Shown here: positions 1 to 64,000 of the stretch, piece by piece
How positions within the stretch are numbered: the stretch's first letter is position 1
Layout of the letters: the number at the start of each line of letters is the position of its first letter
NCBI GenBank assembly: GCA_026988975.1
Contig: JALSKH010000048.1
Span: 23,466 to 87,465 of the forward strand
Source of the DNA: Campylobacteraceae bacterium
Lineage (GTDB): Bacteria; Campylobacterota; Campylobacteria; Campylobacterales; Sulfurospirillaceae
DNA length: 64,000 nucleotides
Reading direction: 5' to 3'
Made by a program: the position numbers and the translations under genes
Notes under the pieces: model-generated
What the model saw: the letters and a program-made list of their open reading frames with translations, nothing else
Database searches by the model: none
What the model was told of the DNA's origin: nothing

Positions 1-1
1 G

Positions 2-631
2 CCAAACTTTTTTGGTTATCAACGATTTGGCAGAGAGGGGGATAATTATAGAGTTGGAAGAGAGATATTAGAGCGAAAAAGAAGAGAGCGAAAAAGAAAG
101 ATGAAAAACTTTTTTATCAGTGCTTATCAGAGCTATCTTTTTAACACATGGCTCTCAAATCGTCTGAAAATTGGACATATTTTAGAGGGTTTTGATGACA
201 AAGACGCTGCTAAAGCTCTTGGTTTTTCACTAGAATTAGTCAAAGAGTTAAAAAAACAGAAAAACTTTTTGAAACTATTTAAAGGAGATATCGCCCATCA
301 CTATCCTGCTGGAAAACCTTTTGTTTGTGAAGAATTGGGTGATGAAGTTGAAAGATTTAGAAAAAAAGAGATAACACTGACAGGTTGGCTACCAGGTCAC
401 AGAAGCATGAGGTGTGAGGACTTTGCAAAAGAGTTAGAAGAAGAAGTTTATGACGAAGCCGAGCCTTTTCTAGATCAAATGAATGGTACAAGAAGATTTG
501 CTTGGATATTTTTAGATGGAGTAGAGAGTCAATACAAAGAGGAAGAGAATTGGTTTGAGATGCACTTTACGCTGCCAAAAGGCTCATATGCTACAGTTGT
601 ATTGGAAGAGTTAACACACAATATGCTATAA
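2..631 (+). CDS. truD: tRNA pseudouridine(13) synthase TruD, C-terminal part (5' end outside window)
   Basis: Frame 2 is open from the window edge. The translation PNFFGYQRFG...FFISAYQSYLFNTWLSNRL carries TruD-type motifs. Stop TAA at 629-631. Confidence 0.85.
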   Translation, partial: PNFFGYQRFGREGDNYRVGREILERKRRERKRKMKNFFISAYQSYLFNTWLSNRLKIGHILEGFDDKDAAKALGFSLELVKELKKQKNFLKLFKGDIAHHYPAGKPFVCEELGDEVERFRKKEITLTGWLPGHRSMRCEDFAKELEEEVYDEAEPFLDQMNGTRRFAWIFLDGVESQYKEEENWFEMHFTLPKGSYATVVLEELTHNML

Positions 632-652
632 TTTTACAAAGGTACGATGAGT

Positions 653-725
653 GACTACCTGCCCATACTTTTTTATTGTAAGTTGTTTTTTTAAATGACC
701 TATAATTAAAAAAGTATGGGCAGGA
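653..725 (+). repeat. 73-nt hairpin module, copy 1 (occupies the P3 position of rnpB)
   Basis: Identical base for base to 806-878. It folds as a ~31-bp hairpin (CCTGCCCATACTTTTTT.../...AAAAAAGTATGGGCAGG) with G-U wobbles and a TTTT loop. Confidence 0.9.
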
Positions 726-805
726 GGAAAGTCCGGGCTGCTATGAGGCAAGGTTCCGCCTAACGGACGGCTGGGGTAACCCAAGGGATAGTGCAACAGA
801 GAGGA

Positions 806-878
806 GACTACCTGCCCATACTTTTTTATTGTAAGTTGTTTTTTTAAATGACCTATAATTAAAAAAGTATGGGCAGGA
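806..878 (+). repeat. 73-nt hairpin module, copy 2 (occupies the P12 position of rnpB)
   Basis: Perfect direct repeat of 653-725. It lies between AGTGCAACAGAGAG and GGTGAAACGGTG, which is where P12 sits in type-A RNase P RNA. Confidence 0.9.
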
Positions 879-1076
879 AAAGGTGAAACGGTGAGGTAAG
901 AGCTCACCAGAGTTTAGAGTAATCTAAACTGCTATGTAAACCCAACCTGCAGCAAGAATGGATTGGTTTAAGCCTCATATTTTTACCATTCGCTAGAGTG
1001 TTATCGTAAGATAACAAGTAGATAAATAGTCGCTCAAGACAGAACCCGGCTTATAGTCGTACCTTTGGATACTTAA

Positions 1077-1799
1077 TTACCACACTAAGAGCTTCATCTT
1101 GTTGATGGTTTGCTCTACTACCTTTTTTTCACTATTGCAAAATTTTTCTATAGTATTTTTTATGATTTTTTGATTTGGTTTTACTCCTCTGACCCTTAAG
1201 TGCCAATCATAATTTTCCAAAGCTTCACTGTATGTTCTCTCTCTTAGTTTTAGCTCTTCAAACCCTTTTTCTTTATATTTGATCTCTCTTGATTTTAGCC
1301 ATTTTATCACTCTTTTTGCACCATTTGGTGGTGAGTATATCTCTTTGTGAGCCGTAAAAAGCTCGTCTAAGATAGTGCAATCCCTTGTTCCTGCCCAACC
1401 TAGATATATCTTTTGATTTGCACAAGTGTCGAATTTTTCTATCTCTGCAACACTTTTTACTGCTGGACTCATTGTGCAAATTGCGATGTCAAATCTCGTG
1501 TTAAGATCAAAATCACTCCAAGTTCCATGGTCTGTTTTTATATTTTTTATGCCTAGTTTTTTTGCATCTTCTCTTAAAATTTCTAGCATATTTTTTGAGT
1601 AATCCAAAGCAAGAACTTCAGTTGCAATTTGCGCAATATGCAGAGTATATACTCCAGTACCGCAACCCACATCGATGACACTTCTATCTGTAAAATCAAC
1701 ATCAAACTCTTTTATCGATTTAAGAATATCTGCTTCAAAACTATTTTTGCAAGATGAGTATCTTGCATAGTTTTTTGCTTTTTCATCCCATTTATTCAC
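1077..1799 (-). CDS. class I SAM-dependent methyltransferase
   Basis: 240-aa ORF with the SAM-binding motif VIDVGCGTGVYTL followed by ALDYS. Confidence 0.8.
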   Translation of the reverse strand: MNKWDEKAKNYARYSSCKNSFEADILKSIKEFDVDFTDRSVIDVGCGTGVYTLHIAQIATEVLALDYSKNMLEILREDAKKLGIKNIKTDHGTWSDFDLNTRFDIAICTMSPAVKSVAEIEKFDTCANQKIYLGWAGTRDCTILDELFTAHKEIYSPPNGAKRVIKWLKSREIKYKEKGFEELKLRERTYSEALENYDWHLRVRGVKPNQKIIKNTIEKFCNSEKKVVEQTINKMKLLVW

Positions 1800-2601
1800 T
1801 ATTTTTCTCCTTGGTTAACAAAATCGCTGCTAGTAGTATAAAAATTGACCCAATTATCTGTAATCTTCCCATATCTTCACCCAAAAATAGGTGTGAACAA
1901 ACGAGTGTAACAACGAGCTCAAAAGTTGATATCATAGATGCCTTTAATGGACCGATAAGTTTTAGTCCAGCAAAAAATGTAATGCTTGCTATAATGGTAG
2001 ATACAAGAACGATAGCCACTATCCATCCCCACTGCTCAACATTTTTAGGAGTCTCTACATGTACAGATAATCCATATAAAAGATAGACAAATGCTGCACC
2101 GCCCATTATGATGGCTGTTGCAACTAAAGGGTTTGTACCTCTCATAGCTTTTGTGCCTATGATGATATATATGGAGTATATCAAAGCCGCCCCTATACCA
2201 AAAAGGAGCCCAAGGAAGTTGACATTGTCAAATTTTATACCTATAACCAAAATAGCCCCGATTGTTGTCAGTAGCAGAGCAATTATATCAAGTTTGTAAA
2301 CCTTGCTTTTAAGCAGTGTAAGTGATAAAACCAAAACTATGCTAGGATATAGATAAAGCAGTATAGAAGTAAGAGACGAGCCTATGAGACTAACGGCGCT
2401 AAAATATGAAAAAGCCTGTGTAGAGTACAAAAACATGCCCATAAATAGAAGTACAAATAGTAATTTGCCTTTTGGATATGAGCGGTTGGTATATATAGCA
2501 TAAATATTTAGTATAATTGCAGTTAGTAAGAAGCGAAAAAGTAGTATAGTTTTGACATTCAGACCACTTTTGTAAGCAAAAGTAGCAAAGATTGGCATCA
2601 A
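1792..2601 (-). CDS. EamA/DMT-family transporter (the true start is probably upstream, open frame to 2676)
   Basis: Polytopic membrane ORF with two EamA-like halves. The first TM helix (KLKFLGFILILISAISFGL) lies upstream of the TTG at 2601, in a stretch with no ATG or GTG. CTG at 2650-2652 or ATT at 2674-2676 are the only candidate starts. Confidence 0.75.
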   Translation of the reverse strand: MMPIFATFAYKSGLNVKTILLFRFLLTAIILNIYAIYTNRSYPKGKLLFVLLFMGMFLYSTQAFSYFSAVSLIGSSLTSILLYLYPSIVLVLSLTLLKSKVYKLDIIALLLTTIGAILVIGIKFDNVNFLGLLFGIGAALIYSIYIIIGTKAMRGTNPLVATAIIMGGAAFVYLLYGLSVHVETPKNVEQWGWIVAIVLVSTIIASITFFAGLKLIGPLKASMISTFELVVTLVCSHLFLGEDMGRLQIIGSIFILLAAILLTKEKNSE

Positions 2602-2682
2602 ACCAAAAGATATAGCTGAGATAAGAATTAAAATAAAGCCTAAAAATTTCAGTTTTTTTCCTTTGTCTGTGCTAATCTAAAA

Positions 2683-2772
2683 ATATCATATCTCTTTTAA
2701 GGTCATCTCGTGAGGCTCAGACCAACGGGAGGATTTGCCCTCTAAGAGATGACCTTAAAAGAGATATAATAT
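2683..2772 (+). repeat. Family A hairpin element, copy A1
   Basis: Perfect 20-bp stem (2689-2708 with 2747-2766), extendable to about 26 bp with one mismatch. It encloses the 38-nt loop CGTGAGGCTCAGACCAACGGGAGGATTTGCCCTCTAAG. Homologous to 39324-39403 and 21373-21482. Confidence 0.85.
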
Positions 2773-2791
2773 TTAAGGAGATTATAACATA

Positions 2792-3139
2792 ATGAACAAA
2801 AAAAATAGGACAAAGATAACAACATTAGATCTTTTTGGAGATTATAGCTACCCATCTCAAAGTTGGAGTGTTCCATCTTGGGTAGCAAAAAGTGAAGATT
2901 TCATAGAAATACTCAAGGATATAATCACTTGTGATGTGACTGAGGAAAAGTACAAAGAGCCAGACTCATTTAAGGAACTTTTTGCACATCTTAGAGGGAG
3001 AAATTATGCCATTTTCGAAGATAGATTTCTAGTATGCTTAACCCAAGGAAGATTAGCTTATCTCGTAAATACAGGCTTCACAAAAGTATCTGCAAGCGAA
3101 GAAGTGTTTGAATTATCAAATTGGAAAATTCAAATTTAA
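2792..3139 (+). CDS. hypothetical protein (115 aa)
   Basis: ORF preceded by AAGGAG at 2775-2780. No motif I recognise. Confidence 0.55.
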   Translation: MNKKNRTKITTLDLFGDYSYPSQSWSVPSWVAKSEDFIEILKDIITCDVTEEKYKEPDSFKELFAHLRGRNYAIFEDRFLVCLTQGRLAYLVNTGFTKVSASEEVFELSNWKIQI

Positions 3140-3143
3140 AGTT

Positions 3144-3491
3144 TCATAATCCTTTAGGATTTGCGCCATATCTGTTTTCATATGGTGTTCCATCCATAGC
3201 TAGAAAGATAATCAAAACAATAAAACCGATGATCGGGATGACAAATAGCAGTTGCCACCATCCCGTCCTATCAGCATCATGCAGTCTTCTAGCGGTAACG
3301 GCGATGGATGGTAGGAAAACAGCTAGTGAATATATACCATTTAGAAGTCCACTATCTCTTAGAATTTTATCTGTAAAGACCAAAATTATGCTAACGATTA
3401 TATTTATCAGCACAAAATACCAATACTCAGACCTAGTTGCTCTTCCACTGAAAACTGCATATTTTTTCCAAACACCTAGATACCAGTCCAT
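3144..3491 (-). CDS. DUF805-family inner membrane protein
   Basis: Signature FSGRATRSEYWYF ... RRLHDADRTGWW, with 2-3 TM segments. Confidence 0.8.
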   Translation of the reverse strand: MDWYLGVWKKYAVFSGRATRSEYWYFVLINIIVSIILVFTDKILRDSGLLNGIYSLAVFLPSIAVTARRLHDADRTGWWQLLFVIPIIGFIVLIIFLAMDGTPYENRYGANPKGL

Positions 3492-3501
3492 CTTTTCTCC
3501 T

Positions 3502-4521
3502 TTAACCCATAGGGTATAAAATGCTTTGGTGAACCTTGTCTAACTCTTGCATCAACTCTTTGCTTATTTTGTACTCAAGGGCGTCAAAAATCACATCTAA
3601 CTGTTCGGCTTTACTAGCACCTATGATAGTAGAAGCTATGAAATCAAAACTCATACTCCAAGCAGTTGCCAATGTAGTTAAGTTTACATCATATTTCCTA
3701 GCTATTTCTAAGTATCTTTCGGTTGAGTCTAGAGTTTTGTCGTTTACAAATCTCTTTGCCTGAGCTTGCATTCTTGGATTTGGATCATTTAGATACTTTG
3801 TAAATCTTGCCCCAATAGGCAGAACTTTTTGATTATATTTGCCGCTTAGCACTCCACCAGCTAGCGGAGAGTAGGGCAGAAGTGAGATATTTTCTTTTTT
3901 GCAAACAGTTGCGAGCTCATCTAAAAATCTTCGGTTTAGCATTGAAAAATTGTTTTGTATGGATTGAAATCTTGCTAGATTTTTATGCTTTGAAGTTTCA
4001 TTCGCTTTTGTCAGTCCGTAAGCAGTGTCATTTGAAGTACCGATATATCTGATTTTCCCAGCTTTTACAAACTCATCGAGTACACTTAGTGACTCTTCTA
4101 TAGGTACGCTCATATCTGGCCAATGCACCTGATATAGGTCTATATAGTCAGTTTTGAGTCTTTTCAAAGTGCCATCAAGCGCTTTTGTTATGTGAAATCT
4201 ATCTATCGCAGTCAACCCATGTCTGATGGGTGGCACAAACCAGCCATTTGCCGCTCCGGCAACTTTTGAAGCGATTATGATGGAATCTCTTGGCTTGCCT
4301 TGAAGCCACTCTCCAATTATCTCTTCGGTAACTCCTGCGTAGTGGGCAGAGGGAGGCACAGGATAGAGCTCAGCTGTATCAAAAAAGTTTATACCTCTCT
4401 CGTACGCTTTGTCCATTATCCTAAAAGACTCTTTTTTGTCGCTAAAAGAGCCAAAAGTCATAGTTCCTAAGCAGATAGGCGTGACTCTGAGTCCGCTTTT
4501 TCCTATATATCTATACTTCAT
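3502..4521 (-). CDS. aldo/keto reductase (Tas-like NADP-dependent oxidoreductase)
   Basis: N-terminus MKYRYIGKSGLRVTPICLGTMTFG, plus FFDTAELY and IRYIGTSN motifs. Confidence 0.85.
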   Translation of the reverse strand: MKYRYIGKSGLRVTPICLGTMTFGSFSDKKESFRIMDKAYERGINFFDTAELYPVPPSAHYAGVTEEIIGEWLQGKPRDSIIIASKVAGAANGWFVPPIRHGLTAIDRFHITKALDGTLKRLKTDYIDLYQVHWPDMSVPIEESLSVLDEFVKAGKIRYIGTSNDTAYGLTKANETSKHKNLARFQSIQNNFSMLNRRFLDELATVCKKENISLLPYSPLAGGVLSGKYNQKVLPIGARFTKYLNDPNPRMQAQAKRFVNDKTLDSTERYLEIARKYDVNLTTLATAWSMSFDFIASTIIGASKAEQLDVIFDALEYKISKELMQELDKVHQSILYPMG

Positions 4522-5818
4522 CGCTTCTCCTTTTATCTATCACTCGCACCGCTTTTCCTTCGCTTCTGATGATGGATTTTGGTGCTACAAGCTTGACATC
4601 TACATTTATATACAGATTGTTAAGCATCTTATGCTGTATTGATTTTTTTAAGCTTTCAAGTTCCCTGATGTTTTCACTCATAATGTTTTCATTTAACTCT
4701 ATGTCAATCATCAACTTATCCAAATACCCCTTTTTCTTGGCTATTATCTGATAATTTAGTGTAATTCCATCTATATTTGAGAGTACATGTTCGATTTGTG
4801 AAGGAAATACATTTACCCCATTTATCACGAGCATATCATCAGCTCGTCCAACTATACTCTCTATCCTGGCTAGCGTTCTTCCGCATTTACAAGGTGTTCT
4901 GGTCAAAGATGTTATATCCCCAGTTCTATATCTGATGATAGGAAGTGCCTGTTTGGATAAAGTGGTGACTACAAGCTCTCCTCTTTGTCCATCAGGTAAA
5001 ACTTCACCTGTTTTTGGATCGATGATTTCAGGGTAAAAGTGGTCTTCGTTGATATGAAGAAGAGAAGAGTGCTTACAGCTAGAAGCAACGCCAGGACCAA
5101 TTATCTCAGAGAGTCCATAAACTTCCACATAGTCGATTCCCCATATCTTTGATATCTCTTCTTTTAACCCTTTGCTAGCAGGCTCTGCACCAAAAAATCC
5201 AACTTTTAGATGAAAATCTTTTTCTATGTCATAACCCTCTGTCTCAGCAATTTCAGCCATATGAAGTGCAAAAGATGGAGTTCCTGTGATGGCAGTTGCC
5301 TTGAAATCTTTTAACAAAAGAAGTTGCCTAGAGGTAAAACCCGTTGAGCTTGGTATGACTGCTATCTTCATCCGCTCAGCTGCCGTATGAAATCCCAAAC
5401 CACCAGTAAAAAGTCCATAGCCAGTGGAGTTTTGGAGTATATCTTTGCTAGTTAACCCACCCATAGTAAAGACTCTAGCCATAACTTCACTCCAGACATC
5501 CATATCATGTTCTGTATATCCCACAACTGTGGGCTTCCCCGTGGTTCCGCTAGAGCTATGAATTCGCACGATTTGATCCATATCAACCGCAAAAAGACCA
5601 TAAGGATAGTTGTCTCTCAAATCCTGTTTTTTAGTAAATGGAAGTTTTGAGATATCCTCTAAACTCTCTATATCGCTAGGTTTTATGCCTAGTTTGTCAA
5701 ATTTTTCTTTATAAAAAGGTACTAAATTGTAAACTCTGATCAGAGTCTCTTTTAGTCTCTTAAATTGCAAAGAGGCTAGTTCATCTGCACATAGGCTTTC
5801 GTTTTTGCTATAAGTCAT
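4511..5818 (-). CDS. phenylacetate-CoA ligase family protein, paralog 2
   Basis: 435 aa with the adenylate-forming motif SSGTTGKPTVV and YRTGD. Roughly two-thirds identical by eye to the 6257-7555 product. Confidence 0.85.
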   Translation of the reverse strand: MTYSKNESLCADELASLQFKRLKETLIRVYNLVPFYKEKFDKLGIKPSDIESLEDISKLPFTKKQDLRDNYPYGLFAVDMDQIVRIHSSSGTTGKPTVVGYTEHDMDVWSEVMARVFTMGGLTSKDILQNSTGYGLFTGGLGFHTAAERMKIAVIPSSTGFTSRQLLLLKDFKATAITGTPSFALHMAEIAETEGYDIEKDFHLKVGFFGAEPASKGLKEEISKIWGIDYVEVYGLSEIIGPGVASSCKHSSLLHINEDHFYPEIIDPKTGEVLPDGQRGELVVTTLSKQALPIIRYRTGDITSLTRTPCKCGRTLARIESIVGRADDMLVINGVNVFPSQIEHVLSNIDGITLNYQIIAKKKGYLDKLMIDIELNENIMSENIRELESLKKSIQHKMLNNLYINVDVKLVAPKSIIRSEGKAVRVIDKRRSDEV

Positions 5819-5826
5819 AAGAGGCT

Positions 5827-6255
5827 CTACATGTAGAACTGTTTAGCTTCGACTATCTGCACCTCATTTTTGGTGAGGGCATCAACTGCTTTGGTTATAT
5901 CATCAACACTAAATATAAAAACACCCATAGTTGATTCGTAAAAACTATATGTGTAAAAAATATTTATATCATTTTTGGCAAGTATCTCTATCACTTTGTC
6001 AAAACTGCCTACATAGTCATCTATCTTTACTCCAAAAACTTCACTAAATCTCACACTAAAACCAGCATCTTCTAGTACAACTTTGGCTTTTTCAGGGTTA
6101 TCAACGATAGAGCGAACAAGTCCAAAATCACTAGAATCCGCCAAGATGATCGACTTTATAGATACACCGTTTTCTGATAATACTTTCGTAAAATCTGCCA
6201 ATTCTCCACCTCTGTTTTCTAAAAATACAGAGAGTTGTTTTATTTTATATTTCAT
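5827..6255 (-). CDS. ACT-domain protein
   Basis: 142 aa with a tandem ACT-like beta-alpha-beta-beta-alpha-beta pattern. It sits between the two ligase paralogs. Confidence 0.7.
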   Translation of the reverse strand: MKYKIKQLSVFLENRGGELADFTKVLSENGVSIKSIILADSSDFGLVRSIVDNPEKAKVVLEDAGFSVRFSEVFGVKIDDYVGSFDKVIEILAKNDINIFYTYSFYESTMGVFIFSVDDITKAVDALTKNEVQIVEAKQFYM

Positions 6256-6256
6256 A

Positions 6257-7555
6257 TTATTGTCCCCTTTTATCTATTACTCGCACGGCTTTTCCCATGC
6301 TTCGCTCTATACTTCTTGGCTCAACCAGTTTGATTTTTGCATTTATGTATAGATTGTTTAAAAGCTCACCCTGAATCTTCTTTTTGAGATTTTCAAGTGC
6401 TCCTATGCTATCCATCGGCATTGAGTCATTTACCTCTACCATGATTTCCAAACTGTCAAGATACCCTTTTTTGTCCGCGATTATCTGATAATTTAGCGTA
6501 ATTTCTTCTATATTTGAAAGCACATGCTCGACTTGTGAAGGAAATACATTTACACCATTTACGATGAGCATATCGTCAGCTCTTCCCATAACACTTTTCA
6601 TCCTTACATGTGTTCGACCACATCTACAAGGAGTTTGGTCCAAGCTTGTGATGTCTCCTGTTCTGTATCTGATGATTGGAAATGCCTGCTTTGTAAGAGA
6701 AGTGATAACCAACTCACCTTTTTCGCCATAAGGTAAAACTTCACCTGTTTTTGAATCAATAATTTCAGGATAAAAATGGTCTTCAAATATATGAAGCCCA
6801 TTGTGTTCTTTACAGCTATTTGAGACGCCTGGTCCTATTATCTCGCTCATGCCATATATCTCATAATACTCTATATCCCAAACTTTTGCTACTTCCTCTT
6901 TTAAGCCCTCGCTTGTTGGCTCTGCTCCAAAGATACCGCATTTTAGTTTGAAATCTTTTCTCAAATCATATCCCTCTTTTTGTGCAACTTCAGCTAAGTG
7001 AAGTGCAAAAGAAGGGGTAGAAGCCAAGACTGTAGAGCCAAAATCTTTCATCAAAAGAAGCTGTCTTGAAGTAAATCCGCCTGAACTTGGAACTACTGTT
7101 GCTCCAACTGTCTGAGCACCATCATGAAGCCCTAAACCACCGGTAAAAAGCCCATATCCATAGGCATTATGTACGGTGTCTGCTGAGTTTACTCCGCTCA
7201 TAGTGTAGCATCTTGCCATCACTTCATTCCATACATCCATGTCACTTTTTGTGTATCCAACAACTGTGGGTTTGCCAGTCGTTCCGCTTGAACTGTGGAT
7301 TCTCACGACTGCGTCTTGCTCAACTGCAAAGAGACCAAAAGGATAGTTGTCTCTTAGATCCTGTTTTTTGGTGAAAGGAAGTTTGGATATGTCGTGGATT
7401 GATTGTATATCTTTGGGCATGATGCCCAACTCTTTGAACTTTTGCTTATAAAAAGGAACAGCGCCATATACTCTAGCGACTGTCTCTTTTAGTCTTTTGG
7501 TTTGTAATTTTTCCAACTCGTCACGAGTCAAAGTCTCATCCTTTGACCAAATCAT
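6257..7555 (-). CDS. phenylacetate-CoA ligase family protein, paralog 1
   Basis: 432 aa with SSGTTGKPTVV, YRTGD and a PaaK-like C-terminal domain. Confidence 0.85.
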   Translation of the reverse strand: MIWSKDETLTRDELEKLQTKRLKETVARVYGAVPFYKQKFKELGIMPKDIQSIHDISKLPFTKKQDLRDNYPFGLFAVEQDAVVRIHSSSGTTGKPTVVGYTKSDMDVWNEVMARCYTMSGVNSADTVHNAYGYGLFTGGLGLHDGAQTVGATVVPSSGGFTSRQLLLMKDFGSTVLASTPSFALHLAEVAQKEGYDLRKDFKLKCGIFGAEPTSEGLKEEVAKVWDIEYYEIYGMSEIIGPGVSNSCKEHNGLHIFEDHFYPEIIDSKTGEVLPYGEKGELVITSLTKQAFPIIRYRTGDITSLDQTPCRCGRTHVRMKSVMGRADDMLIVNGVNVFPSQVEHVLSNIEEITLNYQIIADKKGYLDSLEIMVEVNDSMPMDSIGALENLKKKIQGELLNNLYINAKIKLVEPRSIERSMGKAVRVIDKRGQ

Positions 7556-8088
7556 TTAATGCTCCTACTATCTTCTATGGCTTTATGCAAAACGGCTATA
7601 TTTTTATCTGCCACTTTTGCATTCATTACCCGTATAGCCTCTTCTATATCTTTAATCGTAAATGGAAAATTTGGGTCTTTTGCAAGAGATACTCCTAACA
7701 TATATACATTTAGTGCCTGTATAGGAAGTTCGCCGTCTGTTGCTTTTTTGAAGGCATCGATTTTTACTGTTTTATACTCGATTTGTGGAAATTTTTCATC
7801 AGCATTTACGACGATAGTACCACCATCTTTTTTTAGATATTGTATATTTCTTAATCCCTCGTTTCCCTCTAATGCTATGAGTAGATCTGCTTGTCCCTCA
7901 TCGATAGCAGGAGAGTAAAAGTTTCCAACTTTAACATAACAGCTCACAGAGCCGCCTCTTTGACTCATACCGTGATTTTCAGTGCCAAGACACTTCTGGT
8001 CTTTAAGTCCTGCGGCAATGCTCAAAACTTTGACTAAAAATACAGCGCCCTGACCGCCGATACCAGCTATAACAATTTGATATTTCAT
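7552..8088 (-). CDS. iorB: indolepyruvate:ferredoxin oxidoreductase subunit beta
   Basis: 178 aa with the N-terminus IVIAGIGGQGAVF, typical of the gamma-type domain of 2-oxoacid:ferredoxin oxidoreductases. Its start overlaps the iorA stop. Confidence 0.8.
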   Translation of the reverse strand: MKYQIVIAGIGGQGAVFLVKVLSIAAGLKDQKCLGTENHGMSQRGGSVSCYVKVGNFYSPAIDEGQADLLIALEGNEGLRNIQYLKKDGGTIVVNADEKFPQIEYKTVKIDAFKKATDGELPIQALNVYMLGVSLAKDPNFPFTIKDIEEAIRVMNAKVADKNIAVLHKAIEDSRSIK

Positions 8089-9896
8089 TTTACCTCCCTC
8101 TCTATAAATGCATCAGTTGGACATAAATCCTCTATACATGCATCACATCCTATACATAAAAATGGATCTATCTCTATCTTGTGATCTTCATTATAGTGCA
8201 TAGGTGGACATTTGTATTGAGTTGTGCAGATGTCACAAGCCACGCATTTATCAGGATCTACAGTTGCATAGATGCCAGGAAGCATTTGCGGTGCTCTCTC
8301 TTTGTCAAGTACACAAAACTCTCTCATGATGACAACAAGTGGACCATCAGTCTCTTCGTGTTTTTTCTTCACCTCTTTCATAAAGGCTATACTCTCATCC
8401 AAATCAGGAGTATATATGTGTTCCATACAAGTTGCCCCGCAACCCTCTACTATGTGTTTGAGGTTTATCTCGCCGGGATTTGCTCTCTCAGGTGTCTCTT
8501 GACGACCAGTCATGGCAGTTACTGAGTTATCCATGATAACTAGTATAAATTTGTGTTTTTGATATACAGCATTTATAAGTGGTGCGACTCCCGAGTGAGT
8601 AAATGTACTATCTCCGATGCTAGCTATAACAGTTTTGCTCTTATCTGCGATAGAGAAACCACTCGCCATGGCAACGCTGGCACCCATACATAAGACAGTG
8701 TCGATTGCCCCTTGATTTAGAGCTAGAGTGTAGCATCCTATATCTGATGGGTAGATAGATTTTTTCTTTCTAAAGACCTTCATGATTGCATAATATACAT
8801 CTCTATGTGGACAACCAGGGCAAAGATTTGGTGGGCGAACGGGTAACTCGTCCGCAAATTTTGCATTTTGATATGGACTGCTTTTTTCCAATAATCCAAC
8901 ATTATTAAATGCTCTTATAACTTTATCTTTTGAAAATTCATCTATCTTGTGGACATCATTTGTAAGCTTTCCATGTAGATTTGGTGAGCTTAACTGCTCC
9001 TCCATGCATGGGTAACTCTCTTCGAAAATGATCACTTTTTTGTAGTTTTTAAAGAGGTTTTCCAACTCTTTTTTTGGCAAGGGATAAGGTAAATCTATCT
9101 TTAAGATATCTGCTTTTATATCCATATCTTCCACAGCTTCTCTGACATATCCATCGCCTGTTCCGCTTGTTAGACAAAGTGTATCTGAACTTGAAAGTTC
9201 ATCAACTCTGGGTTTAATGAAATTTTCCCAATTATACAGGGCTATTTTATCTATTCTCTCTAACTGTTCCAACCCTTGTGCAAATCTGCCTTTTGGCGGA
9301 ACTGCTGCCCATCTGCCTACATCTCTTTTAAATTCGCCTCTGTTTGGCTGAAAATCAACTTCATCATCAACATCACATATCTCTCTTGCATGTGAGACTC
9401 TCATCACAGGTCTTAACATAACAGGAATTTCAAACTTTTGCGAGAGATCAAGCGCAGTTTTGACCATATCGTAAGCCTCTTGCGGAGTAGCAGGGTCAAA
9501 AACTGGTATCTTAGCAAATTTTGCAAAACTTCTACTATCTTGCTCAGTTTGAGAAGAGTGAAAACCAGGATCATCAGCACTGACTAGTATCATAGCTCCC
9601 AAATGTCCTATATATGAAGCACTCATGAGAGCATCACTCGCTACATTTAATCCCACTTGTTTGAGTGTAGTACAAGTCCTTTTGCCAGCAATCGCTCCGG
9701 CATATGCGACCTCAAAACCAACTTTTTCATTTGTTGCCCACTGTGCATAAGTATCGCAATCAAACTCTTTTGAAAACTTTTGAAAGTTTCCAATAATCTC
9801 ACTAGAAGGAGTCCCGGGGTATCCTGAAACCATATCGACATTAGAGTGTATAAGCCCCAAAGCTATAGCTTCATTCCCCATCAAGATTTTTTTCAT
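8085..9896 (-). CDS. iorA: indolepyruvate:ferredoxin oxidoreductase subunit alpha
   Basis: 603 aa with a TPP-binding region (GDSTFTHSG) and two C-terminal 4Fe-4S motifs (CVACDICTTQYKCP, CIGCDACIEDLCP). Confidence 0.85.
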   Translation of the reverse strand: MKKILMGNEAIALGLIHSNVDMVSGYPGTPSSEIIGNFQKFSKEFDCDTYAQWATNEKVGFEVAYAGAIAGKRTCTTLKQVGLNVASDALMSASYIGHLGAMILVSADDPGFHSSQTEQDSRSFAKFAKIPVFDPATPQEAYDMVKTALDLSQKFEIPVMLRPVMRVSHAREICDVDDEVDFQPNRGEFKRDVGRWAAVPPKGRFAQGLEQLERIDKIALYNWENFIKPRVDELSSSDTLCLTSGTGDGYVREAVEDMDIKADILKIDLPYPLPKKELENLFKNYKKVIIFEESYPCMEEQLSSPNLHGKLTNDVHKIDEFSKDKVIRAFNNVGLLEKSSPYQNAKFADELPVRPPNLCPGCPHRDVYYAIMKVFRKKKSIYPSDIGCYTLALNQGAIDTVLCMGASVAMASGFSIADKSKTVIASIGDSTFTHSGVAPLINAVYQKHKFILVIMDNSVTAMTGRQETPERANPGEINLKHIVEGCGATCMEHIYTPDLDESIAFMKEVKKKHEETDGPLVVIMREFCVLDKERAPQMLPGIYATVDPDKCVACDICTTQYKCPPMHYNEDHKIEIDPFLCIGCDACIEDLCPTDAFIEREVK

Positions 9897-10064
9897 ATTT
9901 TCTCCCGATTGATAAATTTTGATTATTATACATAATTTTAGTTTAAGTGCTAATTTACAATAAAAAATTTACTTTCTATGAGATAGTTATTTTGTATGGA
10001 TTAAATGCTATATCAGTGTTCTTTTGATAGTATGTCTTAATATTAAAAAAATAGTAGGTTTAAA

Positions 10065-11162
10065 TTGTATATATTAATTGCAAATGTTTATCATGCTTTA
10101 TTGGAAAATAATGATATTAGAAAGAAAAAGTTTGCTGATAATAGACTTTTTAGTATAGCGATTTTTATAATATTTGGTTTTGTGGGTCCAGTTATGTGGA
10201 TTTGGGACTATGTTACTGACCCTATTGGAGCAAAAGATACAATTATGCTGAGGTTGATTTTTCTACTACTTTTTTTAGTTGCACTTATTTTTAAATATAT
10301 ATCAAACCTTAGATCTCTGTTGATAATTACTGTACTTGCGATACTCACTATTGAAATTGTATTTGTTGATATTTTAAACCATCTAGATGGTGGTATGACT
10401 TATGGCATTGGTGGTTTTATCTATTTTTTACTTGCTGAAATTATGTGTTTTCAAGGATTTTCATTAGTTTATGGTTTGCTTATGTTGTTTTTTACTGCAC
10501 TTTTACCACATTTGCTTGGTATTATTGGTTTTGCTGAAAACTTTCAACATAGTCATTATGCAGCTTTAATTTGGCCGGCTACTTTTATTGCGATGTTGCT
10601 ACAGACTATTTTATCACTAAATTATCTGCGCAGATATAGATTAGAGCAGCAGTTAGAATTATTATCAAATACAGACCCCATGACAGATGCTTACAATAGG
10701 CGTTATTTTTATAATGTAGGAGAATCAATATTTTTAAAAAACAAAAGAAAAAATACTCCGATTATAGTCGCAATGCTAGATATAGATAATTTTAAAAATA
10801 TTAATGATGAATATGGGCATAATGCGGGAGATATCGGCATAAAAGAGGTGTCAAAAATCTTAAGTAAATATTTAAGAGAGTCTGATTTATTTGCTAGGTT
10901 TGGAGGAGAGGAGTTTTGCATTTTATTGGAGGATATTTCACTAGAAGATGCAAAAAAACTATTTGAAAGAGTAAGAGAATCATTTGAGAAAAATACCTTT
11001 AAATATAATGATATCGAAATTAACTATACAGTATCTATTGGAGTTGCTTTTGGGATGGCAGATTCACTTGAAGATATGGTAAGATTATCGGACAATGCCC
11101 TATACTACTCGAAAAATAATGGAAAAAACCGATGCACTTTTAAACTAGTTCATATAGGATAG
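10065..11162 (+). CDS. membrane-anchored diguanylate cyclase (GGDEF)
   Basis: About 5-6 N-terminal TM helices, then a GGDEF domain with an intact GGEEF site (ARFGGEEFCIL). The TTG start is uncertain. Confidence 0.8.
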   Translation: MYILIANVYHALLENNDIRKKKFADNRLFSIAIFIIFGFVGPVMWIWDYVTDPIGAKDTIMLRLIFLLLFLVALIFKYISNLRSLLIITVLAILTIEIVFVDILNHLDGGMTYGIGGFIYFLLAEIMCFQGFSLVYGLLMLFFTALLPHLLGIIGFAENFQHSHYAALIWPATFIAMLLQTILSLNYLRRYRLEQQLELLSNTDPMTDAYNRRYFYNVGESIFLKNKRKNTPIIVAMLDIDNFKNINDEYGHNAGDIGIKEVSKILSKYLRESDLFARFGGEEFCILLEDISLEDAKKLFERVRESFEKNTFKYNDIEINYTVSIGVAFGMADSLEDMVRLSDNALYYSKNNGKNRCTFKLVHIG

Positions 11163-11173
11163 ATACTAGTACA

Positions 11174-13297
11174 TCATGTTCTAAATTGCTCTAGTTTTAA
11201 AGATAGATCAGTTGTTAGTTTATTGAGGTGTTCAGCCGCACTCGCTATCTCTTCAACGCTTCTTGCATTGTGTGAAGATATTGAGTTGATCTGTGAAACA
11301 TCATCTATGAGTGTATCAACCTGATGTGTAGTCTGAGAAAATTTTTCGATCGTTTTATCACTTGAATCTGTAGCATTTTGTACGATATTTGTAGTTTTTT
11401 CTATCATCTCATTTGTTTGAATTGCTATATCAGATAGCAATTCCATTTGTCTGGAGTTTTCATTCATCTCATCGCTTGTTGATGAGATTGATTGGACTAC
11501 GATGTTGATTGTTGCATGAATCTCTGTAAGAGCTCTTTGGGTTCTTTCAGCTAAATTTCTAACTTCATCTGCAACAACTGCGAAACCTCGACCATGCTCT
11601 CCTGCACGAGCCGCTTCTATGGCTGCATTTAGAGCAAGTAGATTTGTCTGATCTGCTATATCAGATATTATATTTAGCACATCTTTTACTTGTTCTGTGT
11701 CTTTTGATAATCCTTCCATTTTTTGAGCTATACTTATCTCTGACTCTGCGCTATTTTGTACCTTTGAAGTTAAGTTGACTATCTCATTTTTTGCATTATT
11801 CAACATTTTGTTTGCATCGGTCATCTCATCTTTGCTTTTGTCTGCATCAAGCATTGCATTTTGAATTTCGCTTTTTATTTTTGATGCATTATTGGTAGTT
11901 GAATTGACGATTTCCACAGATTTTTCTACATTTTTACCTACTTCATTTGCGGTTGATGAAAGTTCACTAGATACTGAGGAGTTTTCCATTCCAGATATTT
12001 TTGCATTTTTTATGCTTATATGAACTTTTTCTATAAATTCATTTATATTGTCTGCCATCTCTTTTATTTCATCTTTGCTCGTTACATTTATTCGTTTTGT
12101 TAAGTCTCCATCTCCTCGTGCTAAATCTCCAGTTATATCTAAGATGTTTTTTATAGGGTTTATTATAGTTTTGTTTGTTATAAAAATTACAATAGAACCT
12201 ATAATTAAAACCAATACAAGGACTGTCAAGAAGATATTTATGATAGAAGATTTGATTTTGGATTGAGAATCTTTTTCTATTTGCTTTATGTGAGATTCTA
12301 TATTGTCAACATATTCTCCTGTTCCAATTACCCAGCCCCAAGGTTTAAATAGCTTTACATATGAAATTTTTGGTACAGGCTTATCGTGTCCTGGTTTTGC
12401 CCAACTATATCTAACAACACCTTCGCCACTTTTTTTTACCACTTTTACCATCTCATTAAAAAGATAAATTCCATTTGGGTCTTTGAGATTTGATAAATCT
12501 TTGCCATCTAAGCTTGGCTTTACCGGATGCATTATCATTTTTGGTTGGGTGTCATTTATCCAAAAGTAACCACTTTTGCCAAAACGCATCTGAGAGACTG
12601 TCTTGAGAGCATCCTTTTTCATCTCCAATGTTACATCAGACACATAAGCACCTGTTCCAATTACCCAGCCATAAGGTTTAAATAATCTCACATATGAGAC
12701 TTTTGGTTGAGGTTTGTTGTATCCCGGTTTTGCCCAACTATATCTAACAACACCTTTGCCACTTTTTTTTACCACTTTTACCATCTCATTAAAAAGATAA
12801 ATTCCATTTGGGTCTTTGAGATTTGATAAATCTTTGCCATCTAAGCTTGGTTTTATCGGATGCATTATCATTTTTGGTTGGGTATCATTTATCCAAAAGT
12901 AGCCACTTTTGCCATATTTTGCAGATGATATTATATCTATCAGTTGTTTTTGCAACTCTTCTTTTGTTGAGTTGTCTTTGTTTTTATTATATGTTTCTTC
13001 CAAAATAGAAAATAGAAAATTTATCTGTTTTTCAAGTTTTGTTTCAACTTCTATTCGTATCTTGTCCTTGGAAGTTCTATTGTAGAAAGATTCAACAGAT
13101 TTTATAGCAACACTAACATAATTTTTTAATTCATTTTCCTTGTTTTTATAGGCTTCAGATCTATAGTTTTTAATATTTTGTTTTGTAAGAGAGTCTATAC
13201 TGTAGATAGTTTCAAGCATAATTCCAGCAGAAACAGCTATGATTGTAAATAGTATAATAAGTAAAATTTTAAACTTAATTGTAATAGACTTTTTCAT
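11174..13297 (-). CDS. methyl-accepting chemotaxis protein with two tandem sCache_2-like sensor modules
   Basis: 707 aa. The periplasmic region contains the [19 protein letters not shown]...WVIGTG module twice. HAMP follows, then the MCP signalling domain ([32 protein letters not shown]). Confidence 0.9.
12318..12580. repeat. Intragenic direct repeat, copy 1 (Cache module duplication)
   Basis: 263 bp that align colinearly with 12651-12913 (period 333 bp = 111 codons). The sub-block 12393-12517 differs from 12726-12850 at a single base. Confidence 0.85.
12651..12913. repeat. Intragenic direct repeat, copy 2 (Cache module duplication)
   Basis: See 12318-12580. Confidence 0.85.
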
Positions 13298-13499
13298 TCT
13301 TGGTACCCACCTTTAATATTTGAACAATATACCAAATTAGCAACTATTTGAGTTATAGTATCTAAAATAGATAATTGAAGTCAAGTTTTTGGTGGAATAA
13401 AAAAGTAAAAAAGAAACAGAAGAAATAGGGATAAATTTTATTTTTTAATATAAGAAGCTGTACAATCAAAGGAGAATATCTGAAATTAAAGGCTTGTGT

Positions 13500-15371
13500 A
13501 TGAATTTTAAAAACAAAATAGCATTAGTTACATCTGTTATCGTCTTCTTGGGACTAAGTACATTTGGAGTGTTTAGTTATTATCATACTAAGCAAAGTAG
13601 TGTAGTTGAAGTTAAATCTTCAATAAAAGCAAAAGCAAAGAGTTTAGCACAATATATAGATTTGTGGTTACAAAATAAAAAAAGTTTAGTACAAAGCAGT
13701 GCAAAAGAGCTATGGTTAGCAAAAGGAATATCTGATGGAATGTTATCCACAAGATTAAAAAAATATTCAAAAAGAGTAGGGGCCATGAGTGCCTATATCG
13801 GCTTTATAGATGGACGAATGGTCTCTAGTAATGGAAAAAAATATAAGCTTTCTAAATATGATCCAAGATCAAGACCTTGGTACAAACAAGCGATGAAAAC
13901 AAAAAAAGTTGGGGTTACAAATGCATACAAAGGTGCTACTTCTGGAAAGATGATGATATCAATAATGACTCCATTGAAAAATAGAAATGGTGATGTTTTG
14001 GGAGTTTTTAGCACAGATATACTGTTAGACACTTTAACTAAAATCATTACAAATACAAAATTTGATGGTGGTTATGCGGTTTTATATGACAGCAAAGGAA
14101 CTATAGTTGCTCATCCAAACAAAAAGGTTTTAGGCAAAACCTCAGTTATTGCAAAAAGATTTAAAGGTTTGAACGATGGCTTGATAGAGTATAAATACAA
14201 AGGGGAAGATAAACTCCTTGCTTTCTATCGTACAAAACAGACAAATTGGATAACAGCAGTAACTTTTCAAAAAAAAGTAGCCTATAAATTTTTGCGAGAG
14301 CAGACTATCGGACTTTTGGTTCTTGGACTTATAATTTTAGTAATTACACTAATAATTATCATTGTTAGTACGAAAATTTTAATGAAGCCGCTTGATAATT
14401 TAAATACTTTGGTAGAAGAGATGGCAAGTAGCGAGGGTGATTTAAGACAACGATTAGAGGTGAAATCGAATGATGAGTTTGGAGAAGTTTCTAAAAACAT
14501 AAATAACTTTATAGCTAAACTACACGATATAGTCAAAGAATCAAAACAGATAAGTTTAGAAAATTCTGCTATATCAGAAGAGTTGTCTCAAACAGCATTT
14601 TCGGTTGGTAAAAATGTTGAAAATGAGTCTAAAATAGTCTCAAAAACTAGGGAAGAAGGGGTTGAGCTTAGTGACTATTTAGATAATTCTGTTAAGAAAG
14701 CAAAAGAGTCTCAACTTGAATTGGAAAATACATATAGCAGTCTCAATGAAGTTAAAACAAAAGTAGAAGAGCTTGGAAGTACAATGCAAGAGACTTCAGT
14801 TAAAGAGCAGAATTTAGCAGAAAAATTGAATCAAGTAAGTCAAAATGCAAGTGAAGTTAAAGAGGTTTTAAACATTATAAAAGATATAGCTGACCAAACT
14901 AATTTACTCGCACTAAATGCAGCTATTGAAGCAGCAAGGGCTGGTGAACATGGGCGTGGATTTGCTGTTGTTGCTGATGAAGTTAGAAAACTAGCAGAGA
15001 GAACTCAAAAATCACTTGTTGAGATTGATGCAACTATCAATGTTGTGGTACAATCAATCATGGAAGCGAATAGTGAGATATCAGATAATGCACATGATAT
15101 TCAAAGCATAGCGAATGTTTCTGCACATCTCCAAGAGCAAACTACGGAGATATCAAATGTGATTCATCAAGCCATATCTGATGCAAACCAAACGGTAAAT
15201 GATTTTTCAGATACTTCAACTAAGGTTCAGCAAATAGTTGCTAAAGTTGATAATGTAAACAATATATCAAAAAGTAATGTAGATAGTGTTGAAAATGTAT
15301 CTCAGGCTGCAAAACATTTACATTCAATGACAGAAAAATTAAACAGTGAGTTAGATAAATTTCGTTCATAA
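13500..15371 (+). CDS. methyl-accepting chemotaxis protein (dCache_1-type sensor)
   Basis: TM helix, about 250-aa periplasmic domain, second TM, HAMP, then the MCP signalling domain. ATG at 13500 is preferred over TTG at 13494. Confidence 0.9.
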
Positions 15372-15412
15372 ATAACTATGTAATATAGTTTAAAAATTTA
15401 AAGGGGAACATC

Positions 15413-16882
15413 TTGAAAAATTCAAGATATAAATCTTTATATAAAATTCAAGAAAAAGCACTAGAGTGCCTTGTATCTAAAGAGATATATAGTGATAAGA
15501 TAGAAAAGATATTTGAGTTATTAAAATCTTTTTTAAAAGAGATTGATATTTGGATTTTAGACTATAAGATTATTTATCGACATGAAGAGTGCGATGATTT
15601 TACACTCTCAGCAATATCTTTTACACAAAAGCTTATAGATATAATTTTAAGTGAGCAGGAAAAAGAAGAAGATCTACACTTTCTTGCTTACAATGATACA
15701 CTTACAGGACTTAAAAATAAAAACTCTCTTCAAAAAATGCTTAAAACAGATATAAGAAAATATACGCTATTGCTTTTAAATGTGGACAATTTTAGTTATG
15801 TTAATACTGCCTATGGATGTGATTCTGGAGATGTAATTCTCATGAAAATTGCAGAAATTTTAAAGAAAATTTGCAACCATGACCTACTGTATAGAATTAA
15901 TGCTGATGAGTTTGGGATCGCATATAAAGAAGAGATTGATGTTCTTAGTTTGATTAAAAAAATACAGAATTATTTTTTTAATAATGCTATAGTGGTAGAT
16001 AATTTAACTTTTCATGTTACATTTACTTATGGTGCTACAGTTGGAAAATATACAATTTTTAAAAAAGCTACAGTTGCACTCAAAGAGGCTAAATCTAGAG
16101 GGAACAATAGATATAAAATCTTTTATGAGAATGAAGATGTTATAGAAGGATGTCAACTAAAAGAGTTTGTTAGACTAAACAATATCATATATGATGCAAT
16201 TGATAATTCGCAAATGATTCCATTTTTCCAAGGCATATATAATAACTTTGAAAAAAAGATTGATTATTTTGAAGCACTTGTTAGAATAAAAAATGGAGAG
16301 AATTATTATCAACCAAATGTATTTTTAGAGACGGCTAAATTGTCTGGATTGCTACCAAAAATTACTAAAATCATGATAAAAAAGAGTTGTGAAATTATGT
16401 CAAAATATTATTATCATTTTTCAATTAATATAACTGAAGATGATTTGGATCATGATTTTTTATTGGATTTTCTCAAGATAAACTTAGATAGATATTCCAT
16501 TAAACCAGATAGACTTACTCTTGAAATTTTAGAAAATATAAGTGCAGGTTCTAGCAAAAATCATATAAAACAACTATCTGCTTTGAAAAAATGTGGCTAT
16601 AAGATCGCGATAGACGACTTTGGCACAGAGTATTCAAATTTTGAGCGATTGCTTGAACTTGATATAGACTTTTTAAAACTAGATGCTAAATATATCAAAA
16701 ATATAGATACAGACAAGAAAAGTCAAGACATAGTAGAGTCAATTGTGTTTTTTGCTAAGAAAAATAACATACCTTGTATAGCAGAATATGTGCATAATGA
16801 ATCAGTTGCAAATAAAATAAAATCATTAGGCATTGAGTATTCTCAAGGGTATTACTACAGTAAACCATCAAAATTGATCTAA
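15413..16882 (+). CDS. GGDEF(degenerate)-EAL protein, probable c-di-GMP phosphodiesterase
   Basis: The GGDEF position reads NADEF (degenerate). The EAL domain carries FEALVR and DDFGTEYSNF. TTG start after an AAAGGGG ribosome-binding site. Confidence 0.8.
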   Translation: MKNSRYKSLYKIQEKALECLVSKEIYSDKIEKIFELLKSFLKEIDIWILDYKIIYRHEECDDFTLSAISFTQKLIDIILSEQEKEEDLHFLAYNDTLTGLKNKNSLQKMLKTDIRKYTLLLLNVDNFSYVNTAYGCDSGDVILMKIAEILKKICNHDLLYRINADEFGIAYKEEIDVLSLIKKIQNYFFNNAIVVDNLTFHVTFTYGATVGKYTIFKKATVALKEAKSRGNNRYKIFYENEDVIEGCQLKEFVRLNNIIYDAIDNSQMIPFFQGIYNNFEKKIDYFEALVRIKNGENYYQPNVFLETAKLSGLLPKITKIMIKKSCEIMSKYYYHFSINITEDDLDHDFLLDFLKINLDRYSIKPDRLTLEILENISAGSSKNHIKQLSALKKCGYKIAIDDFGTEYSNFERLLELDIDFLKLDAKYIKNIDTDKKSQDIVESIVFFAKKNNIPCIAEYVHNESVANKIKSLGIEYSQGYYYSKPSKLI

Positions 16883-16944
16883 GATTTATCTTTTTTAAAC
16901 TTAGTTCTGATATAATACAAAAATTTAATTTTAGGAGAGGTGTT

Positions 16945-18090
16945 ATGTTTAAGAATGTGGGTTTAAAAATTCTTGCTTTTATGTTTGTTTCTGGTTTTAT
17001 GTTGCTTAGTGCGGGGACTATTAAGATAGGTGCCATTGTGTCGGCTACTGGTCCTGCTTCGTTTTTGGGTGATCCGGAGCTTAAGACTTTGCAACATTAT
17101 GTCAAGAAGATAAATGATGAAGGTGGTGTAAACGGTCAGAAGATAGAGTTAGTAGCTTACGATACGGGTGCTAGTCCTAAAAAAGCTGTTACATTTGTAA
17201 AAAGACTTATAAATCAAGATAAAGTAGTAGCCATCATTGGTCCTTCAACTACTGGTGAGACTATGGCTGTTATAAGATTTGTACAAAGAGCAAAAATTCC
17301 TCTTATCTCTATGGCTGGGGCTGTTGTGATTATTAATCCTGTTAAAAAATATGTATTTAAGATGGTAGCGACTGATAGGATGGCTTGTCAGAGAATTATG
17401 CAGGATTTAAAAAAGAGAAAATTAACAAATTTAGCTCTTATATCTGGAAGTGGCGGCTTTGGAAAATCCATGAGAAAACAGTGTAAATCAGTAGCTCCAA
17501 GTTACGGTATAGATATAGTTGCAGATGAGACATATGGTAAAAAAGATTCAGATATGACAACTCAACTACTCAAGATAAAAAACAATAAAAAAGTTCAAGC
17601 AGTTCTAAATCCGGGTTTCGGACAGGGTCCTGCTATCGTGACAAAAAACTACAGACAACTTAAAATCAAACAACCTTTGTATCAATCTCACGGTGTTGCA
17701 TCTAAGAAATTTATCGAGATTGCAGGCAAAGCGGCAAATGGTGTGAGACTTGTTGCACCTCCGGTTGTAGTTGCAGATAAATTAGCTGACTCAAATCCTG
17801 TAAAAAAAGTGGCACTTGCTTATAAAAATGAGTATGAAAAAGCATTTCACACTCAAGTTGCTAGTTTTGGTGGACATGCTTATGACTCACTATATGCGAT
17901 AGTGGCGGCTATAAAAGCAGAGCACTCAACAAATCCGCAAAAGATAAGAGATGGTATAGAAAATCTTAAAAACTTTCAAGGAGTTGACGGTGTTGTAAAT
18001 ATGAGTCCAACTGATCACTTGGGACTTGATACAAAAACTGGTATGGTTTTGCTTGATATAAAAAATGGTGATTGGTCTATCGTTAAGTAG
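16945..18090 (+). CDS. branched-chain amino acid ABC transporter substrate-binding protein
   Basis: Signal peptide plus a type-I periplasmic binding fold pattern (IKIGAIVSATGPASFLG). First gene of a LIV-type operon. Confidence 0.85.
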   Translation: MFKNVGLKILAFMFVSGFMLLSAGTIKIGAIVSATGPASFLGDPELKTLQHYVKKINDEGGVNGQKIELVAYDTGASPKKAVTFVKRLINQDKVVAIIGPSTTGETMAVIRFVQRAKIPLISMAGAVVIINPVKKYVFKMVATDRMACQRIMQDLKKRKLTNLALISGSGGFGKSMRKQCKSVAPSYGIDIVADETYGKKDSDMTTQLLKIKNNKKVQAVLNPGFGQGPAIVTKNYRQLKIKQPLYQSHGVASKKFIEIAGKAANGVRLVAPPVVVADKLADSNPVKKVALAYKNEYEKAFHTQVASFGGHAYDSLYAIVAAIKAEHSTNPQKIRDGIENLKNFQGVDGVVNMSPTDHLGLDTKTGMVLLDIKNGDWSIVK

Positions 18091-18960
18091 ATGATCGAAC
18101 TTTTTGGATTTCTACTCTCTGGTGTGACGGTTGGTTTTATCTATGCTCTCGTGGGCATAGGTTTTACCGTCATATACAATAGTAGCGGGATCATAAACTT
18201 CTCTCAAGGAGAGTTTGTGATGGCAGGAGGAATGTCGGCAGTTTTTCTCTTAAAAGCCGGGCTTCCTCTTGGTGTCTCTTTTATCCTTGCGATTTTGATA
18301 ACTTCTATGATAGGTATAGTTTTGTATAAACTTATCTCTTTCTCAAAAGATAGTTCTCAAATTTCACTTATCATTTTGACTTTGGGATTTGCTATCTTTT
18401 TAAGAGGCTTGGCTGAGGTCGTTTTCGATAAAGAGCTTCATACTATGCCCTCTTTTATTGGAGATGGCTCATTTGATATGTATGGCACTACTTTAACTTA
18501 CCAATCCATTGTCATAATGGTAGTTTCTATCTTGATAGTAACATTTCTATACTTCTTTTTCAAAAAAACAAAGACAGGTCAAGCCATGATGGCAGCTTCT
18601 ATAAATGTAGATGCAGCAAGATTGATGGGCATAAATATAAAAAAGATATTGATGATCAACTTTGCACTCTCTGCTGTTATCGCTTCGATAGGCGGTATCT
18701 TACTCACGCCTATAACTTCCACAAACTATGAAGTAGGTATAATGCTTGGTTTAAAAGGCTTTGCTGCTGCCATCATAGGTGGGCTAAGTAATCCATTTGG
18801 AGCAGTAGCTGGTGGATTGGTGCTTGGGATCTTAGAGTCATTGATAGCAGGTTATATCTCTAGCGAATATAAAGACGCGGTCGCTTTTGTAGCACTATTG
18901 GCGATCCTATTTTTTATGCCAGGTGGCATCTTTGGCAATACAAAAGCGCAAAGAGTCTAA
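18091..18960 (+). CDS. livH: branched-chain amino acid ABC permease (LivH type)
   Basis: 289-aa polytopic protein. Adjacent ATG/TAA junctions link it to the neighbouring transporter genes. Confidence 0.85.
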   Translation: MIELFGFLLSGVTVGFIYALVGIGFTVIYNSSGIINFSQGEFVMAGGMSAVFLLKAGLPLGVSFILAILITSMIGIVLYKLISFSKDSSQISLIILTLGFAIFLRGLAEVVFDKELHTMPSFIGDGSFDMYGTTLTYQSIVIMVVSILIVTFLYFFFKKTKTGQAMMAASINVDAARLMGINIKKILMINFALSAVIASIGGILLTPITSTNYEVGIMLGLKGFAAAIIGGLSNPFGAVAGGLVLGILESLIAGYISSEYKDAVAFVALLAILFFMPGGIFGNTKAQRV

Positions 18961-19926
18961 ATGAGTAAAATTTCTATACTTCAAAGATATAATGTAAACA
19001 AAGAGATTATACTCTTGAGCCTGATTTTAGCTATTGCTCCATTTTTCTTCCAAAATGATTTTTACTATGAGATAGCGATAGTCTCTTTGCTGAATGCCAT
19101 GATTTGCATAGGGTTAAATATGCTCATGGGATATGCTGGTCAAGTCAGTCTTGGACATGGAGCATTTGCTGGACTTGGTGGATATATCGCTGTTATTTTG
19201 GGTTCAAAGTATGGTATCTCTCCGATTTTTAGCATCTTTATAGCTATAGTTACTATGGGCATATTTGCTTTCATCATCTCAAAGCCAATATTGCGACTCA
19301 AAGGACACTATCTTGCTATGGCTACTTTGGGCATTGGTGTCATCATAAATATCGTTTTAAATGTCGAGGATGAATTGACCGGTGGAAGCGATGGGATGAG
19401 TGTAGATAGTTTTAGAATTTTTGGATATGAATTTAGTGATAGTTTGCAATGGTATGTTCTTTGTGCAGTTTTGCTGGTGCTTGCTATCTGGTCTTTTTCA
19501 AATCTGATAGACTCACCGTTTGGAAGAATTTTGCGTTCTATCGAGGGGAGTGAGAAGGCAGCAAACAGTGTGGGTATAAATGTATCGCACTATAAAAGTA
19601 TAGTTTTTGTGCTCTCAGTAGTTATCGCTACGCTTGCAGGGAGTCTATATGCTTTCTTTTCTGGTTTTATCTCTCCAGGCGAGGCTAGTTTTTCTCATTC
19701 TATCGAACTTGTTGTTATGGTGGTTTTGGGTGGTCTTGGTAGAATTTATGGGGCTATTATAGGAGCTGTGATATTGACGATATTGCCACAACTATTGACA
19801 TCTTTTGAGGATTATCAAACGCTTATATATGGATCGATTATCATATTTGTTATGATGTTTATGCCTAAGGGAATCGCAGCACTATTTGCTGATATAAAAG
19901 GAAAACTCTTTGCTTCAGATAAATAG
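18961..19926 (+). CDS. livM: branched-chain amino acid ABC permease (LivM type)
   Basis: 321-aa polytopic protein with GYAGQVSLGHGAF, typical of LivM. Confidence 0.85.
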   Translation: MSKISILQRYNVNKEIILLSLILAIAPFFFQNDFYYEIAIVSLLNAMICIGLNMLMGYAGQVSLGHGAFAGLGGYIAVILGSKYGISPIFSIFIAIVTMGIFAFIISKPILRLKGHYLAMATLGIGVIINIVLNVEDELTGGSDGMSVDSFRIFGYEFSDSLQWYVLCAVLLVLAIWSFSNLIDSPFGRILRSIEGSEKAANSVGINVSHYKSIVFVLSVVIATLAGSLYAFFSGFISPGEASFSHSIELVVMVVLGGLGRIYGAIIGAVILTILPQLLTSFEDYQTLIYGSIIIFVMMFMPKGIAALFADIKGKLFASDK

Positions 19927-20671
19927 TGTAAATAAGCAGTTTGGCGGCATAAAAGCGGTAGATAATCTAAGTTTTAGAGTTAAAAAAGGTCATATTCACT
20001 CTATAATAGGACCAAATGGAGCAGGTAAGACAACTTTGGTAAATATGATAACAGGAGTCTATAAAACAGATAGCGGAACTATTTTTTTAGATGGAGCGGA
20101 TATCACCAACATCTCTACTGATAAGCTAGTTTATAGAGGGATATGCAGAACTTTTCAAAACCTTGAGATTTGTGAAAATTTAACAGTTTTGGAAAATGTA
20201 CTTTTGGGTTTTGATAAATATATGGATAAAAATCTACTAAGGACATTTTTTAGAGCAAAATCCATACTAGATGATGAAAAAAGATATAAAGATAGGGCTA
20301 TGCATCTTTTAGGATTGATTGGTTTGGAAAAACTAGCATATCAAAAAGCTGAAAATCTTTCATATGGCATACTCAAAAAATTAGAGATCATAAGAGCTTT
20401 GGGTACATCTCCTGAGTTGATTTTGCTTGATGAGCCAGTGGCAGGGCTTAATCCAAAAGAGACAAAAGAGGTGGCAGACCTTATCCGAACAGTTGTGGCT
20501 GATGAAGTTACTATTTTGTTGGTAGAACATGATATGAAGATGGTTATGGAGATTTCTGATTATATAACTGTGATGAATTTTGGAAAAAAATTGGCAGAGG
20601 GAACACCTGATGAGATAGTAAATAACAAAGATGTTATAAGAGCATACCTAGGAAGTGGTGTTGTATGTTAA
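19910..20671 (+). CDS. livG: ABC transporter ATP-binding protein (LivG type)
   Basis: Walker A GPNGAGKTT, signature LSYGILKKLEI, Walker B LILLDEP. Confidence 0.88.
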   Translation: MLQINSVNKQFGGIKAVDNLSFRVKKGHIHSIIGPNGAGKTTLVNMITGVYKTDSGTIFLDGADITNISTDKLVYRGICRTFQNLEICENLTVLENVLLGFDKYMDKNLLRTFFRAKSILDDEKRYKDRAMHLLGLIGLEKLAYQKAENLSYGILKKLEIIRALGTSPELILLDEPVAGLNPKETKEVADLIRTVVADEVTILLVEHDMKMVMEISDYITVMNFGKKLAEGTPDEIVNNKDVIRAYLGSGVVC

Positions 20672-21366
20672 GGATTGAGAACTTAAGTTGCAGTTATAAG
20701 CAAATCGTGGCATTGGATGGCGTTAGTTTGCATATAAACAGAGGTGAGATAGTCTCTTTGATTGGAGCTAATGGTGCTGGGAAAACCACACTCCTAAGAG
20801 CTATAAGTGGACTTTTAAAACCTAAAAATGGCACTATCGTGTTTGAAGATGAGGATGTAACAAAGTTTGAATCGCACGACATAGCCAAACTAGGAATTGC
20901 TCAGATACCAGAAGGAAGAGGGCTTTTTTCGATACTTAGCGTAGAAGAAAATCTACGACTCGGTGCATATATAAGAGATGATGATGAAGTAGAGCAAGAT
21001 ATAAGCAAGATTTATGAAAAGTTTCCTATCTTAAAACAAAAAGCTCAAGAGTATGCAGGAACTCTCTCAGGAGGACAACAGCAGATGGTAGCAGTCGGTC
21101 GAGCTTTGATGAGCAGACCAAAACTTCTACTTTTGGATGAGCCTAGCATGGGGTTGGCTCCTATCATAGTCGAAGAGATTTTTGAAGCTATCAAATCTCT
21201 AAGAGATGCGGGAGCGACTATATTTATAGTAGAGCAAAATGCTTTTTTAGCACTAAGCACAACAGATAGAGCCTATGTTCTGGAAAATGGCAAGATTGTT
21301 ATGAGTGGAAATTCACTAGAGCTTTTAAATGACGAAAGAGTAAAAGAGGCTTATTTGGGAGCTTAA
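20665..21366 (+). CDS. livF: ABC transporter ATP-binding protein (LivF type)
   Basis: Walker A GANGAGKTT, signature LSGGQQQM, Walker B LLLLDEPS. Confidence 0.88.
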   Translation: MLRIENLSCSYKQIVALDGVSLHINRGEIVSLIGANGAGKTTLLRAISGLLKPKNGTIVFEDEDVTKFESHDIAKLGIAQIPEGRGLFSILSVEENLRLGAYIRDDDEVEQDISKIYEKFPILKQKAQEYAGTLSGGQQQMVAVGRALMSRPKLLLLDEPSMGLAPIIVEEIFEAIKSLRDAGATIFIVEQNAFLALSTTDRAYVLENGKIVMSGNSLELLNDERVKEAYLGA

Positions 21367-21372
21367 CATTAA

Positions 21373-21482
21373 ATCTCTTTTAAAATTATCTATTAGAAGG
21401 CAAAAGTAGCAAATGCGGTTGCGTAAGCAAACTTTCTGTGAAATACTCCTGCTGGTTTGAGTTTCAAGAGATAGTTTTTAAG
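21373..21482 (-). repeat. Family A hairpin element, divergent copy A3 with a ~37-nt internal insertion
   Basis: The arm ATCTCTTTTAAAATTATCT (21373-21391) resembles the A1 and A2 arms. The core is split: ATTAGAAGGCAAA (21392-21404) matches the start of the A core, and AATACTCCTGCTGGTTTGAGTTTCAAG (21442-21468) matches its end. The distal arm AGATAGTTTTTAAG (21469-21482) is degenerate. It fills the whole livF/72-aa-gene convergent gap. Confidence 0.6.
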
Positions 21483-21701
21483 TTAATGTTCCAAAAACTT
21501 TTTTGTTTTTTTGATTTTGTTCATAGCTTCCAAAATTTTTTGCTTTTCGCTTATCGCAAGTTTGGTTGCACCCTTTATGAGAGCTAAAGCTTCTGTGGCT
21601 TCTTCTAAGTTGTCAAATTTAGGCATTTCTTGGAGAACTTTACTTATATTTGTAAAATCCTCCTCTATGATTGCAACTTTTAGGGTATTAATCCAGCTCA
21701 A
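21483..21701 (-). CDS. hypothetical small protein (72 aa) downstream of fliS
   Basis: ORF overlapping the fliS stop. Helical and charged. No motif recognised. Confidence 0.5.
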   Translation of the reverse strand: MSWINTLKVAIIEEDFTNISKVLQEMPKFDNLEEATEALALIKGATKLAISEKQKILEAMNKIKKTKKFLEH

Positions 21702-22065
21702 TCTTAGTCTCTTCTCTCCAAGCAGTAAGTAACTCTTTTGTTACATGTAGAACTTCATCTATCTTTTTTGTATCATTTTCTATGTTTGCCGCACTTAGGG
21801 TTTTTATCTGATGAAGATAGAGACCAGTCAGATAGTGCGATATATCTCCTGCATCATAATTTATTGAACTTAGTAGTTCGGAAAATATAGCTACGGTTCT
21901 GTTGATCCAATAGGATTTTTTCTCTATATTTTTTGTTTCAATCGCTCTTTTTGCAAGGGAGGCAAATTTTAATACTCCCTCGTAAAGCATCTCTATCAAC
22001 TTTTCTGGTGATTCTATCGATATGTTGTTTTGTGAATATGTTGCATATGCTAAATTTGGGCTCAT
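21688..22065 (-). CDS. fliS: flagellar export chaperone FliS
   Basis: N-terminus MSPNLAYATYSQN with a four-helix-bundle pattern, immediately downstream of fliD. ATG at 22065 follows AAAGGA. The longer ORF to 22092 would overlap fliD. Confidence 0.85.
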   Translation of the reverse strand: MSPNLAYATYSQNNISIESPEKLIEMLYEGVLKFASLAKRAIETKNIEKKSYWINRTVAIFSELLSSINYDAGDISHYLTGLYLHQIKTLSAANIENDTKKIDEVLHVTKELLTAWREETKIELD

Positions 22066-22075
22066 TTTATTTCCT

Positions 22076-23470
22076 TTATTTATTTGTTCCATTTGCCATG
22101 CTACTTATTTGCATTGATAATGATTGAAATGATGAATTAAATTGCGCTATGATACTATCATAAGCTGCAAATTTTTTGGTCATAATGTTGTATTTGTTAT
22201 CTAATCTTTGGGTTGCTTTTGTTTTGTTCTCTTCAAGTGTTGTTTTATCATCTGCAAGTTGAGTATTGAATCTAGTCAATATACCTTTTCTGCTATCTAT
22301 ATAACCTGAAAGCATAGAGTTGTATTTTGTAAAAAATCCGTCAGTATCGTTGTCTCCTCTAAAAAAGTTTTCAACATCTTTACTGTTTGATTGGATTTTG
22401 CTATCTAATACACTACTATCAAACTCTAATAGTCCATTACTATTTAAAGTTATTCCATAATCCTCCAAGCTACGACCGTTATCATCTAAGTTAAATAAAT
22501 TTTTACTTATATCACTTTTTAATGCTTTTATGTCTGAATTACCTTGAAATGTTCCGCTCTGCTTAGTTTCAGGGTCATATTTGGTTGATTCTGCAAGATT
22601 GTTCATCAAATCATTGTATTTTGATACAAATGAACTTAACCCATCGCTGATGGATTTTGTATCTTGCTTTATGGATATATTTGCATTGCCACTGTCTTTC
22701 ACATCTAGTGTAACTCCAGTGATTAAGTCATCTACTTTGTTTGATGTCCTAGATATAGTAACTCCATTGTAAGTTGCACTTAAATCATCTGCTGTTTGTA
22801 TGTGGTTATTTGCATCATCAAGACCAAGATCACTTACAGCCGTACCGCCTCCCGTTGATGAGATGGTTATGGCATTGTTTGTTCCTGTGTCGGTTGATTT
22901 TATTACTAATCTATAAGGTTCAGTACCACCAACATTTAAAAGCGAAGCGGTTATCTTGCCATCAGTTTTGTCATAAATTTCACTTTGAAAATCCTCTAAT
23001 TTTGTACTACTTGTGACATCAATCGCATAGTCTTTGCCATTTATATTAAAATTGATTGTATCAGTTGTATCATTTCCATTAGCATCCTTTTGCAAAAAAG
23101 TATCCGTGGTATTTGTAAAAGCTTTGCTTTGATAAATATCTCTTTTTGCTAAATGTGAAACATTGAAAGAAAAGTCTTGCACCTCTGTTCCTGATTCTAC
23201 GCTTACCCCAACAGCACTATCGTTTGAAGATGTAGCGCTTCTTGATAGATAAGTCATCTCGTCTGAAAGTGTACTGGTGACCGCTTTTAGAGATGCTGTC
23301 ATTGTAGTCAAGATTGATAAATCACTGCTTTGGGTTTTGTTCTCTGCTAATTTATTGTCTATAGGTTTTATTATGGCGCTTTCATCTGCTTTTCTTAATT
23401 TGTCTATAGTGTCGTAACTCAGTGCCCCACCGCTACCTAGTCCTAGAGAACTGATTGATGCATCTGCCAT
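22076..23470 (-). CDS. fliD: flagellar filament cap protein FliD
   Basis: 464 aa with the N-terminus ISSLGLGSGGALSYDTIDKLRKADE and a C-terminal coiled coil, typical of FliD. Confidence 0.88.
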   Translation of the reverse strand: MADASISSLGLGSGGALSYDTIDKLRKADESAIIKPIDNKLAENKTQSSDLSILTTMTASLKAVTSTLSDEMTYLSRSATSSNDSAVGVSVESGTEVQDFSFNVSHLAKRDIYQSKAFTNTTDTFLQKDANGNDTTDTINFNINGKDYAIDVTSSTKLEDFQSEIYDKTDGKITASLLNVGGTEPYRLVIKSTDTGTNNAITISSTGGGTAVSDLGLDDANNHIQTADDLSATYNGVTISRTSNKVDDLITGVTLDVKDSGNANISIKQDTKSISDGLSSFVSKYNDLMNNLAESTKYDPETKQSGTFQGNSDIKALKSDISKNLFNLDDNGRSLEDYGITLNSNGLLEFDSSVLDSKIQSNSKDVENFFRGDNDTDGFFTKYNSMLSGYIDSRKGILTRFNTQLADDKTTLEENKTKATQRLDNKYNIMTKKFAAYDSIIAQFNSSFQSLSMQISSMANGTNK

Positions 23471-23473
23471 TAT

Positions 23474-23833
23474 TTATCCTTTTTTGTCAAAAATTATTCC
23501 CACTATCTCTTTCATTTTTTCAGAAAGTTTCATGGCTTCTTCAGTTGGAATTTTTCTTATAACCTTTCCCGTGCTTCGTTCTATTACACTTACAAACATG
23601 GTATCAATCTTATCATTAAAACCAAATGAGATGTTCGTATCTAAAGATTTCATATGTTCATTTAGATGTTTAACGGTACTATCTAGTTTTTGCTTGATGT
23701 CGTTTTTGTTTGTCATCAACTTTTCATCAACTTTAGTGTTTGTAGCCACCTTTTTAACAGATCTCTTTGTGCTCATAGAAGTATCTACTGTTGGTTGTGT
23801 GACCTGTTTGTTTGTGGCACTAAATATATCCAT
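23474..23833 (-). CDS. flaG: flagellar protein FlaG
   Basis: 119 aa with the C-terminal motif ISFGFNDKIDTMFVSVIERSTGKVIRKIP. Lies upstream of fliD. Confidence 0.8.
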   Translation of the reverse strand: MDIFSATNKQVTQPTVDTSMSTKRSVKKVATNTKVDEKLMTNKNDIKQKLDSTVKHLNEHMKSLDTNISFGFNDKIDTMFVSVIERSTGKVIRKIPTEEAMKLSEKMKEIVGIIFDKKG

Positions 23834-23863
23834 TTTGTCCTCCTTGACATTTCTCTATAGAGT

Positions 23864-23890
23864 ATATCGACAGAAAAAATAATTATTTTA
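23864..23890 (-). promoter_or_regulatory. sigma28 (FliA)-type promoter for flaG-fliD-fliS
   Basis: On the minus strand it reads TAAA-N15-GTCGATAT. The -10 block ends about 30 nt upstream of the flaG ATG, and AAGGAGG lies in between. Confidence 0.65.
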
Positions 23891-23936
23891 TGATTTATAT
23901 GTTAAAATCCATAATCTTTTTATTATTAGGAAAAAT

Positions 23937-24293
23937 ATGAAAATAGCTTTGGCTTGCAAATCTCTTCTTTTGACAAAATCCTTAGAAGTTTTTTTAAAAA
24001 ACAGTATATCCTCATATAAAAAATCTGATTTTGTTATCAGCGACAGAAAACTAGATATCGACAAACCCTTGTTTGTTATATCGCAAAATGATTCAAACCT
24101 TCGTGTTCCTTTTTCTCATTCGTCGCTTATGATTGAGTTAGATAAATTTTATAATGATCTAAAATCACCAAAAGAGAAAAATGAAATGCATAAAAATGAT
24201 AGTATGGAAATATTGAAAGATAAGATTGATTTGTTAACTACAAAATTTAAAGATGATTTACTCCAAACGATACAGGAGCATTATGAAAAATAG
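23937..24293 (+). CDS. hypothetical protein (118 aa)
   Basis: ORF whose end overlaps the rsmD start. No motif recognised. Confidence 0.5.
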   Translation: MKIALACKSLLLTKSLEVFLKNSISSYKKSDFVISDRKLDIDKPLFVISQNDSNLRVPFSHSSLMIELDKFYNDLKSPKEKNEMHKNDSMEILKDKIDLLTTKFKDDLLQTIQEHYEK

Positions 24294-24858
24294 AGAGATA
24301 TTTACTACTATAACAGCGGGTACTTATAAAGGTAAAAAGATAAAATTACCCTCTTTACAAAGCACTAGAAGTACAAAATCCATACTAAAAGAGTCATACT
24401 TCAATACAATCCAATTTGATATAGTAGATGAAGTTTTTATAGAGGTTTTTGGAGGAAGTGGATCTATGGGATTAGAAGCCATAAGCAGAGGTGCTAAGCA
24501 TGCATATTTTATCGAAAAAGATGAAAAAGCTTATGCGATTTTGAAACAAAACTGTAACTCTATAGACCAAAACAGAACAACTTGTAAGCTAGCGGATAGC
24601 TTTGTGTATCTCGACACATTGATAAAAAGCTCTACATGCAGAGCTTTTTTCTACTTTGACCCACCATTTTCTATAAGAGACGGCATGGAGGATGTTTACG
24701 ATAAACTCTATAATTTGATAGCAAATATACCTAAAAATAGAGTAAATATGATAACTATAGAGCATATGAGTAGGGTGAAAATGCCTGAAAAGATCGGAGA
24801 GTACAAACTAAAAAAAACAAAAAAATTTGGCAAAAGTTCACTATCATATTTTTTGTAA
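24283..24858 (+). CDS. rsmD: 16S rRNA (guanine966-N2)-methyltransferase RsmD
   Basis: Motifs LPSLQSTRSTKSILKESYFN, FGGSGSMGLEAISRGA and FYFDPPF. ATG at 24283 follows AGGAG. Confidence 0.8.
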   Translation: MKNREIFTTITAGTYKGKKIKLPSLQSTRSTKSILKESYFNTIQFDIVDEVFIEVFGGSGSMGLEAISRGAKHAYFIEKDEKAYAILKQNCNSIDQNRTTCKLADSFVYLDTLIKSSTCRAFFYFDPPFSIRDGMEDVYDKLYNLIANIPKNRVNMITIEHMSRVKMPEKIGEYKLKKTKKFGKSSLSYFL

Positions 24859-24917
24859 TCATTTTGTTACCAAGTTTTATTATAATTTCGTCGCAAATAA
24901 AAATTTAAGGAAATAAG

Positions 24918-25925
24918 ATGAAAAAACTTACTTCGATAGTAGTTGCAGGTGCATTTGTTGCTACTTCTTTGATGGCTGGCGAAATGGTAAAAGGTGATGG
25001 TTCTAGTTTTGTACTACCTATAAATCAAGCTTGGGCAAAAGCTTACTATAAAGCTACTGGCAAAAAAGTTCAGTACAATGGTGGTGGAAGTGGAAAAGGT
25101 ATAAAAGATTCTACTGCTAGATTGGTTGATTTTGGTGGAACTGATGCTCCACTTACTCCAAAAGCTCAAATGAAACACAAAATGTTACAGTTTCCTGCAG
25201 TTGTAGGTGCTACTGTTCTTGCATACAACCTTCCAGGTGTTGCAAATGAAGCTCTTAAACTAACAGACAAAGCTATCGTTGCTATTGCTATGGGAAAAGT
25301 TAAGTATTGGGATGATGCTATGCTTAAGGCTGTAAATCCAAATGTAAAACTTCCACACAAAAAGATCATCTTTGCAAGAAGAAGTGACGCAAGTGGTACT
25401 ACTTGGAACTTTACATACTTTCTAGCAAGTGTTAGTAAAGATTGGAGAAAAAATTATGGTGTTAAGAAAACTATCAACTGGACAAGCAATAATGTTGGTG
25501 GCAAAGGAAACCCTGGTGTTAGCTCAATCATCAAGCAAACTCCTTACTCTATAGGATATATTGAGTATGCTTATGCAGTTGAATCAAATGCAAAAGTTGC
25601 AGTTGTTGAAAACAGAGATGGTTATTTTGTTAAACCAGAGATGAAGACATTTCAAGCTGCAGCAGCTGGAGCTAACTTTGACCCTAAAAAAGGTTTTTAT
25701 ACAGTTATAGGTTATCCAAAGGGTAAAGACTCTTATCCATTGGTTGCTTGTCCATTTATAATTATGCCAAAAGAGAAAGTAGCAGCTGATAAACAAATCA
25801 CAGCATTTTATACTTGGGCTTATGATAATGGCGCAGATATAGCAAAAAAACTATACTATGTTCCACTTCCAAAAAGTGTAACTGATAAAATCAAAAAATA
25901 CTGGAAAGATAACGGAGTTAAGTAG
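24918..25925 (+). CDS. pstS: phosphate ABC transporter substrate-binding protein PstS
   Basis: Signal peptide, GSSFVLP and SDASGTT motifs. First gene of a pstSCAB-phoU array. Confidence 0.9.
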   Translation: MKKLTSIVVAGAFVATSLMAGEMVKGDGSSFVLPINQAWAKAYYKATGKKVQYNGGGSGKGIKDSTARLVDFGGTDAPLTPKAQMKHKMLQFPAVVGATVLAYNLPGVANEALKLTDKAIVAIAMGKVKYWDDAMLKAVNPNVKLPHKKIIFARRSDASGTTWNFTYFLASVSKDWRKNYGVKKTINWTSNNVGGKGNPGVSSIIKQTPYSIGYIEYAYAVESNAKVAVVENRDGYFVKPEMKTFQAAAAGANFDPKKGFYTVIGYPKGKDSYPLVACPFIIMPKEKVAADKQITAFYTWAYDNGADIAKKLYYVPLPKSVTDKIKKYWKDNGVK

Positions 25926-26935
25926 TGTTCTCTAAAGAGTATCTATTTAAGAAGGTCGCATTTTCAAGTGCGACCCTTATACTTATAATTTTAGTCTCTA
26001 TTTTTGTGATGCTGTTTATATCAGCAAAACCAGCAATAGAAAAATATGGATTTAATTTTCTAACTGATAGTAGTTGGAATAAAACAGTTGAGACAAAAGT
26101 ACCTCTTACCCCACAAGAGATAAAAGCAAAAAAAAGTTCAAAGCAGAAGATAAATACCGAAGAAGATGACTCTCTTTTTGCTGATGATACTCCGGTATTG
26201 GGCGGAGATGAAGCTTCAGACAATGAAGATAGTAATTTTAATATAATCACAAAAAATATCTTTGGTGGTTTTGTTCCGATAATAGGAACAATCCTCTCAG
26301 CTCTCATAGCAATGGCATTTTCTATCCCGATAGCCATGGGAATAGCGGTTTTTCTCTCAGAAATCGCACCAGACTTTCTTATCAAGCCAGTAGGCACTGC
26401 TATCGAGTTGCTTGCAGCAATTCCGAGTATCATTTATGGTATGTGGGGACTTTTTTACTTTGCACCACTTGTGCAAAAAGTATTTGGTGGCTCTCAAATA
26501 TCACTTTTGACTGCAGGTTTGGTTCTTGGAGTTATGATTTTACCTTTTATGGCTGCAATCACTAGAGATTCTATGAACACAACACCAGATGTTTTAAAAG
26601 AGTCTGCTTATGCACTTGGGGCTACAAAATACGAAGTGGTAAAAGATGTGATATTTCCATATGCAAAAGTGGGAATCATAGGCTCGATCATACTCTCACT
26701 CGGCAGGGCACTTGGCGAGACAATGGCAGTTGCATTTTTAATTGGAAGCGTCTTTAAGATACCTCATAATTTAACTGACCCTACCATCTCCATACCAGTA
26801 GTTTTAGCAAATAATTTTGGAGAGGCAAGTGGAGATATGATGAGTTCTCTCTTCTTCTTGGCTTTTGTTCTCTTTGTCTTTAGTTTTTTTACGATTGGTA
26901 TAGCAAAATTTTATTTTTTAAGAGGTAGAAGATGA
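25925..26935 (+). CDS. pstC: phosphate ABC transporter permease PstC (with an acidic loop insertion)
   Basis: Permease with LGRALGETMAV (EAA-like) and FGEASG motifs. An extra acidic segment of about 55 aa lies in the first periplasmic loop. Confidence 0.88.
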   Translation: MFSKEYLFKKVAFSSATLILIILVSIFVMLFISAKPAIEKYGFNFLTDSSWNKTVETKVPLTPQEIKAKKSSKQKINTEEDDSLFADDTPVLGGDEASDNEDSNFNIITKNIFGGFVPIIGTILSALIAMAFSIPIAMGIAVFLSEIAPDFLIKPVGTAIELLAAIPSIIYGMWGLFYFAPLVQKVFGGSQISLLTAGLVLGVMILPFMAAITRDSMNTTPDVLKESAYALGATKYEVVKDVIFPYAKVGIIGSIILSLGRALGETMAVAFLIGSVFKIPHNLTDPTISIPVVLANNFGEASGDMMSSLFFLAFVLFVFSFFTIGIAKFYFLRGRR

Positions 26936-27744
26936 GAAGCAGGAGATTATTGTTAAATAAGATAGTATTGATACTCTCAACTCTTTCAGCTGTATTGGGA
27001 TTGGTATTTTTATCTTGGATACTTATAACGCTTTTTATTAAAGGCATTAGCTCTTTGGATTTCTCAATATTTACAAATGACTTAGTTGACGGCGGATTGA
27101 AAAACTTGATATTTGGTCAATTTTTCATGGCTCTGATCGCCACTATAATAGGTGTTCCACTTGGAATGATGGCAGGAATTTATCTAAGAGAGTATGGAAA
27201 TAGTACTTACGCAAATATAATTCGAGATTTAAGTGACATCATGATGAGTGCCCCCTCTATAGTAATCGGTGCATTTGTTTTTGCTGTTTTTGTTGCCCCT
27301 TTTGGAAGCATAAATGGCTGGGCTGGTTCGATTGCATTGGCTATCATGTTGATTCCAATCGTAGTTAGTACAACTGACAATATGCTCTCCTTGGTCCCAA
27401 AAGAGTTGAGAGAAGCAGGAATTGCACTCGGTGGCGGGAAGCATCAAGTTATACTTGATATCATCTTAAAAGCTGCAAAAGTTGGATTGACAACAGGCAT
27501 ACTTCTTGCATTTGCAAGAATCATAGGTGAAACAGCACCACTTCTGTTTACAAGCGGGACAAACAGTTTTTGGACAACTGATTTGTCAAATGCTTTTCCA
27601 TCTTTGACTGTAAGTATATATAATTTAGCAAATTTTCCAACAGATAAAGCAAGAGATTTAGCATGGGGAGCGTCATTTATATTAACCGTGATAGTTCTAA
27701 TCATAAACTTAATCGGAAGATTTTTAACAAGAGATAAAGGATAA
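26932..27744 (+). CDS. pstA: phosphate ABC transporter permease PstA
   Basis: 270-aa permease with [13 protein letters not shown]. Confidence 0.88.
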
Positions 27745-27748
27745 AATA

Positions 27749-28540
27749 GTGGCAAAAGAGTTGATAATGGATATAAAAGATTTCTCTTTTAAGTATGCGG
27801 GTGCGCCAAAACCATCATTGGTAGATATAAATTTACCTATCTATAGAAATAAAGTAACAGCTATGATAGGTCCTAGCGGTTGTGGAAAATCTACACTTCT
27901 AAGAGCGTTAAACAGAATCCATGATTTATACCCTGGAAATGAGTATAAGGGAGAGATAAATCTGCTTAATTTGGAGACAGATAACTTTGAAAATCTGTTA
28001 GAGATAAAAAAAGAGAATGAATTTATAGCTTTGCGTCAAAGAGTCGGTATGATTTTTCAAAAACCTACCCCATTTCCTATGAGTATCTTCGATAATGTTG
28101 CCTATGGATTGAAGTTAGCTGGCATAAAAGATAAAAATATCGTGCAGGAAAAGGTGGAAAATGCATTGAAAGGCTCTGCTATTTGGGATGAGGTAAAAGA
28201 TAGGTTAAAAGAGAGCGCTATGGGGTTGAGTGGTGGACAACAGCAGAGACTTTGCATCGCAAGGGCGGTAGCACTTAAGCCTGAGATTTTACTGCTTGAT
28301 GAGCCAACAAGTGCACTTGATCCAATCTCCACAGGAGCCATAGAAGAGTTGGTCAGTGAGCTTAAAAAAGATATATCTATCGTGATAGTCACGCACAATA
28401 TGCAACAAGCCAGTCGCTTGAGTGATTATACTGCTTTTATGTATATTGGTAAATTAATTGAGTATAATAAAACAGATAAAATTTTTCTAAATCCACAAGA
28501 AAAATTAACAGAAGATTATGTTACAGGAAGGTTTGGATAA
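27749..28540 (+). CDS. pstB: phosphate ABC transporter ATP-binding protein PstB
   Basis: Walker [36 protein letters not shown]. The start is GTG at 27749 or ATG at 27767. Confidence 0.9.
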
Positions 28541-28542
28541 AA

Positions 28543-29208
28543 ATGTTAGATAATTATAAAGAGATATTAGAAAAATCAAAAGGTAGAGTCTTAGATTTGG
28601 GTAGAGATGCATTAAGTGCATATGAGTTATCTATCGATGCTTTTATGGAAAAAGATATTAATAAAGCAACTAATGCTATAGAAATGTTGAAAAATTCTCA
28701 TCAAAGAAACAATAAAATAAATAATGAAATTATAAAAACTTTGGCTCTTTTTTCACCAGAAGCTAGAGATCTTAGAGTGGTTATAGCCCATCTTAAAATT
28801 GCAAGTGAATTGACTAGAATTACGGATTATATAAAGTCTTGCGCCAAAAACATAAAGATGCAGATAAGCGGAGAATTTTATCTTGAAAATGTAAGAGACG
28901 ATACTATTTCATATATGCAGAGTTCATTTAAGTCTCTAAAAGTTGCAGTTGCATCTATAAATACAAAAGATGAAGATGAGCTTGAAGAGTTATATAGAGA
29001 GGTAAATGTTGAAGAGTGTAAATGTGATGACATCCACTCTATTTTGGAGCAAAATATCATACAAGAGATATGTTTGACTCCAGAGAGTGCCAGAGATTTT
29101 GTCTCTTTTTTGAAAAGCATGAGAAAACTTGAAAGAATCAGCGATAGAAGTCTCAATATAGTAAAACTCTCTTATTTTGCAGTAAAAGGCGGTAAATTAA
29201 AACTTTGA
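28543..29208 (+). CDS. phoU: phosphate signalling regulator PhoU
   Basis: 221-aa two-repeat helical protein immediately after pstB. Confidence 0.8.
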   Translation: MLDNYKEILEKSKGRVLDLGRDALSAYELSIDAFMEKDINKATNAIEMLKNSHQRNNKINNEIIKTLALFSPEARDLRVVIAHLKIASELTRITDYIKSCAKNIKMQISGEFYLENVRDDTISYMQSSFKSLKVAVASINTKDEDELEELYREVNVEECKCDDIHSILEQNIIQEICLTPESARDFVSFLKSMRKLERISDRSLNIVKLSYFAVKGGKLKL

Positions 29209-29879
29209 TTAATGCAAATATATTGATTATAGAAGATGAAGAGGATCTGCTTGAGCTACTAGAATATCATCTGCAAAAAGCTGGTTTTGGTGCAACTGGT
29301 TTTCTTTCTACTAAAAAAGTGGAAGAGATGATTTGTGAGGAAGATGTAGATTTGCTTATAGTTGATAGAAATCTCCCCGGTGTTGAGGGGAGTGAATTTG
29401 TTAAATATTTAAGAGATAAAGGGTACGAAATCCCTGCTATATTTGTAAGTGCAAAAGATAGCGATGAGCAGATAGAAGAGGGCTTTTTGCGAGGAGGAGA
29501 TGATTATATAACCAAACCTTACAACATAAATGAGCTAATCTTAAGAGTAAAAGCCATACTTCGCAGGACTTCTAGCAAAACAAGTGGTAAAATTGCATAT
29601 AAAGAGTTAGAGATTGACATAGATCAAAGAGAAGTTTTTGTGGGAAATGAAGAGATAGCTCTTAGTAAACTTGAATTTGATCTTTTACTCTATTTTATGG
29701 AAAACAGAGGAGTTGTTTTGGATAGAAACACTCTTTTGGAAGATGTTTGGAAAGATAAAGATTTCAAACAAGAAAAAACAGTAAATGTGACTGTGAACCG
29801 CCTTAGAAAAAAGATAGATCCTCAAAATCAAAAGTATTATTTAGAGTCGATCAGAGGTGTAGGATATAAGTTTTGTTAA
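29205..29879 (+). CDS. OmpR-family response regulator (PhoB/PhosR-like)
   Basis: Receiver domain (LIIEDEEDL...DLLIVDRNLPG) plus a winged-helix C-terminus (RGVGYKF). Lies in the pst operon context. Confidence 0.85.
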   Translation: MINANILIIEDEEDLLELLEYHLQKAGFGATGFLSTKKVEEMICEEDVDLLIVDRNLPGVEGSEFVKYLRDKGYEIPAIFVSAKDSDEQIEEGFLRGGDDYITKPYNINELILRVKAILRRTSSKTSGKIAYKELEIDIDQREVFVGNEEIALSKLEFDLLLYFMENRGVVLDRNTLLEDVWKDKDFKQEKTVNVTVNRLRKKIDPQNQKYYLESIRGVGYKFC

Positions 29880-31270
29880 GATTAAATCAGCTCTATTTTC
29901 GTAACTTTTTTCTTCTTTTTTTAGGCACAATTTTGGTTATATCAGCTTCTGGTTACTTTTTGCTAGAGAAGATAGAGATAAACAACCATAGATTGATGCT
30001 GAAAAATATGATAAATGAGTTTGTTTTAATGAATAATAAAACAACAGATATAAACTCTCTCATAGCTAAAATACACAAAAATACACAAGCTAGAGTAACA
30101 ATCATCGATAAAAATGGAGTCGTTAAGTTTGAGAGCAATAGATCTACAAAAGGGATGGAAAATCATCTCCATAGACCAGAAATAGAGCAGTCACTAAAAC
30201 ACGAATTTGGATCTAGCGTTAGGCATTCAGTGAGTGTTGGTGTTGATTTTTTGTATGTTGCAAAAAGGGTTGATGACCATTTTATACGCATGGCATATTC
30301 ATTGGGTCAGATAAAGAGTAAATTTTTAAGATTTTGGCTTACTACAATCGCACTTTTTTCATTGGTTTTGTTTGTGTCTCTGTTTATCGCTTGGAGGATA
30401 AATAAAAAGATAACTTTTGATCTTAAAGCCATAAATGAGAGTTTGGAAAATTTGCTAAAAAAGAATTATGAGAGAGATTTTAACTCTGTTAAGTGTTGCA
30501 AAGAGTTTGATATCATCTCAAAAAGGATAGAGAAAGTATCTAGAAGACTAGAAAAAAGAGACAAGCAGAAAAACAAATATACAAAAAAATTAAAAGAACT
30601 CAGTAAAAAGCAGGGAGATATCATATCTGCGATTAGCCATGAATTTAAAAATCCAATCGCAGCAGTCATGGGATACGCTCAAAGTGTTAAAGATGACGAT
30701 ATGCTAAGCCATGAGATAAGAGATAAATTTTTGGATAAAGTGATAAAAAATGCTCATAAGATTTCAAATATGATAGATAGATTGGCAATGGCTATCAAAT
30801 TTGAAAATGATACTTTTATACCAGAATTTTCAAAGTTTAAACTTCTAAGTTTAATTGAAGATGTAAAAGAGACACTTTTGCAAAAGTATAGAGGTAGAGA
30901 CATAATGATAGCCGTAGAAGATATCTATATAAATGCAGACAGAGTTATGTTTGAAAATTTACTTATAAACTTAATGGAAAATGCTCTAAAATATTCCGAG
31001 GACACTGTACATGTAGAGCTTAAAAATTCAGAACTATCTATCAACGATAGTGGAATCGGCATAGAAGAAGAGGACATAAACAACATAACAAAACGCTTCT
31101 TCAGAGTGGATTCGCTAACATGGGACAACTCCATAGGAGTAGGGCTATATATAGTAAAATACATACTAAAACTTCACAATAGTGAGCTAGAAATCAAAAG
31201 TAAAATTGGAGTAGGATCCAAGTTTTATTTTGATATAAAGTACCTAACCATAAGTAAAACCAACCAATAG
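29873..31270 (+). CDS. sensor histidine kinase (PhoR/PhosS-like)
   Basis: Two TM helices, H-box SHEFKNP, N, G1 and G2 boxes (NDSGIGI, GVGLYIV). The last 11 codons lie inside the left arm of element B1. Confidence 0.85.
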   Translation: MLRLNQLYFRNFFLLFLGTILVISASGYFLLEKIEINNHRLMLKNMINEFVLMNNKTTDINSLIAKIHKNTQARVTIIDKNGVVKFESNRSTKGMENHLHRPEIEQSLKHEFGSSVRHSVSVGVDFLYVAKRVDDHFIRMAYSLGQIKSKFLRFWLTTIALFSLVLFVSLFIAWRINKKITFDLKAINESLENLLKKNYERDFNSVKCCKEFDIISKRIEKVSRRLEKRDKQKNKYTKKLKELSKKQGDIISAISHEFKNPIAAVMGYAQSVKDDDMLSHEIRDKFLDKVIKNAHKISNMIDRLAMAIKFENDTFIPEFSKFKLLSLIEDVKETLLQKYRGRDIMIAVEDIYINADRVMFENLLINLMENALKYSEDTVHVELKNSELSINDSGIGIEEEDINNITKRFFRVDSLTWDNSIGVGLYIVKYILKLHNSELEIKSKIGVGSKFYFDIKYLTISKTNQ

Positions 31271-31507
31271 CAAAAAGATAATGGTGCGAGTACAAGGCAG
31301 ATTTTCGTAGGACTAGCCATAGCTAATTCAAGAAAATCTAACGCCGTAATCGTGCCATTATCTTTTTGTCCGAAGGAAAGTTAGTAAAACACTCATCTGC
31401 TGCGTTAGAAACTCTTGATGTACAATAAGTACACCTGCGAATTTCTGCCTTGCATATAAGTGCTTTACTAGCTTCTATTGGTTGGCTTTACTTATGGTTA
31501 GGTACTT
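31238..31507 (+). mobile_element. Family B structured MITE-like element, copy B1
   Basis: 33-bp terminal inverted repeats (31238-31270 and 31475-31507, one mismatch). The 204-nt core forms two long hairpins (31271-31368 and about 31373-31474). It shares motifs and spacing with B2. Confidence 0.8.
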
Positions 31508-32676
31508 AGCAAACTCAAAACTGATATATAGGGTATGAAGATCATAGAGCTTATAAATACTAAGTAGGTTACCACTGTTGGTTTGCAATCAAATAGACTA
31601 GCTAGACTTACATTTGTTATGGCTAGAGGCACTATTAGCTCTAGTATGGTGATATTTAGTGGTAGTTTTTCAAGATGAAAAAGATATAAAATCAGCCATG
31701 CTATCAGGGGAATGAGTAGAAATTTGAGAGATAGAACAGTGCTTAAAATTTTTACACTTATCTCTTTAAATTTTATACCTTTTAGAAATATACCAAGAAT
31801 TATAAGCTGCATCACAATTGCTGTGTATGAGCCCATCTCTAAAGTTTTATATAGGCTTACATTTAACTTTACATCTAGAAAGTTAAAAATTAAAGCGATA
31901 AAAGAAGCTCATATAATCGGCATTTTAAAGACATTTAATACCGACATTTTTATGCTGTAACTTCCTCTAGAGTATATATAAACTCCAACTGTATATACAA
32001 AAAGCATGCTTACTGTATTGATTAAACTTGTGTATATGATGGATGATTTTGAAAAGAGGACGATTCCAAGCGGTATGCCTATGCTTCCTGTTATGCCTGT
32101 TACGCTTGACATTGAGACTATCGATATATCTTTTGGATTGGTGAAGAGTCTCTTTGCGATACTACTCGAAACGATCAGTGCGATTAGTGTGATCAAAATA
32201 TATAAAAAAGGGACTTTTAAAATACTTATATCTATCTTTTGTGTTAATAACTGACCTTACGCACTATAAGCACACCTAGGCAGAATGAGAAAGTATCATA
32301 TGCGAGGCAGTTTGCTTTTAGCGTAGCCGTAGCTACGGTAGAAGTAAACTAACGAAGCAGATGGTGCTTTATCATTCTGCCCTACGGATGATAAAATTTG
32401 CACCCTACTGCTGCGTCAGCATAGCTTCATAGTAGTATAACTACAATTTTGCTATACTTCCTTGCATTAGAGTGCAACTTTTATCACCTAGGTGTGCTTA
32501 TAGTGCGTAAGGTCAGTTAATAATCCCCAAAAAGAGAGGGTTGGCAATAAGAAATAGACATTTAATTTTACGATACTTTTTTCATTCAGCTCATCTTTGA
32601 GTATAACTTTGGCAATGTACCCAATAAGCACAAAAAAATATATAGAAATGATAGAAAAAAAATTATCTAGAAAAAT
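31498..32676 (-). pseudogene. AEC (auxin efflux carrier) family transporter, disrupted
   Basis: The N-terminal part (32524-32676, FLDNFFSIISIYFFVLIGYIAK...LSFWGLL) and the downstream parts (31498-32243) are colinear once B2 and one TSD copy are removed. There is also an in-frame TGA at 31909-31911, and the conserved N-terminus has no ATG (only ATT at 32674-32676). Confidence 0.85.
32251..32516 (+). mobile_element. Family B structured MITE-like element, copy B2, inserted in the AEC transporter gene
   Basis: Perfect 30-bp terminal inverted repeats CTGACCTTACGCACTATAAGCACACCTAGG (32251-32280 and 32487-32516). Flanked by the direct repeat TTAATAA (32244-32250 and 32517-32523). Removing it restores the reading frame ...SFWGLLTQKIDIS.... 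Confidence 0.9.
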
Positions 32677-32732
32677 AGTTACTCCTTATCAAACTTCTCT
32701 TAAAAGAAGCTTGATAACATTTTACCAAATCT

Positions 32733-32748
32733 TGGAACATATATTGCT
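32733..32748 (+). promoter_or_regulatory. sigma54 (RpoN)-type promoter for flgI
   Basis: TGGAAC-N5-TTGCT, with GG and GC separated by 10 nt. The GC dinucleotide lies about 33 nt upstream of the flgI ATG. Confidence 0.65.
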
Positions 32749-32779
32749 TTATATTTGGCAATATTACAAAAGGTTGGTA

Positions 32780-33835
32780 ATGAAACTACTTATTTCCATT
32801 TTATTTCTGTTTTTAAATATCTCTTTTTTGCAAGCCGAAAAGATAAAAGATATAGCAAATATCATAGGTGTTAGAGATAACCAACTCATTGGTTATGGTT
32901 TGGTTGTTGGATTAAATGGCACAGGTGATGGAAGTTCTTCAAAATTTACTCTACAATCTTTATCAAATCTACTTCAAACCGTAAATGTCAAAATCGCTCC
33001 TGCAGATATAAAATCAAAAAATATAGCTGCCGTCATTGTTACAACAAAACTCCCACCATTTGCAAGACAAGGGGATAAATTAGATGTTGTTATCTCTTCC
33101 ATAGGCGATGCAAAATCTCTTCAAGGCGGTACGCTTTTGATGACTGCTTTAAAAGGAGTTGATGGAAAGATATATGCACTTTCTCAAGGCTCTGTAACGA
33201 TTGGCGGAATGAATGGCAAAGGTGGAGGACAGGCAAATCACGCAACAAATGGCGGTATATTTAGTGGGGCTATCGTTGAGAGAGATGTGGCGTATGATAT
33301 ATATGATCAAAAATTTGCAAATCTAAGTTTAAAAAAATCAAACTTTAATACTGCTGTAAATATTCAAAAGGCGATAAACTCTTTTTATGACGAAAAGATA
33401 GCAACTGCGTTGGATCCCCGAACAATAAGATTGGAAAAACCTAAAGATATGTCTATGGTAGAGTTTCTTGCAAAAGTACAAAATATAGATGTAAAATACC
33501 AAAAAGAGGAGAAGATAGTCATAGATGAGAGAACAGGTACGATAGTCAGTGGTATAAATATACATGTAAGTCCTGTTATCATAACTCATGGTGATATAAC
33601 CATAAAGATAGAGCCTAGAAAAAATATTTCAAACAGTAAAAATGGTGTAAATATGAAAGATGGTGTAAGCATAGCGGTAAACCAAAATCAACTGAATATG
33701 AAAACAGATGAGATAACAGTGGCAAACATAACAAGAGCCCTACACAAGTTAGGTGCCAAACCAAAAGATATAATTTCGATTTTGGAAAACATCAAAAGAG
33801 CAGGTGCGATAGACGCAAAGTTGGAGGTGATATAG
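32780..33835 (+). CDS. flgI: flagellar P-ring protein FlgI
   Basis: Signal peptide MKLLISILFLFLNISFLQA, then IKDIANIIGVRDNQLIGYGLVVGLNGTGD. The 32597 start in the ORF track would add a non-homologous extension across the promoter. Confidence 0.9.
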   Translation: MKLLISILFLFLNISFLQAEKIKDIANIIGVRDNQLIGYGLVVGLNGTGDGSSSKFTLQSLSNLLQTVNVKIAPADIKSKNIAAVIVTTKLPPFARQGDKLDVVISSIGDAKSLQGGTLLMTALKGVDGKIYALSQGSVTIGGMNGKGGGQANHATNGGIFSGAIVERDVAYDIYDQKFANLSLKKSNFNTAVNIQKAINSFYDEKIATALDPRTIRLEKPKDMSMVEFLAKVQNIDVKYQKEEKIVIDERTGTIVSGINIHVSPVIITHGDITIKIEPRKNISNSKNGVNMKDGVSIAVNQNQLNMKTDEITVANITRALHKLGAKPKDIISILENIKRAGAIDAKLEVI

Positions 33836-34129
33836 ATGTTAAACAGTGTTGATAATTCAGTAGCGTATTCATATGCAAATGCCCTACATGTACCAAAAGA
33901 TTTAAGCAGTTTAAATGATAAAAAACTAAAAGAAGAGACAGATAAATTTGAAGCATTTTTTATAAAAAAGATACTAGATGTTTCGATTAAGCACGAAGAT
34001 GGACTTTTTGGCAAAGATGCTGGAGATAAGATATATAGTTCCATGTATAATGATGCGATAAGCAACCAAATGGGTGGAAAGTTTGGCTTTAGTCAAATGT
34101 TATATGATTTTTTAAAATCAAGGAGTTAA
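33836..34129 (+). CDS. flgJ: rod-binding protein (FlgJ N-terminal-domain-like)
   Basis: 97 aa with FEAFFIKKIL...MYNDAISNQM...GFSQMLYDFL, typical of the rod-binding domain. No muramidase domain. Confidence 0.75.
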   Translation: MLNSVDNSVAYSYANALHVPKDLSSLNDKKLKEETDKFEAFFIKKILDVSIKHEDGLFGKDAGDKIYSSMYNDAISNQMGGKFGFSQMLYDFLKSRS

Positions 34130-34133
34130 ATAT

Positions 34134-34159
34134 TAAAGTTTTACCATTTTTGCCGATAT
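34134..34159 (+). promoter_or_regulatory. sigma28 (FliA)-type promoter for flgM-flgN-flgK
   Basis: TAAAGTTT-N10-GCCGATAT, about 55 nt upstream of the flgM ATG. Confidence 0.7.
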
Positions 34160-34212
34160 ATGCTATAAGAATAGAAAAATTACCTATCAAAGGGTAAGGC
34201 AAAGGCTATAAA

Positions 34213-34410
34213 ATGGTTTCAAAAGTTGGTGTCGGAAGTATGACATACTTGCAAAATATGCAAGGTACAAAGGACAAAAAAGGCGTAGCGCCTACACAAA
34301 AAACTAAAGAGTTAGATAGAGTAGAGAGTATCAAAGAACAGATAAAAAATGGTACTTATCAGTTAGATATGAACAAAACTGCACAAGCAGTTTCGGATGA
34401 ACTCATCTAG
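34213..34410 (+). CDS. flgM: anti-sigma-28 factor FlgM
   Basis: 65 aa with the C-terminal IKEQIKNGTYQLDMNKTAQAVSDEL motif. Its position after flgJ matches Campylobacter. Confidence 0.75.
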   Translation: MVSKVGVGSMTYLQNMQGTKDKKGVAPTQKTKELDRVESIKEQIKNGTYQLDMNKTAQAVSDELI

Positions 34411-34430
34411 CCCTTAGATAAGGGAAATAA

Positions 34431-34859
34431 ATGTTATTGCACTATCTTGCAAGTTCAATTGATGATATAGATAATTTAATAGAGTTAACCAAAAAAGATA
34501 TAGAAGATATAAAAGAGGCAAATCATGAGCTTGTTTTTGAGCGAACCAAAATCAAAAATGACCTCGTCAAATCTTTTGAAAACAAAAAGTCTCTTTTGGA
34601 TAATGAGCTTATAAAACTTGTAAATGATAGTGAAGATTCAGATCTTGAGAAAATTCTTCAAGAAAAAGAGAAAAAACTCTTAAATGATATGAAATTAAAA
34701 TTAGGTGAACTCAAAGATTTAAATAAAAAATATGCAAAATTTGTGGTAATCATAAGCGAATTTTACAATACACTGCTAGACAAAGTATTTCCATGCGAGA
34801 TGGATGGATATAATAAAACGCACAGTAAACCAGCAAGCATACTAAAAGTGAGTGCATAA
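34431..34859 (+). CDS. flgN: flagellar chaperone FlgN-like protein
   Basis: 142-aa helical protein directly upstream of flgK and overlapping its start. Confidence 0.65.
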   Translation: MLLHYLASSIDDIDNLIELTKKDIEDIKEANHELVFERTKIKNDLVKSFENKKSLLDNELIKLVNDSEDSDLEKILQEKEKKLLNDMKLKLGELKDLNKKYAKFVVIISEFYNTLLDKVFPCEMDGYNKTHSKPASILKVSA

Positions 34860-36712
34860 TGAGCCTTTTTAGTACTCTAGGAACTGGATATTCTGGACTC
34901 TCTGCAGCAGAAGTGGCAACTGCGACAACAGGTCACAATATAGCAAATGCAAATACAGAGGGCTACACAAGACAAAGAGTTATAACAAAAGCTTCTACGC
35001 CATTGCGCACAATACCAGGTGATGTTGGTCAGGGTGTTAAGGTTGATCAAATTGTTAGGATCCATGATGAGTATGTCTATTCGAGATTGAAGGATAGTTC
35101 AAACAGACTCTCTCATGATGATTATATGCAGCAAACCTTAAATGAAGTGGCAAAACAGTTTCCAGATTTGCAAGATTTGGGAGTTGCTCAGGATTTGACA
35201 AACTATTTTAACTCTTGGAATGATTTAGCATCAAACAGTAACTCTGGTTCACAAAAAATAGCACTTGTTCAATCAGCTTCAACACTCGCAGCAAATGTAA
35301 ATAGCACAAGAGATACTCTTAGAAATTTACAAAATTCCATAAATGACCAACTGAAAACTAACATTGATGAGATAAACTCAATGGGGAAACAGATAGTAGA
35401 TATAAATAAAAATATCGCAAAAGTGGAGAGTGTAAAAGGAAACCATGCGAATGATTTAAGAGACCAAAGAGATAAGCTAGAGCTTACAATGTCAAAAATG
35501 CTAGATGTTTCAGCTTTCAAATCTCAACTAACTACACAAAATACAGTAGATGCAAATGCAACAGATCAAGGTAGGGATTATCATCTAAATATAGCCGGTA
35601 ACTCTTTTGTAGATGGTTTTAGTTTTCATCCATTGGTTATCGACAATAGTGGAAATGCAAGCAACTACTACTCTATATATTCGCAAAGTCAAGATGGCAC
35701 AAGATATGATATAACAGACCATATAAATGGTGGAAAAATAGGAGCTATGCTAGATATAAGAGGAAGAATTATAGATAAAAATTCCAACGGAGGCTTTCCT
35801 AGCGATGGAAAACTTCAAGGATATATCGATGATTTAGATACTTTTGCCAACTCTCTTATAGTGCAGACGAACAATATATATGCAAAAAGTGCTTCAAAAG
35901 AGATGATTTCTCCTGCTCATGAAAATTTAAAAGATAATAGTGCTTTGGTGGATTCTGATTTGAATGTGCAAAAGGGAAGTTTTGATTTGGTCATGTATGA
36001 CAATAATGGTGTAGAAGTTGGAAGAAAAACGATCACTATAAATGGTTTAACAACAATGAATGACAATACTTTAGGCGATAGTATTGAAAAACAGATTAAT
36101 AGTAACAGTGATGACAATAGTGATAATAACTCAACAAATGATATAAGTGACTATTTTAATGCAAGTTATGATCCAAGTGGAGTTTTTTCAATCACTCCAG
36201 ACCCAGATCATAAAAATGAAGGCTATAGCATATCCTTTGAAGATAATGGTACAAATTTTCCAGGAGCCATCGGTATAAGTCAGTTTTTTACTGGTGATAG
36301 TGCTAAAAATATAGCAGTAAAATCCACATATACAGAAGATCCTAGTAAAATGCAAGGCTACAAAGCTCCGGTAAGTGGAAACAATGATGTTGCAAACGAT
36401 ATGGTGCAACTCCAATACGACAAAGTTGATTTTTATAGAGCAAACGGAACAACAAACAATGATACGCTAAATGGATTTTATAGTTTTGTTACGACAAATA
36501 TAGCAACTGATGGTGAAAGTGCTGGAAGAGAAAAAGAGACATCACAAGCACTATTTAACACGGTTCAGTCAGAATTTGCATCTATCAGTGGGGTTAGCAC
36601 TGATGAAGAACTTACAAATCTTATAAAATTTCAAACTGCTTACGGAGCTAATGCGAAAGTCATAACTACGGTAGATCGAATGTTAAATACACTCCTAGGA
36701 ATCAAACAGTAA
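34859..36712 (+). CDS. flgK: flagellar hook-associated protein 1 FlgK
   Basis: N-terminus GLSAAEVATATTGHNIANANTEGYTRQRV and C-terminus EELTNLIKFQTAYGANAKVITTVDRML. Confidence 0.9.
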   Translation: MSLFSTLGTGYSGLSAAEVATATTGHNIANANTEGYTRQRVITKASTPLRTIPGDVGQGVKVDQIVRIHDEYVYSRLKDSSNRLSHDDYMQQTLNEVAKQFPDLQDLGVAQDLTNYFNSWNDLASNSNSGSQKIALVQSASTLAANVNSTRDTLRNLQNSINDQLKTNIDEINSMGKQIVDINKNIAKVESVKGNHANDLRDQRDKLELTMSKMLDVSAFKSQLTTQNTVDANATDQGRDYHLNIAGNSFVDGFSFHPLVIDNSGNASNYYSIYSQSQDGTRYDITDHINGGKIGAMLDIRGRIIDKNSNGGFPSDGKLQGYIDDLDTFANSLIVQTNNIYAKSASKEMISPAHENLKDNSALVDSDLNVQKGSFDLVMYDNNGVEVGRKTITINGLTTMNDNTLGDSIEKQINSNSDDNSDNNSTNDISDYFNASYDPSGVFSITPDPDHKNEGYSISFEDNGTNFPGAIGISQFFTGDSAKNIAVKSTYTEDPSKMQGYKAPVSGNNDVANDMVQLQYDKVDFYRANGTTNNDTLNGFYSFVTTNIATDGESAGREKETSQALFNTVQSEFASISGVSTDEELTNLIKFQTAYGANAKVITTVDRMLNTLLGIKQ

Positions 36713-36713
36713 A

Positions 36714-37523
36714 TTGAAAAAGATCCCATTTATTAGCATATTTATTTTATGCTTTATCTTTTTTTTCTCTTTTTTATTGCCCTATTTTTATCATATTTCA
36801 CCATATAAGATAGATCCGAACTCCATACTTTTACCCCCATCTTTTGGACATATTTTTGGAACAGATAGGCTAGGAAGGGACCTTTTTGCAAGACTCATGC
36901 AAGGAGGTCAAGTCTCTTTGATTATCGGAGTGCTTAGTGCATTTATCGCTAGTTTTGTAGGGCTTATCGTAGGTGTTAGTGCTGGTTTTTTTCGAGGTGT
37001 TGTGGATAAAAGTATAGTTATCTTGATAGATCTTTTCCTTACTTTTCCAACATTTTTTCTTCTTTTGGCTCTTATTAGTTATGTCAATGCTTCTATTTTG
37101 GTTTTGGTTATTGTTATATCGATTACAGGATGGATGGGAATGGCAAGGATGATAAGAAGTGAGAGTTTTTCGATTTCACAAAAGCCATTTATAAAGATCT
37201 TGAAAATTGCAAAAGTAAATCCACTAAAGATACTTCTAAAATATTACACTCCATTGATAGCGCCGATATTTTTTATAAGTTTTACTTTTGGCGTAAGTGG
37301 AGCAATTTTAGCTGAAAGCGGACTTAGTTTTTTAGGTATCGGTATCACACCACCTCAAATCAGTTGGGGAACCATCATTAGCGAAGGCAAAGAGGTTATC
37401 GATATAGCTTGGTGGCTAAGTTTTTTTCCGGGTTTTTTCATCTTTTTAGTTACATTTTCACTTATAAATATATCTGATTATCTGCAAACAAAAACAAATG
37501 CCAAAGAGAGTATAAGTGCTTGA
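36714..37523 (+). CDS. ABC transporter permease (DppC/OppC family), orphan
   Basis: 269 aa, 6 TM helices, with the N-terminal FGTDRLGRDLFARL motif typical of the family. No cognate ATPase, binding protein or partner permease is adjacent. TTG start. Confidence 0.8.
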   Translation: MKKIPFISIFILCFIFFFSFLLPYFYHISPYKIDPNSILLPPSFGHIFGTDRLGRDLFARLMQGGQVSLIIGVLSAFIASFVGLIVGVSAGFFRGVVDKSIVILIDLFLTFPTFFLLLALISYVNASILVLVIVISITGWMGMARMIRSESFSISQKPFIKILKIAKVNPLKILLKYYTPLIAPIFFISFTFGVSGAILAESGLSFLGIGITPPQISWGTIISEGKEVIDIAWWLSFFPGFFIFLVTFSLINISDYLQTKTNAKESISA

Positions 37524-38274
37524 TTTTGACTCTACATGTAGGCTTTTAAATAGTGAGGTCAAAAAAAGAGACTCCAAAAGCGAGTTGTCCCTAGAGAGAG
37601 CCGATCCATTGCTAGTTGCAACTAAATACAAAGATGAGTATATATCTTTTATTTGTGCTATGTATGCTTATGGAAATGCAAAATTAATCGTCAAATTTTT
37701 ATCATCTTTAGATTTTTCTCTATTAGAGAGTGATGAATCTACCATAAGAGAAAAATTAGAGGGAAGATACTATAGATTTCAATCTGTTAAAGATACACAA
37801 GAGATATTTATAACACTTAGCAAGATGAAAAAGAACTCTTCATTGGAGTCAATTTTTATGGAAGGTTATAATTTTAAATCAAATGTCATGGATGGAATAT
37901 ATAGAGTAATTGAAGCTATCTATGATACTAATCCTTATCGATCAAGAGGGTATGAGTTCTTGATAGGAAAAGTTCCGAAGAAAAAACCAACCTCTCCATA
38001 TAAAAGATGGCTAATGTTTCTTAGATGGATGGTGAGAGATGATAATTTGGATTTGGGATTATGGAAAAAAGTAGAAAAAAAAGATTTACTTATGCCATTA
38101 GATACGCATACATTCAAAATTGGACAAAAATTAGGATTGATCAAAAGAAAAAGCTATGATTTTAGATCTGTCTTGGAGTTGACAGAATCTTTGAAAAAAT
38201 TAGATCCAAATGACCCGATAAAATATGATTTTGCACTTTATAGAATAGGACAGGAGAAATTAATAACTTCTTAA
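37516..38274 (+). CDS. DUF2400/TIGR02757-family protein
   Basis: 252 aa with the C-terminal motif LLMPLDTHTFKIGQKLGLI. GTG start overlaps the permease stop. Confidence 0.7.
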   Translation: MLDFDSTCRLLNSEVKKRDSKSELSLERADPLLVATKYKDEYISFICAMYAYGNAKLIVKFLSSLDFSLLESDESTIREKLEGRYYRFQSVKDTQEIFITLSKMKKNSSLESIFMEGYNFKSNVMDGIYRVIEAIYDTNPYRSRGYEFLIGKVPKKKPTSPYKRWLMFLRWMVRDDNLDLGLWKKVEKKDLLMPLDTHTFKIGQKLGLIKRKSYDFRSVLELTESLKKLDPNDPIKYDFALYRIGQEKLITS

Positions 38275-38322
38275 ATGAATTTAAGATAATATTATAAAAA
38301 ATATATTTAAAGGAAAAGTGTA

Positions 38323-39000
38323 ATGAATGAAGTTTTTACATTTTTAGGTCTTGTTAGTCATAATCATGAGTATCTTTTTATATCTCATGTTCTTTTAGCC
38401 GCAGTTTTGGCTTTTACAGTAGCTAAACTGGCTACAACATCTTTGCAATTAGTGCCAAATGGATGTCAAAATGTTATGGAAGCTTTTTTAGATGGCGTTC
38501 TTTTTATGGGTAAAGATGTCATAGGTGAAAAATTAGCTAGAAAATACCTACCGTTGGTAGCAACTCTTGGTATGTTCATATTCTTTTCAAATATCATGGA
38601 GATAATACCAGGTTTTGAACCACCATCAGGAAATATAAATATGACATTACCGTTGGCTGTTATGGTGTTTTTGTACTATAACTTTGAAGGGATCAGAGTA
38701 AACGGGTTTTTCAAATACTTCGGGCACTTTATGGGTCCACTTAAGATTTTGGCTCCATTGATGTTTCCTATAGAGATAGTTTCTCATCTTTCAAGAATCA
38801 TATCTCTCTCTTTTCGACTTTTTGGAAATATAAAAGGAGATGATCTGTTTGTGGCAGTTTTACTTCTGCTAGCCCCTTGGGTAGCACCTCTTCCAGGTTT
38901 TGCCTTGATGACATTTTCAGCAATTTTACAAACATTTATATTTATGATACTGACCTATGTTTATCTAGCAGGCGCAGTTTTGATAAGTGAAGAGCACTAA
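38323..39000 (+). CDS. atpB: F0F1 ATP synthase subunit a
   Basis: 225 aa with the essential-Arg region [14 protein letters not shown] and the C-terminal [14 protein letters not shown]. Confidence 0.9.
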
Positions 39001-39005
39001 CAAAG

Positions 39006-39269
39006 TTGAATAAACAGACATTTTTTGAAAAACTACTAAGCCTACTACAAGGTGTCTCTTGGGCACTTGTGATAGTAGGCTCTACCTCATTTTTCCTCTC
39101 TATGTACCATTTAGGACTTTTTTTAGCACTCTTTGGAGCTTTTGTAGGCGCACTTTTGGGTCTATTTTTTGTAGTTGCTTTTGAAGTAGCACAGATTCAG
39201 GTGGATAAACTCAAAGAGATGAAAAAACAGACACAACTACTGGAAAAACTTACAAAACAAACAGAATAA
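39006..39269 (+). CDS. small membrane protein (87 aa)
   Basis: Two predicted TM helices and a charged C-terminal helix. TTG start 6 nt after atpB. Confidence 0.5.
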   Translation: MNKQTFFEKLLSLLQGVSWALVIVGSTSFFLSMYHLGLFLALFGAFVGALLGLFFVVAFEVAQIQVDKLKEMKKQTQLLEKLTKQTE

Positions 39270-39323
39270 ACAGACTACATTTAGAGAACTTAAAAGAAAT
39301 TAATGCTAAAATAGACTCTTGCC

Positions 39324-39403
39324 AGACTTCTTTTAAAACTATTTCTTAGAGGGTAAATCCTCCCGTTGGTCTGAGCCTCACGAAATAGTTTTAAAAGAAG
39401 TCT
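39324..39403 (-). repeat. Family A hairpin element, copy A2
   Basis: Perfect 21-bp stem (39324-39344 with 39383-39403). Its 38-nt loop is the reverse complement of the A1 loop with one substitution. Confidence 0.85.
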
Positions 39404-39428
39404 AGTACAAAAACTAAAGGTTTTATAG

Positions 39429-40853
39429 ATGTTTGAAGTTATTATCGGTTTAGAAGTTCATGTTCAATTAAATACAAAAACAAAGATTTTTTGCTCTTGT
39501 CCTACTAGTTTTGGGGATGAGCCAAATAAAAATGTCTGCCCAGTCTGTTTGGCGTTGCCTGGTGCGTTGCCTGTCCTGAATGTAGAAGCAGTAAAAAAGG
39601 CTATATCTTTTGGAACAGCAATTAACGCCACAGTCCATAAAAAATCAATTTTTAACAGAAAAAACTACTTTTATCCTGATCTCCCAAAGGGTTACCAAAT
39701 CAGCCAATTTGAAATTCCTATAGTAGAAGGTGGAGAAGTCATTATAGACTTTGAAAATGGAAGTAGCAAAAGAATTGGAGTTACAAGAGCCCATCTTGAA
39801 GAGGATGCAGGCAAAAATACTCATCAGGGAAATGAGAGTTATGTTGATCTAAATAGGGCAGGGACACCACTTCTAGAGATAGTGAGTGAGCCAGATATGA
39901 GAAGTGCAGATGAGGCGATAAGATACCTCAAAAAACTACACGCGATCGTAAGATATCTAGATATCAGTGATGCAAATATGCAAGAGGGTAGTTTCAGATG
40001 CGATGTAAATATCTCTATCCGTCCAAAAGGTGAAGAGAAGTTATACACTAGAGCAGAGATTAAAAATCTAAACTCTTTTAAGTTTATCCAAAAAGCGATA
40101 GAGTTTGAGATACAAAGACAGAGCGATGCTTGGGAAGATGGAGTCTATGAGCAGGAAGTTGTGCAAGAAACCAGACTTTTTGACACTGCTAAAGGCATCA
40201 CAAAAAGCATGAGAAGCAAAGAAGATAGTGATGAGTATAGATATTTTCCAGATCCAGATCTTTTGCCGGTGATCATTCCTGATGATATGATGGAAAAATA
40301 CAAAAAGATACCAGAACTGCCAGATGCAAAAAAAGCTAGATTTATACAAGATTTTGGCATAAAAGAGTACGATGCTAGCGTTATAACTAGCAGTGTTGAA
40401 ACAGCAAGATTCTTTGAAGATATGCTAAAAAGAGGAGCAGGTGCAAAACTCAGTACAACTTGGCTAACAGTTGAACTTCCAGCAAGATTAGGGGGTGATG
40501 TAACAATTCTTACTTCTCCTGTTGACTCGGCAAAACTTGCAACACTGGTTAAAAGGATAGAAGATTCAACTATTAGCGGTAAAGCCGCAAAAGATGTTCT
40601 TGATTATTTGATGGAAAACGATATAAGCGTGGACGATGCTATAGAAAAACTAGGTTTGAAGCAGGTGAGTGATGATGGTGCTATTCAGGCTATTATCGAT
40701 GAGATAATTTCTGCAAATGGAGATAAAGTCCAACAATACAAAGATGGCAAAGAGAAACTTTTTGGATTTTTTGTAGGACAAGTTATGAAAGCAAGCCGGG
40801 GAAAAGCAAATCCGGCAAAAGTCAATGAACTTTTAAAAAAAGAGTTGGGATAG
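39429..40853 (+). CDS. gatB: Asp-tRNA(Asn)/Glu-tRNA(Gln) amidotransferase subunit B
   Basis: N-terminus [33 protein letters not shown] and a C-terminal YqeY-like tail. Confidence 0.93.
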
Positions 40854-40858
40854 AGTAA

Positions 40859-42412
40859 ATGTTTGCAAAACTTTTTATCTCTTTTGCCTATTTTTTAGAC
40901 TCAAATGATAGATATAAAAAGATAAAAAGTTTTATATACGATTTGTTGGAAAATCCAAGATCTAATATCAAGACATATTTTGACTTTTTGATAATAACAC
41001 TGATTTTTTTGAGTGTTGCAATTTTGATATATGATATCAGTCATCCCACGCCTTTTTATTTTGAATTTATAGAAAATATTACAGTTTCTGTATTTATTTT
41101 TGAGTGGCTAGGCAGGTTTTGGATAAGTGCAGATTTAGGTAGTATGATTATTAAGTATCATGAAAAAATGATAGAGTTAGATCAAAAGCCCAAATTCTTT
41201 AAAATATTGAAAATTATCTTAAAACAAAAACTCTCTTATATATTTTCACCTATGTCTATCATAGATCTTTTAGCGATACTGCCTACATATAGAGCCGCTA
41301 GAGTCTTGAGGGTGTTTTTAATATTTAGGCTTTTTAAGATTTTTAGATATACAAAAAGTTTAAACTCATTTTTAAGAGTTTTATCAGATAAAAAGTTTGA
41401 ATTTAATTTCCTTTTTCTCATAGGCTTATTTGCCATTTTTCTCTCATCAACAATCATGTATGTTGTCGAAGGAACAGGCAATAATCCTCACATAACCTCA
41501 TACCTAGATGCAATATATTGGTCGATTATAACGATAACAACTGTTGGATATGGAGATATAACTCCAGTTACTTTAACGGGAAAAGTCATCACGGTTTTTC
41601 TAGTAGGTGGAGGTTTTTTGATACTTGTGCTTGCAACTTCTATAGTTACAAACGCACTTTCTGAAAAGATAGAGATTTTAAGAGAAAATAAACTTTTAAC
41701 CGAAGCTCATAAACTCTCAAGGCTCATAGTGATATTTGGTTTTGGTAGAATGGGTCAAGTTTTAGCTGATGAATTAAAGAAAAATCACAAGAGATTTATA
41801 GTTGTTGATAAAGATCCAGCAAGTATGGCAAAAGCTAGAGAATTAGGGTACCTCTATATGCAGGCAGATGCTTCAAATTATGACACTATTGAGAGTCTCG
41901 TTTTTGAAAATGATGTTGAAAAAGTTATCCTATTGACGCAAAGTGATGCTCTAAACCTCTCCATCTTGCTGACTATAAAGGCACACGATAAAAATATAGA
42001 AGTGATCGCAAGATCAAATAGTTATGCAAATATCAAAAAGTTTAAAATTGCAAAAGCAAATCATATTGTCTTTCCATATGAAACTGTTGCCGAAGTAGCG
42101 GTTGAATACATAGGAAATCCCGTTAAATTTGATGTGATAGACAATATATTGATCCAAGATAGTGACATTACTCTTGATGGTATAGATATATTGGAGGGTA
42201 GTAGTTTTGTTGGTAAATGTATAGATGATTTGGGGTTGGATGATCTAAACATCACAACAATAGCAGTTTTAAAAAATGGAAATATTCGCCATTTTGTATT
42301 TAATCCCAGCCATAGTGAGTATGAATTTGAAGCAAATGATACACTCATAGTTATAGGTAAAGAGGTCTATATAAATAGAATAGGAAATGAGATCAGAAGG
42401 CAGTTTGCATGA
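40859..42412 (+). CDS. voltage-gated-like K+ channel with C-terminal RCK (TrkA-N/TrkA-C) domains
   Basis: Six TM helices with an S4-like segment RAARVLRVFLIFRLFKIFR, selectivity filter TTVGYGD, then a Rossmann motif GFGRMG. Confidence 0.85.
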   Translation: MFAKLFISFAYFLDSNDRYKKIKSFIYDLLENPRSNIKTYFDFLIITLIFLSVAILIYDISHPTPFYFEFIENITVSVFIFEWLGRFWISADLGSMIIKYHEKMIELDQKPKFFKILKIILKQKLSYIFSPMSIIDLLAILPTYRAARVLRVFLIFRLFKIFRYTKSLNSFLRVLSDKKFEFNFLFLIGLFAIFLSSTIMYVVEGTGNNPHITSYLDAIYWSIITITTVGYGDITPVTLTGKVITVFLVGGGFLILVLATSIVTNALSEKIEILRENKLLTEAHKLSRLIVIFGFGRMGQVLADELKKNHKRFIVVDKDPASMAKARELGYLYMQADASNYDTIESLVFENDVEKVILLTQSDALNLSILLTIKAHDKNIEVIARSNSYANIKKFKIAKANHIVFPYETVAEVAVEYIGNPVKFDVIDNILIQDSDITLDGIDILEGSSFVGKCIDDLGLDDLNITTIAVLKNGNIRHFVFNPSHSEYEFEANDTLIVIGKEVYINRIGNEIRRQFA

Positions 42413-43104
42413 AAAAAGCTATCATATTTGGCTACACAAAGACTGGCAAAGAGATTGCTAAACTCTTAAATGATGATGAGTTTGAGCTTGAAATTATAGA
42501 TGAAAATCCATTGCAAGTAGCAAATGCAAATGCAGAAGGTTATTTTGCAAGGCATATATCGCTTGATGATGACAAAATATTTGAAGATATAGGCATAGGC
42601 GGTGATGTAGAAGCACTTTTTTGCACCAGTGATGATGATAGCCTAAATCTTTTTGTGACTTTAACGGCTAGAAATATAGATAAAGATTTAAAAATTTTAA
42701 CCCAAATAAAAAAAATGGAAGATGAAAAAAAGATGCTTTTAGCTGGGGCAAATCGTACTATAAGTCCACATAGTGTTGGAGCAGCGAAGATTTTTAGAAT
42801 AATAAAAAAACCAAGAGTTTCAAAAGTACTAGATATCTTTACGCGCATAGACAATAAAATATCGATTACAGAATTGACAGTAGATGAGGGCTCTTTGTAT
42901 GATGGTATGTATTTTAGTAGTGTTGACTTATCTCAAACTTATAATCTTATCTTTTTGGGGTTACTTGATAAAAAAAATGATGATGAGTTTGTATTTTTTT
43001 CCAAAGCAATTCGCCACAAGATAAAAGCTGGAGATTTGATGGTGATGCTTGGTAGCAGAAAAGATATCAAAAAATTCAAAATGGAGCTAAGCAAAAAGAT
43101 ATGA
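42409..43104 (+). CDS. soluble RCK/TrkA-like protein
   Basis: 231 aa with a TrkA-N-like N-terminus (IIFGYTKTGKEIA) and a TrkA-C-like C-terminus. Its start overlaps the channel stop. Confidence 0.7.
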   Translation: MKKAIIFGYTKTGKEIAKLLNDDEFELEIIDENPLQVANANAEGYFARHISLDDDKIFEDIGIGGDVEALFCTSDDDSLNLFVTLTARNIDKDLKILTQIKKMEDEKKMLLAGANRTISPHSVGAAKIFRIIKKPRVSKVLDIFTRIDNKISITELTVDEGSLYDGMYFSSVDLSQTYNLIFLGLLDKKNDDEFVFFSKAIRHKIKAGDLMVMLGSRKDIKKFKMELSKKI

Positions 43105-43985
43105 GTATAGCAGTGATTGGTGCAGGAAAATGGGGGAGGGCTCTACAGTTTGCTATCTCAAAAAACTCTACATGTATGATTACATCAAGAACCAAAAGAG
43201 AGATAGAAAATTTCGTAACACTAAAAGAGGCGTTAAAGTGCGAATATCTTGTCTTTACCATTCCATCACAAGTTGTGAGTGAGTGGCTAGAGAACAATTT
43301 TGTATACAGTGGACAAAAAATTTTAGTAGCAGCAAAAGGAATCGAAAGAAAAAGTGGAAAATTTTTAAATGAGATTTTTGCAAAGTATATTCCGGTAGAA
43401 AATTTAGCTTTTCTATCTGGTCCGTCATTTGCAAGTGAGGTTATCAAATCTCTTCCTACGGCTGTTGTGATTAACTCTCAAAATGAGGAACTAGCAAAGG
43501 AATTTTGCAGTTTTTTCCCGAGTTTTATAAAAACATATGTAAGTGACGATGTTATAGGTGCCGAAATTTGTGGTGCATATAAAAATATCATAGCAATCGC
43601 GAGTGGAATTTGCATGGGTTTAGAGTTAGGTAATAATGCCAGAGCAAGCCTAATCTCAAGGGGTTTGGTAGAGATGTCTCGGTTTGGAAAAGCTTTTGGT
43701 GCAAAAGATGAGACATTTATGGGCTTAAGTGGTGCTGGGGATCTGTTTTTGACTGCGTCAAGTGAACTTTCAAGAAATTTTAGAGTGGGACTTGAGCTTG
43801 CAAAGAGTAAAAAAATAGAAGATATACTTGATGACTTAGGGGAGGTGGCTGAGGGAGTTTTGACTACCGAAGCTGTATTGAAACTAAGTGACAATAACCA
43901 TATCTATACCCCTATAGCCAGAGAGGTTGAAGAGATTTTGATGGGTAAAAATCCAAAAGAGAGTTTAAGGGATTTGTTAAAATGA
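43101..43985 (+). CDS. gpsA: NAD(P)H-dependent glycerol-3-phosphate dehydrogenase
   Basis: IAVIGAGKWG, AKGIE, GPSFASEV, YKNIIAIASG. Confidence 0.88.
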   Translation: MSIAVIGAGKWGRALQFAISKNSTCMITSRTKREIENFVTLKEALKCEYLVFTIPSQVVSEWLENNFVYSGQKILVAAKGIERKSGKFLNEIFAKYIPVENLAFLSGPSFASEVIKSLPTAVVINSQNEELAKEFCSFFPSFIKTYVSDDVIGAEICGAYKNIIAIASGICMGLELGNNARASLISRGLVEMSRFGKAFGAKDETFMGLSGAGDLFLTASSELSRNFRVGLELAKSKKIEDILDDLGEVAEGVLTTEAVLKLSDNNHIYTPIAREVEEILMGKNPKESLRDLLK

Positions 43986-45208
43986 GATTGATAAAAAATG
44001 CTACGATAATCAAAGAAAATGGCGAGACTAAGGTTGATGTACTATTTGATAACAAACAAATTTTAGAGATAAAAAAAGAGATAAAAAGTAGAAGCGAATA
44101 TGAAGTATATGATGCTAATGGGGCTTATCTGCTCCCTGGTTTGATAGATTTAAATGTTAGATTGGCAAATAGTGTTCTATCTAAAACTAACTTGGACAAA
44201 CTCTCAAGTAGCGCTAAAAAAGGTGGGGTAACAACAGCGGTAATAGTCTCTGATTTTACGCCAAGATTAGATAGCTCAACACTTCTTGATTTTTTGAAGC
44301 CTACTTTTGACAAATCAATCATAAATCTAAAAATTTCAGCTCCTTTGACAAATGATAAAAATGATAAACTCAACAATATAGCTACCTTAATCAATAACGG
44401 TGCAACTGCTATATATGGTAGTTCAGATGTAAACTCAAATCTGATAAAAAGAGGTATGCAATATGCTCATATGAAAAATAGCCCATTTTTCTGTTTCTGT
44501 TATGATCCTGATTTGGATGATTTGGGAGTTATGAATGAGGGAGAAATATCTTTTAAATTAGGACTTTCTGGGATTTCAAAATTTTCTGAAAGTGCTGAAG
44601 TTGCAAAAATGGTTGAGATCGCAAAAGAGCTTGATTGTAGTGTTGTTTTCCAAGGAATATCCACAAAAAGATCTTTGGAGATCATCAATAGTGCTAAAAA
44701 AGAAAGCAAAAGACTCTATAGTGAAGTCAGCATACACCATTTGCTAAAAAATGATAAATCTTGTGACGGTTTTAATACCTATGCAAAACTTCTTCCTCCT
44801 CTAAGAGATGAACAAGAGAGAAAAAAGATTATAGAAGAGCTAAAAAATGGCAACATAGACATACTAACATCTTCCCACTCTCCAAAATCTGTACTATACA
44901 AAGATGTTGCTTTCTGGGAAGCAGCTTTTGGTATCGGTTCAATCGAAGAGTTTTTTCAACTGGCATATACGGCTTTAGTTAAAGGTGAAAATTTGCCATT
45001 GTGGGATTTGCTCAAAGTTTGTTCTAAAAATCCGGCAAAAGTATTAGGCTTAGAGAAAAAAGGTGAGATTCAAGTCGGACATGACTCAGATATGTTTATT
45101 TTTGACCCAAGCAGTAGTCATATAGTCAAAAATAGAACATCACTTTATGATGGCGAAGAGTTGTTTGGAGATATAAAAGAGGTTTTTATAGCTAATAATA
45201 TATCTTAG
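43982..45208 (+). CDS. dihydroorotase-like amidohydrolase, probably non-catalytic
   Basis: DHOase-like fold pattern, but the metal-binding HxH position reads GLIDLNVRL and the DHAPH position reads SSHSPK. Confidence 0.7.
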   Translation: MRLIKNATIIKENGETKVDVLFDNKQILEIKKEIKSRSEYEVYDANGAYLLPGLIDLNVRLANSVLSKTNLDKLSSSAKKGGVTTAVIVSDFTPRLDSSTLLDFLKPTFDKSIINLKISAPLTNDKNDKLNNIATLINNGATAIYGSSDVNSNLIKRGMQYAHMKNSPFFCFCYDPDLDDLGVMNEGEISFKLGLSGISKFSESAEVAKMVEIAKELDCSVVFQGISTKRSLEIINSAKKESKRLYSEVSIHHLLKNDKSCDGFNTYAKLLPPLRDEQERKKIIEELKNGNIDILTSSHSPKSVLYKDVAFWEAAFGIGSIEEFFQLAYTALVKGENLPLWDLLKVCSKNPAKVLGLEKKGEIQVGHDSDMFIFDPSSSHIVKNRTSLYDGEELFGDIKEVFIANNIS

Positions 45209-45929
45209 AAAGATATAGTCCATTTGGTGGGGCTAATGCGGTGGTGACTCTTGTCTCTAAATCCAACTGTTTTTTTAGGTCATTTAGCGTTAATCTCTTT
45301 TTGTCCAGCTCAAATAAAAAGCCACAAATTAGCCTTATTTGACTTCTTAGAAAGCTATTTCCTCTAAAGTATATAATGACGAAGTTACCTTTTTGATATG
45401 CAAAAGATCTATATAAAATTCTGATATCGCTTCTGTTATTGGCTCCTTGTTTTTTGAAAAATCCAAAATTATGCTCTCCCTCAAAGATTTTCAAACCTTG
45501 ATTTATGAGATTTAAATCTAGTTTGTCAATAAAAGTACAATAATTTGCCAAAAGAGGATTGTAATTTGATAAGGAGACGATATATCTATATACCCTGCTT
45601 TTAGCATCAAATCTGGCATGAAAATTTGCTCTAGTAAACTCTATATCCTTTATATAGATATGTGGAGATAAAAAATTGTTTAGCTTTTTTTTTAGTCTTT
45701 GAAGATCAAAGAAAAAATTTGGTACATTTAGGTGGCATATTTGGTTTAGTGCATGTACGCCTCTATCTGTCCTGCCACTTGATTGTGGAGTTTCATTGAT
45801 ACCCAAATTTAATAGTGCTTTTTTGAATGTCCCCATGACAGTTGGTAGTGATTTGCCTTTTTGTATTTGTGAACCATAGAAAAATGTGCCATCATAACAA
45901 AATCTTATCTTAACTCTTTTAAAAATCAA
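45192..45929 (-). CDS. truA: tRNA pseudouridine(38-40) synthase TruA
   Basis: YDGTFFYGSQIQ and the catalytic GRTDRGVHA. Confidence 0.9.
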   Translation of the reverse strand: MIFKRVKIRFCYDGTFFYGSQIQKGKSLPTVMGTFKKALLNLGINETPQSSGRTDRGVHALNQICHLNVPNFFFDLQRLKKKLNNFLSPHIYIKDIEFTRANFHARFDAKSRVYRYIVSLSNYNPLLANYCTFIDKLDLNLINQGLKIFEGEHNFGFFKKQGANNRSDIRILYRSFAYQKGNFVIIYFRGNSFLRSQIRLICGFLFELDKKRLTLNDLKKQLDLETRVTTALAPPNGLYLSKIYY

Positions 45930-46951
45930 AACTTTTGCCTGACTCTTCTTTTATAAATAAGATATGAAAAAACAGTTGTGATGATTGAGACCAAAAATAT
46001 CGCGCTAAATGCTTCTAAATTTGCAAGTAAAATTGTCAACGAAAAGTAGCTGATAGTAAAAAGAAACATATACAGATATATACCACTACTACTATATCTA
46101 GATGTTACGGTACCAAGTGCAATGGCAAGATATGTGCTGCTTAGTGGAAAAAGTGCTATTAAAATGAAAAAAGCAAAATCATATGCCCTTTTTTTATTTT
46201 TAAATGCCAGCTTCCAATAGTCTTGTATGGTTTGCATATATCCTATATTTTCTCGATTTTTAGAATTTATATACATTTTTTTAAAATCTACTTGTACTAT
46301 TTTCTCTTTTTCCAATTTAAATGCTTTTCCATCTTCTAGTGTGAGTCTAAGTGTTCCATCACTATTTTGGATAAATGCTTTTTTTGCCAATATCAGCTTT
46401 GAAGCATGTTTTTGAATCTCTTTTTGGTACAGGGTTACATTGGTGTATATATGTTTTTTGTTTGATTTATCTATATAAACCAACCAATTTGAAAACTTTT
46501 GTCCAAATTTACTCTCTTGTATATTGAATTTTGCCTGTGCTTTTTTATACTCCAAAAAATTGTTATTTAACTGTTTTGATAGAGGTATAAGAATTATGAT
46601 ATTTACAATCATCAAAAAAGAGAAAAAAGATGCAATAGTTAGAAAAAAGTTTGACAATTTTTTAGGTGAGTGACCGAGTGAAAAAAGCACAATTAACTCA
46701 TTTTCGTTTGATAAGTTATATAGGGTGATACAAAGAGATATAAAAAAAGAGATAGGCATTGTATATAAAAGAAGCTTTGGAACCAAATATATATAAAGTG
46801 TTATCAGTTCGATGAAGTTTATCTGTATTATAGAGGTTACGCTAGCTAATTTTATAAAAAATATGACAGAAATTATAGAAAAAAGTATAAAAAATAGTGA
46901 GCTAAATATAGATATAAAAGCACTAAATAGATAATTATTGACTCTAGCCAT
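45926..46951 (-). CDS. LptF/LptG-family LPS export permease
   Basis: 341 aa with the YjgP/YjgQ topology: 3 TM helices, a periplasmic domain, then 3 TM helices. Confidence 0.75.
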   Translation of the reverse strand: MARVNNYLFSAFISIFSSLFFILFSIISVIFFIKLASVTSIIQINFIELITLYIYLVPKLLLYTMPISFFISLCITLYNLSNENELIVLFSLGHSPKKLSNFFLTIASFFSFLMIVNIIILIPLSKQLNNNFLEYKKAQAKFNIQESKFGQKFSNWLVYIDKSNKKHIYTNVTLYQKEIQKHASKLILAKKAFIQNSDGTLRLTLEDGKAFKLEKEKIVQVDFKKMYINSKNRENIGYMQTIQDYWKLAFKNKKRAYDFAFFILIALFPLSSTYLAIALGTVTSRYSSSGIYLYMFLFTISYFSLTILLANLEAFSAIFLVSIITTVFSYLIYKRRVRQKF

Positions 46952-47687
46952 AAATTTTATCCAATAAATTTAATATGGGTTGCTCTAGTAGCCAAGTTAT
47001 AAATAGACCAAGTGTCAAAAAAGGGATAAAAGGAAGATGAAAACCTCTTTTTCCAACAATCAAAAAGGCAGGAAGTGCAATAATAGCAGAGATATATATG
47101 GCACTCAATCCAAGATTTATACCCAATACACCACCTATGATAGCAGCGATGATGATATCAGCCTCTCCCATTGCCTCTTTTTTTATAACCCAAGATACTA
47201 TCATCCTAAGAAGTGTAAAACCTCCAGCAAACAAAAGCGCATCTTGAAAGCTGCTTAAAAAATCTCTTGCAAAAAATGAGATAAAAAGTGTGGGAAAACT
47301 GATGATATCTGGCACAGCTTTATACCTAAGATCTATAATGCTAAGTGCAAACAGTAGAGAAAAAAGCAACCCCAATACCAACCCCTGTACCAAGTCTCCA
47401 CTTTTGATATATCCTATGGTAAATATAATGGCAGTGGTAAGCTCAACTAGCGGATATTGGATGGAGATACTCTCTTTGCAGTAAGCACACTTTCCTCCTA
47501 AAAATATCCAAGAAAGCAGCGGTATATTGTGATAAAATTTCAAAGGAGTTTTGCATTTTGGACAGTGAGAAGCAGGAAAAGAGATACTCTCTCCTTTTGG
47601 AGTTCTAAGAATTAGAACATTTAAAAAAGAGCCTATAGCTAAACCTAAAACAACAAAAAGTACAATATTCAAATCAAATGCCTCCAA
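46944..47687 (-). CDS. prepilin peptidase (A24 family)
   Basis: N-terminal CPKC...CAYC zinc-like motif and polytopic membrane domains with conserved Asp residues (GEADI). Confidence 0.8.
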   Translation of the reverse strand: MEAFDLNIVLFVVLGLAIGSFLNVLILRTPKGESISFPASHCPKCKTPLKFYHNIPLLSWIFLGGKCAYCKESISIQYPLVELTTAIIFTIGYIKSGDLVQGLVLGLLFSLLFALSIIDLRYKAVPDIISFPTLFISFFARDFLSSFQDALLFAGGFTLLRMIVSWVIKKEAMGEADIIIAAIIGGVLGINLGLSAIYISAIIALPAFLIVGKRGFHLPFIPFLTLGLFITWLLEQPILNLLDKIYG

Positions 47688-48345
47688 ATCTTCTCTCCCT
47701 GGTTTTAAAATTTTCGATTATGCCTTCAAACTCTTGCATAGAAAAAGCTGGCCAGAGAGTATCTGAAAAGAAAAGTTCAGCATAAGCACTTTGCCACAAC
47801 AAAAAGTTTGAAAGCCTCTTTTCGCCTCCGGTTCTTATGAGAAGGTCAACATCAGGAAAATCAGAAGTGTCAAGGAGTTTTGAGAAGCTCTCTTCATCTA
47901 TCTCTTCTGTTTTCATTTTTTTGATAGCCCTGATTATCTCATCTTTGGAGCCATAATTTATAGCTAAAATCTGAGTTAAGCCACTATTGTTTTTTGTTTT
48001 ATCTATTGTTTGATTGATGGTCTTTTGCAGATTATTGGAAAATTTTGATATATCTCCTATAACTCTAAATTTTATGTTATTTTGCATGAGTGTTTTTAAC
48101 TCTCTTTTTAAAAATTTAGACAAAAGTTTCATCAAAAAATCAACCTCACTCTGCTCTCTTTTCCAATTTTCTGTACTAAATGAGTAGAGAGTCAGATAAC
48201 CGATACCCAAATCAGAAGCTTTTTTGGTTATCTCAACAACTTTTTTTGCTCCAGCATTATGACCAAAAGTGCGAATTTTACCTTGATTTTTTGCCCATCT
48301 GCCATTTCCATCCATGATGATTGCTATGTGTTTTGGAGTGTTCAA
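47674..48345 (-). CDS. uppS: di-trans,poly-cis-undecaprenyl-diphosphate synthase
   Basis: HIAIIMDGNGRWA, ENWKR, RTGGEKRLSNFLLWQ. Confidence 0.93.
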   Translation of the reverse strand: MNTPKHIAIIMDGNGRWAKNQGKIRTFGHNAGAKKVVEITKKASDLGIGYLTLYSFSTENWKREQSEVDFLMKLLSKFLKRELKTLMQNNIKFRVIGDISKFSNNLQKTINQTIDKTKNNSGLTQILAINYGSKDEIIRAIKKMKTEEIDEESFSKLLDTSDFPDVDLLIRTGGEKRLSNFLLWQSAYAELFFSDTLWPAFSMQEFEGIIENFKTRERRFGGI

Positions 48346-48346
48346 T

Positions 48347-49540
48347 TTATCTCTCTTTTAGTTCATCTAAGATTTTAAACGCTATATTTAGTTTGCTATC
48401 TAGTTTCAAAGTTTTTTCACTCTCTTTTTTTATGATGGTTATCTCATTCTTATCACTTCCAAAACCATTTTGCTCTCCTAAAATATTTAGGCATACAGCG
48501 TGTAAATTTTTCTCTATAAGCATATTTTTAGCACTGTTTTTAGCACTTTTTTTGTCAAGTTCTGCTTTAAAACCTATAGCTTTTATCTCTGTTTTGTCTA
48601 TCTCTTTTAGGATATCTCTGTTTTTAACCATCTTTAGAGAAAACTCTTCTCCTAATACACTCTTTTTTAACTTTCCACTAAATTTTTCTTTACATGTATA
48701 GTCGCTAACTGCAGCAGTCATAAAAAGATAAGCACCTTTTTTGAGATTTGATTTTAGTGCGCTAAACATTTCTTCAGAACCTGGAGTGTGAATAATCTTA
48801 ATCTCATTTGGAAGGTTTCTAGCTTCTTTGGTTGTTATAAATGTGACTTTGGCACCAAGGTAGTAAGCCGCCAAAGATATAGATTTTGCCATCTTTCCAC
48901 TTGAATTATTGGTTATGTATCTGACATCATCTATCTTCTCTTTTGTACCGCCTCCAGTGACAACTAACTCCTTGTTTTTCCAAAAATTATCAAGTAGAAG
49001 AGATTGGGATATATTGTAAAATATCTCGATAGGCTCTGCCATTGCGCCGATTCCTTTGTCATTGCAAGCTAAAAGCTTGTTTTGTGCATCAACGATTTTG
49101 TATCCGAAATCTTGTAGTTTTTTTAGTGATTGGGAGGTGCTTGGGTGTAGCAACATATTTGTATTGGCTGAGGGTGCTATGATGACAGGCTTATTAAATG
49201 CTAGTAGAGTTTGAAGTAGTAGATTGTCTGCTATGCCGTTCGAGATTTTGTTTATGCTGTTAGCTGTGATCGGTGCAACCACAAAGAGATCTGCCCATTT
49301 TCCAATGTGTATATGGTTGTTGTCATTTGCCCAGCTTTCGCTCTGTACATGTAGAACTTCGTTTTGACTAATCGCCTCAAATGTTAAAGGAGTTATAAAT
49401 CTCTTTGCCTCTTCACTCATGATAACTCTAACAGTAGCCCCGGATTTTATCAAAAGCCTTATGAGTTCAAGAGTTTTATAGATAGCAATGCTGCCGGTAA
49501 CTCCTATGAGAATCTTTTTGTTTAGTAGTAAATCATTCAC
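48347..49540 (-). CDS. coaBC: bifunctional phosphopantothenoylcysteine decarboxylase/synthetase
   Basis: N-terminal flavoprotein motif ILIGVTGSIAIYK and the C-terminal CoaB motif NNSSGKMA. Confidence 0.9.
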   Translation of the reverse strand: MNDLLLNKKILIGVTGSIAIYKTLELIRLLIKSGATVRVIMSEEAKRFITPLTFEAISQNEVLHVQSESWANDNNHIHIGKWADLFVVAPITANSINKISNGIADNLLLQTLLAFNKPVIIAPSANTNMLLHPSTSQSLKKLQDFGYKIVDAQNKLLACNDKGIGAMAEPIEIFYNISQSLLLDNFWKNKELVVTGGGTKEKIDDVRYITNNSSGKMAKSISLAAYYLGAKVTFITTKEARNLPNEIKIIHTPGSEEMFSALKSNLKKGAYLFMTAAVSDYTCKEKFSGKLKKSVLGEEFSLKMVKNRDILKEIDKTEIKAIGFKAELDKKSAKNSAKNMLIEKNLHAVCLNILGEQNGFGSDKNEITIIKKESEKTLKLDSKLNIAFKILDELKER

Positions 49541-50835
49541 TGTTTTTTGCCAAAATATTTATAAAAGAAGTCATTTATAACTTTAAGTGGTGCTCGGTTG
49601 ATAGCAAGTGAGCCTTTTGGTATATCTTTTGTTACGGTTGTGCCAGAAGCTATGATGACATCATCTTCGATTTTTACAGGAGCAACGAGTTGAGTATCGC
49701 TGCCGATAAATACATTTTTACCGATGATTGTTTTGTATTTCGCTTTGCCATCATAATTGCAAGTGATAGTGCCACAACCTATGTTTGTTCCCTCATCTAT
49801 TTCACTGTCGCCTAGATAGCTTAAATGTCCTGCTTTTACGCCATTTAGATTTGATTTTTTTACCTCTACAAAGTTGCCTATATGAGTGTTGATTATATGG
49901 CTTTGCGGTCTGATTCTTGCCATTGGACCAATGTCTGAGTTTTCGATGATAGAGTCTTGCACGACACAGTTTGTTTTGATGTGAGAGTCTATGATTTCGC
50001 TATCTCCAAGTAGGCTTACACCATTTTCTATGATGCTTTCCCCGCTTATTTTGACGCTGGACTCTATATATATGGTTTCAGGTAGCCTCATAATGACGCC
50101 ATTTTCCATGAATTTTCTTTTGATTCTTTGTTGCATCAAAAATTCTGCTTGCGAGAGGTGATATTTTGAATTTACACCCATAAATGTATCTTCATCAACC
50201 TCTATGGCTTTTACTTTTATATTTTTAGATTTAGCAATTTTGATAAAATCAGTGATGTAGTACTCATTTTGCATATTGTTATTTGTTAAATTTGGCAAAT
50301 TTTCTTTTAAAAAATCTACGGCAAATAGATAAACCCCAGCATTTACACTCTTTATCTCTTTTTGCTCTTTTGTACAATCCTTCTCTTCGACTATCTCTTG
50401 GACTTCATTTTGTTCGTTTAAGATAACTCTGCCATATCCACTTGGATTTTTACAGTTGAAGCTACTCATGATGACTCTGTAATCTTCTTTTGTAAAAAGG
50501 AGCATATCTTTTGCTTCAAGAAGTGGCATATCGCCATTTAATACCAAAATTTTTGGATATTTTGGCTTCAAACCTCTTAAAGTTCCGCCAGTTCCTGGGT
50601 AGTTTTCGACATCTTGAATTATATAAGTTATATCAGTAAAGTATTTGCTCATCTCTTTTTTTACTAAATCAGCTTGATGATACAAGATAACCGTTATATC
50701 ATCTGTTATCTTTTTTGACTCTTTTATAGTATGGTATAGCATCTCATATCCACTGATTTTGTGTAGAACTTTTGGAATTTTTGATTTCATTCTAGTGCCA
50801 AATCCAGCTGCCATAATAGCAATTGAAATATTCAT
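49537..50835 (-). CDS. glmU: bifunctional UDP-GlcNAc pyrophosphorylase/GlcN-1-P acetyltransferase
   Basis: IAIMAAGFGTRMKS at the N-terminus and left-handed beta-helix hexapeptide repeats at the C-terminus. Confidence 0.9.
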   Translation of the reverse strand: MNISIAIMAAGFGTRMKSKIPKVLHKISGYEMLYHTIKESKKITDDITVILYHQADLVKKEMSKYFTDITYIIQDVENYPGTGGTLRGLKPKYPKILVLNGDMPLLEAKDMLLFTKEDYRVIMSSFNCKNPSGYGRVILNEQNEVQEIVEEKDCTKEQKEIKSVNAGVYLFAVDFLKENLPNLTNNNMQNEYYITDFIKIAKSKNIKVKAIEVDEDTFMGVNSKYHLSQAEFLMQQRIKRKFMENGVIMRLPETIYIESSVKISGESIIENGVSLLGDSEIIDSHIKTNCVVQDSIIENSDIGPMARIRPQSHIINTHIGNFVEVKKSNLNGVKAGHLSYLGDSEIDEGTNIGCGTITCNYDGKAKYKTIIGKNVFIGSDTQLVAPVKIEDDVIIASGTTVTKDIPKGSLAINRAPLKVINDFFYKYFGKKQ

Positions 50836-50865
50836 TAAGTTAATCTCCTAAATTATATAGATAAA

Positions 50866-50892
50866 TGACCGATGTTATAGTGCGTAAGATCA
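50866..50892. repeat. Family B terminal-repeat remnant (solo end or footprint)
   Basis: TTATAGTGCGTAAGATCA (50875-50892) matches the B2 right terminus TTATAGTGCGTAAGGTCA at 17 of 18 positions. TGACC, the first bases of the B2 left terminus, lies 4 nt upstream (50866-50870). Confidence 0.55.
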
Positions 50893-51029
50893 AATTATAA
50901 CTAAAATTTGTTTTAAATGGGCTAAAGAAGAGATGTTTAAGTTGGTTTAATCATCTTTTAACCCAAATAAACATAAAATAAGCCGGTAGACTTTAATAGA
51001 GAAAGTCTAATTATCTCAAAGGTTAAAAC

Positions 51030-51794
51030 ATGGATTTAGGAACCGTAGTTGGTTTAGTACTTACTTTAGCGCTTCTTTTTGGTGCAATGGCTATGGGTGT
51101 TGGTATCGGTCCTTATATTGATATACCTTCTGTTCTGATTGTATTTGGTGGTACTATCGGTGTTCTTCTTGTTGGCTTTAAAATGGAGCAAATGAAGAGT
51201 TTGGTTAAATATTTTATGATTGCCATAAAACCTCCACAGGATGATATAGCCGAGCTTATAAAAAAAATGGTCGAATATTCTACTAAGGCCAGAAGAGATG
51301 GTATCTTGGCGCTTGAAACAGATGCAAATAATGAATCAAATGAATTTTTAAAAAAAGGGCTCTCTATGGCGGTTGACGGTAATGAACCAGATACTATCAG
51401 AGATATGCTCGAAATAGATATGGATCAAACCAGCGAAAGACATAAGGCAAATGCTCAGATTTTTGACCAGATGGGTGGTTTTGCAGGTGCGATGGGAATG
51501 ATAGGAACTTTGATAGGACTAGTCGCTATGCTTTTAAATATGTCTGACCCTTCCGCGATTGGACCGTCAATGGCTGTTGCTTTGCTTACTACAATGTATG
51601 GTGCTATGATAGGAAATATAATTGGTGCACCAGTTGCCAATATACTTCTTATACGAGATAGTGATGAGATACTTGTAAAAACACTAATTATAGAGGGAAT
51701 TATGGCTATACAGTCTGGTGACAATCCTAGAACCTTAGAGGGAAAACTACTATCTTTCTTACCTCCAAAAGAGAGAGAAAGTCAGTTTAATTAG
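51030..51794 (+). CDS. motA: flagellar motor stator protein MotA
   Basis: 254 aa with a 4-TM MotA/ExbB/TolQ pattern and the C-terminal AVALLTTMYGAMIGN. Confidence 0.88.
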   Translation: MDLGTVVGLVLTLALLFGAMAMGVGIGPYIDIPSVLIVFGGTIGVLLVGFKMEQMKSLVKYFMIAIKPPQDDIAELIKKMVEYSTKARRDGILALETDANNESNEFLKKGLSMAVDGNEPDTIRDMLEIDMDQTSERHKANAQIFDQMGGFAGAMGMIGTLIGLVAMLLNMSDPSAIGPSMAVALLTTMYGAMIGNIIGAPVANILLIRDSDEILVKTLIIEGIMAIQSGDNPRTLEGKLLSFLPPKERESQFN

Positions 51795-51802
51795 GATGAT
51801 AA

Positions 51803-52594
51803 ATGGCTAAAAAAGCAAAACCTTGTGATTGTCCTAAGTGTATGCCAGGTTGGCTGGCAGCATTTGGTGACCTTATGTCTCTTTTATTGTGTTTTTTTGT
51901 TTTATTGCTCTCTATGTCCACAATGGATGCGAAGAAGGTTCAAGAAGCTATAGGTTCACTTGCAGGTGCACTAAGTGTACTTGAGGGTGGTACCAAGATG
52001 GATATAAGTAGGGAAAAACAACAACAACTCGAAAGAGTAAGAGTTAAAAGTAAAGACAGAACAACAAATAGTGTAAATGCAGCGATTAGTAAAACCATAA
52101 AAGAGGTAAATGAGATACTCAAAGCCACAGGCTCTCCTCAAGTAACACTAGAAGAGGCTCAGAGTGGATTTGTTATAAGATTGCCTGGTGCCCTTTTGTT
52201 TAAGCCTGGTTCTGCTCAGATTGAAAATCAGGATGCCATACTATTTTTGAAAAGAATTGCGCTCATCGTGGAGAAATTGCCACAGAGTTTGCGTATAAAT
52301 GTTATTGGATATACAGATGATGGCGCACCAGATGCCAAATCTCCATATAGAGATAATTGGGACCTTTCAACTGCCAGAGGAGTAAGTGTTGTAAAAGAGC
52401 TTATAAAGGATAAAATTGCACCAAAAAGGCTACTAGCAGGTGGAAAAGCACAATATGATCCTATAGCTTCCAATGCAACACAGCAAGGGAGAGCAAAAAA
52501 CAGAAGGGTAGAGATGAGATTTTTCTCCATCACAAATAACAATCAAAATAGAGCTAAGAAGAGCATTTTAGACATTAAAAAACAAGAGAAGTAG
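51803..52594 (+). CDS. motB: flagellar motor stator protein MotB
   Basis: N-terminal WLAAFGDLMSLLLCFFVLL containing the conserved Asp, and a C-terminal OmpA-like domain (NWDLSTARG...NRRVE). Confidence 0.88.
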   Translation: MAKKAKPCDCPKCMPGWLAAFGDLMSLLLCFFVLLLSMSTMDAKKVQEAIGSLAGALSVLEGGTKMDISREKQQQLERVRVKSKDRTTNSVNAAISKTIKEVNEILKATGSPQVTLEEAQSGFVIRLPGALLFKPGSAQIENQDAILFLKRIALIVEKLPQSLRINVIGYTDDGAPDAKSPYRDNWDLSTARGVSVVKELIKDKIAPKRLLAGGKAQYDPIASNATQQGRAKNRRVEMRFFSITNNNQNRAKKSILDIKKQEK

Positions 52595-53329
52595 TTGAAA
52601 AAAAGTCTGTTTTTTATATTGGTTTTGATTCCTATTGGTATTTTTGGAGCCGATGCTATACCTACGGTAAATCTTTCGCTAAGTGCACCTACAACGCCAC
52701 AACAGCTAGTTACAAGCCTAAATCTTTTAGTTGTTTTAACCATCCTGGTTTTAGCTCCATCTATTCTTTTTATAATGACAAGTTTTCTAAGACTTATCAT
52801 AGTATTTTCATTTCTTAGGCAAGCCCTTGGAACTCAACAAATGCCACCAAACAATATATTGGTCTCTTTGGCTTTAGTTTTGACATTTTTTATAATGCAA
52901 CCAGTTGCTACAAAATCATACAATACAGCGGTAAAGCCCTATTTAGCAAAAAAGATAGGATATCAAGAGGCTTTTACAAAAGCAGTTGAGCCATTTAAAT
53001 CATTTATGATAAGAAATACTAGAGAGAAAGATTTGGCACTTTTTTTTAGAATTAGGAAATTAAAAAATCCGAAAAATATCCAAGATGTTCCACTTACTAC
53101 AGCAGTTCCAGCATTTATGATAAGTGAACTAAAGACAGCTTTTGAGATAGGCTTCTTGCTCTATCTTCCATTTCTAGTTATAGATATGGTTGTTAGTTCT
53201 GTTCTTATGAGTATGGGTATGATGATGTTGCCACCGGTTATGATATCTTTGCCATTTAAACTACTTATTTTTGTACTAGTAGATGGATGGAATCTGCTTG
53301 TTGGAAGTCTTGTAAATAGTTTTCATTAG
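52595..53329 (+). CDS. fliP: flagellar type III export protein FliP
   Basis: Signal-like N-terminus, then TSFLRLIIVFSFLRQALGTQQMPPN and FLLYLPFLVIDMVVSSVLMSMGMMMLPP. Confidence 0.92.
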   Translation: MKKSLFFILVLIPIGIFGADAIPTVNLSLSAPTTPQQLVTSLNLLVVLTILVLAPSILFIMTSFLRLIIVFSFLRQALGTQQMPPNNILVSLALVLTFFIMQPVATKSYNTAVKPYLAKKIGYQEAFTKAVEPFKSFMIRNTREKDLALFFRIRKLKNPKNIQDVPLTTAVPAFMISELKTAFEIGFLLYLPFLVIDMVVSSVLMSMGMMMLPPVMISLPFKLLIFVLVDGWNLLVGSLVNSFH

Positions 53330-53365
53330 GATTTTCCTGCCAACTGACAGGGAAAAATATTTATC

Positions 53366-53629
53366 TTAGTTGGTTGTGCATCCATTGGAATTAACAGTTG
53401 CTAAAAAAGGTGTATTTGGACATTTGTCATAAATATTTATGACACCATCTCTATCCGTATCTAAAGCGCATCCAAACTTGTCTACCGGTGCTAAAGCAGG
53501 GGTATTTTTGCAAATATCCATATAGTTTGGAATACCATCTCTATCCGTATCTTGCGGAAGCGAACTCTGGGCACATCCACCAAGCAAAACAATGGTAAAA
53601 ACAGCTAGTAGAGATATTTTTTTCATCAA
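53366..53629 (-). CDS. small lipoprotein with two thrombospondin type-3-like (DxDxDG) repeats
   Basis: Lipobox LLGGC. Two 33-aa modules, DTDRDGIPNYMDICKNTP... and DTDRDGVINIYDKCPNTP.... Its start overlaps the stop of the upstream gene (ATGA). Confidence 0.7.
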   Translation of the reverse strand: MMKKISLLAVFTIVLLGGCAQSSLPQDTDRDGIPNYMDICKNTPALAPVDKFGCALDTDRDGVINIYDKCPNTPFLATVNSNGCTTN

Positions 53630-54198
53630 AATCTTCCTCCGCCCATGCCGCCTTCTGAGCCACCGCCCATGCCACCGCCTGAGTTGCCTCCGCCCATGCC
53701 GCCTTCTGAACTGCTGTCTGAATTTCCACCCATTTCACCACCAAATCCACCATTACCCATGCTTGATTCCATGTTTCCCATTGAAGAATCCATGTGATTT
53801 TCCATATTTTGAGTAGCATTTTCTCGTGCATTATTTTCTTTTGCATGCTCTTCTTGCATGTGTTCTTGCATATTTGATCTTTTTTCTTGGATTTTATCCA
53901 TAACTTCTTTGATTTTTTCTTCTCTTTCATTTTGCTTTGATAAAGCAATTTTGTTTTTAATGGCATTCATATACCTATATCTATTTTTAGTCTGTGCTCT
54001 ATTCATTTTTTGAATCAGATCATCAATGGTATCGGTTGTTTTTATCTCTTGATCGCTACTCGTATCTGTGTTTACAGTTGCATCGCTTGAAGTTGCTGTT
54101 GTTTGTGTTGTTGTATCTGTACTTGTAGCAACATCTGCTGCATATATTGAACTTGATAGCGTTAATAACGCTCCAATAATTAAAACTTTTATTTTCAT
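53626..54198 (-). CDS. secreted Thr/Ser-rich, Met/His-rich protein with a GGMGGG repeat tail
   Basis: Signal peptide (...SSSIYA-AD), a T/S-rich segment, a charged helix, M/H-rich NMQEHMQEEH...NMENHMDSSMGNMESSMGN, then the tail GGMGGGNSGGGMGGGSEGGMGGGRF. Confidence 0.65.
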   Translation of the reverse strand: MKIKVLIIGALLTLSSSIYAADVATSTDTTTQTTATSSDATVNTDTSSDQEIKTTDTIDDLIQKMNRAQTKNRYRYMNAIKNKIALSKQNEREEKIKEVMDKIQEKRSNMQEHMQEEHAKENNARENATQNMENHMDSSMGNMESSMGNGGFGGEMGGNSDSSSEGGMGGGNSGGGMGGGSEGGMGGGRF

Positions 54199-54279
54199 CT
54201 TTTATCCTTTGTTTTGGTTGCAGTACAGATAACCTAGCGCACGCAAATCTAGGCTACCTGTGATGAAATTATGACATAG

Positions 54280-54301
54280 AAGTGTTACCTAAGTGTTACC
54301 T
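54280..54301 (-). promoter_or_regulatory. Perfect 11-bp tandem direct repeat, candidate response-regulator binding site
   Basis: AAGTGTTACCT x2 on the plus strand (AGGTAACACTT x2 on the coding strand). It lies about 80-100 nt upstream of the 53626-54198 gene start, overlaps the stop of the histidine kinase gene, and has CATAAT about 10 nt downstream. Confidence 0.45.
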
Positions 54302-55319
54302 CGAATTTTGTACCAATTCCATATATACTATTTATCTCTATCTTGTACCCAAGTTTATTGCAAAGTTTTTTGACTATATTTAATCCTAATCCTATGCCTC
54401 TTTGAGTCTCCTTGTAGTATCTGTTAAATACTTTTTTGGGATTTTTGATGCCTATTCCTGTGTCTTCTATGCTTAGTTTGTCTTCATCTATAGTTATATT
54501 TACTTTGCCATTTTCTCTATTGTATTTGCAGGCATTTGAGATTAGGTTATCTAAGATTCTCTCTATCCCATCTTGTGAAGTATATATAGTCTTTGTTTGG
54601 ATATTGATTATGAAGTTTATGCTAGGATATAGATATTTATAATACTCAATTTTTTGTAAAATCAAATCTTCTATATCTACTTCCTCTTTGGTTAGTGGAT
54701 TGTTTGAAATGATCGCTTCTAAATTTCCATAAAGAGAGCCAATTTTTTTAGTAGAGTACTCAACCCTTTTTATCGCTTCAACAGAGTCGGTCTGTTTTAA
54801 GATTTTAAGATTTAAAAATATAGAAGAGATTGGAGTATTTAAGTCATGGATGATATCTTTTAAAAATTCATCTAGCAAATATAGAGCTTTTTTTAGTGGA
54901 TTGATGGCATAGATTGAGAAAATTATAGATAAAATTAGAAGTATAAAGCTACTAATTGCATAGTAAAATAGACTGTTTTTACGAATCTCTTCTAAAGAAT
55001 TTAGATACTTTTTATATGGATATATGATTTCAAGTGAACTTTTTTTTGAATTTGGTATATCAAAATAGGCAAAAATTTTATCTTTTGTTATGTGTAGTAT
55101 ATACATCTCATCTCTTTTCTTGATAGGTACGATATCTATCTTTATAGAGTTGTCTTTGAAGTTATAGTTATAGAGTTTTATTTTGTTAAATATCTCTACA
55201 TGTAGAGATATTTTTTGTTCCCTAAAGTAGAGGTAAAATATGACACTATTTAAAATAAGAAGTGTTGTAAAGAAAAGTAAAAAACTCTTTAAAAAAGACT
55301 CTCTCTCATACCTCTTCAA
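54285..55319 (-). CDS. sensor histidine kinase
   Basis: Two TM helices flank a sensor loop of about 100 aa. H-box IIHDLNTPISSI, N-box LISNACKYN, G-boxes EDTGIGI and GIGLGLNIV. Confidence 0.85.
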   Translation of the reverse strand: MKRYERESFLKSFLLFFTTLLILNSVIFYLYFREQKISLHVEIFNKIKLYNYNFKDNSIKIDIVPIKKRDEMYILHITKDKIFAYFDIPNSKKSSLEIIYPYKKYLNSLEEIRKNSLFYYAISSFILLILSIIFSIYAINPLKKALYLLDEFLKDIIHDLNTPISSIFLNLKILKQTDSVEAIKRVEYSTKKIGSLYGNLEAIISNNPLTKEEVDIEDLILQKIEYYKYLYPSINFIINIQTKTIYTSQDGIERILDNLISNACKYNRENGKVNITIDEDKLSIEDTGIGIKNPKKVFNRYYKETQRGIGLGLNIVKKLCNKLGYKIEINSIYGIGTKFEVTLR

Positions 55320-55941
55320 GGCGATATCCTTGTGCTCTTATGTTTGATATATTAACCATAAGTTTTTTCTTTATCTTTGAAATATGAACCCTAAGAGCCA
55401 AATCAGTGGGCTTGTCCATGATCTCAAATATGCTGTTTTTGTCAACGATTTTACCCATGTTTTTAAAAAGTAAAAGAAATATCTTCTTATCAATCAAAGG
55501 AATTTCCACGGGTTTGTTATCTATGGTTATGGTGTCATCAAGCGTGTTGTATATGATATTTTTATATGTGAGTTTTGAGTCGCTAACATTTAGTTTAGCA
55601 TCGATTCTTATAAGCAATTCATCAAAATCAAAAGGCTTTTTTATATAATCATCCGCACCTGAACTAAATCCAAGAGAGAGTGATTTTAGATCTCGTAAAG
55701 CAGTGATAAAAAAAGCAGGAGTTCTATCACCACTATCTCTTAACTCCTTTAAAAAATCAAACCCATTTAAAAATGGTACATTTACATCCAGGAGATAGAG
55801 ATCAAAATCTTGCTCATATGAAATATCTAATGCTATATTTCCATTTTTTGCTATTGAAACTTCATATTTTTTTGCCTCCAAGAGTTCTTTTAATGTTTGC
55901 GATAGAATTTCATCATCTTCTAAGAGGAGAATTTTGTACAT
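55306..55941 (-). CDS. OmpR-family response regulator
   Basis: Receiver domain (ILLLEDDEIL...DLYLLDVNVPF...ALRD...KP) plus a winged-helix C-terminus. Confidence 0.85.
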   Translation of the reverse strand: MYKILLLEDDEILSQTLKELLEAKKYEVSIAKNGNIALDISYEQDFDLYLLDVNVPFLNGFDFLKELRDSGDRTPAFFITALRDLKSLSLGFSSGADDYIKKPFDFDELLIRIDAKLNVSDSKLTYKNIIYNTLDDTITIDNKPVEIPLIDKKIFLLLFKNMGKIVDKNSIFEIMDKPTDLALRVHISKIKKKLMVNISNIRAQGYRLEEV

Positions 55942-55943
55942 CT

Positions 55944-56639
55944 TTAATCCTTCATCTTTTTCTCTAATCGTCTTGAATATAAAGATATAGGGTAGGTAAG
56001 CAAAAGATATCCTATAGCCAAAGGTATATAGCTCTCAAGAGTTGAAAAAGTATATGAATTTACCTCTTGTGCATTCATGGTGAACTCATTTACAGATATG
56101 ATGGAAAGCAAAGAAGAGTCTTTGATGATAGATGCAAATTGACCTGTTAATGGAGGTATTATTCTTTTGTATGCTTGAGGAAAGATGATATATCTATATG
56201 TTTGAAAAGGTGTAAAGCCAAGTGAAAGTCCTGTTTCGTACTGCTCTTTTGATATGCTAAATATCGCTGCACGCATGATTTCACTTATATAAGCACCTGA
56301 AAATAACGCTAAGATAAGCACACCGGCAATGTATCTATTGTCCAGTCCTATATTTGCTGCTATCACATAAAAAAATATAAGAATTTGAACTAAAAGTGGC
56401 GTCCCTCTAATAGTCTCGATATAAAATCTAGAAAAAAATCTTAGTAAAATTATTTTTGAATTTTGTCCATATGCAAAAAAGAGACCGATAAAAAAACTAA
56501 GAACAAGAGAGAAGAAAGATATGTAGATAGTTGTTAGAAATCCATCTATAAATTTTTGTCTATATTCATAGACACTGCCCCAGTTAAAATTATAGCTTGT
56601 TCCTTTAAACATAAAATAAAAAAAGATGCCGATTATCAA
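55944..56639 (-). CDS. polar amino acid ABC transporter permease (the start may be ATG at 56612)
   Basis: HisM/GlnP-type permease with IETIRGTPLLVQIL and the EAA-like region MRAAIFSISKEQYETGLSLGF. Confidence 0.82.
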   Translation of the reverse strand: MIIGIFFYFMFKGTSYNFNWGSVYEYRQKFIDGFLTTIYISFFSLVLSFFIGLFFAYGQNSKIILLRFFSRFYIETIRGTPLLVQILIFFYVIAANIGLDNRYIAGVLILALFSGAYISEIMRAAIFSISKEQYETGLSLGFTPFQTYRYIIFPQAYKRIIPPLTGQFASIIKDSSLLSIISVNEFTMNAQEVNSYTFSTLESYIPLAIGYLLLTYPISLYSRRLEKKMKD

Positions 56640-56744
56640 AAAAAGCAGTATAAAATTGAAGATGTAAACGATAGATTTTACCTTTACGTCTTCTTTATAG
56701 TCGAGTTCCTGTATAAAAAATTGTTTTAGTTTAATAGTCTTTTC

Positions 56745-57536
56745 CTAAAAGAAAAATGGTATGTTCAGTTTAACAAATGTCTTTTTGATATCCTTTAGAT
56801 ATCTATATGCCAACTTATCAAATGTACCATCGCTCTTTGCTTTTTTTATAAACTCATTTATCTTTGCTTTTAGTTTTGGTTGATTTTGTCTTAAAGCAAT
56901 TCCCCAATATCCAGGCTTTTTTGTGATAGGCTGAAGCAGTGCAACAGTTGTTTTTGGATGGTTTTCCCAATCTCTATATATGGTTAATTGATCATATATA
57001 AATGCATCAGCTCTTTTTTGAATAACTTCCAAAACCGCTGAACTCTCTTTATCTAAAACTAAAACTTTTGCTTTTTTTAGATGATTAACCGCATAAATAT
57101 GTCCTGTAGTTCCTTTTTTAACGGCAACAACTTTGCCTTTTTGATTCAAATCTTTGACACTTTTTACACCAGAGGTAGGATTTGCCAATATGCACAAATC
57201 AGATTGCGCATAAGGAATAGAAAAATCTATAACTTTTTTTCTTTTATCTGTGATTGTCATAGATGAGATGATGATATCGATTTTTCCAGTCTTTAGTGAT
57301 GGTATCAACCCATCCCAAGCTATATTTTCGATTATAACTTTTCGTCCAAGATACTTTCCAAGCGACTTTGCCAAATCAACGCTTATGCCACTAGGTACTC
57401 CATTTTTATCACTCATTTCAAATGGAGGATATTGAAGTTCCATGCCAACCTTAAGTGGTGGCAAAGTAGATGCGCTTGCAAAAATAGGGTTTAAAAATAA
57501 AACCAACATAAAAGATATAAGACTTTTAAATAACAT
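56745..57536 (-). CDS. polar amino acid ABC transporter substrate-binding protein
   Basis: Signal peptide, LKVGMELQYPPFEM, GKIDIIISSMTIT (family 3 SBP). Confidence 0.85.
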   Translation of the reverse strand: MLFKSLISFMLVLFLNPIFASASTLPPLKVGMELQYPPFEMSDKNGVPSGISVDLAKSLGKYLGRKVIIENIAWDGLIPSLKTGKIDIIISSMTITDKRKKVIDFSIPYAQSDLCILANPTSGVKSVKDLNQKGKVVAVKKGTTGHIYAVNHLKKAKVLVLDKESSAVLEVIQKRADAFIYDQLTIYRDWENHPKTTVALLQPITKKPGYWGIALRQNQPKLKAKINEFIKKAKSDGTFDKLAYRYLKDIKKTFVKLNIPFFF

Positions 57537-57614
57537 AATTTCTCCTGATAGTTTAAGTGGGTAACATTATGGCAAAGTTATGATTATAAGTAAATTAAAT
57601 AAAAAAATTGAAGA

Positions 57615-57700
57615 TGGTACCTGAGGCCGGACTCGAACCGGCACGAGCAAAGCTCACAAGATTTTGAGTCTAGCGCGTCTACCAGTTTCACCACTCAGGC
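57615..57700 (-). tRNA. tRNA-Leu (anticodon CAA), type II with a long variable arm, CCA encoded
   Basis: The reverse complement reads GCCTGAGTGGTGAAACTGGTAGACGCG-CTAGA-CTCAAAA-TCTTG-...-GCCGGTTCGAGTCCGGC-CTCAGGT-A-CCA. Acceptor and T arms pair. The anticodon loop is CU-CAA-AA. There is one U-U mismatch in the anticodon stem. Confidence 0.9.
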
Positions 57701-57725
57701 ACCTGAAATAAGGTTGAAATGATAC

Positions 57726-57768
57726 AAAAAAAAAGCTTAAAGAGTGATTATATCATTTCTCTAAGCTT
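57726..57768 (-). terminator. rho-independent terminator of hup
   Basis: On the minus strand, the stem AAGCTTAGAG pairs with CTTTAAGCTT (10 bp, one G-U) and is followed by T9. Confidence 0.75.
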
Positions 57769-57786
57769 TTATATTTGCAACTATAA

Positions 57787-58065
57787 TTATGATTTTGCTA
57801 CTGCGTCTTTAAGTCTTTTACCTACTTTAAATTTTACGGCTGTTGTGGCTGGAACATCTACAACTCTATCAGTTCCAGGAACTCTCGCTGTTCTAGCGGC
57901 TCTTTTTGCTGTACTAAATGTACCAAAACCTATAAAACTAACATTTTTTCCAGCAACCAATGCTTCTTGTACTGCCTCAAGAGCTGCATCAACAACTTTT
58001 TGAGTATCTTTCTTAGAAAGTTCAGCTTTCTGAGAAACCGCTTGAATAAATTCTGCTTTTTTCAT
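57787..58065 (-). CDS. hup: HU-family DNA-binding protein
   Basis: MKKAEFIQAVSQKAELSKKD...GFGTFSTAKRAARTARVPGT...VKFKVGKRLKDAV. Confidence 0.92.
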   Translation of the reverse strand: MKKAEFIQAVSQKAELSKKDTQKVVDAALEAVQEALVAGKNVSFIGFGTFSTAKRAARTARVPGTDRVVDVPATTAVKFKVGKRLKDAVAKS

Positions 58066-58144
58066 TCTACAATCCTTTTAAAATAATGTATTTCAGGCAT
58101 TGTACACTTTTTTTTAAAAAAAAACAATAATTTTTCATAAAAAC

Positions 58145-58171
58145 TAAATAAAAATGCGAAAAAACCGATAT
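58145..58171 (+). promoter_or_regulatory. sigma28 (FliA)-type promoter for flgL
   Basis: TAAA-N15-ACCGATAT, about 70 nt upstream of the flgL ATG. Confidence 0.6.
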
Positions 58172-58242
58172 TTTTGTTACTAGGAACTAAGATTGCTTAT
58201 AGAAATGCATGAGCAATGTGTACACCAAAACAGGATATAACA

Positions 58243-60174
58243 ATGAGAGTAACGGATTCACTTTTTTATCAAAATAGCACAAATAGCTATCAAGATAGTT
58301 TAAAAAAACTTTATGATGTAAACGCCCAGATGTCTTCAGGCAGTAAAATTCAAAACAGTTATGAAGATAGTAGTATATATGTAGATACTATGCGACTAAA
58401 TAATGAGATATCCACGCTAAGTCAAGTTAAAAAAAGTAGTTCTAAAGCTCAAACTTTTGCGAACAACACTGATGAATCAATGAATCAGTTTAGCGATACT
58501 TTGACAAAATTTAAAGCAAAACTTATACAAGCTGCAAATGCAACAAATTCTCCAACGAGTCTTGAAGCTATAGCAAATGATTTGAGTGCTATGCGTGATC
58601 ATTTGGTAAGCGTAGCAAATACATCAATAGATGGAGAGTTTCTTTTTTCAGGTTCAGCCATGGATGTAAAGCCTGTAAACAGTGATGGAAGTTACAACGG
58701 AAACGAGCAAAGCATGACATCCTTGGTGGGTTCAGATGTAAAATTACCATACAATGTTGATGGAAATTCACTGTTTTTGGGAAAAGATAGTGATTATAAA
58801 AAGATAGTTTCAACAAATGTAAAAATGTATAGTGATGTAGATAAAACTAAAATTTTGAAACCTAGTGATACGATAGAAGACTTGATGTTAAATAATGGAG
58901 GTGGAACAACACAGTCTACCGCATATTTTTATATCCAAGGAAAAAATAGCGATGGAAGTTCATTTAAAAATAAGTTGGGTATAAATACAGCAGATACAGT
59001 TGATTCTCTTTTGTCTGGCATAAAAGATTCATTTATGCCCTCAGATAGCGTAAATGTTTCACTTAATAGTAGTGGACAAATAGAGATAGAAGATAAGACA
59101 AATGGAAAACAATCATTGGATTTTAGTATGGTAGCTTCATATACTGATAATACTGATGTTGATAGTTTAAGCAATGTTGTATCTTTTGTAAAAAGTGGAT
59201 TTAATCCTTCCCCGGATGCCTCAAGCGAAAATGTCTCATTTGACAGAAATTATTTCACAGTTAGTGGCAATAAATTAACTTCTAATGTGTCACAAGTGGA
59301 TAAAACTGACAATTCGTATGCAACAGCCAAGACATTGCTAGTAGATGGTTCGGGAGTATCATCATTAGATGGAAAGACTCTTGATTTAAAATTAGACAAT
59401 ATAAATGGAGCTAGCAACAATAATGTGCAAATAGATTTTCATGCTGCTGGTTCAACATTCTCACTAGATGGTGGAACAACAAATTATAATATCTATGCTG
59501 CAGATGGAAGTGTCGTTGATGCAAATAAGATGACATATCAGCAGTTAAATGATGTTGTGTCTATGATTGTATCAAACAATATACCCACAACTAATGATAA
59601 AAGTGGCTACGACACTGCTGTTGTAAATTCGAGAGATAGTGTTGATGTGTCTTTGGATTACAGAGGAAGAGTAGAGATAAAAGACAAAACAAATCCATCG
59701 ACAAAGATAAAATTTTCTATGTATGATAGTGTTAGTGATGATTTCAGTAGCACAACCGGAAACTCTCTCTCTTTTATGTCAAATAATTCGATAGCAATAG
59801 ATGAACCAAGTGTTGATCTGTTTAAAGATTTGGACAAAATGATATCAGCCGTAAGAGATGGAAAATTTTCTATGGATAGCACTAAAGGCAATCCAAGAAA
59901 TCCAGGAATTGAAAACTCTCTACTTAGAATCGATCACATAAGTGACCACATAGAGAAGCTACATACAAAGATAGGTTCATACTCAAATGCATTGCAAAAT
60001 GCTAGTGATAGAGCGGATTTTTTAAGCATAAATGTCAAAACTATTAGAAGCCAGGTAGCAGATGTAGATATAGGAGAGGCTTATATGAAATTTACACAGA
60101 TTAGCAACTCTTATCAGGCGACACTCTCTACAATCGCAAAGATAAATTCTATGTCTCTACTAAAATACATGTAA
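58243..60174 (+). CDS. flgL: flagellar hook-associated protein 3 FlgL
   Basis: Flagellin-like N-terminus MRVTDSLFYQNSTNSYQ and C-terminus DVDIGEAYMKFTQISNSYQATLSTIAKINSMSLLKYM, with a long variable centre. ATG at 58243 is preferred over 58216. Confidence 0.85.
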   Translation: MRVTDSLFYQNSTNSYQDSLKKLYDVNAQMSSGSKIQNSYEDSSIYVDTMRLNNEISTLSQVKKSSSKAQTFANNTDESMNQFSDTLTKFKAKLIQAANATNSPTSLEAIANDLSAMRDHLVSVANTSIDGEFLFSGSAMDVKPVNSDGSYNGNEQSMTSLVGSDVKLPYNVDGNSLFLGKDSDYKKIVSTNVKMYSDVDKTKILKPSDTIEDLMLNNGGGTTQSTAYFYIQGKNSDGSSFKNKLGINTADTVDSLLSGIKDSFMPSDSVNVSLNSSGQIEIEDKTNGKQSLDFSMVASYTDNTDVDSLSNVVSFVKSGFNPSPDASSENVSFDRNYFTVSGNKLTSNVSQVDKTDNSYATAKTLLVDGSGVSSLDGKTLDLKLDNINGASNNNVQIDFHAAGSTFSLDGGTTNYNIYAADGSVVDANKMTYQQLNDVVSMIVSNNIPTTNDKSGYDTAVVNSRDSVDVSLDYRGRVEIKDKTNPSTKIKFSMYDSVSDDFSSTTGNSLSFMSNNSIAIDEPSVDLFKDLDKMISAVRDGKFSMDSTKGNPRNPGIENSLLRIDHISDHIEKLHTKIGSYSNALQNASDRADFLSINVKTIRSQVADVDIGEAYMKFTQISNSYQATLSTIAKINSMSLLKYM

Positions 60175-60321
60175 TTTGCTATAATACGCTTTTATTATCT
60201 ATATTTAGAAGGATTTGACATTTTAAAAGAGACTATTTTTGTTATTGCTGTTGCATTTTTTGTTTTTTTAGGAATCTCTACTATTTTAGTAGATGCCTCT
60301 ATAGTTGGTGTTTATGGTTCG

Positions 60322-62295
60322 ATGTTGGGAAGAGGCAATCTGCATCTGTTTGGATATATTTCATATATTTATCCATTCTTATTGATCGTTTTATCCTACT
60401 TTGTATATAAACAGACTAAATTTGACACTAGACGAGTGGAGATTTATCTGGCGTCAACTCTCCTTTTTGCCTCTTTGTTGATGATTCAATCTTTGCTAAT
60501 ACATAAAAATGGACTCATAGGCTACGCTATAACAGAATCAATCATATCTTTTATCGGAATCGCTGGAGTTTGGATAACTATAGTAGCTATCATCTCTTTA
60601 TGCTTTGTCATGCTGTTAGATATAGGTTTTGACGAGATTTTTTCTTCTTTTGATTTTAAAAATAGCAACAATACAAAGAAAAAAAGCGAACAGTTTGAAG
60701 TCAGAGAAGTTTCTAAAAAAGTAAAAAAACCTATACAAAAAGCAGAAACTCAAAAAAATAGTGAGACAAAAGAAGAGATAAAAGACGAGAAACAAAAAGA
60801 GGGCGAGAAAACTACCAGACAAGGTGTTGAAATCTTGGATGTTGTAGAAGAAAATAAAAAATTACTTGAAGAGATAGACCAAGGTGAAGTTGATAAGCCT
60901 AAAAATTATAAACTTCCGCCACTAAAATTTTTAACAGATCCTCCAAAAAGACAATCACATGTAAATGAGAGCGAAATTGATCAAAAGATATCTGATTTAT
61001 TGGATAAATTAAGAAGATTTAAGATTGATGGAGATGTTGTTCGAACCTACTCTGGTCCTGTTGTTACAACATTTGAGTTTAAGCCGGCTCCTCATATAAA
61101 AGTTTCGAAGATTTTAACACTGCAAGATGATCTAGCTATGGCATTAAAGGCTCAGACTATCCGTATCCAAGCTCCAGTTCCGGGCAAAGATGTCGTTGGG
61201 ATTGAAGTGCCAAATAAAAAGATAGAGACTATCTATCTAAAAGAGATACTTCAAAGTGATATATATAAAAATTCATCATCTCCTCTTACTATAGCACTAG
61301 GCAAGGATATAGTAGGCAATCCATTTGTAACAGATTTGAAAAAACTTCCACATCTCTTGATAGCAGGAACAACAGGAAGCGGTAAAAGTGTCGGCATAAA
61401 TGCTATGCTTCTCTCTTTACTGTACCGAAATTCGCCAGATACTCTAAAACTTTTGATGATAGATCCAAAGATGTTGGAGTTTTCTATCTACAATGACATA
61501 CCTCATCTCTTGACTCCAGTCATCACAAAACCAAAAAATGCAATCATAGCTTTAGCAAATATGGTCTCAGAGATGGAGCGAAGATATAAGATACTCAGTC
61601 AATCAAAAACAAAAAATATAGAAAATTACAATGAAAAAGCCAAGAAGATTGGAGCGCCACATCTGCCTTATATCGTTATCATTATAGACGAACTGGCAGA
61701 TTTGATGATGACAAGCGGTAAAGAGGTAGAATTTTATGTTTCAAGACTCGCCCAGATGGCAAGGGCTAGTGGTATTCATCTTTTAGTAGCCACTCAAAGA
61801 CCTTCAGTTGATGTAGTAACAGGTCTTATAAAAGCAAATCTACCATCAAGAATAAGCTTTAAAGTAGGGCAAAAAATAGATAGTAAAGTTATACTGGACG
61901 CAAGTGGTGCCGACTCACTGCTTGGTCGAGGAGATATGCTTTTTACACCTCCGGGAAGCTCTGGATTGGTGAGGCTTCATGCACCATTTGCCAGTGAAGA
62001 TGAGATAGAAAAAGTCGTAGAATACCTCAAAAAACAACAACCAGTTGAGTATGATGAAAGTTTTTTGAAAGAGAGCGAATCCGCAACCTCTAGTGCTGCT
62101 AGTGTTGATGATGAGATAGATGAACTCTTTGAAGATGCAAAAAATATAGTCCTAAATGAGAAAAAATGCTCAATCAGCTACATTCAAAGAAAACTTCAGA
62201 TAGGTTACAACCGTGCAGCTAGAATCGTAGAGCAACTTGAAGCTACAGGGGTACTATCATCTCCAAATTCAAAGGGACAAAGAGAGATTTTATAA
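60322..62295 (+). CDS. ftsK: DNA translocase FtsK (the N-terminus probably extends upstream to about 60220)
   Basis: N-terminal TM helices, a charged linker, motor domain with Walker A GTTGSGKS and Walker B IIIDELADL, and a C-terminal gamma winged helix (SISYIQRKLQIGYNRAARIVEQLE). Confidence 0.9.
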   Translation: MLGRGNLHLFGYISYIYPFLLIVLSYFVYKQTKFDTRRVEIYLASTLLFASLLMIQSLLIHKNGLIGYAITESIISFIGIAGVWITIVAIISLCFVMLLDIGFDEIFSSFDFKNSNNTKKKSEQFEVREVSKKVKKPIQKAETQKNSETKEEIKDEKQKEGEKTTRQGVEILDVVEENKKLLEEIDQGEVDKPKNYKLPPLKFLTDPPKRQSHVNESEIDQKISDLLDKLRRFKIDGDVVRTYSGPVVTTFEFKPAPHIKVSKILTLQDDLAMALKAQTIRIQAPVPGKDVVGIEVPNKKIETIYLKEILQSDIYKNSSSPLTIALGKDIVGNPFVTDLKKLPHLLIAGTTGSGKSVGINAMLLSLLYRNSPDTLKLLMIDPKMLEFSIYNDIPHLLTPVITKPKNAIIALANMVSEMERRYKILSQSKTKNIENYNEKAKKIGAPHLPYIVIIIDELADLMMTSGKEVEFYVSRLAQMARASGIHLLVATQRPSVDVVTGLIKANLPSRISFKVGQKIDSKVILDASGADSLLGRGDMLFTPPGSSGLVRLHAPFASEDEIEKVVEYLKKQQPVEYDESFLKESESATSSAASVDDEIDELFEDAKNIVLNEKKCSISYIQRKLQIGYNRAARIVEQLEATGVLSSPNSKGQREIL

Positions 62296-62373
62296 TTTTT
62301 AAATAACTTTGTGATACAATAATCCTAAAGGATATCTATTACTAGAGATATCCTAAAATTTAGGAGTTATAGT

Positions 62374-64000
62374 ATGGATTATTTAAAAGTATATAATGAC
62401 CATGTTTTAGAGCGTTCGAGTCTTGGTGTTCCACCTCTTCCATTAGATGCACAGCAAACTGCCAGAGTTGTAGAATCACTTAAAAAAGGCGAGGGAGATC
62501 AAGAAGTTTTGTTGGAACTCTTGATGCATAGAGTAAGCCCAGGAGTTGATGATGCGGCTTATGTAAAAGCAGCTTTTTTAAACGCTATCGTAAAAAAAGA
62601 GGTTGAGTGTGTAGCTATCACTTCTCTTAAAGCGGTTGAAATTTTAGGAACTATGCTTGGTGGCTATAATGTCCAGCCTTTGGTAGATGCGCTTAGCAGT
62701 GATGATAAATTTGTAGCAATTGCCGCTAGCGATGCACTTAAAAAGACTATTTTGGTATATAGCTCATTCAATGATGTCGAAGAGTTAGCAAAAACAAACT
62801 CATATGCAAAAGATGTACTAGAGTCTTGGGCAAAAGCCCAGTGGTTTACCTCAAAGGAACCAATCCCTACAAAAATTACCGTAGCAGTTTTAAGAGTTCC
62901 AGGAGAGACAAATACTGATGATTTGAGCCCGGCTAGCGAAGCATTTACTAGAAGCGATATTCCTCTACATGCCCAATGTATGCTAGAGAAAAAACTTCCC
63001 GATGCAAGAGAAAAAATCAAAGAGTTTCAAGCCAAAGGTTATGCCGTAGCATATGTTGGTGATGTTGTAGGTACAGGAAGCAGTAGAAAATCAGGTATAA
63101 ACTCAGTGCAGTGGTGGATAGGAAAAGAGATACCGTTTGTTCCAAATAAAAAAACTGGTGGATTGATTTTGGGAAATACTATAGCACCTATATTTTTCAA
63201 TACTGCTGAAGATAGTGGAGCTTTGCCTATAGAAGTTGATGTTTCAGCACTCCAAACAGGAGATATCATAGATGTTTATCCATTTGAAGGAAAGATAGAA
63301 AAAAATGGTGAAGTTGTTGCTACATTTAAACTCACACCAAATACCCTAGCAGACGAGTACAGAGCAGGCGGTAGAATTCCACTTATAATTGGAAGAGGAT
63401 TAACCGCAAAGGCAAGAGAATCATTAGGCTTAGATGCAGAAGAAATTTTTGAAAAACCAGAACAACCAGCAGACAACTCAAGCGGTTATACTCACGCTCA
63501 AAAGATAGTGGGACTTGCTTGTGGTGTTGAAGGAGTAAGGGCAGGAATGTATATAGAGCCTATAACTTCAACTGTCGGAAGCCAAGATACAACGGGACCT
63601 ATGACTAGAGATGAGATAAAAGAGTTAGCAGCTTTGGGCTTCAATGCTGATTTGGTTTTGCAGACATTTTGTCATACAGCAGCTTATCCGAAGCCTAGTG
63701 ATGTTCAGATGCAACACACACTTCCGAGTTTTATGACAACAAGAGGCGGAGTAAGTCTTAAGCCAGGTGATGGCGTTATACACTCATGGTTAAATCGTAT
63801 GGTTTTACCTGATAGCGTAGGAACAGGTGGGGATTCTCATACTAGGTTTCCTATAGGTATATCATTTCCTGCAGGAAGTGGGCTTGTCGCCTTTGCCGCA
63901 GTTACGGGAAGTATGCCTCTAAATATGCCTGAGTCAGTTTTGGTTAGATTTACAGGTGAGCTTCAACCAGGAATCACGCTAAGAGACTTAGTAAATGCCA
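62374..64000 (+). CDS. acnB: aconitate hydratase B (bifunctional aconitase 2/2-methylisocitrate dehydratase), 3' end outside window
   Basis: Not in the ORF track because it has no stop in the window. The frame is open from ATG 62374 (AGGAG 7 nt upstream) to the window end. [28 protein letters not shown]..., a HEAT-like N-domain, then [10 protein letters not shown] and [13 protein letters not shown]. Confidence 0.9.

What the first reader, a model, noticed from the sequence alone, without database searches (positions are those of the whole stretch)
638..1066. RNase P RNA carries the same 73-nt hairpin module twice, at the P3 and P12 positions
Seen in the sequence: 653-725 and 806-878 are identical base for base (GACTACCTGCCCATACTTTTTTATTGTAAGTTGTTTTTTTAAATGACCTATAATTAAAAAAGTATGGGCAGGA). 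Each copy folds into a hairpin of about 31 bp with a TTTT loop. The distal half pairs only through G-U wobbles plus one A-C mismatch, which argues for structure at the RNA level. Copy 1 sits between P2 (GACTA) and the P4 strand GGAAAGTCCGGGC, which is the P3 position. Copy 2 sits between AGTGCAACAGAGAG and GGTGAAACGGTG, which is the P12 position. In known type-A RNase P RNAs, P3 and P12 are unrelated peripheral helices. Two identical AT-rich modules in one essential ribozyme therefore imply recent insertion or gene conversion of a mobile hairpin, or selection for a duplicated binding site. Repeat insertions in P12 have been reported for cyanobacterial RNase P RNAs, but I do not know of an identical P3/P12 pair. 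The module inflates the RNA to about 429 nt. It also creates the spurious repeat-containing ORF 626-907(-).
Basis: partly seen in the sequence, partly recalled or inferred. Interest (0 to 1): 0.62.

Follow-up and report, generated by a model that had tools for sequence, protein, structure and literature searches.

The report
Twin hairpin inserts in RNase P RNA
The essential tRNA-processing ribozyme of this Sulfurospirillum-like bacterium carries the same 67-nt hairpin on two unrelated arms, and related species show the two copies are kept alike by copying between them, which is an unusual but probably tolerated decoration.

Summary
Observation confirmed. Window 639-1069(+) is a full-length class A RNase P RNA gene (257.7 bits). 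The exact 73-nt repeat (653-725 and 806-878) forms the apical parts of helices P3 and P12.

It is not unique to this genome. Two other species (G068, G073) have full-length P3/P12 pairs. Three more (G002, G004, G069) have a long P3 module plus a short P12 on the same CCUGCCCAUA foot. Two (G062, G074) have it in P3 only.

Within a genome the interiors match 45/45, 44/45 and 43/44. Between genomes they match only 32-35/45. No other copy exists in those genomes. This pattern indicates repeated copying between P3 and P12 (gene conversion), not double insertion from an abundant mobile element.

The 18-20-bp foot is identical across genera whose ribozyme cores are 85-88% identical.

A similar foot caps hairpin 2 of a dispersed, covarying two-hairpin leader element. 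That element is homologous to the long P12 of other members of the family.

Whether the modules stay in the mature RNA or are cut out, as in Thermodesulfatator indicus P12, is untested.

Verdict: a new variant of a known kind; moderately interesting.

The parts
639..1069 (+). rnpB, RNase P RNA class A, 431 nt. It is the only rnpB match in the genome.
   Evidence: RF00010 at 257.7 bits, model positions 1-367. One match in G000. rnpA is present elsewhere in the genome.
627..632 (+). TATAAT, a -10-like box 7 nt upstream of the rnpB 5' end, inside the end of the upstream truD-like ORF (2-631).
   Evidence: Read directly from the sequence. The consensus scan found no -35/-10 pair. A promoter role is inferred.
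650..656 (+). P2 5' strand, AGUGACU. The C at 655 is unique within the genus, where the others have U.
   Evidence: CM alignment. Table of P2 strands across relatives.
653..725 (+). Repeat copy 1 (73 nt). It covers the last 4 nt of P2, the junction A, the whole P3 hairpin and 1 nt beyond.
658..724 (+). P3 module: a 67-nt hairpin with an 18-bp perfect foot (CCUGCCCAUACUUUUUUA / UAAAAAAGUAUGGGCAGG) and an imperfect A/U-rich distal part.
726..738 (+). GGAAAGUCCGGGC, the conserved J3/4-P4 5' strand immediately 3' of copy 1.
   Evidence: CM alignment.
796..805 (+). ACAGAGAGGA, the conserved J11/12 immediately 5' of copy 2.
   Evidence: CM alignment.
806..878 (+). Repeat copy 2 (73 nt). It covers the base of P12 (GACUA), the whole apical P12 hairpin and 1 nt beyond.
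811..877 (+). P12 module: a 67-nt hairpin identical to 658-724.
1028..1034 (+). P2 3' strand, AGUCGCU. The G at 1029 compensates the C at 655. Other genus members have a U-A pair at this position.
626..907 (-). Spurious 93-aa ORF antisense to rnpB, created by the repeat.

Best explanation
The two 73-nt copies are real apical extensions (expansion segments) of helices P3 and P12 in the single, otherwise canonical class A RNase P RNA gene of a Sulfurospirillaceae-like bacterium.

The module has two parts. One is a sequence-conserved G/C-containing foot of 18-20 bp (CCUGCCCAUACUUUUUUAUU ... AAAAAAGUAUGGGCAGG). The other is a freely diverging A/U-rich tip. The module replaces the short native hairpin caps of P3 (GCUUGAG..CUCAAG) and P12 (CCG..CGG).

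P3 seems to be the primary site. Every species with the foot in P12 also has it in P3, and none has it in P12 alone. The two copies lie 153 nt apart as direct repeats. I infer that they are kept alike by recurrent non-reciprocal copying, meaning intragenic gene conversion or template switching between the two palindromes. Deletion between the repeats would remove P4-P11 and should be lethal, so only conversion products survive.

In this genome the identity also covers the 5' flank GACUA. That sequence is the native P12 base in relatives. In P2 it is accommodated by a compensating change on the far strand.

At the RNA level both hairpins extend helices whose tips point away from the catalytic core. 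They are therefore most likely tolerated passengers, either retained or trimmed, rather than parts of the catalytic machinery.

Shown: the existence of the repeat, its position, its distribution, the contrast between within-genome and between-genome identity, and the absence of donor copies.
Inferred: the conversion mechanism, its direction and neutrality.
For: Position:
- The CM places the two copies in P3 and P12.

The gene looks functional:
- Its score is within the range of its relatives, 203-286 bits.
- It is the only rnpB in a 97%-complete genome.
- rnpA is present.

The same architecture occurs in independent assemblies of other species:
- G068 (an uncultured Sulfurospirillum MAG, genus g5): P3 and P12 modules differ by one inserted A.
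- G073: the two modules differ by one indel and one substitution.
- G069, G002 and G004: a long P3 module plus a 26-30-nt P12 on the same foot.
- G062 and G074: P3 only.

Identity contrast:
- Interior identity within genomes is 45/45, 44/45 and 43/44.
- Between genomes it is 32-35/45.
- The sister species G068 and G069 match 40/44.

No donor copies:
- No further copy of the module exists in G000.
- None exists in G068, G069 or G073.
- In genus g5 the foot occurs only in rnpB.

Distribution:
- The rnpB core tree groups by genus, so module carriers are scattered.
- The foot is 100% identical between genomes whose cores are 85-88% identical, and 70% for G074.

P2:
- G000 has a compensated C-G pair where all other genus members have U-A. 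Copy 1's flank is therefore genuine sequence.
Against: - The exact identity in G000 rests on one MAG assembly.
- Within-genome identity could also come from a recent one-off duplication in each of three lineages. That would still be copying between sites, but not 'recurrent' copying.
- The strict conservation of the foot across genera is not what a neutral passenger predicts. It hints at a function or at recent horizontal spread.
- The C-G pair in P2 also occurs naturally in some g5 species. The 5-nt flank identity may therefore be coincidence rather than a conversion tract.
- There is no covariation evidence for the distal stem.
Confidence: 0.7

Rival explanations
1. The modules are processing elements, like the intervening sequences of 23S rRNA. 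Under this reading the conserved foot is a recognition and cleavage site for a double-strand-specific RNase (RNase III). Both A/U-rich hairpins would be excised after transcription. The mature ribozyme would be a non-covalent three-piece RNA of roughly 20 + 85 + 190 nt. Identity of the two copies would be favoured because both must be recognised by the same enzyme. This is compatible with gene conversion as the homogenising mechanism.
For: - Precedent: the A/U-rich P12 expansion of Thermodesulfatator indicus RNase P RNA is excised in vivo and in E. coli, giving a fragmented but functional RNA (PMC9945441).
- Each module offers 18 bp of perfect helix plus 12 further pairs.
- The foot is more conserved than the ribozyme core.
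- An RNase III gene is present in G000.
- Distribution among relatives is patchy, as for rRNA intervening sequences.
Against:
- A cut in P3 would free a 5' fragment of only about 20 nt, held only by P1/P2. No natural example of that is known to me.
- The foot could be conserved for DNA-level reasons instead.
Confidence: 0.25
2. Each copy arose by independent transposition of a mobile palindromic element (MITE-like or REP-like) into two permissive sites. The copies are identical because both insertions are recent and came from one active master copy.
For: - A dispersed hairpin with nearly the same ends (TCTGCCCATAAAT..ATTTATGGGCAGA, 57-62 nt) occurs 1 to about 20 times per genome in the genus, while the reversed control pattern gives 0.
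- The rnpB modules hit a profile of these copies at E of about 1e-3.
- Module carriers are scattered on the rnpB tree.
Against: - No copy of the rnpB-type module exists outside rnpB in G000, G068, G069 or G073.
- The dispersed hairpins are never free-standing. All 21 aligned copies sit at one fixed position (hairpin 2) of a larger conserved unit.
- No target-site duplication flanks the module. The native hairpin is replaced rather than interrupted.
- Three lineages each having two fresh insertions at exactly the same two sites is unparsimonious.
Confidence: 0.1
3. Assembly artefact: the second copy, or its exact identity, was created by the metagenome assembler.
For: G000 is a 243-contig MAG, and reads could not be checked. 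rnpB is not found at all in 4 of the 14 genus MAGs. That may or may not reflect assembly trouble at such repeats.
Against: - The same two-site architecture appears in independent assemblies from other projects and species: G068 (CAZLXQ010000059.1) and G073 (NZ_JALSKT010000070.1).
- A 73-nt repeat is shorter than ordinary reads and shorter than the largest k-mers of metagenome assemblers (general knowledge).
- The changed P2 strand next to copy 1 is compensated about 375 nt away.
Confidence: 0.03

Closest known systems
P12 expansion segment of Thermodesulfatator indicus RNase P RNA (PMC9945441)
   Same: An A/U-rich extension of roughly 70-90 nt at the tip of P12 in a bacterial class A RNase P RNA. 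It is absent from the closest relative, and the ribozyme remains functional.
   Different: That case involves one helix only, with no second copy in P3 and no evidence of a repeat family. Its excision was shown experimentally, whereas nothing is known here about processing.
STRR heptamer repeats in P12 of heterocyst-forming cyanobacterial RNase P RNA (Vioque 1997; from my own knowledge, listed among the references of PMC2858038)
   Same: A genome-wide repeat family is found inside P12 of rnpB, and P12 tolerates it.
   Different: STRR are tandem heptamers. Here there is no tandem repeat but a long palindromic hairpin, and it is duplicated in P3.
Intervening sequences of 23S rRNA helices 25 and 45 (Campylobacter, Salmonella, Coxiella and others; PMC4990558, PMC2672173)
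   Same: Long hairpins replace the cap of a peripheral helix of an essential structured RNA. They are patchily distributed among relatives and are homogenised among copies within a genome.
   Different: Those lie in rRNA and are excised by RNase III. Their copies sit in different operons, not at two different helices of one molecule.
Bacterial MITEs and Correia-type elements (review PMC10969869)
   Same: A small palindromic non-coding element, with related copies dispersed in some genomes of the genus.
   Different: No target-site duplication, no free-standing copies and no identified transposase. In four carrier genomes the module exists only in rnpB.
Concerted evolution of repeated genes by gene conversion (for example rRNA operons; general knowledge)
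   Same: Paralogous copies are more alike within a genome than orthologous copies are between genomes.
   Different: Here the 'paralogues' are 67-nt helix tips at two non-homologous positions inside a single 431-nt RNA gene.

Membership tests
Bacterial RNase P RNA class A (RF00010) | Full-length match to the covariance model above the gathering score. | tested here: met
   257.7 bits against a gathering score of 100; model 1-367; E = 3.5e-84.
Bacterial RNase P RNA class A (RF00010) | Conserved P4 strands and J11/12 (GGAAAGUCCGG, ACAGAACCCGGCUUA, ACAGA). | tested here: met
   All are present and aligned.
Bacterial RNase P RNA class A (RF00010) | A protein partner RnpA is encoded, and rnpB is single-copy. 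| tested here: met
   PF00825 hit at 78.4 bits. One rnpB in G000.
MITE / mobile palindromic element | Several dispersed copies in the same genome. | tested here: not met
   Only the two rnpB copies exist in G000. The same holds in G068, G069 and G073.
MITE / mobile palindromic element | Target-site duplication flanking the element. | tested here: not met
   The flanks are GACUA / A at both sites with no direct repeat. The native hairpin is replaced.
MITE / mobile palindromic element | A cognate transposase or full-length element with the same ends. | tested here: inconclusive
   Half-sites in the genus are nearly all paired about 46 nt apart. No pairs at kb spacing were seen, but no protein search was done.
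Excised expansion segment / intervening sequence | A long helix replaces the cap of a peripheral helix and is patchily distributed among relatives. | tested here: met
Excised expansion segment / intervening sequence | Post-transcriptional excision, so that the mature RNA is fragmented. | not testable with these tools
Cyanobacterial STRR insertion in P12 | Tandem heptanucleotide repeats. | tested here: not met
   Tandem Repeats Finder reports none in 600-1100.
Concerted evolution by gene conversion | Within-genome identity of the two copies exceeds between-genome identity of orthologous copies, in independent lineages. | tested here: met
   45/45, 44/45 and 43/44 within genomes against 32-35/45 between them, in three species of two genera.
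Concerted evolution by gene conversion | No external donor explains the identity. | tested here: met
Concerted evolution by gene conversion | Conversion tracts or mosaics are visible in population samples. | not testable with these tools
   No further strains were found. The only hint is the 5-nt flank identity.

The most novel reading that the evidence does not exclude
The conserved foot is a processing signal. Both hairpins would be cut out after transcription, probably by RNase III. The working RNase P RNA of these bacteria would then be a three-piece ribozyme held together only by base pairing. That would be the first natural bacterial RNase P RNA split in both the catalytic domain (P3) and the specificity domain (P12).
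Probability: 0.22. Interest if true: 0.8.

Novelty: new variant of a known kind. Interest (0 to 1): 0.6.

Why it matters
RNase P RNA is a textbook conserved ribozyme, and P3 and P12 are treated as unrelated peripheral helices. Here one module sits on both, in several species, and the two copies evolve in concert. This shows that recombination acts between non-homologous positions inside one small essential RNA gene, and that helix tips behave as exchangeable cassettes.

It offers natural test material for three questions:
- How much extra helix the catalytic and specificity domains tolerate.
- Whether bacterial RNase P RNA can work as a fragmented RNA, as in T. indicus.
- Why a 20-bp foot sequence is kept more strictly than the catalytic core.

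The side observation that the long P12 of related genera is homologous to a dispersed, covarying leader element upstream of start codons links an essential ribozyme to a repeat family. That link may be of independent interest.

Practically, such repeats may explain why rnpB is missing from several MAGs of the genus, and they create spurious ORFs in annotation.

Tried and rejected
- **More carriers in public data.** Two metagenome scans with junction-specific patterns found nothing new. The single hit is the G062 contig already in hand. An exact look-up of the neighbouring methyltransferase found no other assembly.
- **Missing rnpB in four MAGs.** I asked whether rnpB of the four genus MAGs without a CM hit is broken at the repeat. 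A DNA search found nothing. Isolated CTGCCCATAC hits in G001, G005, G008 and G004 lie in coding sequence and are chance matches.
- **Strand bias of G-U pairs.** I tested this as evidence of RNA-level selection. It is not consistent across species, so I rejected it as general evidence.
- **Covariation in the module.** The foot is invariant and the tip is not alignable, so the test is uninformative.
- **Horizontal transfer of the rnpB core.** G000 has 6 private states within its genus, 3 of them g5-like. Module-free G007 (7 and 3) and G013 (5 and 2) look the same, so there is no signal.
- **Rfam match for the dispersed unit.** None was significant.
- **Insert in P3 of G004.** It contains motifs resembling the dispersed unit but does not reach significance with the profile.
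- **Survey of the order.** The pattern for the P12 module was not found in 400 further sampled genomes.
- **Tandem repeats.** None were found.

Full report
**Observation**

Window 653-725 and 806-878 are identical over 73 nt, 153 nt apart. Each copy holds a 67-nt hairpin (658-724; 811-877). As RNA it forms 30 bp with a UUUU loop, three G-U pairs, one A/C mismatch and one bulged U. Its energy is -34.5 kcal/mol, z = -10.

Rfam's class A RNase P model matches 639-1069(+) end to end at 257.7 bits. It places copy 1 as an insertion in the P3 hairpin and copy 2 as an insertion in the P12 hairpin.

The gene is the only rnpB in a 97%-complete, 243-contig genome, and rnpA is present. A TATAAT box lies at 627-632, inside the end of a truD-like ORF. 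The 93-aa ORF 626-907(-) is an antisense artefact of the repeat.

**Relatives**

The genome belongs to a Campylobacterales family. Its MAGs are labelled Campylobacteraceae, Sulfurospirillum or Sulfurimonas. The genus with complete 2.3-3.2 Mb genomes is presumably Sulfurospirillum itself.

Most rnpB genes of the family have a short P3 (GCUUGAG..CUCAAG) and either a short or a roughly 75-nt longer P12. A minority carry the foot CCUGCCCAUAC..GUAUGGGCAGG:

| Genome | Genus | P3 | P12 |
|---|---|---|---|
| G000 | g1 | 67 nt | 67 nt |
| G068 (= L100) | g5 | 66 nt | 67 nt |
| G073 (= L077) | groups with g5 on the rnpB tree | 65 nt | 66 nt |
| G069 | g5 | 65 nt | 26 nt |
| G002 | g1 | 68 nt | 30 nt |
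| G004 | g1 | about 150 nt | 30 nt |
| G062 (= L104) | g5 | 62 nt | native |
| G074 (= L050) | another family (core 70% identical) | 62 nt | unrelated |

No genome has the foot in P12 without having it in P3. The P12 module was not found in 400 further sampled genomes of the order. A tree of the rnpB core with P3 and P12 tips removed groups sequences by genus, so carriers are scattered.

**Concerted evolution**

I stripped the 11-nt foot from each side and compared the interiors:

- P3 and P12 of one genome match 45/45 (G000), 44/45 (G068) and 43/44 (G073).
- The same helix compared between these genomes matches only 32-35/45.
- The sister species G068 and G069 match 40/44.

None of these genomes has another copy of its module. 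In genus g5 the foot occurs only in rnpB. The identity therefore comes from copying between the two sites, not from two insertions of an abundant element. This is the signature of gene conversion, or at the least of repeated recent duplication from one helix to the other.

In G000 the identity also covers GACUA on the 5' side. GACUA is the native base of P12 in relatives (G009). In P2 the other nine rnpB genes of the genus have GAUUG or GGUAG/GAUAG. The resulting C at 655 pairs with a G at 1029, where the others have U-A. This may be a conversion tract running from P12 into P2 that was later compensated. However, C-G at that pair also occurs in some g5 species, so coincidence is possible. Either way it shows that the sequence next to copy 1 is genuine.

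**Conservation pattern**

The first 20 and last 17 nt of the module are identical in G000, G068 and G073, whose cores are 85-88% identical. The 11-bp foot is identical even in G074, whose core is 70% identical. The tip diverges faster than the core.

There is no useful covariation in the module and no consistent strand bias of G-U pairs across species. The foot is therefore constrained or recently spread, but the data do not say whether this acts at the RNA or the DNA level.

**Link to a dispersed repeat**

A search of the genus for the foot uncovered 57-62-nt hairpins with ends TCTGCCCATAAAT..ATTTATGGGCAGA. There are about 20 copies in G008, about 12 in G004, 6 in G001, 3 in G002 and 1 each in G000, G006 and G010. 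The reversed control pattern gives 0.

These hairpins are not free-standing. All 21 aligned copies occupy the second hairpin position of a conserved unit of about 90 nt. The unit consists of an A/T-rich stretch, hairpin 1, the near-invariant linker GCUUUAGU(C)GNGAGGAAU, hairpin 2, and AGGGGAC or AGGAGAA followed by ATG 6-8 nt later. It lies directly upstream of unrelated housekeeping genes.

The usual form has a short hairpin 2. BLAST finds at least 15-27 copies per genome in most genomes of g1 and g5, and fewer (2-10) in some of them and in g2 and g6. It finds none in g3 (0/28) or g4 (0/1).

Both hairpins covary strongly: 90% of cells are paired, and the covariation score is 0.63. Shuffled controls score 0.22 and slid controls score 0.22 or less, with 0 of 500 shuffles as high. 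No Rfam family matches.

A profile of G000's short-form units hits the long P12 of G009, G049, G016, G015 and the second rnpB of G003 at E = 5e-15 to 3e-9. In g3 and g4 the P12 copy is almost always the only copy in the genome; G035 has two matches.

The rnpB modules hit a profile of the long-hairpin units only weakly, at E of about 1e-3. The relation between the module and the dispersed hairpin is therefore probable, and its direction is open. In g5 the foot exists only in rnpB. Either rnpB is the source, or the two share a constraint.

**Mechanism and function**

*Best reading (0.7).* The modules are tolerated extensions of two outward-pointing helix tips. P3 is the primary site, and the copies are homogenised by intragenic conversion. 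Deletion between the direct repeats would remove P4-P11, so it is never seen.

*Main rival or complement (0.25).* The foot is a processing signal and the hairpins are excised. This happens to the A/U-rich P12 expansion of Thermodesulfatator indicus (PMC9945441). RNase III is encoded in G000.

*Lesser rivals.* Independent transposition into both sites is disfavoured by the lack of donors and of target duplications (0.1). An assembly artefact is unlikely (0.03), because the same architecture appears in independent assemblies of other species and the repeat is shorter than a read.

**Comparison with known cases**

Repeats or expansions in P12 are known: cyanobacterial STRR and T. indicus. Peripheral-helix intervening sequences are well known in 23S rRNA. 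I found no report of one module at both P3 and P12, nor of concerted evolution between helices of one RNase P RNA. The library does not cover subscription journals.

I class this as a new variant of a known kind, with moderate interest. It would be considerably more interesting if the modules prove to be excised.

Noticed in passing
Outside the window: G000 contigs, e.g. L180 (G000:C98:5080-5340), L181-L186; also L036-L041 and L194-L213 in relatives.: A dispersed unit of about 90 nt sits directly upstream of start codons of unrelated housekeeping genes. It consists of an A/T-rich stretch, hairpin 1, the near-invariant linker GCUUUAGU(C)GNGAGGAAU, hairpin 2, and a Shine-Dalgarno sequence AGGGGAC/AGGAGAA followed by ATG. 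It is sometimes tandem. BLAST finds at least 15-27 copies per genome in most genomes of g1 and g5, fewer in some of them and in g2 and g6, and none in g3 or g4. Both hairpins covary strongly (score 0.63 against 0.22 for controls). There is no Rfam match.
   Followed up: partly
rnpB P12 of G009 (L025), G015 (L018), G016 (L022), G049 (L171), G003 second copy (L035).: The roughly 75-nt longer P12 of these RNase P RNAs is homologous to the dispersed unit (nhmmer E = 5e-15 to 3e-9). In genera g3 and g4 the P12 copy is almost always the only copy in the genome; G035 has two matches. Either P12 captured the unit before it was lost elsewhere, or the dispersed family derives from P12.
   Followed up: partly
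L032:1180-1335 (G004 rnpB, minus strand).: P3 of G004 is about 150 nt. It has the same CCUGCCCAUAC foot but a nested extra insert containing CGUAGCUUUAG and a GAGCUUUGCUC hairpin reminiscent of the dispersed unit. The CM hit therefore started too late and mis-called the 5' end.
   Followed up: partly
G003: L012 and L035.: One genome of the genus has two rnpB genes. The second is only 63% identical to the window's rnpB, which suggests contamination, a second organism in the bin, or a transferred copy.
   Followed up: no
G001, G005, G008, G012 (same genus).: No rnpB was found by CM or by DNA search in 4 of 14 genomes that are 85-92% complete. These include G008, the genome with the most dispersed long hairpins. 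The gene may sit on short unbinned contigs.
   Followed up: partly
G000:C129:3627-4127.: A copy of the dispersed unit lies immediately upstream of the RNase III gene of this genome.
   Followed up: no
window 2683-2772.: The hairpin repeat noted earlier in this window (family A) is a different sequence and is unrelated to the rnpB module.
   Followed up: partly
G010:C3:14739-14784 and G010:C34:45998-46046.: Two hairpins of about 46-49 nt with ends CCTGACCATAAGAAA..TTTCTTATGGTCAGG. This may be another small palindromic family with a similar foot.
   Followed up: no

Follow-up and report, generated by a model that had tools for sequence, protein, structure and literature searches.

The Correia elements of Neisseria (CREE or NEMIS) are the described repeats that come closest in organisation to the hairpin analysed here. 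They consist of an inverted repeat around a directional conserved core, with length classes that differ by a central segment (PMC2649163). Their target is duplicated, no transposase is known for them, promoters are created at their ends, and their transcripts are substrates of RNase III (PMC2649163). The window, as we call the whole 64,000-nt stretch of DNA from a Campylobacteraceae bacterium (GCA_026988975.1) that was analysed, contains a hairpin, A1, which is probably one copy of a family of non-coding, MITE-like mobile hairpin repeats of ~80 nt (~120 nt in the long form) with a Correia-like organisation. As in Correia elements, the copies are short, non-coding, dispersed, mostly intergenic and often 5' of genes, and inverted-repeat arms surround a directional conserved core. 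Similarly, length classes are set by a central segment (here a short form and a long form with a 40-nt insert), a target duplication is suggested (TA, in one clean pair), no transposase is known, insertions are polymorphic at the strain level, and transcripts can fold as long hairpins. However, the 26-bp terminal repeats of CREE are conserved, whereas the arms of older copies in this family are hypervariable and a 22-base apex is invariant across genera. The two also lack sequence similarity and occur in different phyla, and IHF binding, end promoters, and RNase III cleavage have been demonstrated for CREE, whereas the family described here is known from sequence alone.

The REP, BIME, and REPIN sequences, which are mobilised by RAYT, are likewise intergenic palindromic repeats that occur in many copies and are co-transcribed with their neighbours, and in BIME-1/RIP elements a protein (IHF) site lies between two inverted units. 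However, the REP stem is conserved, with a 5' GTAG, and its loop varies, whereas the present family shows the reverse and has no GTAG; the missing GTAG and the reversed conservation pattern speak against membership in REP/REPIN. Moreover, 3' ends and the spaces between convergent genes are where REPs accumulate and where the present family is rare. Rolling-circle origins have a conserved loop, which carries the nick site, and a variable stem, and together with integron attC sites they offer a parallel in that a folded single strand is recognised. Such sites differ from the present family in adjoining Rep or integrase genes or cassette arrays rather than forming dozens of solitary chromosomal copies, attC conserves the base of its stem and not the apex, and a TA duplication is not expected of them. 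A further parallel is a mutational process and not an element family: template switching in replication homogenises the arms of inverted repeats and inverts their spacers, and the compensated multi-base arm changes, palindrome extension (L031/L089), and loop inversion reported below are of the kinds documented as its products (PMC8794818, PMC8604942), whereas the invariant core and the dispersal are left unexplained by it.

Copies in the window and anatomy of the family

A1 (short form, core on the plus strand) occupies positions 2683–2772 when the whole palindrome, including an outer ATAT/ATAT extension, is counted, and A2 (short form, core on the minus strand) occupies 39324–39403. The two hairpins are ~80 nt each, share a common apical sequence, and have compensated arms; the hairpin with a shared loop that the first-pass annotation had described at both places was confirmed, with the sequences as noted. 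In A1, the 5' arm (2688–2709) and the 3' arm (2746–2767) form an outer stem, P0, of 22 consecutive Watson–Crick pairs, the closing pair C2709–G2746 included, so that the stem is perfect as annotated but longer than the 20 bp assigned to it. The columns homologous to these arms covary across the family. A2 likewise has a perfect 22-bp stem (39324–39345 with 39382–39403). When the arms of A1 and A2 are aligned arm to arm, they differ at 8 of 22 positions, and every difference is compensated; the seven compensated transitions counted earlier (over 19 positions) are all present, and a T/G transversion at the outermost position had been omitted.

The apical module of A1 (2710–2745, plus strand) comprises junctions, a helix, the core, and a variable triplet, and reads GT-GAGG-CTCAGACC-AAC-GGGAGGATTTG-C-CCTC-TAA between the arms. 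The junction is formed by GT (2710–2711) and TAA (2743–2745), and the helix, P1, by GAGG (2712–2715) and CCTC (2739–2742); the core CTCAGACC (2716–2723), the triplet AAC (2724–2726), GGGAGGATTTG (2727–2737), and C2738 follow in between. The 38-nt loop originally drawn here (2709–2746) is indeed conserved in sequence, but it is not unstructured, since GAGG pairs with CCTC and this helix covaries. The idea that two GAGG blocks compete for a single CCTC finds no support, as the second GAGG never changes when CCTC does. On the minus strand, the A2 loop differs from that of A1 by one substitution (TTTGCC to TTTACC), and a 33-nt loop pattern matched A1 and A2 in the window and had no match in 100 shuffles. 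A1 folds at −44.1 kcal/mol (z = −9.45) and matches the covariance model with 100.7 bits, and the fold energies of both strands of A1 and A2 range from −38.7 to −46.3 kcal/mol (z = −7.9 to −9.5).

A1 is located between an EamA gene (Pfam) and a 115-aa ORF without a Pfam match, ending 20 nt before the ATG of the latter at 2792, in agreement with the annotation. A2 sits between a small ORF and gatB, and a plus-strand read-through transcript would therefore carry the reverse complement of the core. Further copies exist: many were found outside the window, and a third one within it, A3 (21369–21489, minus strand), belongs to the long subfamily and was matched at E ~0.003 by a model made from other copies. 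It is bordered by the 3' ends of an ABC ATPase gene on one side and of the fliD–fliS operon on the other, its core GAAACTCAAACCAGCAGGAGTATTT (21441–21465) has three substitutions, its arms are imperfect, and it carries the 40-nt insert at 21401–21440. The orientation of the core in the window is thus mixed, plus in A1 and minus in A2 and A3.

The core CTCAGACC-NNN-GGGAGGATTT was found in at least 180 distinct intergenic copies, in 32 Campylobacterales species genomes and many metagenome contigs. A degenerate core pattern gave 68 loci in 32 species-representative genomes, all of them MAGs labelled Sulfurospirillum, Sulfurimonas, Campylobacteraceae, or Campylobacterales, and a second pattern, with the central triplet left free, gave at least 119 metagenome stretches. 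Pooled with the window, these scans returned at least 185 distinct pattern matches, of which at least four are chance matches in GC-rich contigs. No copies were found in viral contigs or plasmids. For orientation, the GatB protein of the window shares 84% identity with its counterpart in Sulfurospirillum sp. 1307 and 88–89% with those of several uncultured relatives.

Across the family, the outer stem measures ~18–25 bp and can have almost any sequence, with complementary arms in nearly all copies. The junction between stem and apex sets the subfamilies: GT/TAA (A1 and A2), fully paired AAAAA/TTTTT, purine-rich GTA/GGA, and GCGACGA/GGAGGAGT, the last of which carries tandem G.A and A.G. The apex reads CTCAGA-CC-NNN-GG-GAGGATTTG(Y), and its core is invariant in about 180 copies, a constancy that partly reflects how the copies were found, as both collection scans required the core. 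The central triplet is free (AAC in 100 copies, AAA in 26, GCA in 15, GTA in 13, GAA in 13, and others). The 4-bp helix P1 covaries, occurring as GAGG/CCTC, GAGA/TCTC, AAGG/CCTT, TAGG/CCTA, CAAG/CTTG, GGGG/CCCC, and AACG/CGTT. In one copy (L142), a C-to-G and a G-to-C change occur together and keep the CC/GG pairing, which supports a CC-NNN-GG mini-hairpin at the tip. The long form of ~120 nt contains a conserved 40-nt insert between GGATTT and G(Y)CCTC, which is present in six copies (A3, L002, L105, L111, L139, and L154) from three junction subfamilies and itself includes a variable-loop hairpin (TTGC/GCAA).

Across 91 distinct copies in a structure-guided alignment, 26 of 26 pairs showed two-sided changes, in line with the original view that the apex is constrained in sequence and the stem only in pairing. 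In this alignment, which was fitted to the model and so favours structure somewhat, 94.4% of cells are paired, compared with 58% in shuffles and 41–52% in slid controls; covariation is also seen in a 13-sequence subset. The arms of younger copies are near a consensus, GACTTCTTGCAAAAC...GTTTTGCAAGAAGTC bounded by TA on either side, and the consensus arm TA-GACTTCTTGCAAAAC recurs in many genomes, whereas most older copies have unrelated arm sequences.

In Rfam 15, searched at gathering and at permissive E-values, only RNase P RNA and tRNA were matched in the window, and A1 and A3 gave generic microRNA-hairpin matches far below threshold, so the statement that the element is no described RNA family still stands. 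Nor is the loop a piece of an RNA gene, as checked against the RNase P RNA and tRNA-Leu of the window (Rfam/ARAGORN), which has no rRNA gene. Resemblances of the core to tmRNA, the 3' end of 16S rRNA, and the tRNA D-arm are short. Open-access full text yielded neither the core sequence nor any account of a comparable element in Campylobacterota. As far as the literature and Rfam were searched, the family is therefore undescribed, and it belongs to uncultured relatives of Sulfurospirillum and Sulfurimonas.

Two other repeats were observed in the window. The RNase P RNA match (639–1069) measures 431 nt against a 367-position model and includes two identical 75-nt segments (653–727 and 806–880), each of which forms a perfect 18-bp hairpin with arms CCTGCCCATACTTTTTTA and TAAAAAAGTATGGGCAGG and a 31-nt AT-rich loop. 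They may reflect duplication or insertion within rnpB, or else an artefact of assembly. In addition, two hairpins of equal geometry (31271–31368 and 32389–32486), with 23-nt arms that are ~87% complementary and a 52-nt spacer, lie 1.1 kb apart and may represent another repeat family.

Insertion, inheritance, and loop inversion

Several lines of evidence show that the element moves. Near-identical copies with the same arm mismatches are found in different flanks (L082, L091, L095, L113, and L120). At the gatB and mogA loci, which were sampled by protein homology, the element was absent in nine of nine relatives examined. The gatB spacer has no element in L188, L189, L192, L193, and L194, whose GatB is 88–89% identical, and in L188 and L192 the site is occupied by an unrelated, coreless hairpin. 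Upstream of mogA, ten genomes carry the element, whereas L196–L198 have an empty spacer of 9–24 nt and the genes overlap in L199; these four genomes, which include Sulfurimonas denitrificans, were chosen by MogA similarity alone.

To find empty alleles, the fetched DNA was also searched with the joined flanks of each copy. L089 proved to be an empty allele of the site filled in L015, L017, L031, and L059, and L113 and L095 are empty alleles of the site filled in L091 and L120. The empty L113 reads GTATAG-TA-ATAGATACC, and the filled L091 reads GTATAA-TA-(GACTTC...GAAGTC)-TA-ATAGATACC, a single clean pair that fits a TA duplication. In the older pair, L031 and L089, an inverted copy of the flanking T-run is seen rather than a simple duplication: in L031, an A-run mirroring the native T-run borders the element and looks like an extension of the palindrome into the flank. 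Defective copies occur as well, one with three core substitutions and an internal duplication (L157) and one that has lost the core by deletion (L161). A crude half-site search, a weak one, gave only noise and neither an autonomous partner nor a transposase candidate.

Resident copies are inherited vertically, and their arms change fast yet remain complementary. Clustering by flanks placed the copies in 30 ortholog groups, the largest of which comprises the ten loci upstream of mogA, with flanks 84–91% identical. In these ten copies the arms differ at more than half of their positions and still pair perfectly, the triplet differs, and the spacers can barely be aligned, and all 22 fixed core bases are intact. 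Since close pairs (L084/L099 and L020/L162) have similar arms, the group reflects descent and not repeated re-insertion. By our own estimate, the chance of an intact 22-mer under spacer-like drift is about 1 in 1000 per lineage. Moreover, ten of ten secondary copies, encountered without selection on the core in DNA fetched for other reasons, show at most two mismatches in 18 fixed positions, and in copies recognised from their arms alone the core is mostly intact. The mogA orthologues and the secondary copies thus indicate that the core is under real constraint. Paralogs within a genome differ at 30–40% of their arm positions, which argues against a recent burst.

The loop can also be inverted in place. 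Between L066 (6301–6382) and L186, the 150-nt flanks are 99–100% identical in a reverse-complement arrangement and the hairpin is 100% identical, implying that the apex flipped relative to its surroundings between near-identical genomes. The same is seen in L031/L059 (flanks 92–96% identical), L126/L128 (81–85%), and L049/L053 (65–69%). An assembly artefact across a 25-bp inverted repeat is conceivable for one such pair and unlikely for all four.

Further rearrangements were noted beside these loci. In the gatB leader, the coreless hairpin of L188 (1925–1975) differs from that of its near-identical relative L192 at the tip only, ATCTTATGTA-CTATAATTTTATAA-TACATAAGAT against ATCTTATGTA-TAA-TACATAAGAT, which is a palindromic expansion of the template-switching kind. 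These coreless hairpins suggested that the core alone might insert into existing hairpins, an idea that was set aside because no coreless family with consensus arms was found, except for one deletion derivative. In L011 (1485–1815), two copies in inverted orientation are separated by ~250 nt, and another inverted repeat, GGTAAAATCTTYAGT, flanks the pair; at the same locus, L042 (2260–2360) has a single core with one arm from each copy, so that its arms are unpaired, and represents the outcome of recombination or deletion between the two L011-type cores. Finally, the young copies in L091 and L120 lie, as do the corresponding sites in L113 (50–160) and L095 (4170–4280), within a palindromic repeated sequence of ~100 nt, GGAATGACATAGCACCGTCAT...ATGACGGCTTRGCGTCAT, which looks like a member of another repeat family of these organisms, unrelated to the first.

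Genomic setting and competing explanations

All real copies are intergenic, and typically the hairpin starts ~20 nt past a stop codon and ends 20–40 nt ahead of a start codon. Counting ortholog groups once, the core is antisense in 37 and sense in 21 of the co-directional gene pairs, and in subfamily I, which includes A1 and A2, the orientations stand at 10 against 9. Divergent genes enclose 26 ortholog groups and convergent genes six. The 86 proteins encoded downstream fall into 137 Pfam families of ordinary housekeeping character with no common theme, and this diversity of neighbours ruled out a regulon or riboswitch.

No −10 box was found at a fixed distance from the hairpin ends, and a T-run follows the stem, in either orientation, in 4 of 156 copies compared with 3 in the control; a standalone small RNA was ruled out on these grounds. 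An oriented RNA gene or cis-regulatory RNA is likewise disfavoured by orientation, by promoter and terminator signals, and by gene coherence. Boxes resembling −10 elements are about twofold enriched 3–13 nt upstream of the hairpin base, including at A1 and A2. At A2, an extended −10-like box, TGCTAAAAT, can be read 11 nt upstream of the hairpin (39304–39312, plus strand), and it is kept as TGATAAAAT in the orthologous spacers of L188, L189, L192, L193, and L194; with this box as promoter, the gatB transcript would have the A2 hairpin at its start. At A1, the candidate extended −10-like box is TGTTATAAT (2781–2789, minus strand), which lies at a distance of ~8 nt from the hairpin's right end and points through the hairpin toward the EamA gene. 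A sigma-70 scan gave no match at A1 and A2; it requires a −35 box and is uninformative for organisms without −35 boxes.

Separately, the extended −10 box TGMTAAAAT at 39304–39312 is conserved together with an upstream TTTAGAGAACTTAAAAGAAATTAA in the window, L188, L189, and L192–L194, and the two are likely the gatB promoter. Each lineage has a differing hairpin, or none, directly downstream of this conserved box.

Clues to the strand that matters are conflicting. On the core-sense strand, G.T outnumber A.C mismatches by 100 to 33 overall; this excess is confined to positions 10–15, next to the junction, and beyond position 16 the counts are 18 and 13. An assignment of the strand from this excess was dropped, as the outer stem does not show it and the long-form insert points the other way. 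The purine-rich G.A/A.G junction loops and the G.T excess near the junction favour the core-sense strand. The opposite strand is favoured by the insert, whose GCGG/CYGY helix pairs via G.U only there and whose hairpin loops are GNNA-like on that strand, and by the weak orientation bias toward transcripts with the reverse complement of the core. Likenesses of junction and core to kink-turn, hammerhead, twister, and pistol motifs were compared by eye and dropped, with no Rfam support.

The main alternative, possible although doubtful, is that the hairpin is a structured non-coding RNA module of leaders and intercistronic spacers, with an apex bound by a protein or the ribosome and a long stem that protects 5' ends or serves as an RNase III site, and that copies spread and were kept for that purpose. 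The very strong covariation in both helices would fit such a module, as would the variable triplet inside conserved helices, the compensatory mini-hairpin change in L142, the tandem G.A/A.G junction motifs, the modular insert with its variable-loop hairpin, the long-term retention of the core at orthologous loci, the proximity of copies to ribosome-binding sites, and the enrichment of −10-like boxes upstream of the hairpin base. However, both orientations are retained with the core unharmed, the loop is flipped between closely related genomes and such a flip would destroy an orientation-specific RNA site, the neighbouring genes have no functional coherence, the element has no promoter or terminator of its own and no Rfam relative, and the outer stem lacks an asymmetry of G.U over A.C. 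In addition, template switching explains the covariation equally well (PMC8794818). As compensated arms and an inverted loop are what template switching yields, covariation alone is no proof of RNA function here, and the earlier claim that such a pattern is the sign of a functional structured RNA, and not of a repeat or MITE, is not supported, since the element bears the marks of a miniature mobile repeat.

A second explanation, which we consider rather improbable, is that the hairpin acts as folded single-stranded DNA or a cruciform whose apex is recognised or cut by a structure-specific enzyme (for instance a recombinase or a nuclease of the HUH/Y1 type), the enzyme itself causing mobility and loop inversion as at rolling-circle origins. 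A conserved loop on a variable stem is typical of HUH origins, the C-G-closed purine-rich triplets (GNA and AAN) and tandem G.A are stable in DNA hairpins too, mobility is shown, and function appears to be independent of orientation relative to genes. However, HUH transposition leaves no target duplication, whereas a TA duplication is seen in one pair; Rep, Y1, and recombinase families are absent from the 25 Pfam families found most often among the 86 downstream genes, a weak test; and orientation within the window is inconsistent.

The apex reads GGGAGGA, which resembles a Shine–Dalgarno sequence, in one direction and UCCUCCC, which resembles an anti-Shine–Dalgarno sequence, in the other, and the latter likeness, pointed out in the first-pass annotation, is real at the level of sequence. 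It is improbable, but compatible with the strain-level flip in L066/L186 and the long retention of both orientations, that the inversion of the apex loop is a functional two-state switch and the apex a docking module for a putative factor. If so, a flip of ~30 nt at the apex would swap GGGAGGA for UCCUCCC in the leader of the adjacent gene and would allow dozens of housekeeping loci to be controlled heritably and reversibly with no dedicated invertase.

We regard as very unlikely a selfish palindrome free of constrained function, in which the core merely seems invariant through the search method and recent spread. Both collection scans did demand the core, defective copies exist (A3 itself having three core substitutions), and loci are frequently empty in relatives. 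Nevertheless, all 22 core bases are retained in the ten mogA orthologues, whose arms, triplets, and spacers are saturated; the ten secondary copies and those identified by arms alone largely keep the core without having been selected on it; and the divergence of paralog arms within genomes does not allow a recent burst. An intrinsic terminator or attenuator, suggested by a long, stable intergenic hairpin often ~20 nt past a stop codon, can be dismissed with near certainty, given that T-runs are no more than at control level, a terminator scan had no match at A1 or A2, and copies are rare between convergent genes.

A probable miniature mobile repeat with a conserved tip

The dispersal, the insertion polymorphism, the apparent target duplication, the defective copies, and the indifference to genes and orientation together point to a miniature mobile repeat, which is the probable nature of A1. 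The copies are smaller than 300 bp, non-coding, and dispersed, they have terminal inverted repeats and polymorphic insertions, and the same element occurs at unrelated sites, all as in MITEs. Conservation in an ordinary MITE is concentrated in the terminal repeats, since these are bound by the transposase. What speaks against a MITE is that this pattern is reversed in older copies, whose arms are the least conserved part and whose centre is the most conserved.

The behaviour of arms and loop may be explained mainly by template switching between the arms during replication, which would copy a change from one arm into the other and could invert the spacer. Selection that keeps the hairpin able to fold probably contributes as well. 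Purifying selection, in turn, would keep the 22 fixed apical bases, the 4-bp helix, and the CC-NNN-GG mini-hairpin. The apex is thus probably a docking site for a putative trans-acting factor that reads the folded strand, as DNA or RNA; this factor may be the enzyme behind the mobility or a host protein by which the element was co-opted. Given their position ~20 nt after stop codons and 20–40 nt before start codons, most copies are presumably co-transcribed, and the RNA would then fold into long hairpins within leaders and intercistronic spacers. Such hairpins in transcripts may be a general by-product, comparable to those of Correia, ERIC, and REP elements, rather than a gene-specific switch.

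The family adds a Correia-type hairpin repeat to a phylum in which open-access full-text searches turned up none. Perfect covariation in a 22-bp stem coexists here with mobility and loop inversion, which warns against taking compensated stems as proof of an RNA gene, and the family is a good system for measuring the concerted evolution of inverted repeats driven by template switching. The reversed conservation, with an invariant 22-base apex on free arms, points to a putative factor that reads the tip of the hairpin. To our knowledge, the mode of movement of Correia elements is not yet known, and identifying the putative tip-reading factor could reveal how repeats without a transposase move.

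Follow-up and report, generated by a model that had tools for sequence, protein, structure and literature searches.

[quoted passage not shown] A model involving RNase E and the ribosome has been put forward for it; in this proposal, made for Yersinia, an RNase E site becomes accessible when ribosomes translate into the left repeat, and the mRNA upstream of it loses stability (PMC2229807, PMC10969869). Here we describe B1, a 270-nt non-coding element at positions 31238-31507 of a 64-kb stretch of DNA (the window) from an uncultured member of the Campylobacterota, a host outside the range of ERIC, together with its sister element B2. Both are probably non-autonomous, TA-flanked MITEs of a superfamily that is very widely distributed and has ERIC/IRU as its known representative.

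The preliminary description of this DNA had given B1 inverted arms of 33 nt, and an inverted-repeat search located them (Table 1); they are 97% complementary, with 204 nt between them. The arms of B2 are 37 nt long (32244-32280 and 32487-32523), and its terminal repeats (ACTGACCTTACGC) are unrelated to those of B1 (AGTACCTAACC). The sequence blocks described as common to the two elements were found in place: AGGCAG (31295 in B1, 32305 in B2), TAGCC-N-TAGCTA, CTAACG (31338/32349), CTGCTGCGT-N-AG (31397/32408) and CCTTGCAT-N3-AGTGC. They belong to a module of ~100 nt, RAGGMAG ... CTRACG-N-AGCAG, of which each element carries two inverted copies, and hairpin 2 of B1 is the reverse complement of the hairpin-1 module. 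In each module 5' (G)CRAGGMAG faces 5' CTRACG-N-AGCAG as an asymmetric internal loop, and in both B1 and B2 this hairpin has covarying outer and inner stems. Module 1 of B1 runs in the order stem, CAAGGCAG, apical hairpin TAGCCATAGCTA, CTAACGCCG, stem; the module apices in B1 are TAGCCATAGCTA or GTGTACTTATTGTACA. Since the two modules are inverted, one sense module lies on either strand. The complementarity of AAGGCAG to CTGCCTT, formerly offered as a tertiary or alternative pairing, is a trivial consequence of this inverted duplication.

Table 1 Features of B1, B2 and the neighbouring genes, in positions of the window (a slash marks an element boundary)
Feature	Position	Strand	Basis or remark
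Kinase ORF	29873-31270	+	Stop is the last codon of the B1 left arm
Left TA flank of B1, putative target duplication	31236-31237		Extra A at 31238, then element
B1 left terminal inverted repeat (outer stem, 5' strand)	31238-31270		Inverted-repeat search
B1 module 1	31270-31371	+ (sense)	Model R1 35.5 bits, E 1.7e-7; predicted fold
B1 central mini-hairpin TCC-GAA-GGA	31369-31377		Sits at the three-way junction of the fold
B1 module 2, ATGCAAGGCAG ... CTAACGCAGCAG	31375-31475	- (sense)	R1 77.5 bits, E 2.8e-19; R2 45.2 bits
B1 right terminal inverted repeat	31475-31507		Stop of the - strand AEC-like ORF inside, 31498-31500
Right TA flank of B1	31507-31508		T31507 also pairs with A31238
AEC-like ORF	31498-31836	-	Stop within the B1 right arm
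AEC-family (Mem_trans) transporter gene remnant, B1-B2 interval	31498-32243	-	Neighbour, outside the element
B2, other terminal-repeat subfamily, TA/ACTGACCTTACGC...GCGTAAGGTCAGT/TA	32247-32519		Sequence, inverted-repeat search
B2 module 1	32280-32382	+ (sense)	R1 63.4 bits, E 2.4e-15
B2 module 2, degenerate motif AAGGAAG ... CTGACGCAGCAG	32386-32487	- (sense)	R1 50.4 bits, E 1.1e-11

The window was searched with two models of the module, R1 (built on 29 modules that include no window sequence and no enterobacterial one) and R2 (likewise without window sequences). R1 gave exactly four matches, at 35-78 bits, two per element and in the predicted places and orientations, module 2 of B1 being the best conserved. 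R2 scored three of the four modules at 23-45 bits and the fourth (31272-31370) at 10 bits (E 0.17); a further R2 match at 25569-25687 was set aside as chance, as it falls within a gene for a phosphate-binding protein and its fold z-score is -1.2. The spaced motif AGGCAG-N30-60-CTAACG occurs three times in the window against 0.08 expected.

Pattern scans yielded more than 230 related loci, almost all of them non-coding repeats of 110-330 nt, and the host groups include Gammaproteobacteria, Lachnospiraceae, Saccharibacteria, Verrucomicrobiota and Planctomycetota. Genomes contributed more than 114 loci from many phyla, mostly 110-315 nt long, without coding capacity and multi-copy within genomes (at least 15 copies with 97-99% identity in Halomonas), and the metagenome scan gave at least 119 additional loci. 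Among the 84 metagenome elements having measurable flank, 52 are 260-289 nt long and at least six unrelated terminal-repeat sequences are found. No Rfam 15 family was found for the element (window and 17+ loci, gathering and permissive thresholds), the strict module pattern had 0 matches in viral contigs, and B1 and B2 were unmatched among plasmids. A literature search on the motif strings returned nothing relevant, and no paper describing MITEs of Sulfurospirillum, Arcobacter or Sulfurimonas was found in the literature searched. Neither the spread across phyla nor kinship with ERIC-type MITEs had appeared in the preliminary description.

A Y-shaped fold is common to both strands of B1 and B2, with z-scores of -14 to -18 against shuffles. 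The covariation score of the module is 0.617, compared with 0.18 in both controls, and over the full Y-shaped element 92.6% of cells are paired, compared with 60% in shuffled and 37-47% in slid alignments. Double changes occur in 84 of the 93 pairs of the whole-element alignment; in 34 aligned elements all 31 pairs of the outer stem covary, and the CCC-NNN-GGG mini-hairpin is nearly invariant. The combination of conserved loop blocks and covarying helices, claimed earlier from B1 and B2 only, thus extends far beyond that pair, and the refuting case named in the preliminary description, blocks not conserved outside B1 and B2, did not arise. It had been conceded that B1 and B2 could be merely a diverged duplicate pair with compensation by chance, the statistics of two sequences being weak; since hundreds of independent relatives keep their pairs through double changes and the shuffled and slid controls lie far lower, the covariation, the R1 matches in the window and the family-wide alignment refute this reading and leave it next to no probability. 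The suggestion that the loops are recognition sites is plausible, because their sequence is conserved while the helices around them covary.

The two strands of the module differ in their predicted stability, the more stable one being the sense strand in 73 of 81 unique modules with a strand difference. The module stems contain ~61 G·U against 14 A·C, and across full elements the share of G·U is 15-21% of cells for hairpin A and ~2% for the terminal repeat. This enrichment in the motif hairpin, seen on its sense strand, and an internal loop that is constant across phyla within helices that all covary, would also fit an element whose main nature is that of a structured non-coding RNA gene or cis-acting RNA with a cellular function, for example a platform to which a universal protein or nuclease binds, and which is spread by transposition and in which the loop, not mobility, is selected. 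The length of the element is steady at ~265-285 nt in Gammaproteobacteria and Campylobacterota, and a single-copy element occupies orthologous positions in several Pseudomonas species. In addition, the canonical E. coli ERIC matches Rfam RF02818 V_AS5 (Vibrio RNA AS5), defined from a Vibrio transcript, with 46 bits (E 3e-9), so that one of the transcript families in Rfam is a Vibrio repeat of the ERIC type; neither B1 nor B2 matched V_AS5, even at E up to 10. We regard a primarily cellular RNA as possible, though not as the likelier reading: promoter or terminator evidence was not found, the element matches no known RNA family or motif, and it is present in one to dozens of copies per genome in unrelated contexts. 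Nor do the modules have a clear orientation bias relative to flanking ORFs, with 11 co-oriented and 24 anti-oriented under crude ORF calling, an observation that also counts against our preferred reading.

Within the MITE reading, events at the RNA level would be as follows. Readthrough from flanking genes may produce a very stable Y-shaped RNA, whose conserved loop may be the recognition site of a further factor, as the G·U bias and the published work on ERIC suggest. The left arm of B1 ends with the kinase stop codon. A ribosome completing the kinase would open the outer stem and release the right arm, the same situation as in the proposal for ERIC of Yersinia, except that the nuclease acting at B1 would have to be one other than RNase E.

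TA is present at both ends of 91 of 125 insertions, compared with 14 of 125 control windows. B2 has an exact TA/TA flank (32247-48 and 32518-19), as do the relatives L083 and L089, and B1-type relatives have the sequence TA/AGTACC...GGTACT/TA. In Halomonas the bases outside the TA vary between copies, and the TA often lies within C-TA-G. The fetched loci included no empty site, and the choice between a duplicated TA and a TA that is part of the element rests on this variation outside the TA and on what has been published on ERIC. B2 shares 92.9% identity across 268 nt with a copy in L089 (6794-7061), which comes from a related genome and is not at an orthologous locus, compared with 66-82% identity for syntenic genes and the RNase P RNA (70-76% for the flanking genes), and by this measure B2-type copies are recently mobile. 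The earlier argument that B1 is an old insertion because it has no detectable target duplication is not supported, given the TA flanks of the family and the mobility of B2-type copies.

B1 and B2 have the generic features of MITEs, being small, ORF-less and multi-copy, with terminal inverted repeats and evidence of movement. We envisage that a trans-acting transposase would cut the repeat ends, insert the element at a TA and duplicate that TA, following the proposal made for IS630/Tc1-mariner-type MITEs. Neither a transposase nor a recurrent partner gene was found near the ~230 loci, and clustering of ORFs from 114 loci returned generic paralogs only (ABC ATPases, response regulators, kinases, GGDEF proteins and chemoreceptors). 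The ~230 loci also yielded no autonomous partner element, nor a transposase whose ends match, and a long-range inverted-repeat search returned only two independent copies flanking argS-rsfS; we count both results against the MITE reading. We likewise count against it that the terminal repeats differ wholly between subfamilies and the loop is constant, the opposite of a usual transposase-defined MITE.

A recognition feature that is a folded loop rather than the termini, with termini that vary freely provided they pair, would fit a single-stranded DNA hairpin element of the REPIN kind or of the IS200/IS605-derived palindromic kind, whose Y1/HUH transposase would recognise, on a single DNA strand, the hairpin fold together with its internal loop. 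The two inverted modules look like a REP doublet, the apical stem is often GTAG...CTAC, and ssDNA also tolerates G·T, so that the strand bias cannot separate RNA from ssDNA. We nevertheless find such an element improbable. The distance from loop to tip ranges from ~21 to 57 nt, which is awkward for hairpin-guided cleavage, and a Y1 transposase gene was found near no locus examined. Y1-mobilised elements are not known to have terminal inverted repeats or target duplications. The TA ends and the long, near-perfect terminal inverted repeats are instead the signature of ERIC- or IS630-type MITEs (PMC3184786).

At the locus itself, both convergent ORFs stop within the arms of B1, as had been described. 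The accompanying claim that both 3' ends were rewritten is correct for the kinase, which takes its last 10 sense codons and its stop from the left arm. It goes too far for the AEC-like ORF, which keeps its profile end (31501-31836, - strand, corresponds to positions 239-342 of 343 of Pfam Mem_trans PF03547, AEC family) and gains only about two codons and the stop from the B1 arm. The ORF upstream of it gave no profile match, and the gap between B1 and B2 is too short for a full gene. The closest relatives of the kinase are found in Sulfurospirillum and in Campylobacteraceae metagenome-assembled genomes. In the nearest relative the kinase is 56 nt from flgI, with no B1, AEC remnant or B2 between them, which agrees with the earlier view that B1 was inserted here; in further relatives the gene after the kinase differs. 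The absence of all three pieces from that relative, and the exact bracketing of the AEC remnant by B1 and B2, could suggest that the two are the ends of one composite transposon that brought the AEC gene into the kinase-flgI spacer. We judge this very improbable, because the unrelated terminal repeats of B1 and B2 make a single transposase for both unlikely, each element has its own TA flanks, and the change of post-kinase genes among other relatives points to a junction that is simply variable. Moreover, in L142 two B2-type copies surround the housekeeping genes argS and rsfS, which shows that such brackets arise from independent intergenic insertions. The arrangement B1-AEC remnant-B2 accounts for a 1.4-kb expansion between the phosphate-regulon kinase and flgI, and reading B1 and B2 as inserted repeats also accounts for the two ORFs that end within them.

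The link to ERIC was drawn through intermediate copies. The canonical ERIC aligns with a Buttiauxella element of the family at 75.7% over 115 nt (E 1.6e-19) and with a Pantoea element at 70% over 121 nt, and on these alignments the Pantoea and Buttiauxella members are genuine ERIC elements. These copies have the exact family motif and match R1 and R2. The copy at glyV-glyX of E. coli, which was not ascertained by the pattern, matches R2 (E 2.4e-4). Any homology of B1 and B2 with ERIC is indirect only, running through common models that are matched by the Pantoea, Buttiauxella and E. coli glyV-glyX copies. The 44-mer of the ERIC-PCR primer sites is exact in 5426 of 5426 E. coli genomes; B1 and B2 are without the ERIC core and these primer sites (GAGCTTAC...GTAAGTGAC). 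The canonical E. coli ERIC (L116) was not significant with R1 or R2, and this, the missing core and the lack of a V_AS5 match we count against the link.

If the link holds, the hairpin module is present in small TA-flanked repeats of many phyla, including those with very small genomes, and hundreds of independent lineages could be used to define its invariants (loop, mini-hairpin, ~270-nt double form), to search for a co-occurring enzyme by phylogenetic profiling and to test an RNA role. A wider and rather unlikely reading is that the motif hairpin would be the heritable unit of ancient, pan-bacterial structured mobile elements, with ERIC as their enterobacterial branch, the loop being read as RNA or ssDNA by a trans factor and the ends being set by pairing, not by a transposase that recognises a specific sequence. 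Were it true, ends set by pairing would leave the terminal repeats free and the loop fixed from Saccharibacteria to Campylobacterota, and the factor could be either universal to bacteria or part of an unrecognised mobilisation system.

Among other known systems, MITEs derived from IS630/Tc1-mariner (RUP of pneumococcus, Stowaway-like elements) resemble the family in their TA target, apparent TA duplication, terminal inverted repeats, length of 100-300 bp and lack of coding capacity. Their conserved terminal repeats match a resident IS, whereas in the B1 family the repeats vary and an internal folded loop is conserved; no IS matching the terminal repeats was found in the ~230 fetched loci or by the long-range inverted-repeat search. 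REPINs (REP doublets) similarly consist of two inverted hairpin units that form a larger hairpin and evolve under pairing. REPs are, however, 20-40 nt long, lineage-specific and tied to RAYTs, with no TA flanks or long terminal repeats, and B1, with its long terminal repeats, TA flanks and no recurrent neighbouring gene, was not assigned to the REPIN/RAYT system. Correia/NEMIS elements of Neisseria are also TA-flanked MITEs; they are co-transcribed with their neighbours and form a long terminal duplex that serves RNase III as a substrate (PMC10969869). They are confined to Neisseria and have no sequence or motif relationship to B1.

Several further candidates were rejected. Integron attC sites pair R'' (RYYYAAC) with R' (GTTRRRY) and have extrahelical bases; CTAACG of B1 faces AAGGCAG as an internal loop, with no GTTAG pairing in its hairpin. 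A retron non-coding RNA was discarded as there is no reverse transcriptase. The IS110 bridge RNA is the reverse of the B1 family, its loops being variable and its stems conserved, and a stretch of 16S rRNA that resembles the loop strands has different pairing partners; AAV-like T-shaped terminal repeats, single-strand origins of rolling-circle plasmids and SRP RNA were dropped for poor fit.

The closest comparison is with ERIC. Like B1, ERIC is a non-coding, intergenic and multi-copy imperfect palindrome with TA termini (exact in B2, with one extra A in B1), and we know of no transposase for either ERIC or B1-type elements. Both share a layout of outer stem, AAGGC(A/G) loop strand, inner stem, AACGCAGCA loop strand and outer stem, and members from Pseudomonas, candidate phyla and Clostridia have a long-form apex, GGAG-NNUAC...GUANN-UGA, that corresponds to the ERIC core GGAGCUUAC...GUAAGUGAC. 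B1 differs from the single palindrome of ~127 bp that defines ERIC sensu stricto in its length of 270 nt, its two inverted short-form modules, its central mini-hairpin and its 33-bp outer stem. As judged from sequence and predicted fold, B1 is probably a distant two-hairpin relative of ERIC and a new two-module variant of the ERIC kind.

B1 is a real insertion. [quoted passage not shown] The preliminary description of B1 was confirmed overall in anatomy, positions and fold: its long inverted arms are present, and every conserved block named for B1 and for its neighbour B2 was found in place. On both strands, the two elements fold into a long terminal stem, two hairpins of ~100 nt and a tiny central hairpin, with free energies of -120 to -148 kcal/mol and z-scores of -14 to -18 against dinucleotide shuffles. 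The motif AGGCAG-N30-60-CTAACG occurs 3 times in the window, where 0.08 are expected. In B1 and in B2, the plus-strand reading of hairpin 1 aligns with the minus-strand reading of hairpin 2; in both elements a terminal stem thus encloses two inverted copies of one module, which reads stem, (G)CRAGGMAG, inner stem with apical hairpin, CTRACG-N-AGCAG, stem. This arrangement explains the complementarity of AAGGCAG and CTGCCTT, previously suggested as a possible tertiary or alternative pairing, which is thus no separate feature. The dyad symmetry lets B1 and B2 align about equally well in the two orientations (199/266 versus 191/259 identities). The loops of the central CCC-NNN-GGG mini-hairpin are reverse-complement pairs, GAA/TTC, TAC/GTA, AAA/TTT and ATA/TAT (alignment A6, columns 143-151); it looks as if this centre can lie either way round with respect to the better-conserved module.

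Features of the window, including the B1-B2 locus, with matches to the module model R1
Feature	Position	Strand	Remarks
RNase P RNA	639-1069		class A, 258 bits; with the tRNA, sole Rfam matches in the window
Kinase ORF	29873-31270	+	stop is the last codon of the B1 left arm
B1	31238-31507		arms 33 nt, 97% complementary
R1 match	31270-31371	+	35.5 bits
Kinase-flgI spacer	31271-32730		~1.5 kb: B1, decayed AEC transporter gene, B2, ~200 nt more
R1 match	31375-31475	-	77.5 bits
AEC-type ORF	31498-31836	-	stop within the B1 right arm
B2	32244-32523		arms 37 nt, 97% complementary
R1 match	32280-32382	+	63.4 bits
R1 match	32386-32487	-	50.4 bits
tRNA	57618-57700		one; see RNase P RNA

As previously described, both convergent ORFs end within the B1 arms. 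The AEC-type ORF corresponds to positions 239-342 of 343 of Pfam Mem_trans, the C-terminal third of an AEC-family transporter, the upstream part of whose gene is decayed. The canonical junction TA/AGT ACC TAA places a stop two codons into the element for an incoming ORF, as seen for the minus-strand AEC ORF. The ends of B1 read TA-A/AGTACC...GGTACT/TA, with one A more on the left (window 31238) than in most B1-type copies; on the kinase side this extra A gives the frame K-Y-L-T-I-S-K-T-N-Q, retaining a leucine that at least 90% of the aligned orthologues share. In L117, the closest relative of the window's kinase operon, flgI lies 56 nt after the kinase gene (L117:6396-6451) and B1, the AEC remnant and B2 are all absent from that spacer, which bears out B1 as an insertion; other relatives carry different genes after the kinase. 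A sigma-54-type promoter, TGGAAC-N5-TTGCT (window 32733-32748), conserved in L117, precedes flgI (start 32780), so that the ORF call from TTG 32597 is too long.

Copies of the family are bounded by TA on both sides, and the earlier statement that B1 has no detectable target duplication is thus not supported. TA was found at both ends of 91 of 125 distinct insertions; control windows placed 20 nt farther outward gave 14. B2 itself ends in TA/ACTGACC...GGTCAGT/TA, and the bases outside the TA vary among Halomonas copies, being most often C-TA-G. We only infer the TA duplication, because the fetched loci included no empty site for any single element. Recent movement is shown for B2-type copies: a Sulfurospirillum metagenome-assembled genome (L089) carries one at a different locus, 92.9% identical over 268 nt; the syntenic genes and RNase P RNA that the two genomes share are only 66-82% identical. 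Two B2-type elements in inverted orientation (L142:2737-3008 and 5201-5470) surround the housekeeping genes argS and rsfS, which shows that gene bracketing arises via independent intergenic insertions. One TA-flanked long-form element, the forms being distinguished by their apex, occupies an orthologous position, with ~90-96% identical flanks, in several Pseudomonas spp. (L016, L112, L047, L051); it is an old fixed copy and not a recent insertion.

A scan with the module pattern, using one genome per species, returned at least 114 loci. These included the Gammaproteobacteria Halomonas, Rheinheimera, Alteromonas, Pseudomonas, Pantoea and Buttiauxella, as well as Lachnospiraceae and other Clostridia, Chthoniobacter, Victivallales, Planctomycetota, Saccharibacteria, Paceibacterota, Endomicrobiaceae, Treponemataceae and Campylobacterota. 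About 10 matches form no hairpin and are probably due to chance; the remainder share a single recurrent folding signature centred on the motif. The unit that is repeated within a genome is short and non-coding, measuring ~270 nt in Halomonas, where at least 15 copies are 97-99% identical, 166-315 nt in Rheinheimera, ~165 nt in one Lachnospiraceae genome and ~180 nt in Chthoniobacter. Many elements are Y-shaped like B1 and near 270 nt, others are single hairpins of 110-125 nt, and the double inverted-module layout with fixed spacing occurs in Rheinheimera and in Campylobacterota. The model R1 was built from 29 modules, excluding the window, its close relatives and enterobacteria, and matched the 64-kb window in exactly four places. 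Two short near-perfect palindromes, each with a 36-nt spacer (window 2681-2774, 29-nt arms; 39324-39403, 22-nt arms), have weak, stem-driven R1 scores and are probably the other repeat family of the preliminary description. A metagenome scan with a pattern specific to the short-form apex gave at least 119 loci. Of the 84 elements whose flanks suffice for a length measurement, most span 260-289 nt. The elements form at least six groups with mutually unrelated terminal repeats; the B1-type group reads TA/AGTACCTAACC and the B2-type group TA/ACTGACCTTACGC. A 79-nt minimal motif hairpin occurs close to each end of a metagenome contig of 14.6 kb (L180:299-346 and 14526-14573; L170), which may reflect the terminal overlap of a circular molecule.

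The structure is under selection, and one strand of it is relevant. All variable pairs of the module alignment covary, scoring 0.617 versus 0.18 in shuffled and slid controls. In 34 full-length elements standard pairs fill 92.6% of cells (60% shuffled, 37-47% slid) and both-sided changes occur in 84 of 93 pairs, a value reached in 0 of 500 shuffles; conservation limited to the B1/B2 pair, or random differences between the two, had been named as refuting outcomes, and this covariation answers them in favour of the compensated structure. The sense strand is the more stable in 73 of the 81 unique modules that differ between strands, and the module stem holds ~61 G·U pairs versus 14 A·C mismatches. 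Across full elements, the share of G·U pairs among cells is 15-21% for the motif hairpin and falls to ~2% in the terminal repeat and at the base of hairpin B. We take this to reflect a double constraint: the DNA ends have to remain exact inverted repeats, and the motif hairpin has to fold as a single strand (RNA, possibly ssDNA).

The link to ERIC runs through the Pantoea and Buttiauxella matches, which adjoin a tRNA-Gly array, directly upstream. Their E. coli counterpart, the 157-nt glyV-glyX spacer between two tRNA-Gly genes, is itself an ERIC copy (L115:1195-1317), and the ERIC core is present in both elements. The 44-mer formed by the two ERIC-PCR primer sites is exact in 5426/5426 complete E. 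coli genomes, each of which has it at 9 places in the median. A canonical ERIC from the E. coli ybhJ-ybhI spacer (L116) is 75.7% identical to the Buttiauxella element over 115 nt (E 1.6e-19) and 70% to that of Pantoea over 121 nt. In the Buttiauxella and Pantoea ERIC copies the exact family motif occupies the same place in the structure, and both copies match R1 as well as R2, the long-form model; the glyV-glyX copy has no search-pattern match but matches R2 at E 2.4e-4. The ERIC core has its counterpart in the long-form apex, GGAG-NNUAC...GUANN-UGA, of members from Pseudomonas, candidate phyla and Clostridia. As the canonical E. coli ERIC is not significant with R1 or R2, the link is a chain and not a direct match. 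L116:109-232 also matches the Vibrio transcript family V_AS5 (Rfam RF02818, Vibrio RNA AS5) at 46 bits and E 3e-9, below its gathering score of 96. Rfam thus lists an ERIC-type repeat of Vibrio under a different name; neither B1 nor B2 matches V_AS5.

A transposase of the IS630/Tc1-mariner kind, acting in trans, would insert the element at TA; the surroundings of ~230 loci yielded no candidate. Read-through transcripts would fold into the Y shape, and the family-wide data support the earlier suggestion that the conserved internal loop may serve as a recognition site. [quoted passage not shown] A transposase reading the ends cannot account for the conserved loop; a shared RNA-level function or a structure-reading factor must. 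Because the loop is constant while the terminal repeats vary, one may also suppose, though we think it improbable, that the motif hairpin is the heritable unit of a pan-bacterial mobile class including ERIC, its loop read by a trans-acting factor and its ends set by pairing. At B1, ribosomes terminating at the kinase stop, which closes the left arm, would melt the 33-bp stem and release the right arm. This arrangement parallels the Yersinia ERIC model, except that at B1 a different nuclease would be needed; Campylobacterota are not known to have RNase E. ERIC is described as a 127-bp MITE with terminal inverted repeats, a target duplication and TA at both termini (PMC3184786, PMC2229807), with a reported host range of Enterobacteriaceae and Vibrionaceae (PMC10969869). 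The published descriptions fit the B1 family. B1 is a two-module, ~270-nt form and lies outside the known ERIC host range.

Follow-up and report, generated by a model that had tools for sequence, protein, structure and literature searches.

A 266-bp non-coding element of MITE type, B2, is inserted in an AEC-family transporter gene in the window (the whole 64-kb stretch of DNA that was analysed) and has broken that gene. As an instance, B2 is a MITE insertion, and such insertions are well known; what sets it apart is a structured, conserved core, a hairpin module (H) present in two copies and found in about nine bacterial phyla, together with the B2-type insertion signature.

Insertion of B2 in the transporter gene

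The first-pass annotation had described B2 as a transposition-type insertion with perfect 30-bp terminal inverted repeats (TIRs) and a 7-bp target-site duplication (TSD), and the evidence collected here bears this out (Table 1). The two TIRs match without a mismatch, the chance expectation being 0.00 in 100 shuffles, and the heptamer TTAATAA is present on both sides of the element. Deletion of B2 with one TTAATAA joins the minus-strand reading frame seamlessly, as had been proposed (...PTLSFWGLL/TQKIDISILKVPF...; here and below a slash within a sequence marks a junction). The restored AEC/Mem_trans permease aligns with 11 orthologues without a gap across the conserved junction FWGLL/TQKIDIS, and all 11 lack the 266 bp. 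An empty site, which the annotation had proposed to look for in sister strains, is found in L001, a sister-strain metagenome contig (ENA ERZ27262668, 1207 bp) with 94-96% nucleotide identity to the corresponding part of the window: its sequence is uninterrupted at the B2 site, with one TTAATAA and no element. Thus, the window holds exactly 273 extra nucleotides at this site.

Table 1. Coordinates of B2, B1 and associated features in the window
Feature	Position	Strand	Remark
B1 sister element	31238-31507	.	270 bp; AAGTACCTAACC...GGTTAGGTACTT
B1, first H hairpin	31263-31377	+
B1, second H hairpin	31369-31482	-
AEC-family (Mem_trans) transporter pseudogene	31498-32682	-	B2 at codon ~53
TSD, left copy	32244-32250	.	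TTAATAA; heptamer single in L001 empty site
B2 element	32251-32516		266 bp, non-coding, MITE-type
TIR, left	32251-32280	+	30 bp; CTGACCTTACGCACTATAAGCACACCTAGG; perfect match to right TIR
H copy 1 of B2	32281-32381	+ (H-sense)	Fold, motif scan, covariance model R1
M1 of H copy 1	32300-32310		ATGCGAGGCAG
M2 of H copy 1	32349-32360		CTAACGAAGCAG
Central mini-hairpin	32380-32387	.	CCC-TAC-GG; dyad centre of B2
H copy 2 of B2	32386-32486	- (H-sense)	Fold, motif scan, covariance model R1
M2 of H copy 2	32408-32419		CTGACGCAGCAG
M1 of H copy 2	32457-32467		ATGCAAGGAAG
TIR, right	32487-32516	-	30 bp; 30/30 vs left TIR
TSD, right copy	32517-32523	.	TTAATAA
Solo B2-type end fragment	50875-50893	-	19 nt; TTATAGTGCGTAAGATCAA; intergenic

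The reading of B2 as no insertion at all, whether as native coding DNA, as an intervening sequence or as an artefact of assembly, is excluded. The one point in favour of this reading is that the window is a single assembly; the L001 empty site, the 11 orthologues without B2, the stop codons that B2 contains in the AEC reading frame and dozens of near-identical copies at other loci all speak against it.

The transporter gene bears further lesions. Its start has changed from GTG to GTA (32680-32682), an in-frame TGA occupies the position of a TGG (Trp) codon in relatives (31909-31911), and its final codons and stop come from B1, the sister element of B2. The L001 copy carries a premature stop different from that in the window, which indicates that the gene is decaying independently in both lineages.

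B2 has no ORF longer than 35 aa, which is too short for a transposase. Its predicted RNA fold reaches -143.1 kcal/mol (z = -17) on the plus strand and -136.1 kcal/mol (z = -15) on the minus strand, and the ssDNA fold reaches -80.5 kcal/mol (z = -14). The three-helix junction suggested earlier is predicted on both strands, with a terminal-repeat stem closing two imperfect hairpins of ~100 nt.

The B2 family and the sister element B1

Many further copies of B2 exist. Its repeat pattern occurs at 55 metagenome loci, nearly all from sample Ga0256840, for which a matching Sulfurospirillum sp. MAG, JALSLU01, shows partial synteny with the window. Full-length B2-type copies number 31 (265-267 bp, 89.5-96.6% identity to B2), and shorter relatives comprise one-hairpin derivatives (154-169 bp), of which several have perfect TSDs, and repeat-only palindromes of 50-57 bp. 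Among 29 distinct copies, the least variable regions are the TIRs, at both ends, and the most variable is the central mini-hairpin.

The flanks of these copies carry a signal over exactly seven positions outward, TTAWWAA, with background beyond (101 ends; counts per 101 ends, approximately percentages, are T86 T95 A76 W W A84 A70). Direct repeats of 6-8 bp border 24 of the 39 B2-type copies, with a mode of 7 and the consensus TTAWTAA. Some TSDs are perfect yet off-consensus (TCTATAA, TTAACAA), which sets the element boundary at CTGACC and excludes alternative parses. The other 15 copies have no direct repeat, which could be due to short-read mis-joins over the 266-bp repeat, to inter-copy recombination or to a duplication-free mode such as that of B1. 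Two alternative parses of B2 itself were rejected: a TA duplication (TA/ACTGACC..GGTCAGT/TA) demands an extra Leu codon that is absent from L001 and from all orthologues, and a 270-bp element with a 3-bp duplication is excluded by the off-consensus flanks TCTATAA and ATA[C/T]TAT.

B2 had been regarded as non-autonomous, and this agrees with its lack of an internal ORF and with the failure to find a partner, either in the window or among related contigs totalling 417 kb. No autonomous element with B2 TIRs was found in these sequences or in plasmid records, and the 417 kb of related contigs contain no repeated ORF or transposase. A tblastn search with an IS5 transposase gave no match in the 64-kb window, an IS5-type transposase was found neither in the window nor in any retrieved locus, and plasmid BLAST searches with B2 or Paenibacillus arms yielded no match adjoining a transposase. 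The window contains no larger element bounded by B2 repeats, only the 19-nt solo fragment listed in Table 1; similar solo ends occur in the related loci L132 and L140. Candidates for a long repeat-bounded element, drawn from single-end matches, all proved to be deletion derivatives, contig-end truncations or solo ends, and a 206-nt inverted repeat at 11.5/14.9 kb, considered as a transposon, corresponds to two MCP paralogues. An autonomous partner of B2 or B1 type would be bounded by CTGACCTTACGCAC or AAGTACCTAACC.

B1 has the architecture of B2, with different TIRs, and carries the motifs of B2, as the first-pass annotation had reported. It lies where the convergent histidine-kinase and AEC genes overlap at their 3' ends, and both genes receive a new C-terminus and stop codon from it. 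(No record with the exact sequence of the window's histidine kinase, or of its FlgI, was found.) B1 is absent from L001, and the comparison defines a 270-nt insertion with a junction ambiguity of at most 1 nt; B1 thus lacks a clean target duplication. Four more B1-type copies (L139, L164, L137 and L087) have the ends AAGTAC and GTACTT, or TAGTAC and GGTACT in L139, and none of the four is flanked by direct repeats. The repeat cores of B1 and B2 are homologous, and the B1 end AA/GTAC... aligns positionally with the TA/GTAC... ends of the IS5-type relatives described below. One shared interior is accompanied by three junction signatures, namely TA in most phyla, none in B1-type copies and 6-8 bp in B2-type copies. 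The presence of a TSD in B2-type copies and its absence in B1-type copies, with homologous repeat cores, are hard to attribute to one enzyme with one geometry.

The hairpin module H and its relatives in other phyla

H is a hairpin of ~110 nt that consists of M1 (TGCRAGGMAG), a variable paired stem and M2 (CTRACGMAGCAG). When both strands are aligned and each half of B1 and B2 is read inward from its own end, the common sequence is ATGCRAGGMAG, a 36-38-nt stem-loop and CTRACGMAGCAG. The two halves of each element, B2 and B1, fit the definition of H, as sequences within the training set of covariance model R1; with the same proviso, R1 scores 83.4 bits on the first copy in B2 (32273-32388) and 68.3 bits on the second (32380-32494, minus strand). 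The lower stem of H comprises ~20 bp and is followed by a purine-rich internal loop (5'-RAGGM / 5'-RACGM(A)), above which lie the variable stem and an apical loop. In the reading proposed here, one G-C pair of the internal loop would be surrounded by sheared G.A-type pairs, and another GA/GA step would lie beneath the UGC/GCA helix.

The statement that the interior of B2 is not filler is confirmed by its two hairpin copies, whose pairing covaries across ~100 sequences. Pairing is present in 92.9% of cells, against 62.6% in shuffles, and the covariation score is 0.696, against 0.17 in shuffled alignments (0/500 shuffles) and at most 0.15 in slid-partner controls, in alignments that were fitted to R1, which favours the structure. 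Double changes occur in 18 of the 22 pairs. Two positions of the internal loop covary in a non-Watson-Crick manner: in 82 of 85 distinct cores, GGCAG is combined with CTAACG or GGAAG with CTGACG. A G at M1 position 4 is accompanied by an A at M2 position 7 in nine of nine cases. Paired positions hold 171 G.T and 27 A.C combinations, an excess which indicates that folding is better in the H-sense strand than in the complementary one. Pairing, the asymmetry of wobbles and the covariation of the loop are each strand-specific, and for this reason H may act in cis as a folded single strand, either ssDNA or RNA. In Rfam 15, positions 31100-32700 and six related loci had no match that reached the gathering score, and no credible one even at E<=10.

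The H pattern occurs in one-genome-per-species bacterial contigs at no fewer than 114 loci, where ~16 matches are expected by chance as estimated from the information content of the pattern. Across 100 sources including the window, R1 scores 54-94 bits in 97 of the 99 genome loci; chance matches to the pattern score below 20 bits, and ~95 loci independent of training score 54-91 bits. According to database annotation, the hosts include Alpha-, Beta- and Gammaproteobacteria, Campylobacterota, Bacillota and Actinomycetota, and further Planctomycetota, Lentisphaerota/Victivallales, Elusimicrobiota, Desulfobacterota and Bacteroidota. In viral contigs the pattern gave a single chance match, in a GC-rich tail-fibre gene. 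Across these lineages the TIR sequences vary widely and the H loops are invariant.

Among the protein families beside H, only common signalling proteins cluster, with no transposase, and no Y1-like ORF recurs near H copies. The orientation of single-H elements is unbiased with respect to the genes beside them (++ 10, -- 15, +- 11, -+ 11), and promoter- and terminator-like sites are not above chance; these two observations argue against a role via host read-through transcription.

Outside Campylobacterota, H elements are 161-169 bp long with one H, or ~268 bp in a larger class in which H is combined with a CCC-loop-GGG mini-hairpin and another hairpin. There are, in addition, H elements of ~315 bp that contain further sequence unrelated to H. 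The mini-hairpin of B2 is the counterpart of the CCC-N3-4-GGG element in these two-hairpin relatives. Of 47 elements, 27 have a terminus-to-M1 distance of 53-54 nt. In other phyla, 36 H elements share the flank consensus Y-TA/G...C/TA-R, and tandem copies share one TA. Such Y-TA-R insertion, with TA at both junctions, is not seen in B2-type copies with their 6-8-bp TSDs, and the 7-bp TSD of B2 itself is unlike the TA flanks of its IS5-type relatives.

The ends of several of these elements match those of IS5-family insertion sequences (ISs). A BLAST search with one MITE arm identified an IS of ~880 bp on Alteromonas macleodii plasmids, whose 252-aa transposase contains DUF4096 and DDE_Tnp_1 (NCBIfam transpos_IS5_3, 267 bits); the IS is flanked by CTAG...CTAG, and its end is homologous over ~45 nt to the arms of Alteromonadales H-MITEs. 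A Psychrobacter IS5 end (TAGGGCGTGTTGA...) is nearly identical to the ends of Rheinheimera and Paenibacillus MITEs, and the ISKpn12 end (TAGGGTCAGGACCCATTGAT...) to those of Sphingomonadales MITEs. The Rheinheimera-type element is also found in Pseudoalteromonas, Vibrio and Catenovulum chromids, and Pseudoalteromonas has a TAC...GTA variant of H. Culturable carriers of H include Rheinheimera, Pseudoalteromonas, Paenibacillus oryzae and P. cymbidii. No IS was found whose ends match the repeats of B2 itself; the IS5 homology of the ends concerns the Alteromonadales, Rheinheimera/Paenibacillus and Sphingomonadales relatives. H is present in none of the seven such ISs (0/7). Thus, H is a MITE-specific cis module and not a remnant of a transposase gene, and its absence from autonomous ISs implies that it is not required for transposase recognition. 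The 53-nt arm of H-MITEs may be a copied IS end.

The strength of the covariation, including the non-Watson-Crick kind typical of RNA 3D motifs, would also be expected if B2 were a structured ncRNA gene, with the TIRs as closing helix P1 and H as core, that spreads by RNA and reverse transcription or is kept for a host benefit (processing site, mRNA stabiliser or decoy). The 171:27 ratio of G.U to A.C, the highly stable three-way fold and the invariance of the H loops among repeats that differ widely between lineages would fit as well. However, TSD length is centred on 7 bp with a symmetric target consensus, the ends of the relatives are homologous to the ends of IS5-family DNA transposons, and tandem copies share one TA. 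In addition, a reverse transcriptase was not found nearby, promoters and terminators do not exceed chance level, orientation relative to genes is unbiased and Rfam contains no match. An ncRNA gene is therefore unlikely.

The constant distance of ~53 nt between terminus and H, which is kept although the repeat sequences are unrelated, raises a second alternative, in which B2 moves as a folded single DNA strand and an HUH/Y1 enzyme (IS200/IS605 TnpA-like or RAYT-like) reads H and cuts where the long stem begins, at its base. The distance is explained equally well if the arms were copied from IS5 ends. While the strand-specific fold, the B1-type copies without TSD and the single-H relatives that form one long hairpin over the whole element are compatible with such an enzyme, the 6-8-bp TSDs of B2-type copies are unexpected for HUH transposition, the ends are symmetric on both strands, and a Y1 gene was not found near any copy, so that movement of this kind is distinctly improbable.

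It is very unlikely that H is a small hairpin in its own right, mobile or recombinogenic, and has colonised palindromic repeat-only MITEs at their centres on repeated occasions, which would make B2 a composite. Among ~100 loci, no free-standing H was found outside a repeat-bounded element, and the position of H and the arm length are fixed. Colonisation of this kind would account for the occurrence of H beside numerous repeats of unrelated type and within three kinds of flank, for elements with no (50-57-bp repeat-only), one or two hairpins, for the ~315-bp forms and for the absence of H from autonomous IS5 elements; deletion, however, yields repeat-only forms equally well.

Probable movement of B2 and comparison with known elements

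B2 is very probably a non-autonomous MITE that was moved in trans via its TIRs and that carries two inverted H modules. A transposase encoded elsewhere would recognise the 30-bp TIRs and insert B2 at TTAATAA in the AEC gene with a 7-bp staggered cut, and gap repair would duplicate the heptamer. The insertion truncates the AEC protein, and the gene decayed afterwards or was dispensable beforehand. The mover would be a DDE-type enzyme with a stagger of ~7 bp at TTAWTAA-like sites; we take the CTGAC... ends and 6-8-bp TSDs of B2 to be IS4/IS5-superfamily-like. With two inverted copies of H, each strand would contain one correctly folding H in any orientation of the element.

More tentatively, H may be an uncatalogued pan-bacterial module, a one-strand fold with a G.A-type stack, that has long been carried by IS4/IS5-superfamily MITEs owing to its recognition, in RNA or ssDNA form, by a conserved partner, either the transposition machinery or a protein of the host; this is possible, if doubtful. 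Were H recognised in this way, a folded motif, and not the TIRs alone, would aid the success of a class of miniature transposons, and the inverted two-copy layout of B1 and B2 would be an adaptation to orientation independence.

MITEs are usually regarded as what deletion has left over, with an interior of neutral filler, whereas here the interior is the part most conserved across phyla. The TIRs vary by lineage and match local IS5-type elements in three lineages. This pattern suggests that a structured motif acts in cis and follows a selective logic of its own, and it opens a way to study synapsis and persistence of very short transposons or their effects on the transcripts of the host. H is easily searchable and can therefore flag H-type MITEs in any genome, and H-MITEs explain many contig breaks in metagenome-assembled genomes. 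Locally, MITEs have inactivated a gene and rewritten two gene ends in an uncultured Campylobacterota lineage.

Several known repeats were compared with B2 and H. The enterobacterial ERIC/IRU is a TA-flanked palindromic MITE of 127 bp with arms much shorter than those of B2. An E. coli ERIC copy contains TGCAGGAAGG...AAACGCAGCA, superficially like M1 and M2, and was rejected as a relative of H since R1 does not match it even with filters off. YPAL/RU-2 (168 bp) was set aside because it has no TA termini and has 3-26-bp duplications, and Correia elements are distinguished from B2 by their defining features.

The IS5-type elements used in the comparison are ~850-1000 bp long (NCBIfam transpos_IS5_3; Pfam DUF4096 with DDE_Tnp_1/DDE_Tnp_1_2) and have ISAba31, ISLpl3 and ISKpn12 as relatives. 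They share CTAG/Y-TA-R flanks and near-identical TIRs with H-MITEs outside Campylobacterota and lack H; B2, by contrast, starts with CTGACC and has 6-8-bp TSDs. Small IS5-family ISs and their derived MITEs correspond, among bacteria, to plant Tourist MITEs and to PIF/Harbinger. The B2 end CTGACCTTACGCACTAT bears a resemblance, and no more than that, to the outside end of Tn5/IS50 (IS4 family), CTGACTCTTATACACAAGT; an IS4-type partner was not identified. Subgroups of the IS4 family produce 7-9-bp target duplications.

REP and REPIN sequences, which are GTAG/CGTC-tagged palindromes associated with RAYT transposases, are likewise hairpin repeats that often occur as inverted pairs (PMC3733652), and H has a CGTC/CGTT tag beside its upper stem, on the complementary strand, that recalls the REP tags. 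REPs, however, are 20-40 bp long and lack a TSD. A REP/REPIN or IS200/IS605-derived palindrome was rejected for B2 in view of its 7-bp TSD and 30-bp TIRs and the lack of a recurring Y1-like ORF.

A further comparison is with the bacterial MITEs as a group (Correia/NEMIS, RUP, ERIC and others; reviewed in PMC2229807 and PMC10969869). Searches for literature on the H motifs or on a cross-phylum structured MITE found nothing, and a cross-phylum structured module is undescribed in the MITE literature examined, which comprised reviews and a large-scale survey of 2024 (PMC2229807, PMC10969869 and PMC11602168), an absence that is no proof of novelty. Like these MITEs, B2 is small and non-coding, has TIRs and a TSD, exists in many copies, favours AT-rich targets, is predicted to yield long-hairpin transcripts and occupies sites both within and between genes. 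Unlike them, it has an interior formed by a conserved structured module common to many phyla, and its type produces TSDs of 6-8 bp and not TA.

Gene ends and loss of the AEC gene

The 270-bp element B1 lies at the overlapping 3' ends of a histidine kinase gene and an AEC transporter gene, which are convergent (Table), and supplies the new C-terminal residues and the stop codons of both: the histidine kinase now ends in ...KYLTISKTNQ and the AEC product in ...ST, each followed by the stop. The AEC gene of the sister strain (contig L001), which is free of MITEs, has a premature stop of its own (...KNI then stop; L001 840-852, compared with approximately 31770 in the window). Loss of the AEC gene is under way independently in the two lineages.

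Coordinates of features in the window
Feature	Position	Strand	Remarks
RNase P RNA gene	639-1069		257.7 bits
73-nt hairpin repeats inside RNase P RNA gene	653-725 and 806-878		100% identical
Signalling block	9968-16864		GGDEF, two divergent MCP paralogues, GGDEF-EAL
Histidine kinase gene	29873-31270	+	3' end overlapped by B1 (31238-31507)
AEC gene part	31498-31836	-	3' end overlapped by B1 (31238-31507)
Solo 19-nt fragment, B2-type end	50875-50893		Intergenic

Other structural differences in the window

A B2-type MITE of a related Sulfurospirillum MAG (L096 6795-7060) stands between two genes that are syntenic with the window, where the matching position is occupied instead by a block of signalling genes of about 7 kb. 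The two MCP paralogues of this block explain a 206-nt inverted repeat (11486/14854). After the solo B2-type end comes ATTATAA, which resembles the target consensus of the B2 family (TTAWTAA); this end may be what is left of a copy that has since disappeared. The RNase P RNA gene is about 60 nt longer than that of the related MAG; the 73-nt hairpin of its 5' region recurs further in, where it takes the place of a short helix, and this second copy reflects either a genuine duplication or insertion within the gene or an error of the assembly.

Variation and setting of H-MITEs

A variant of the hairpin module H in Pseudoalteromonas (L173 3026-3140), with TAC...GTA replacing TGC...GCA and TAACACAGTAG as motif M2, still scores 43 bits with the covariance model, so counts of the H family made with the strict search pattern are too low. 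Among four loci (L010, L111, L101 and L081), MITEs carrying H (H-MITEs) abut head-to-tail with one common TA, and one is nested within another, suggesting that H-MITE ends are themselves preferred insertion targets. The commonest neighbouring ORFs at loci L003-L116 encode sensor or signalling proteins (PAS/GGDEF-like, MCP and histidine kinases), which may only reflect the abundance of these families. B1 in the window likewise adjoins a signalling gene.
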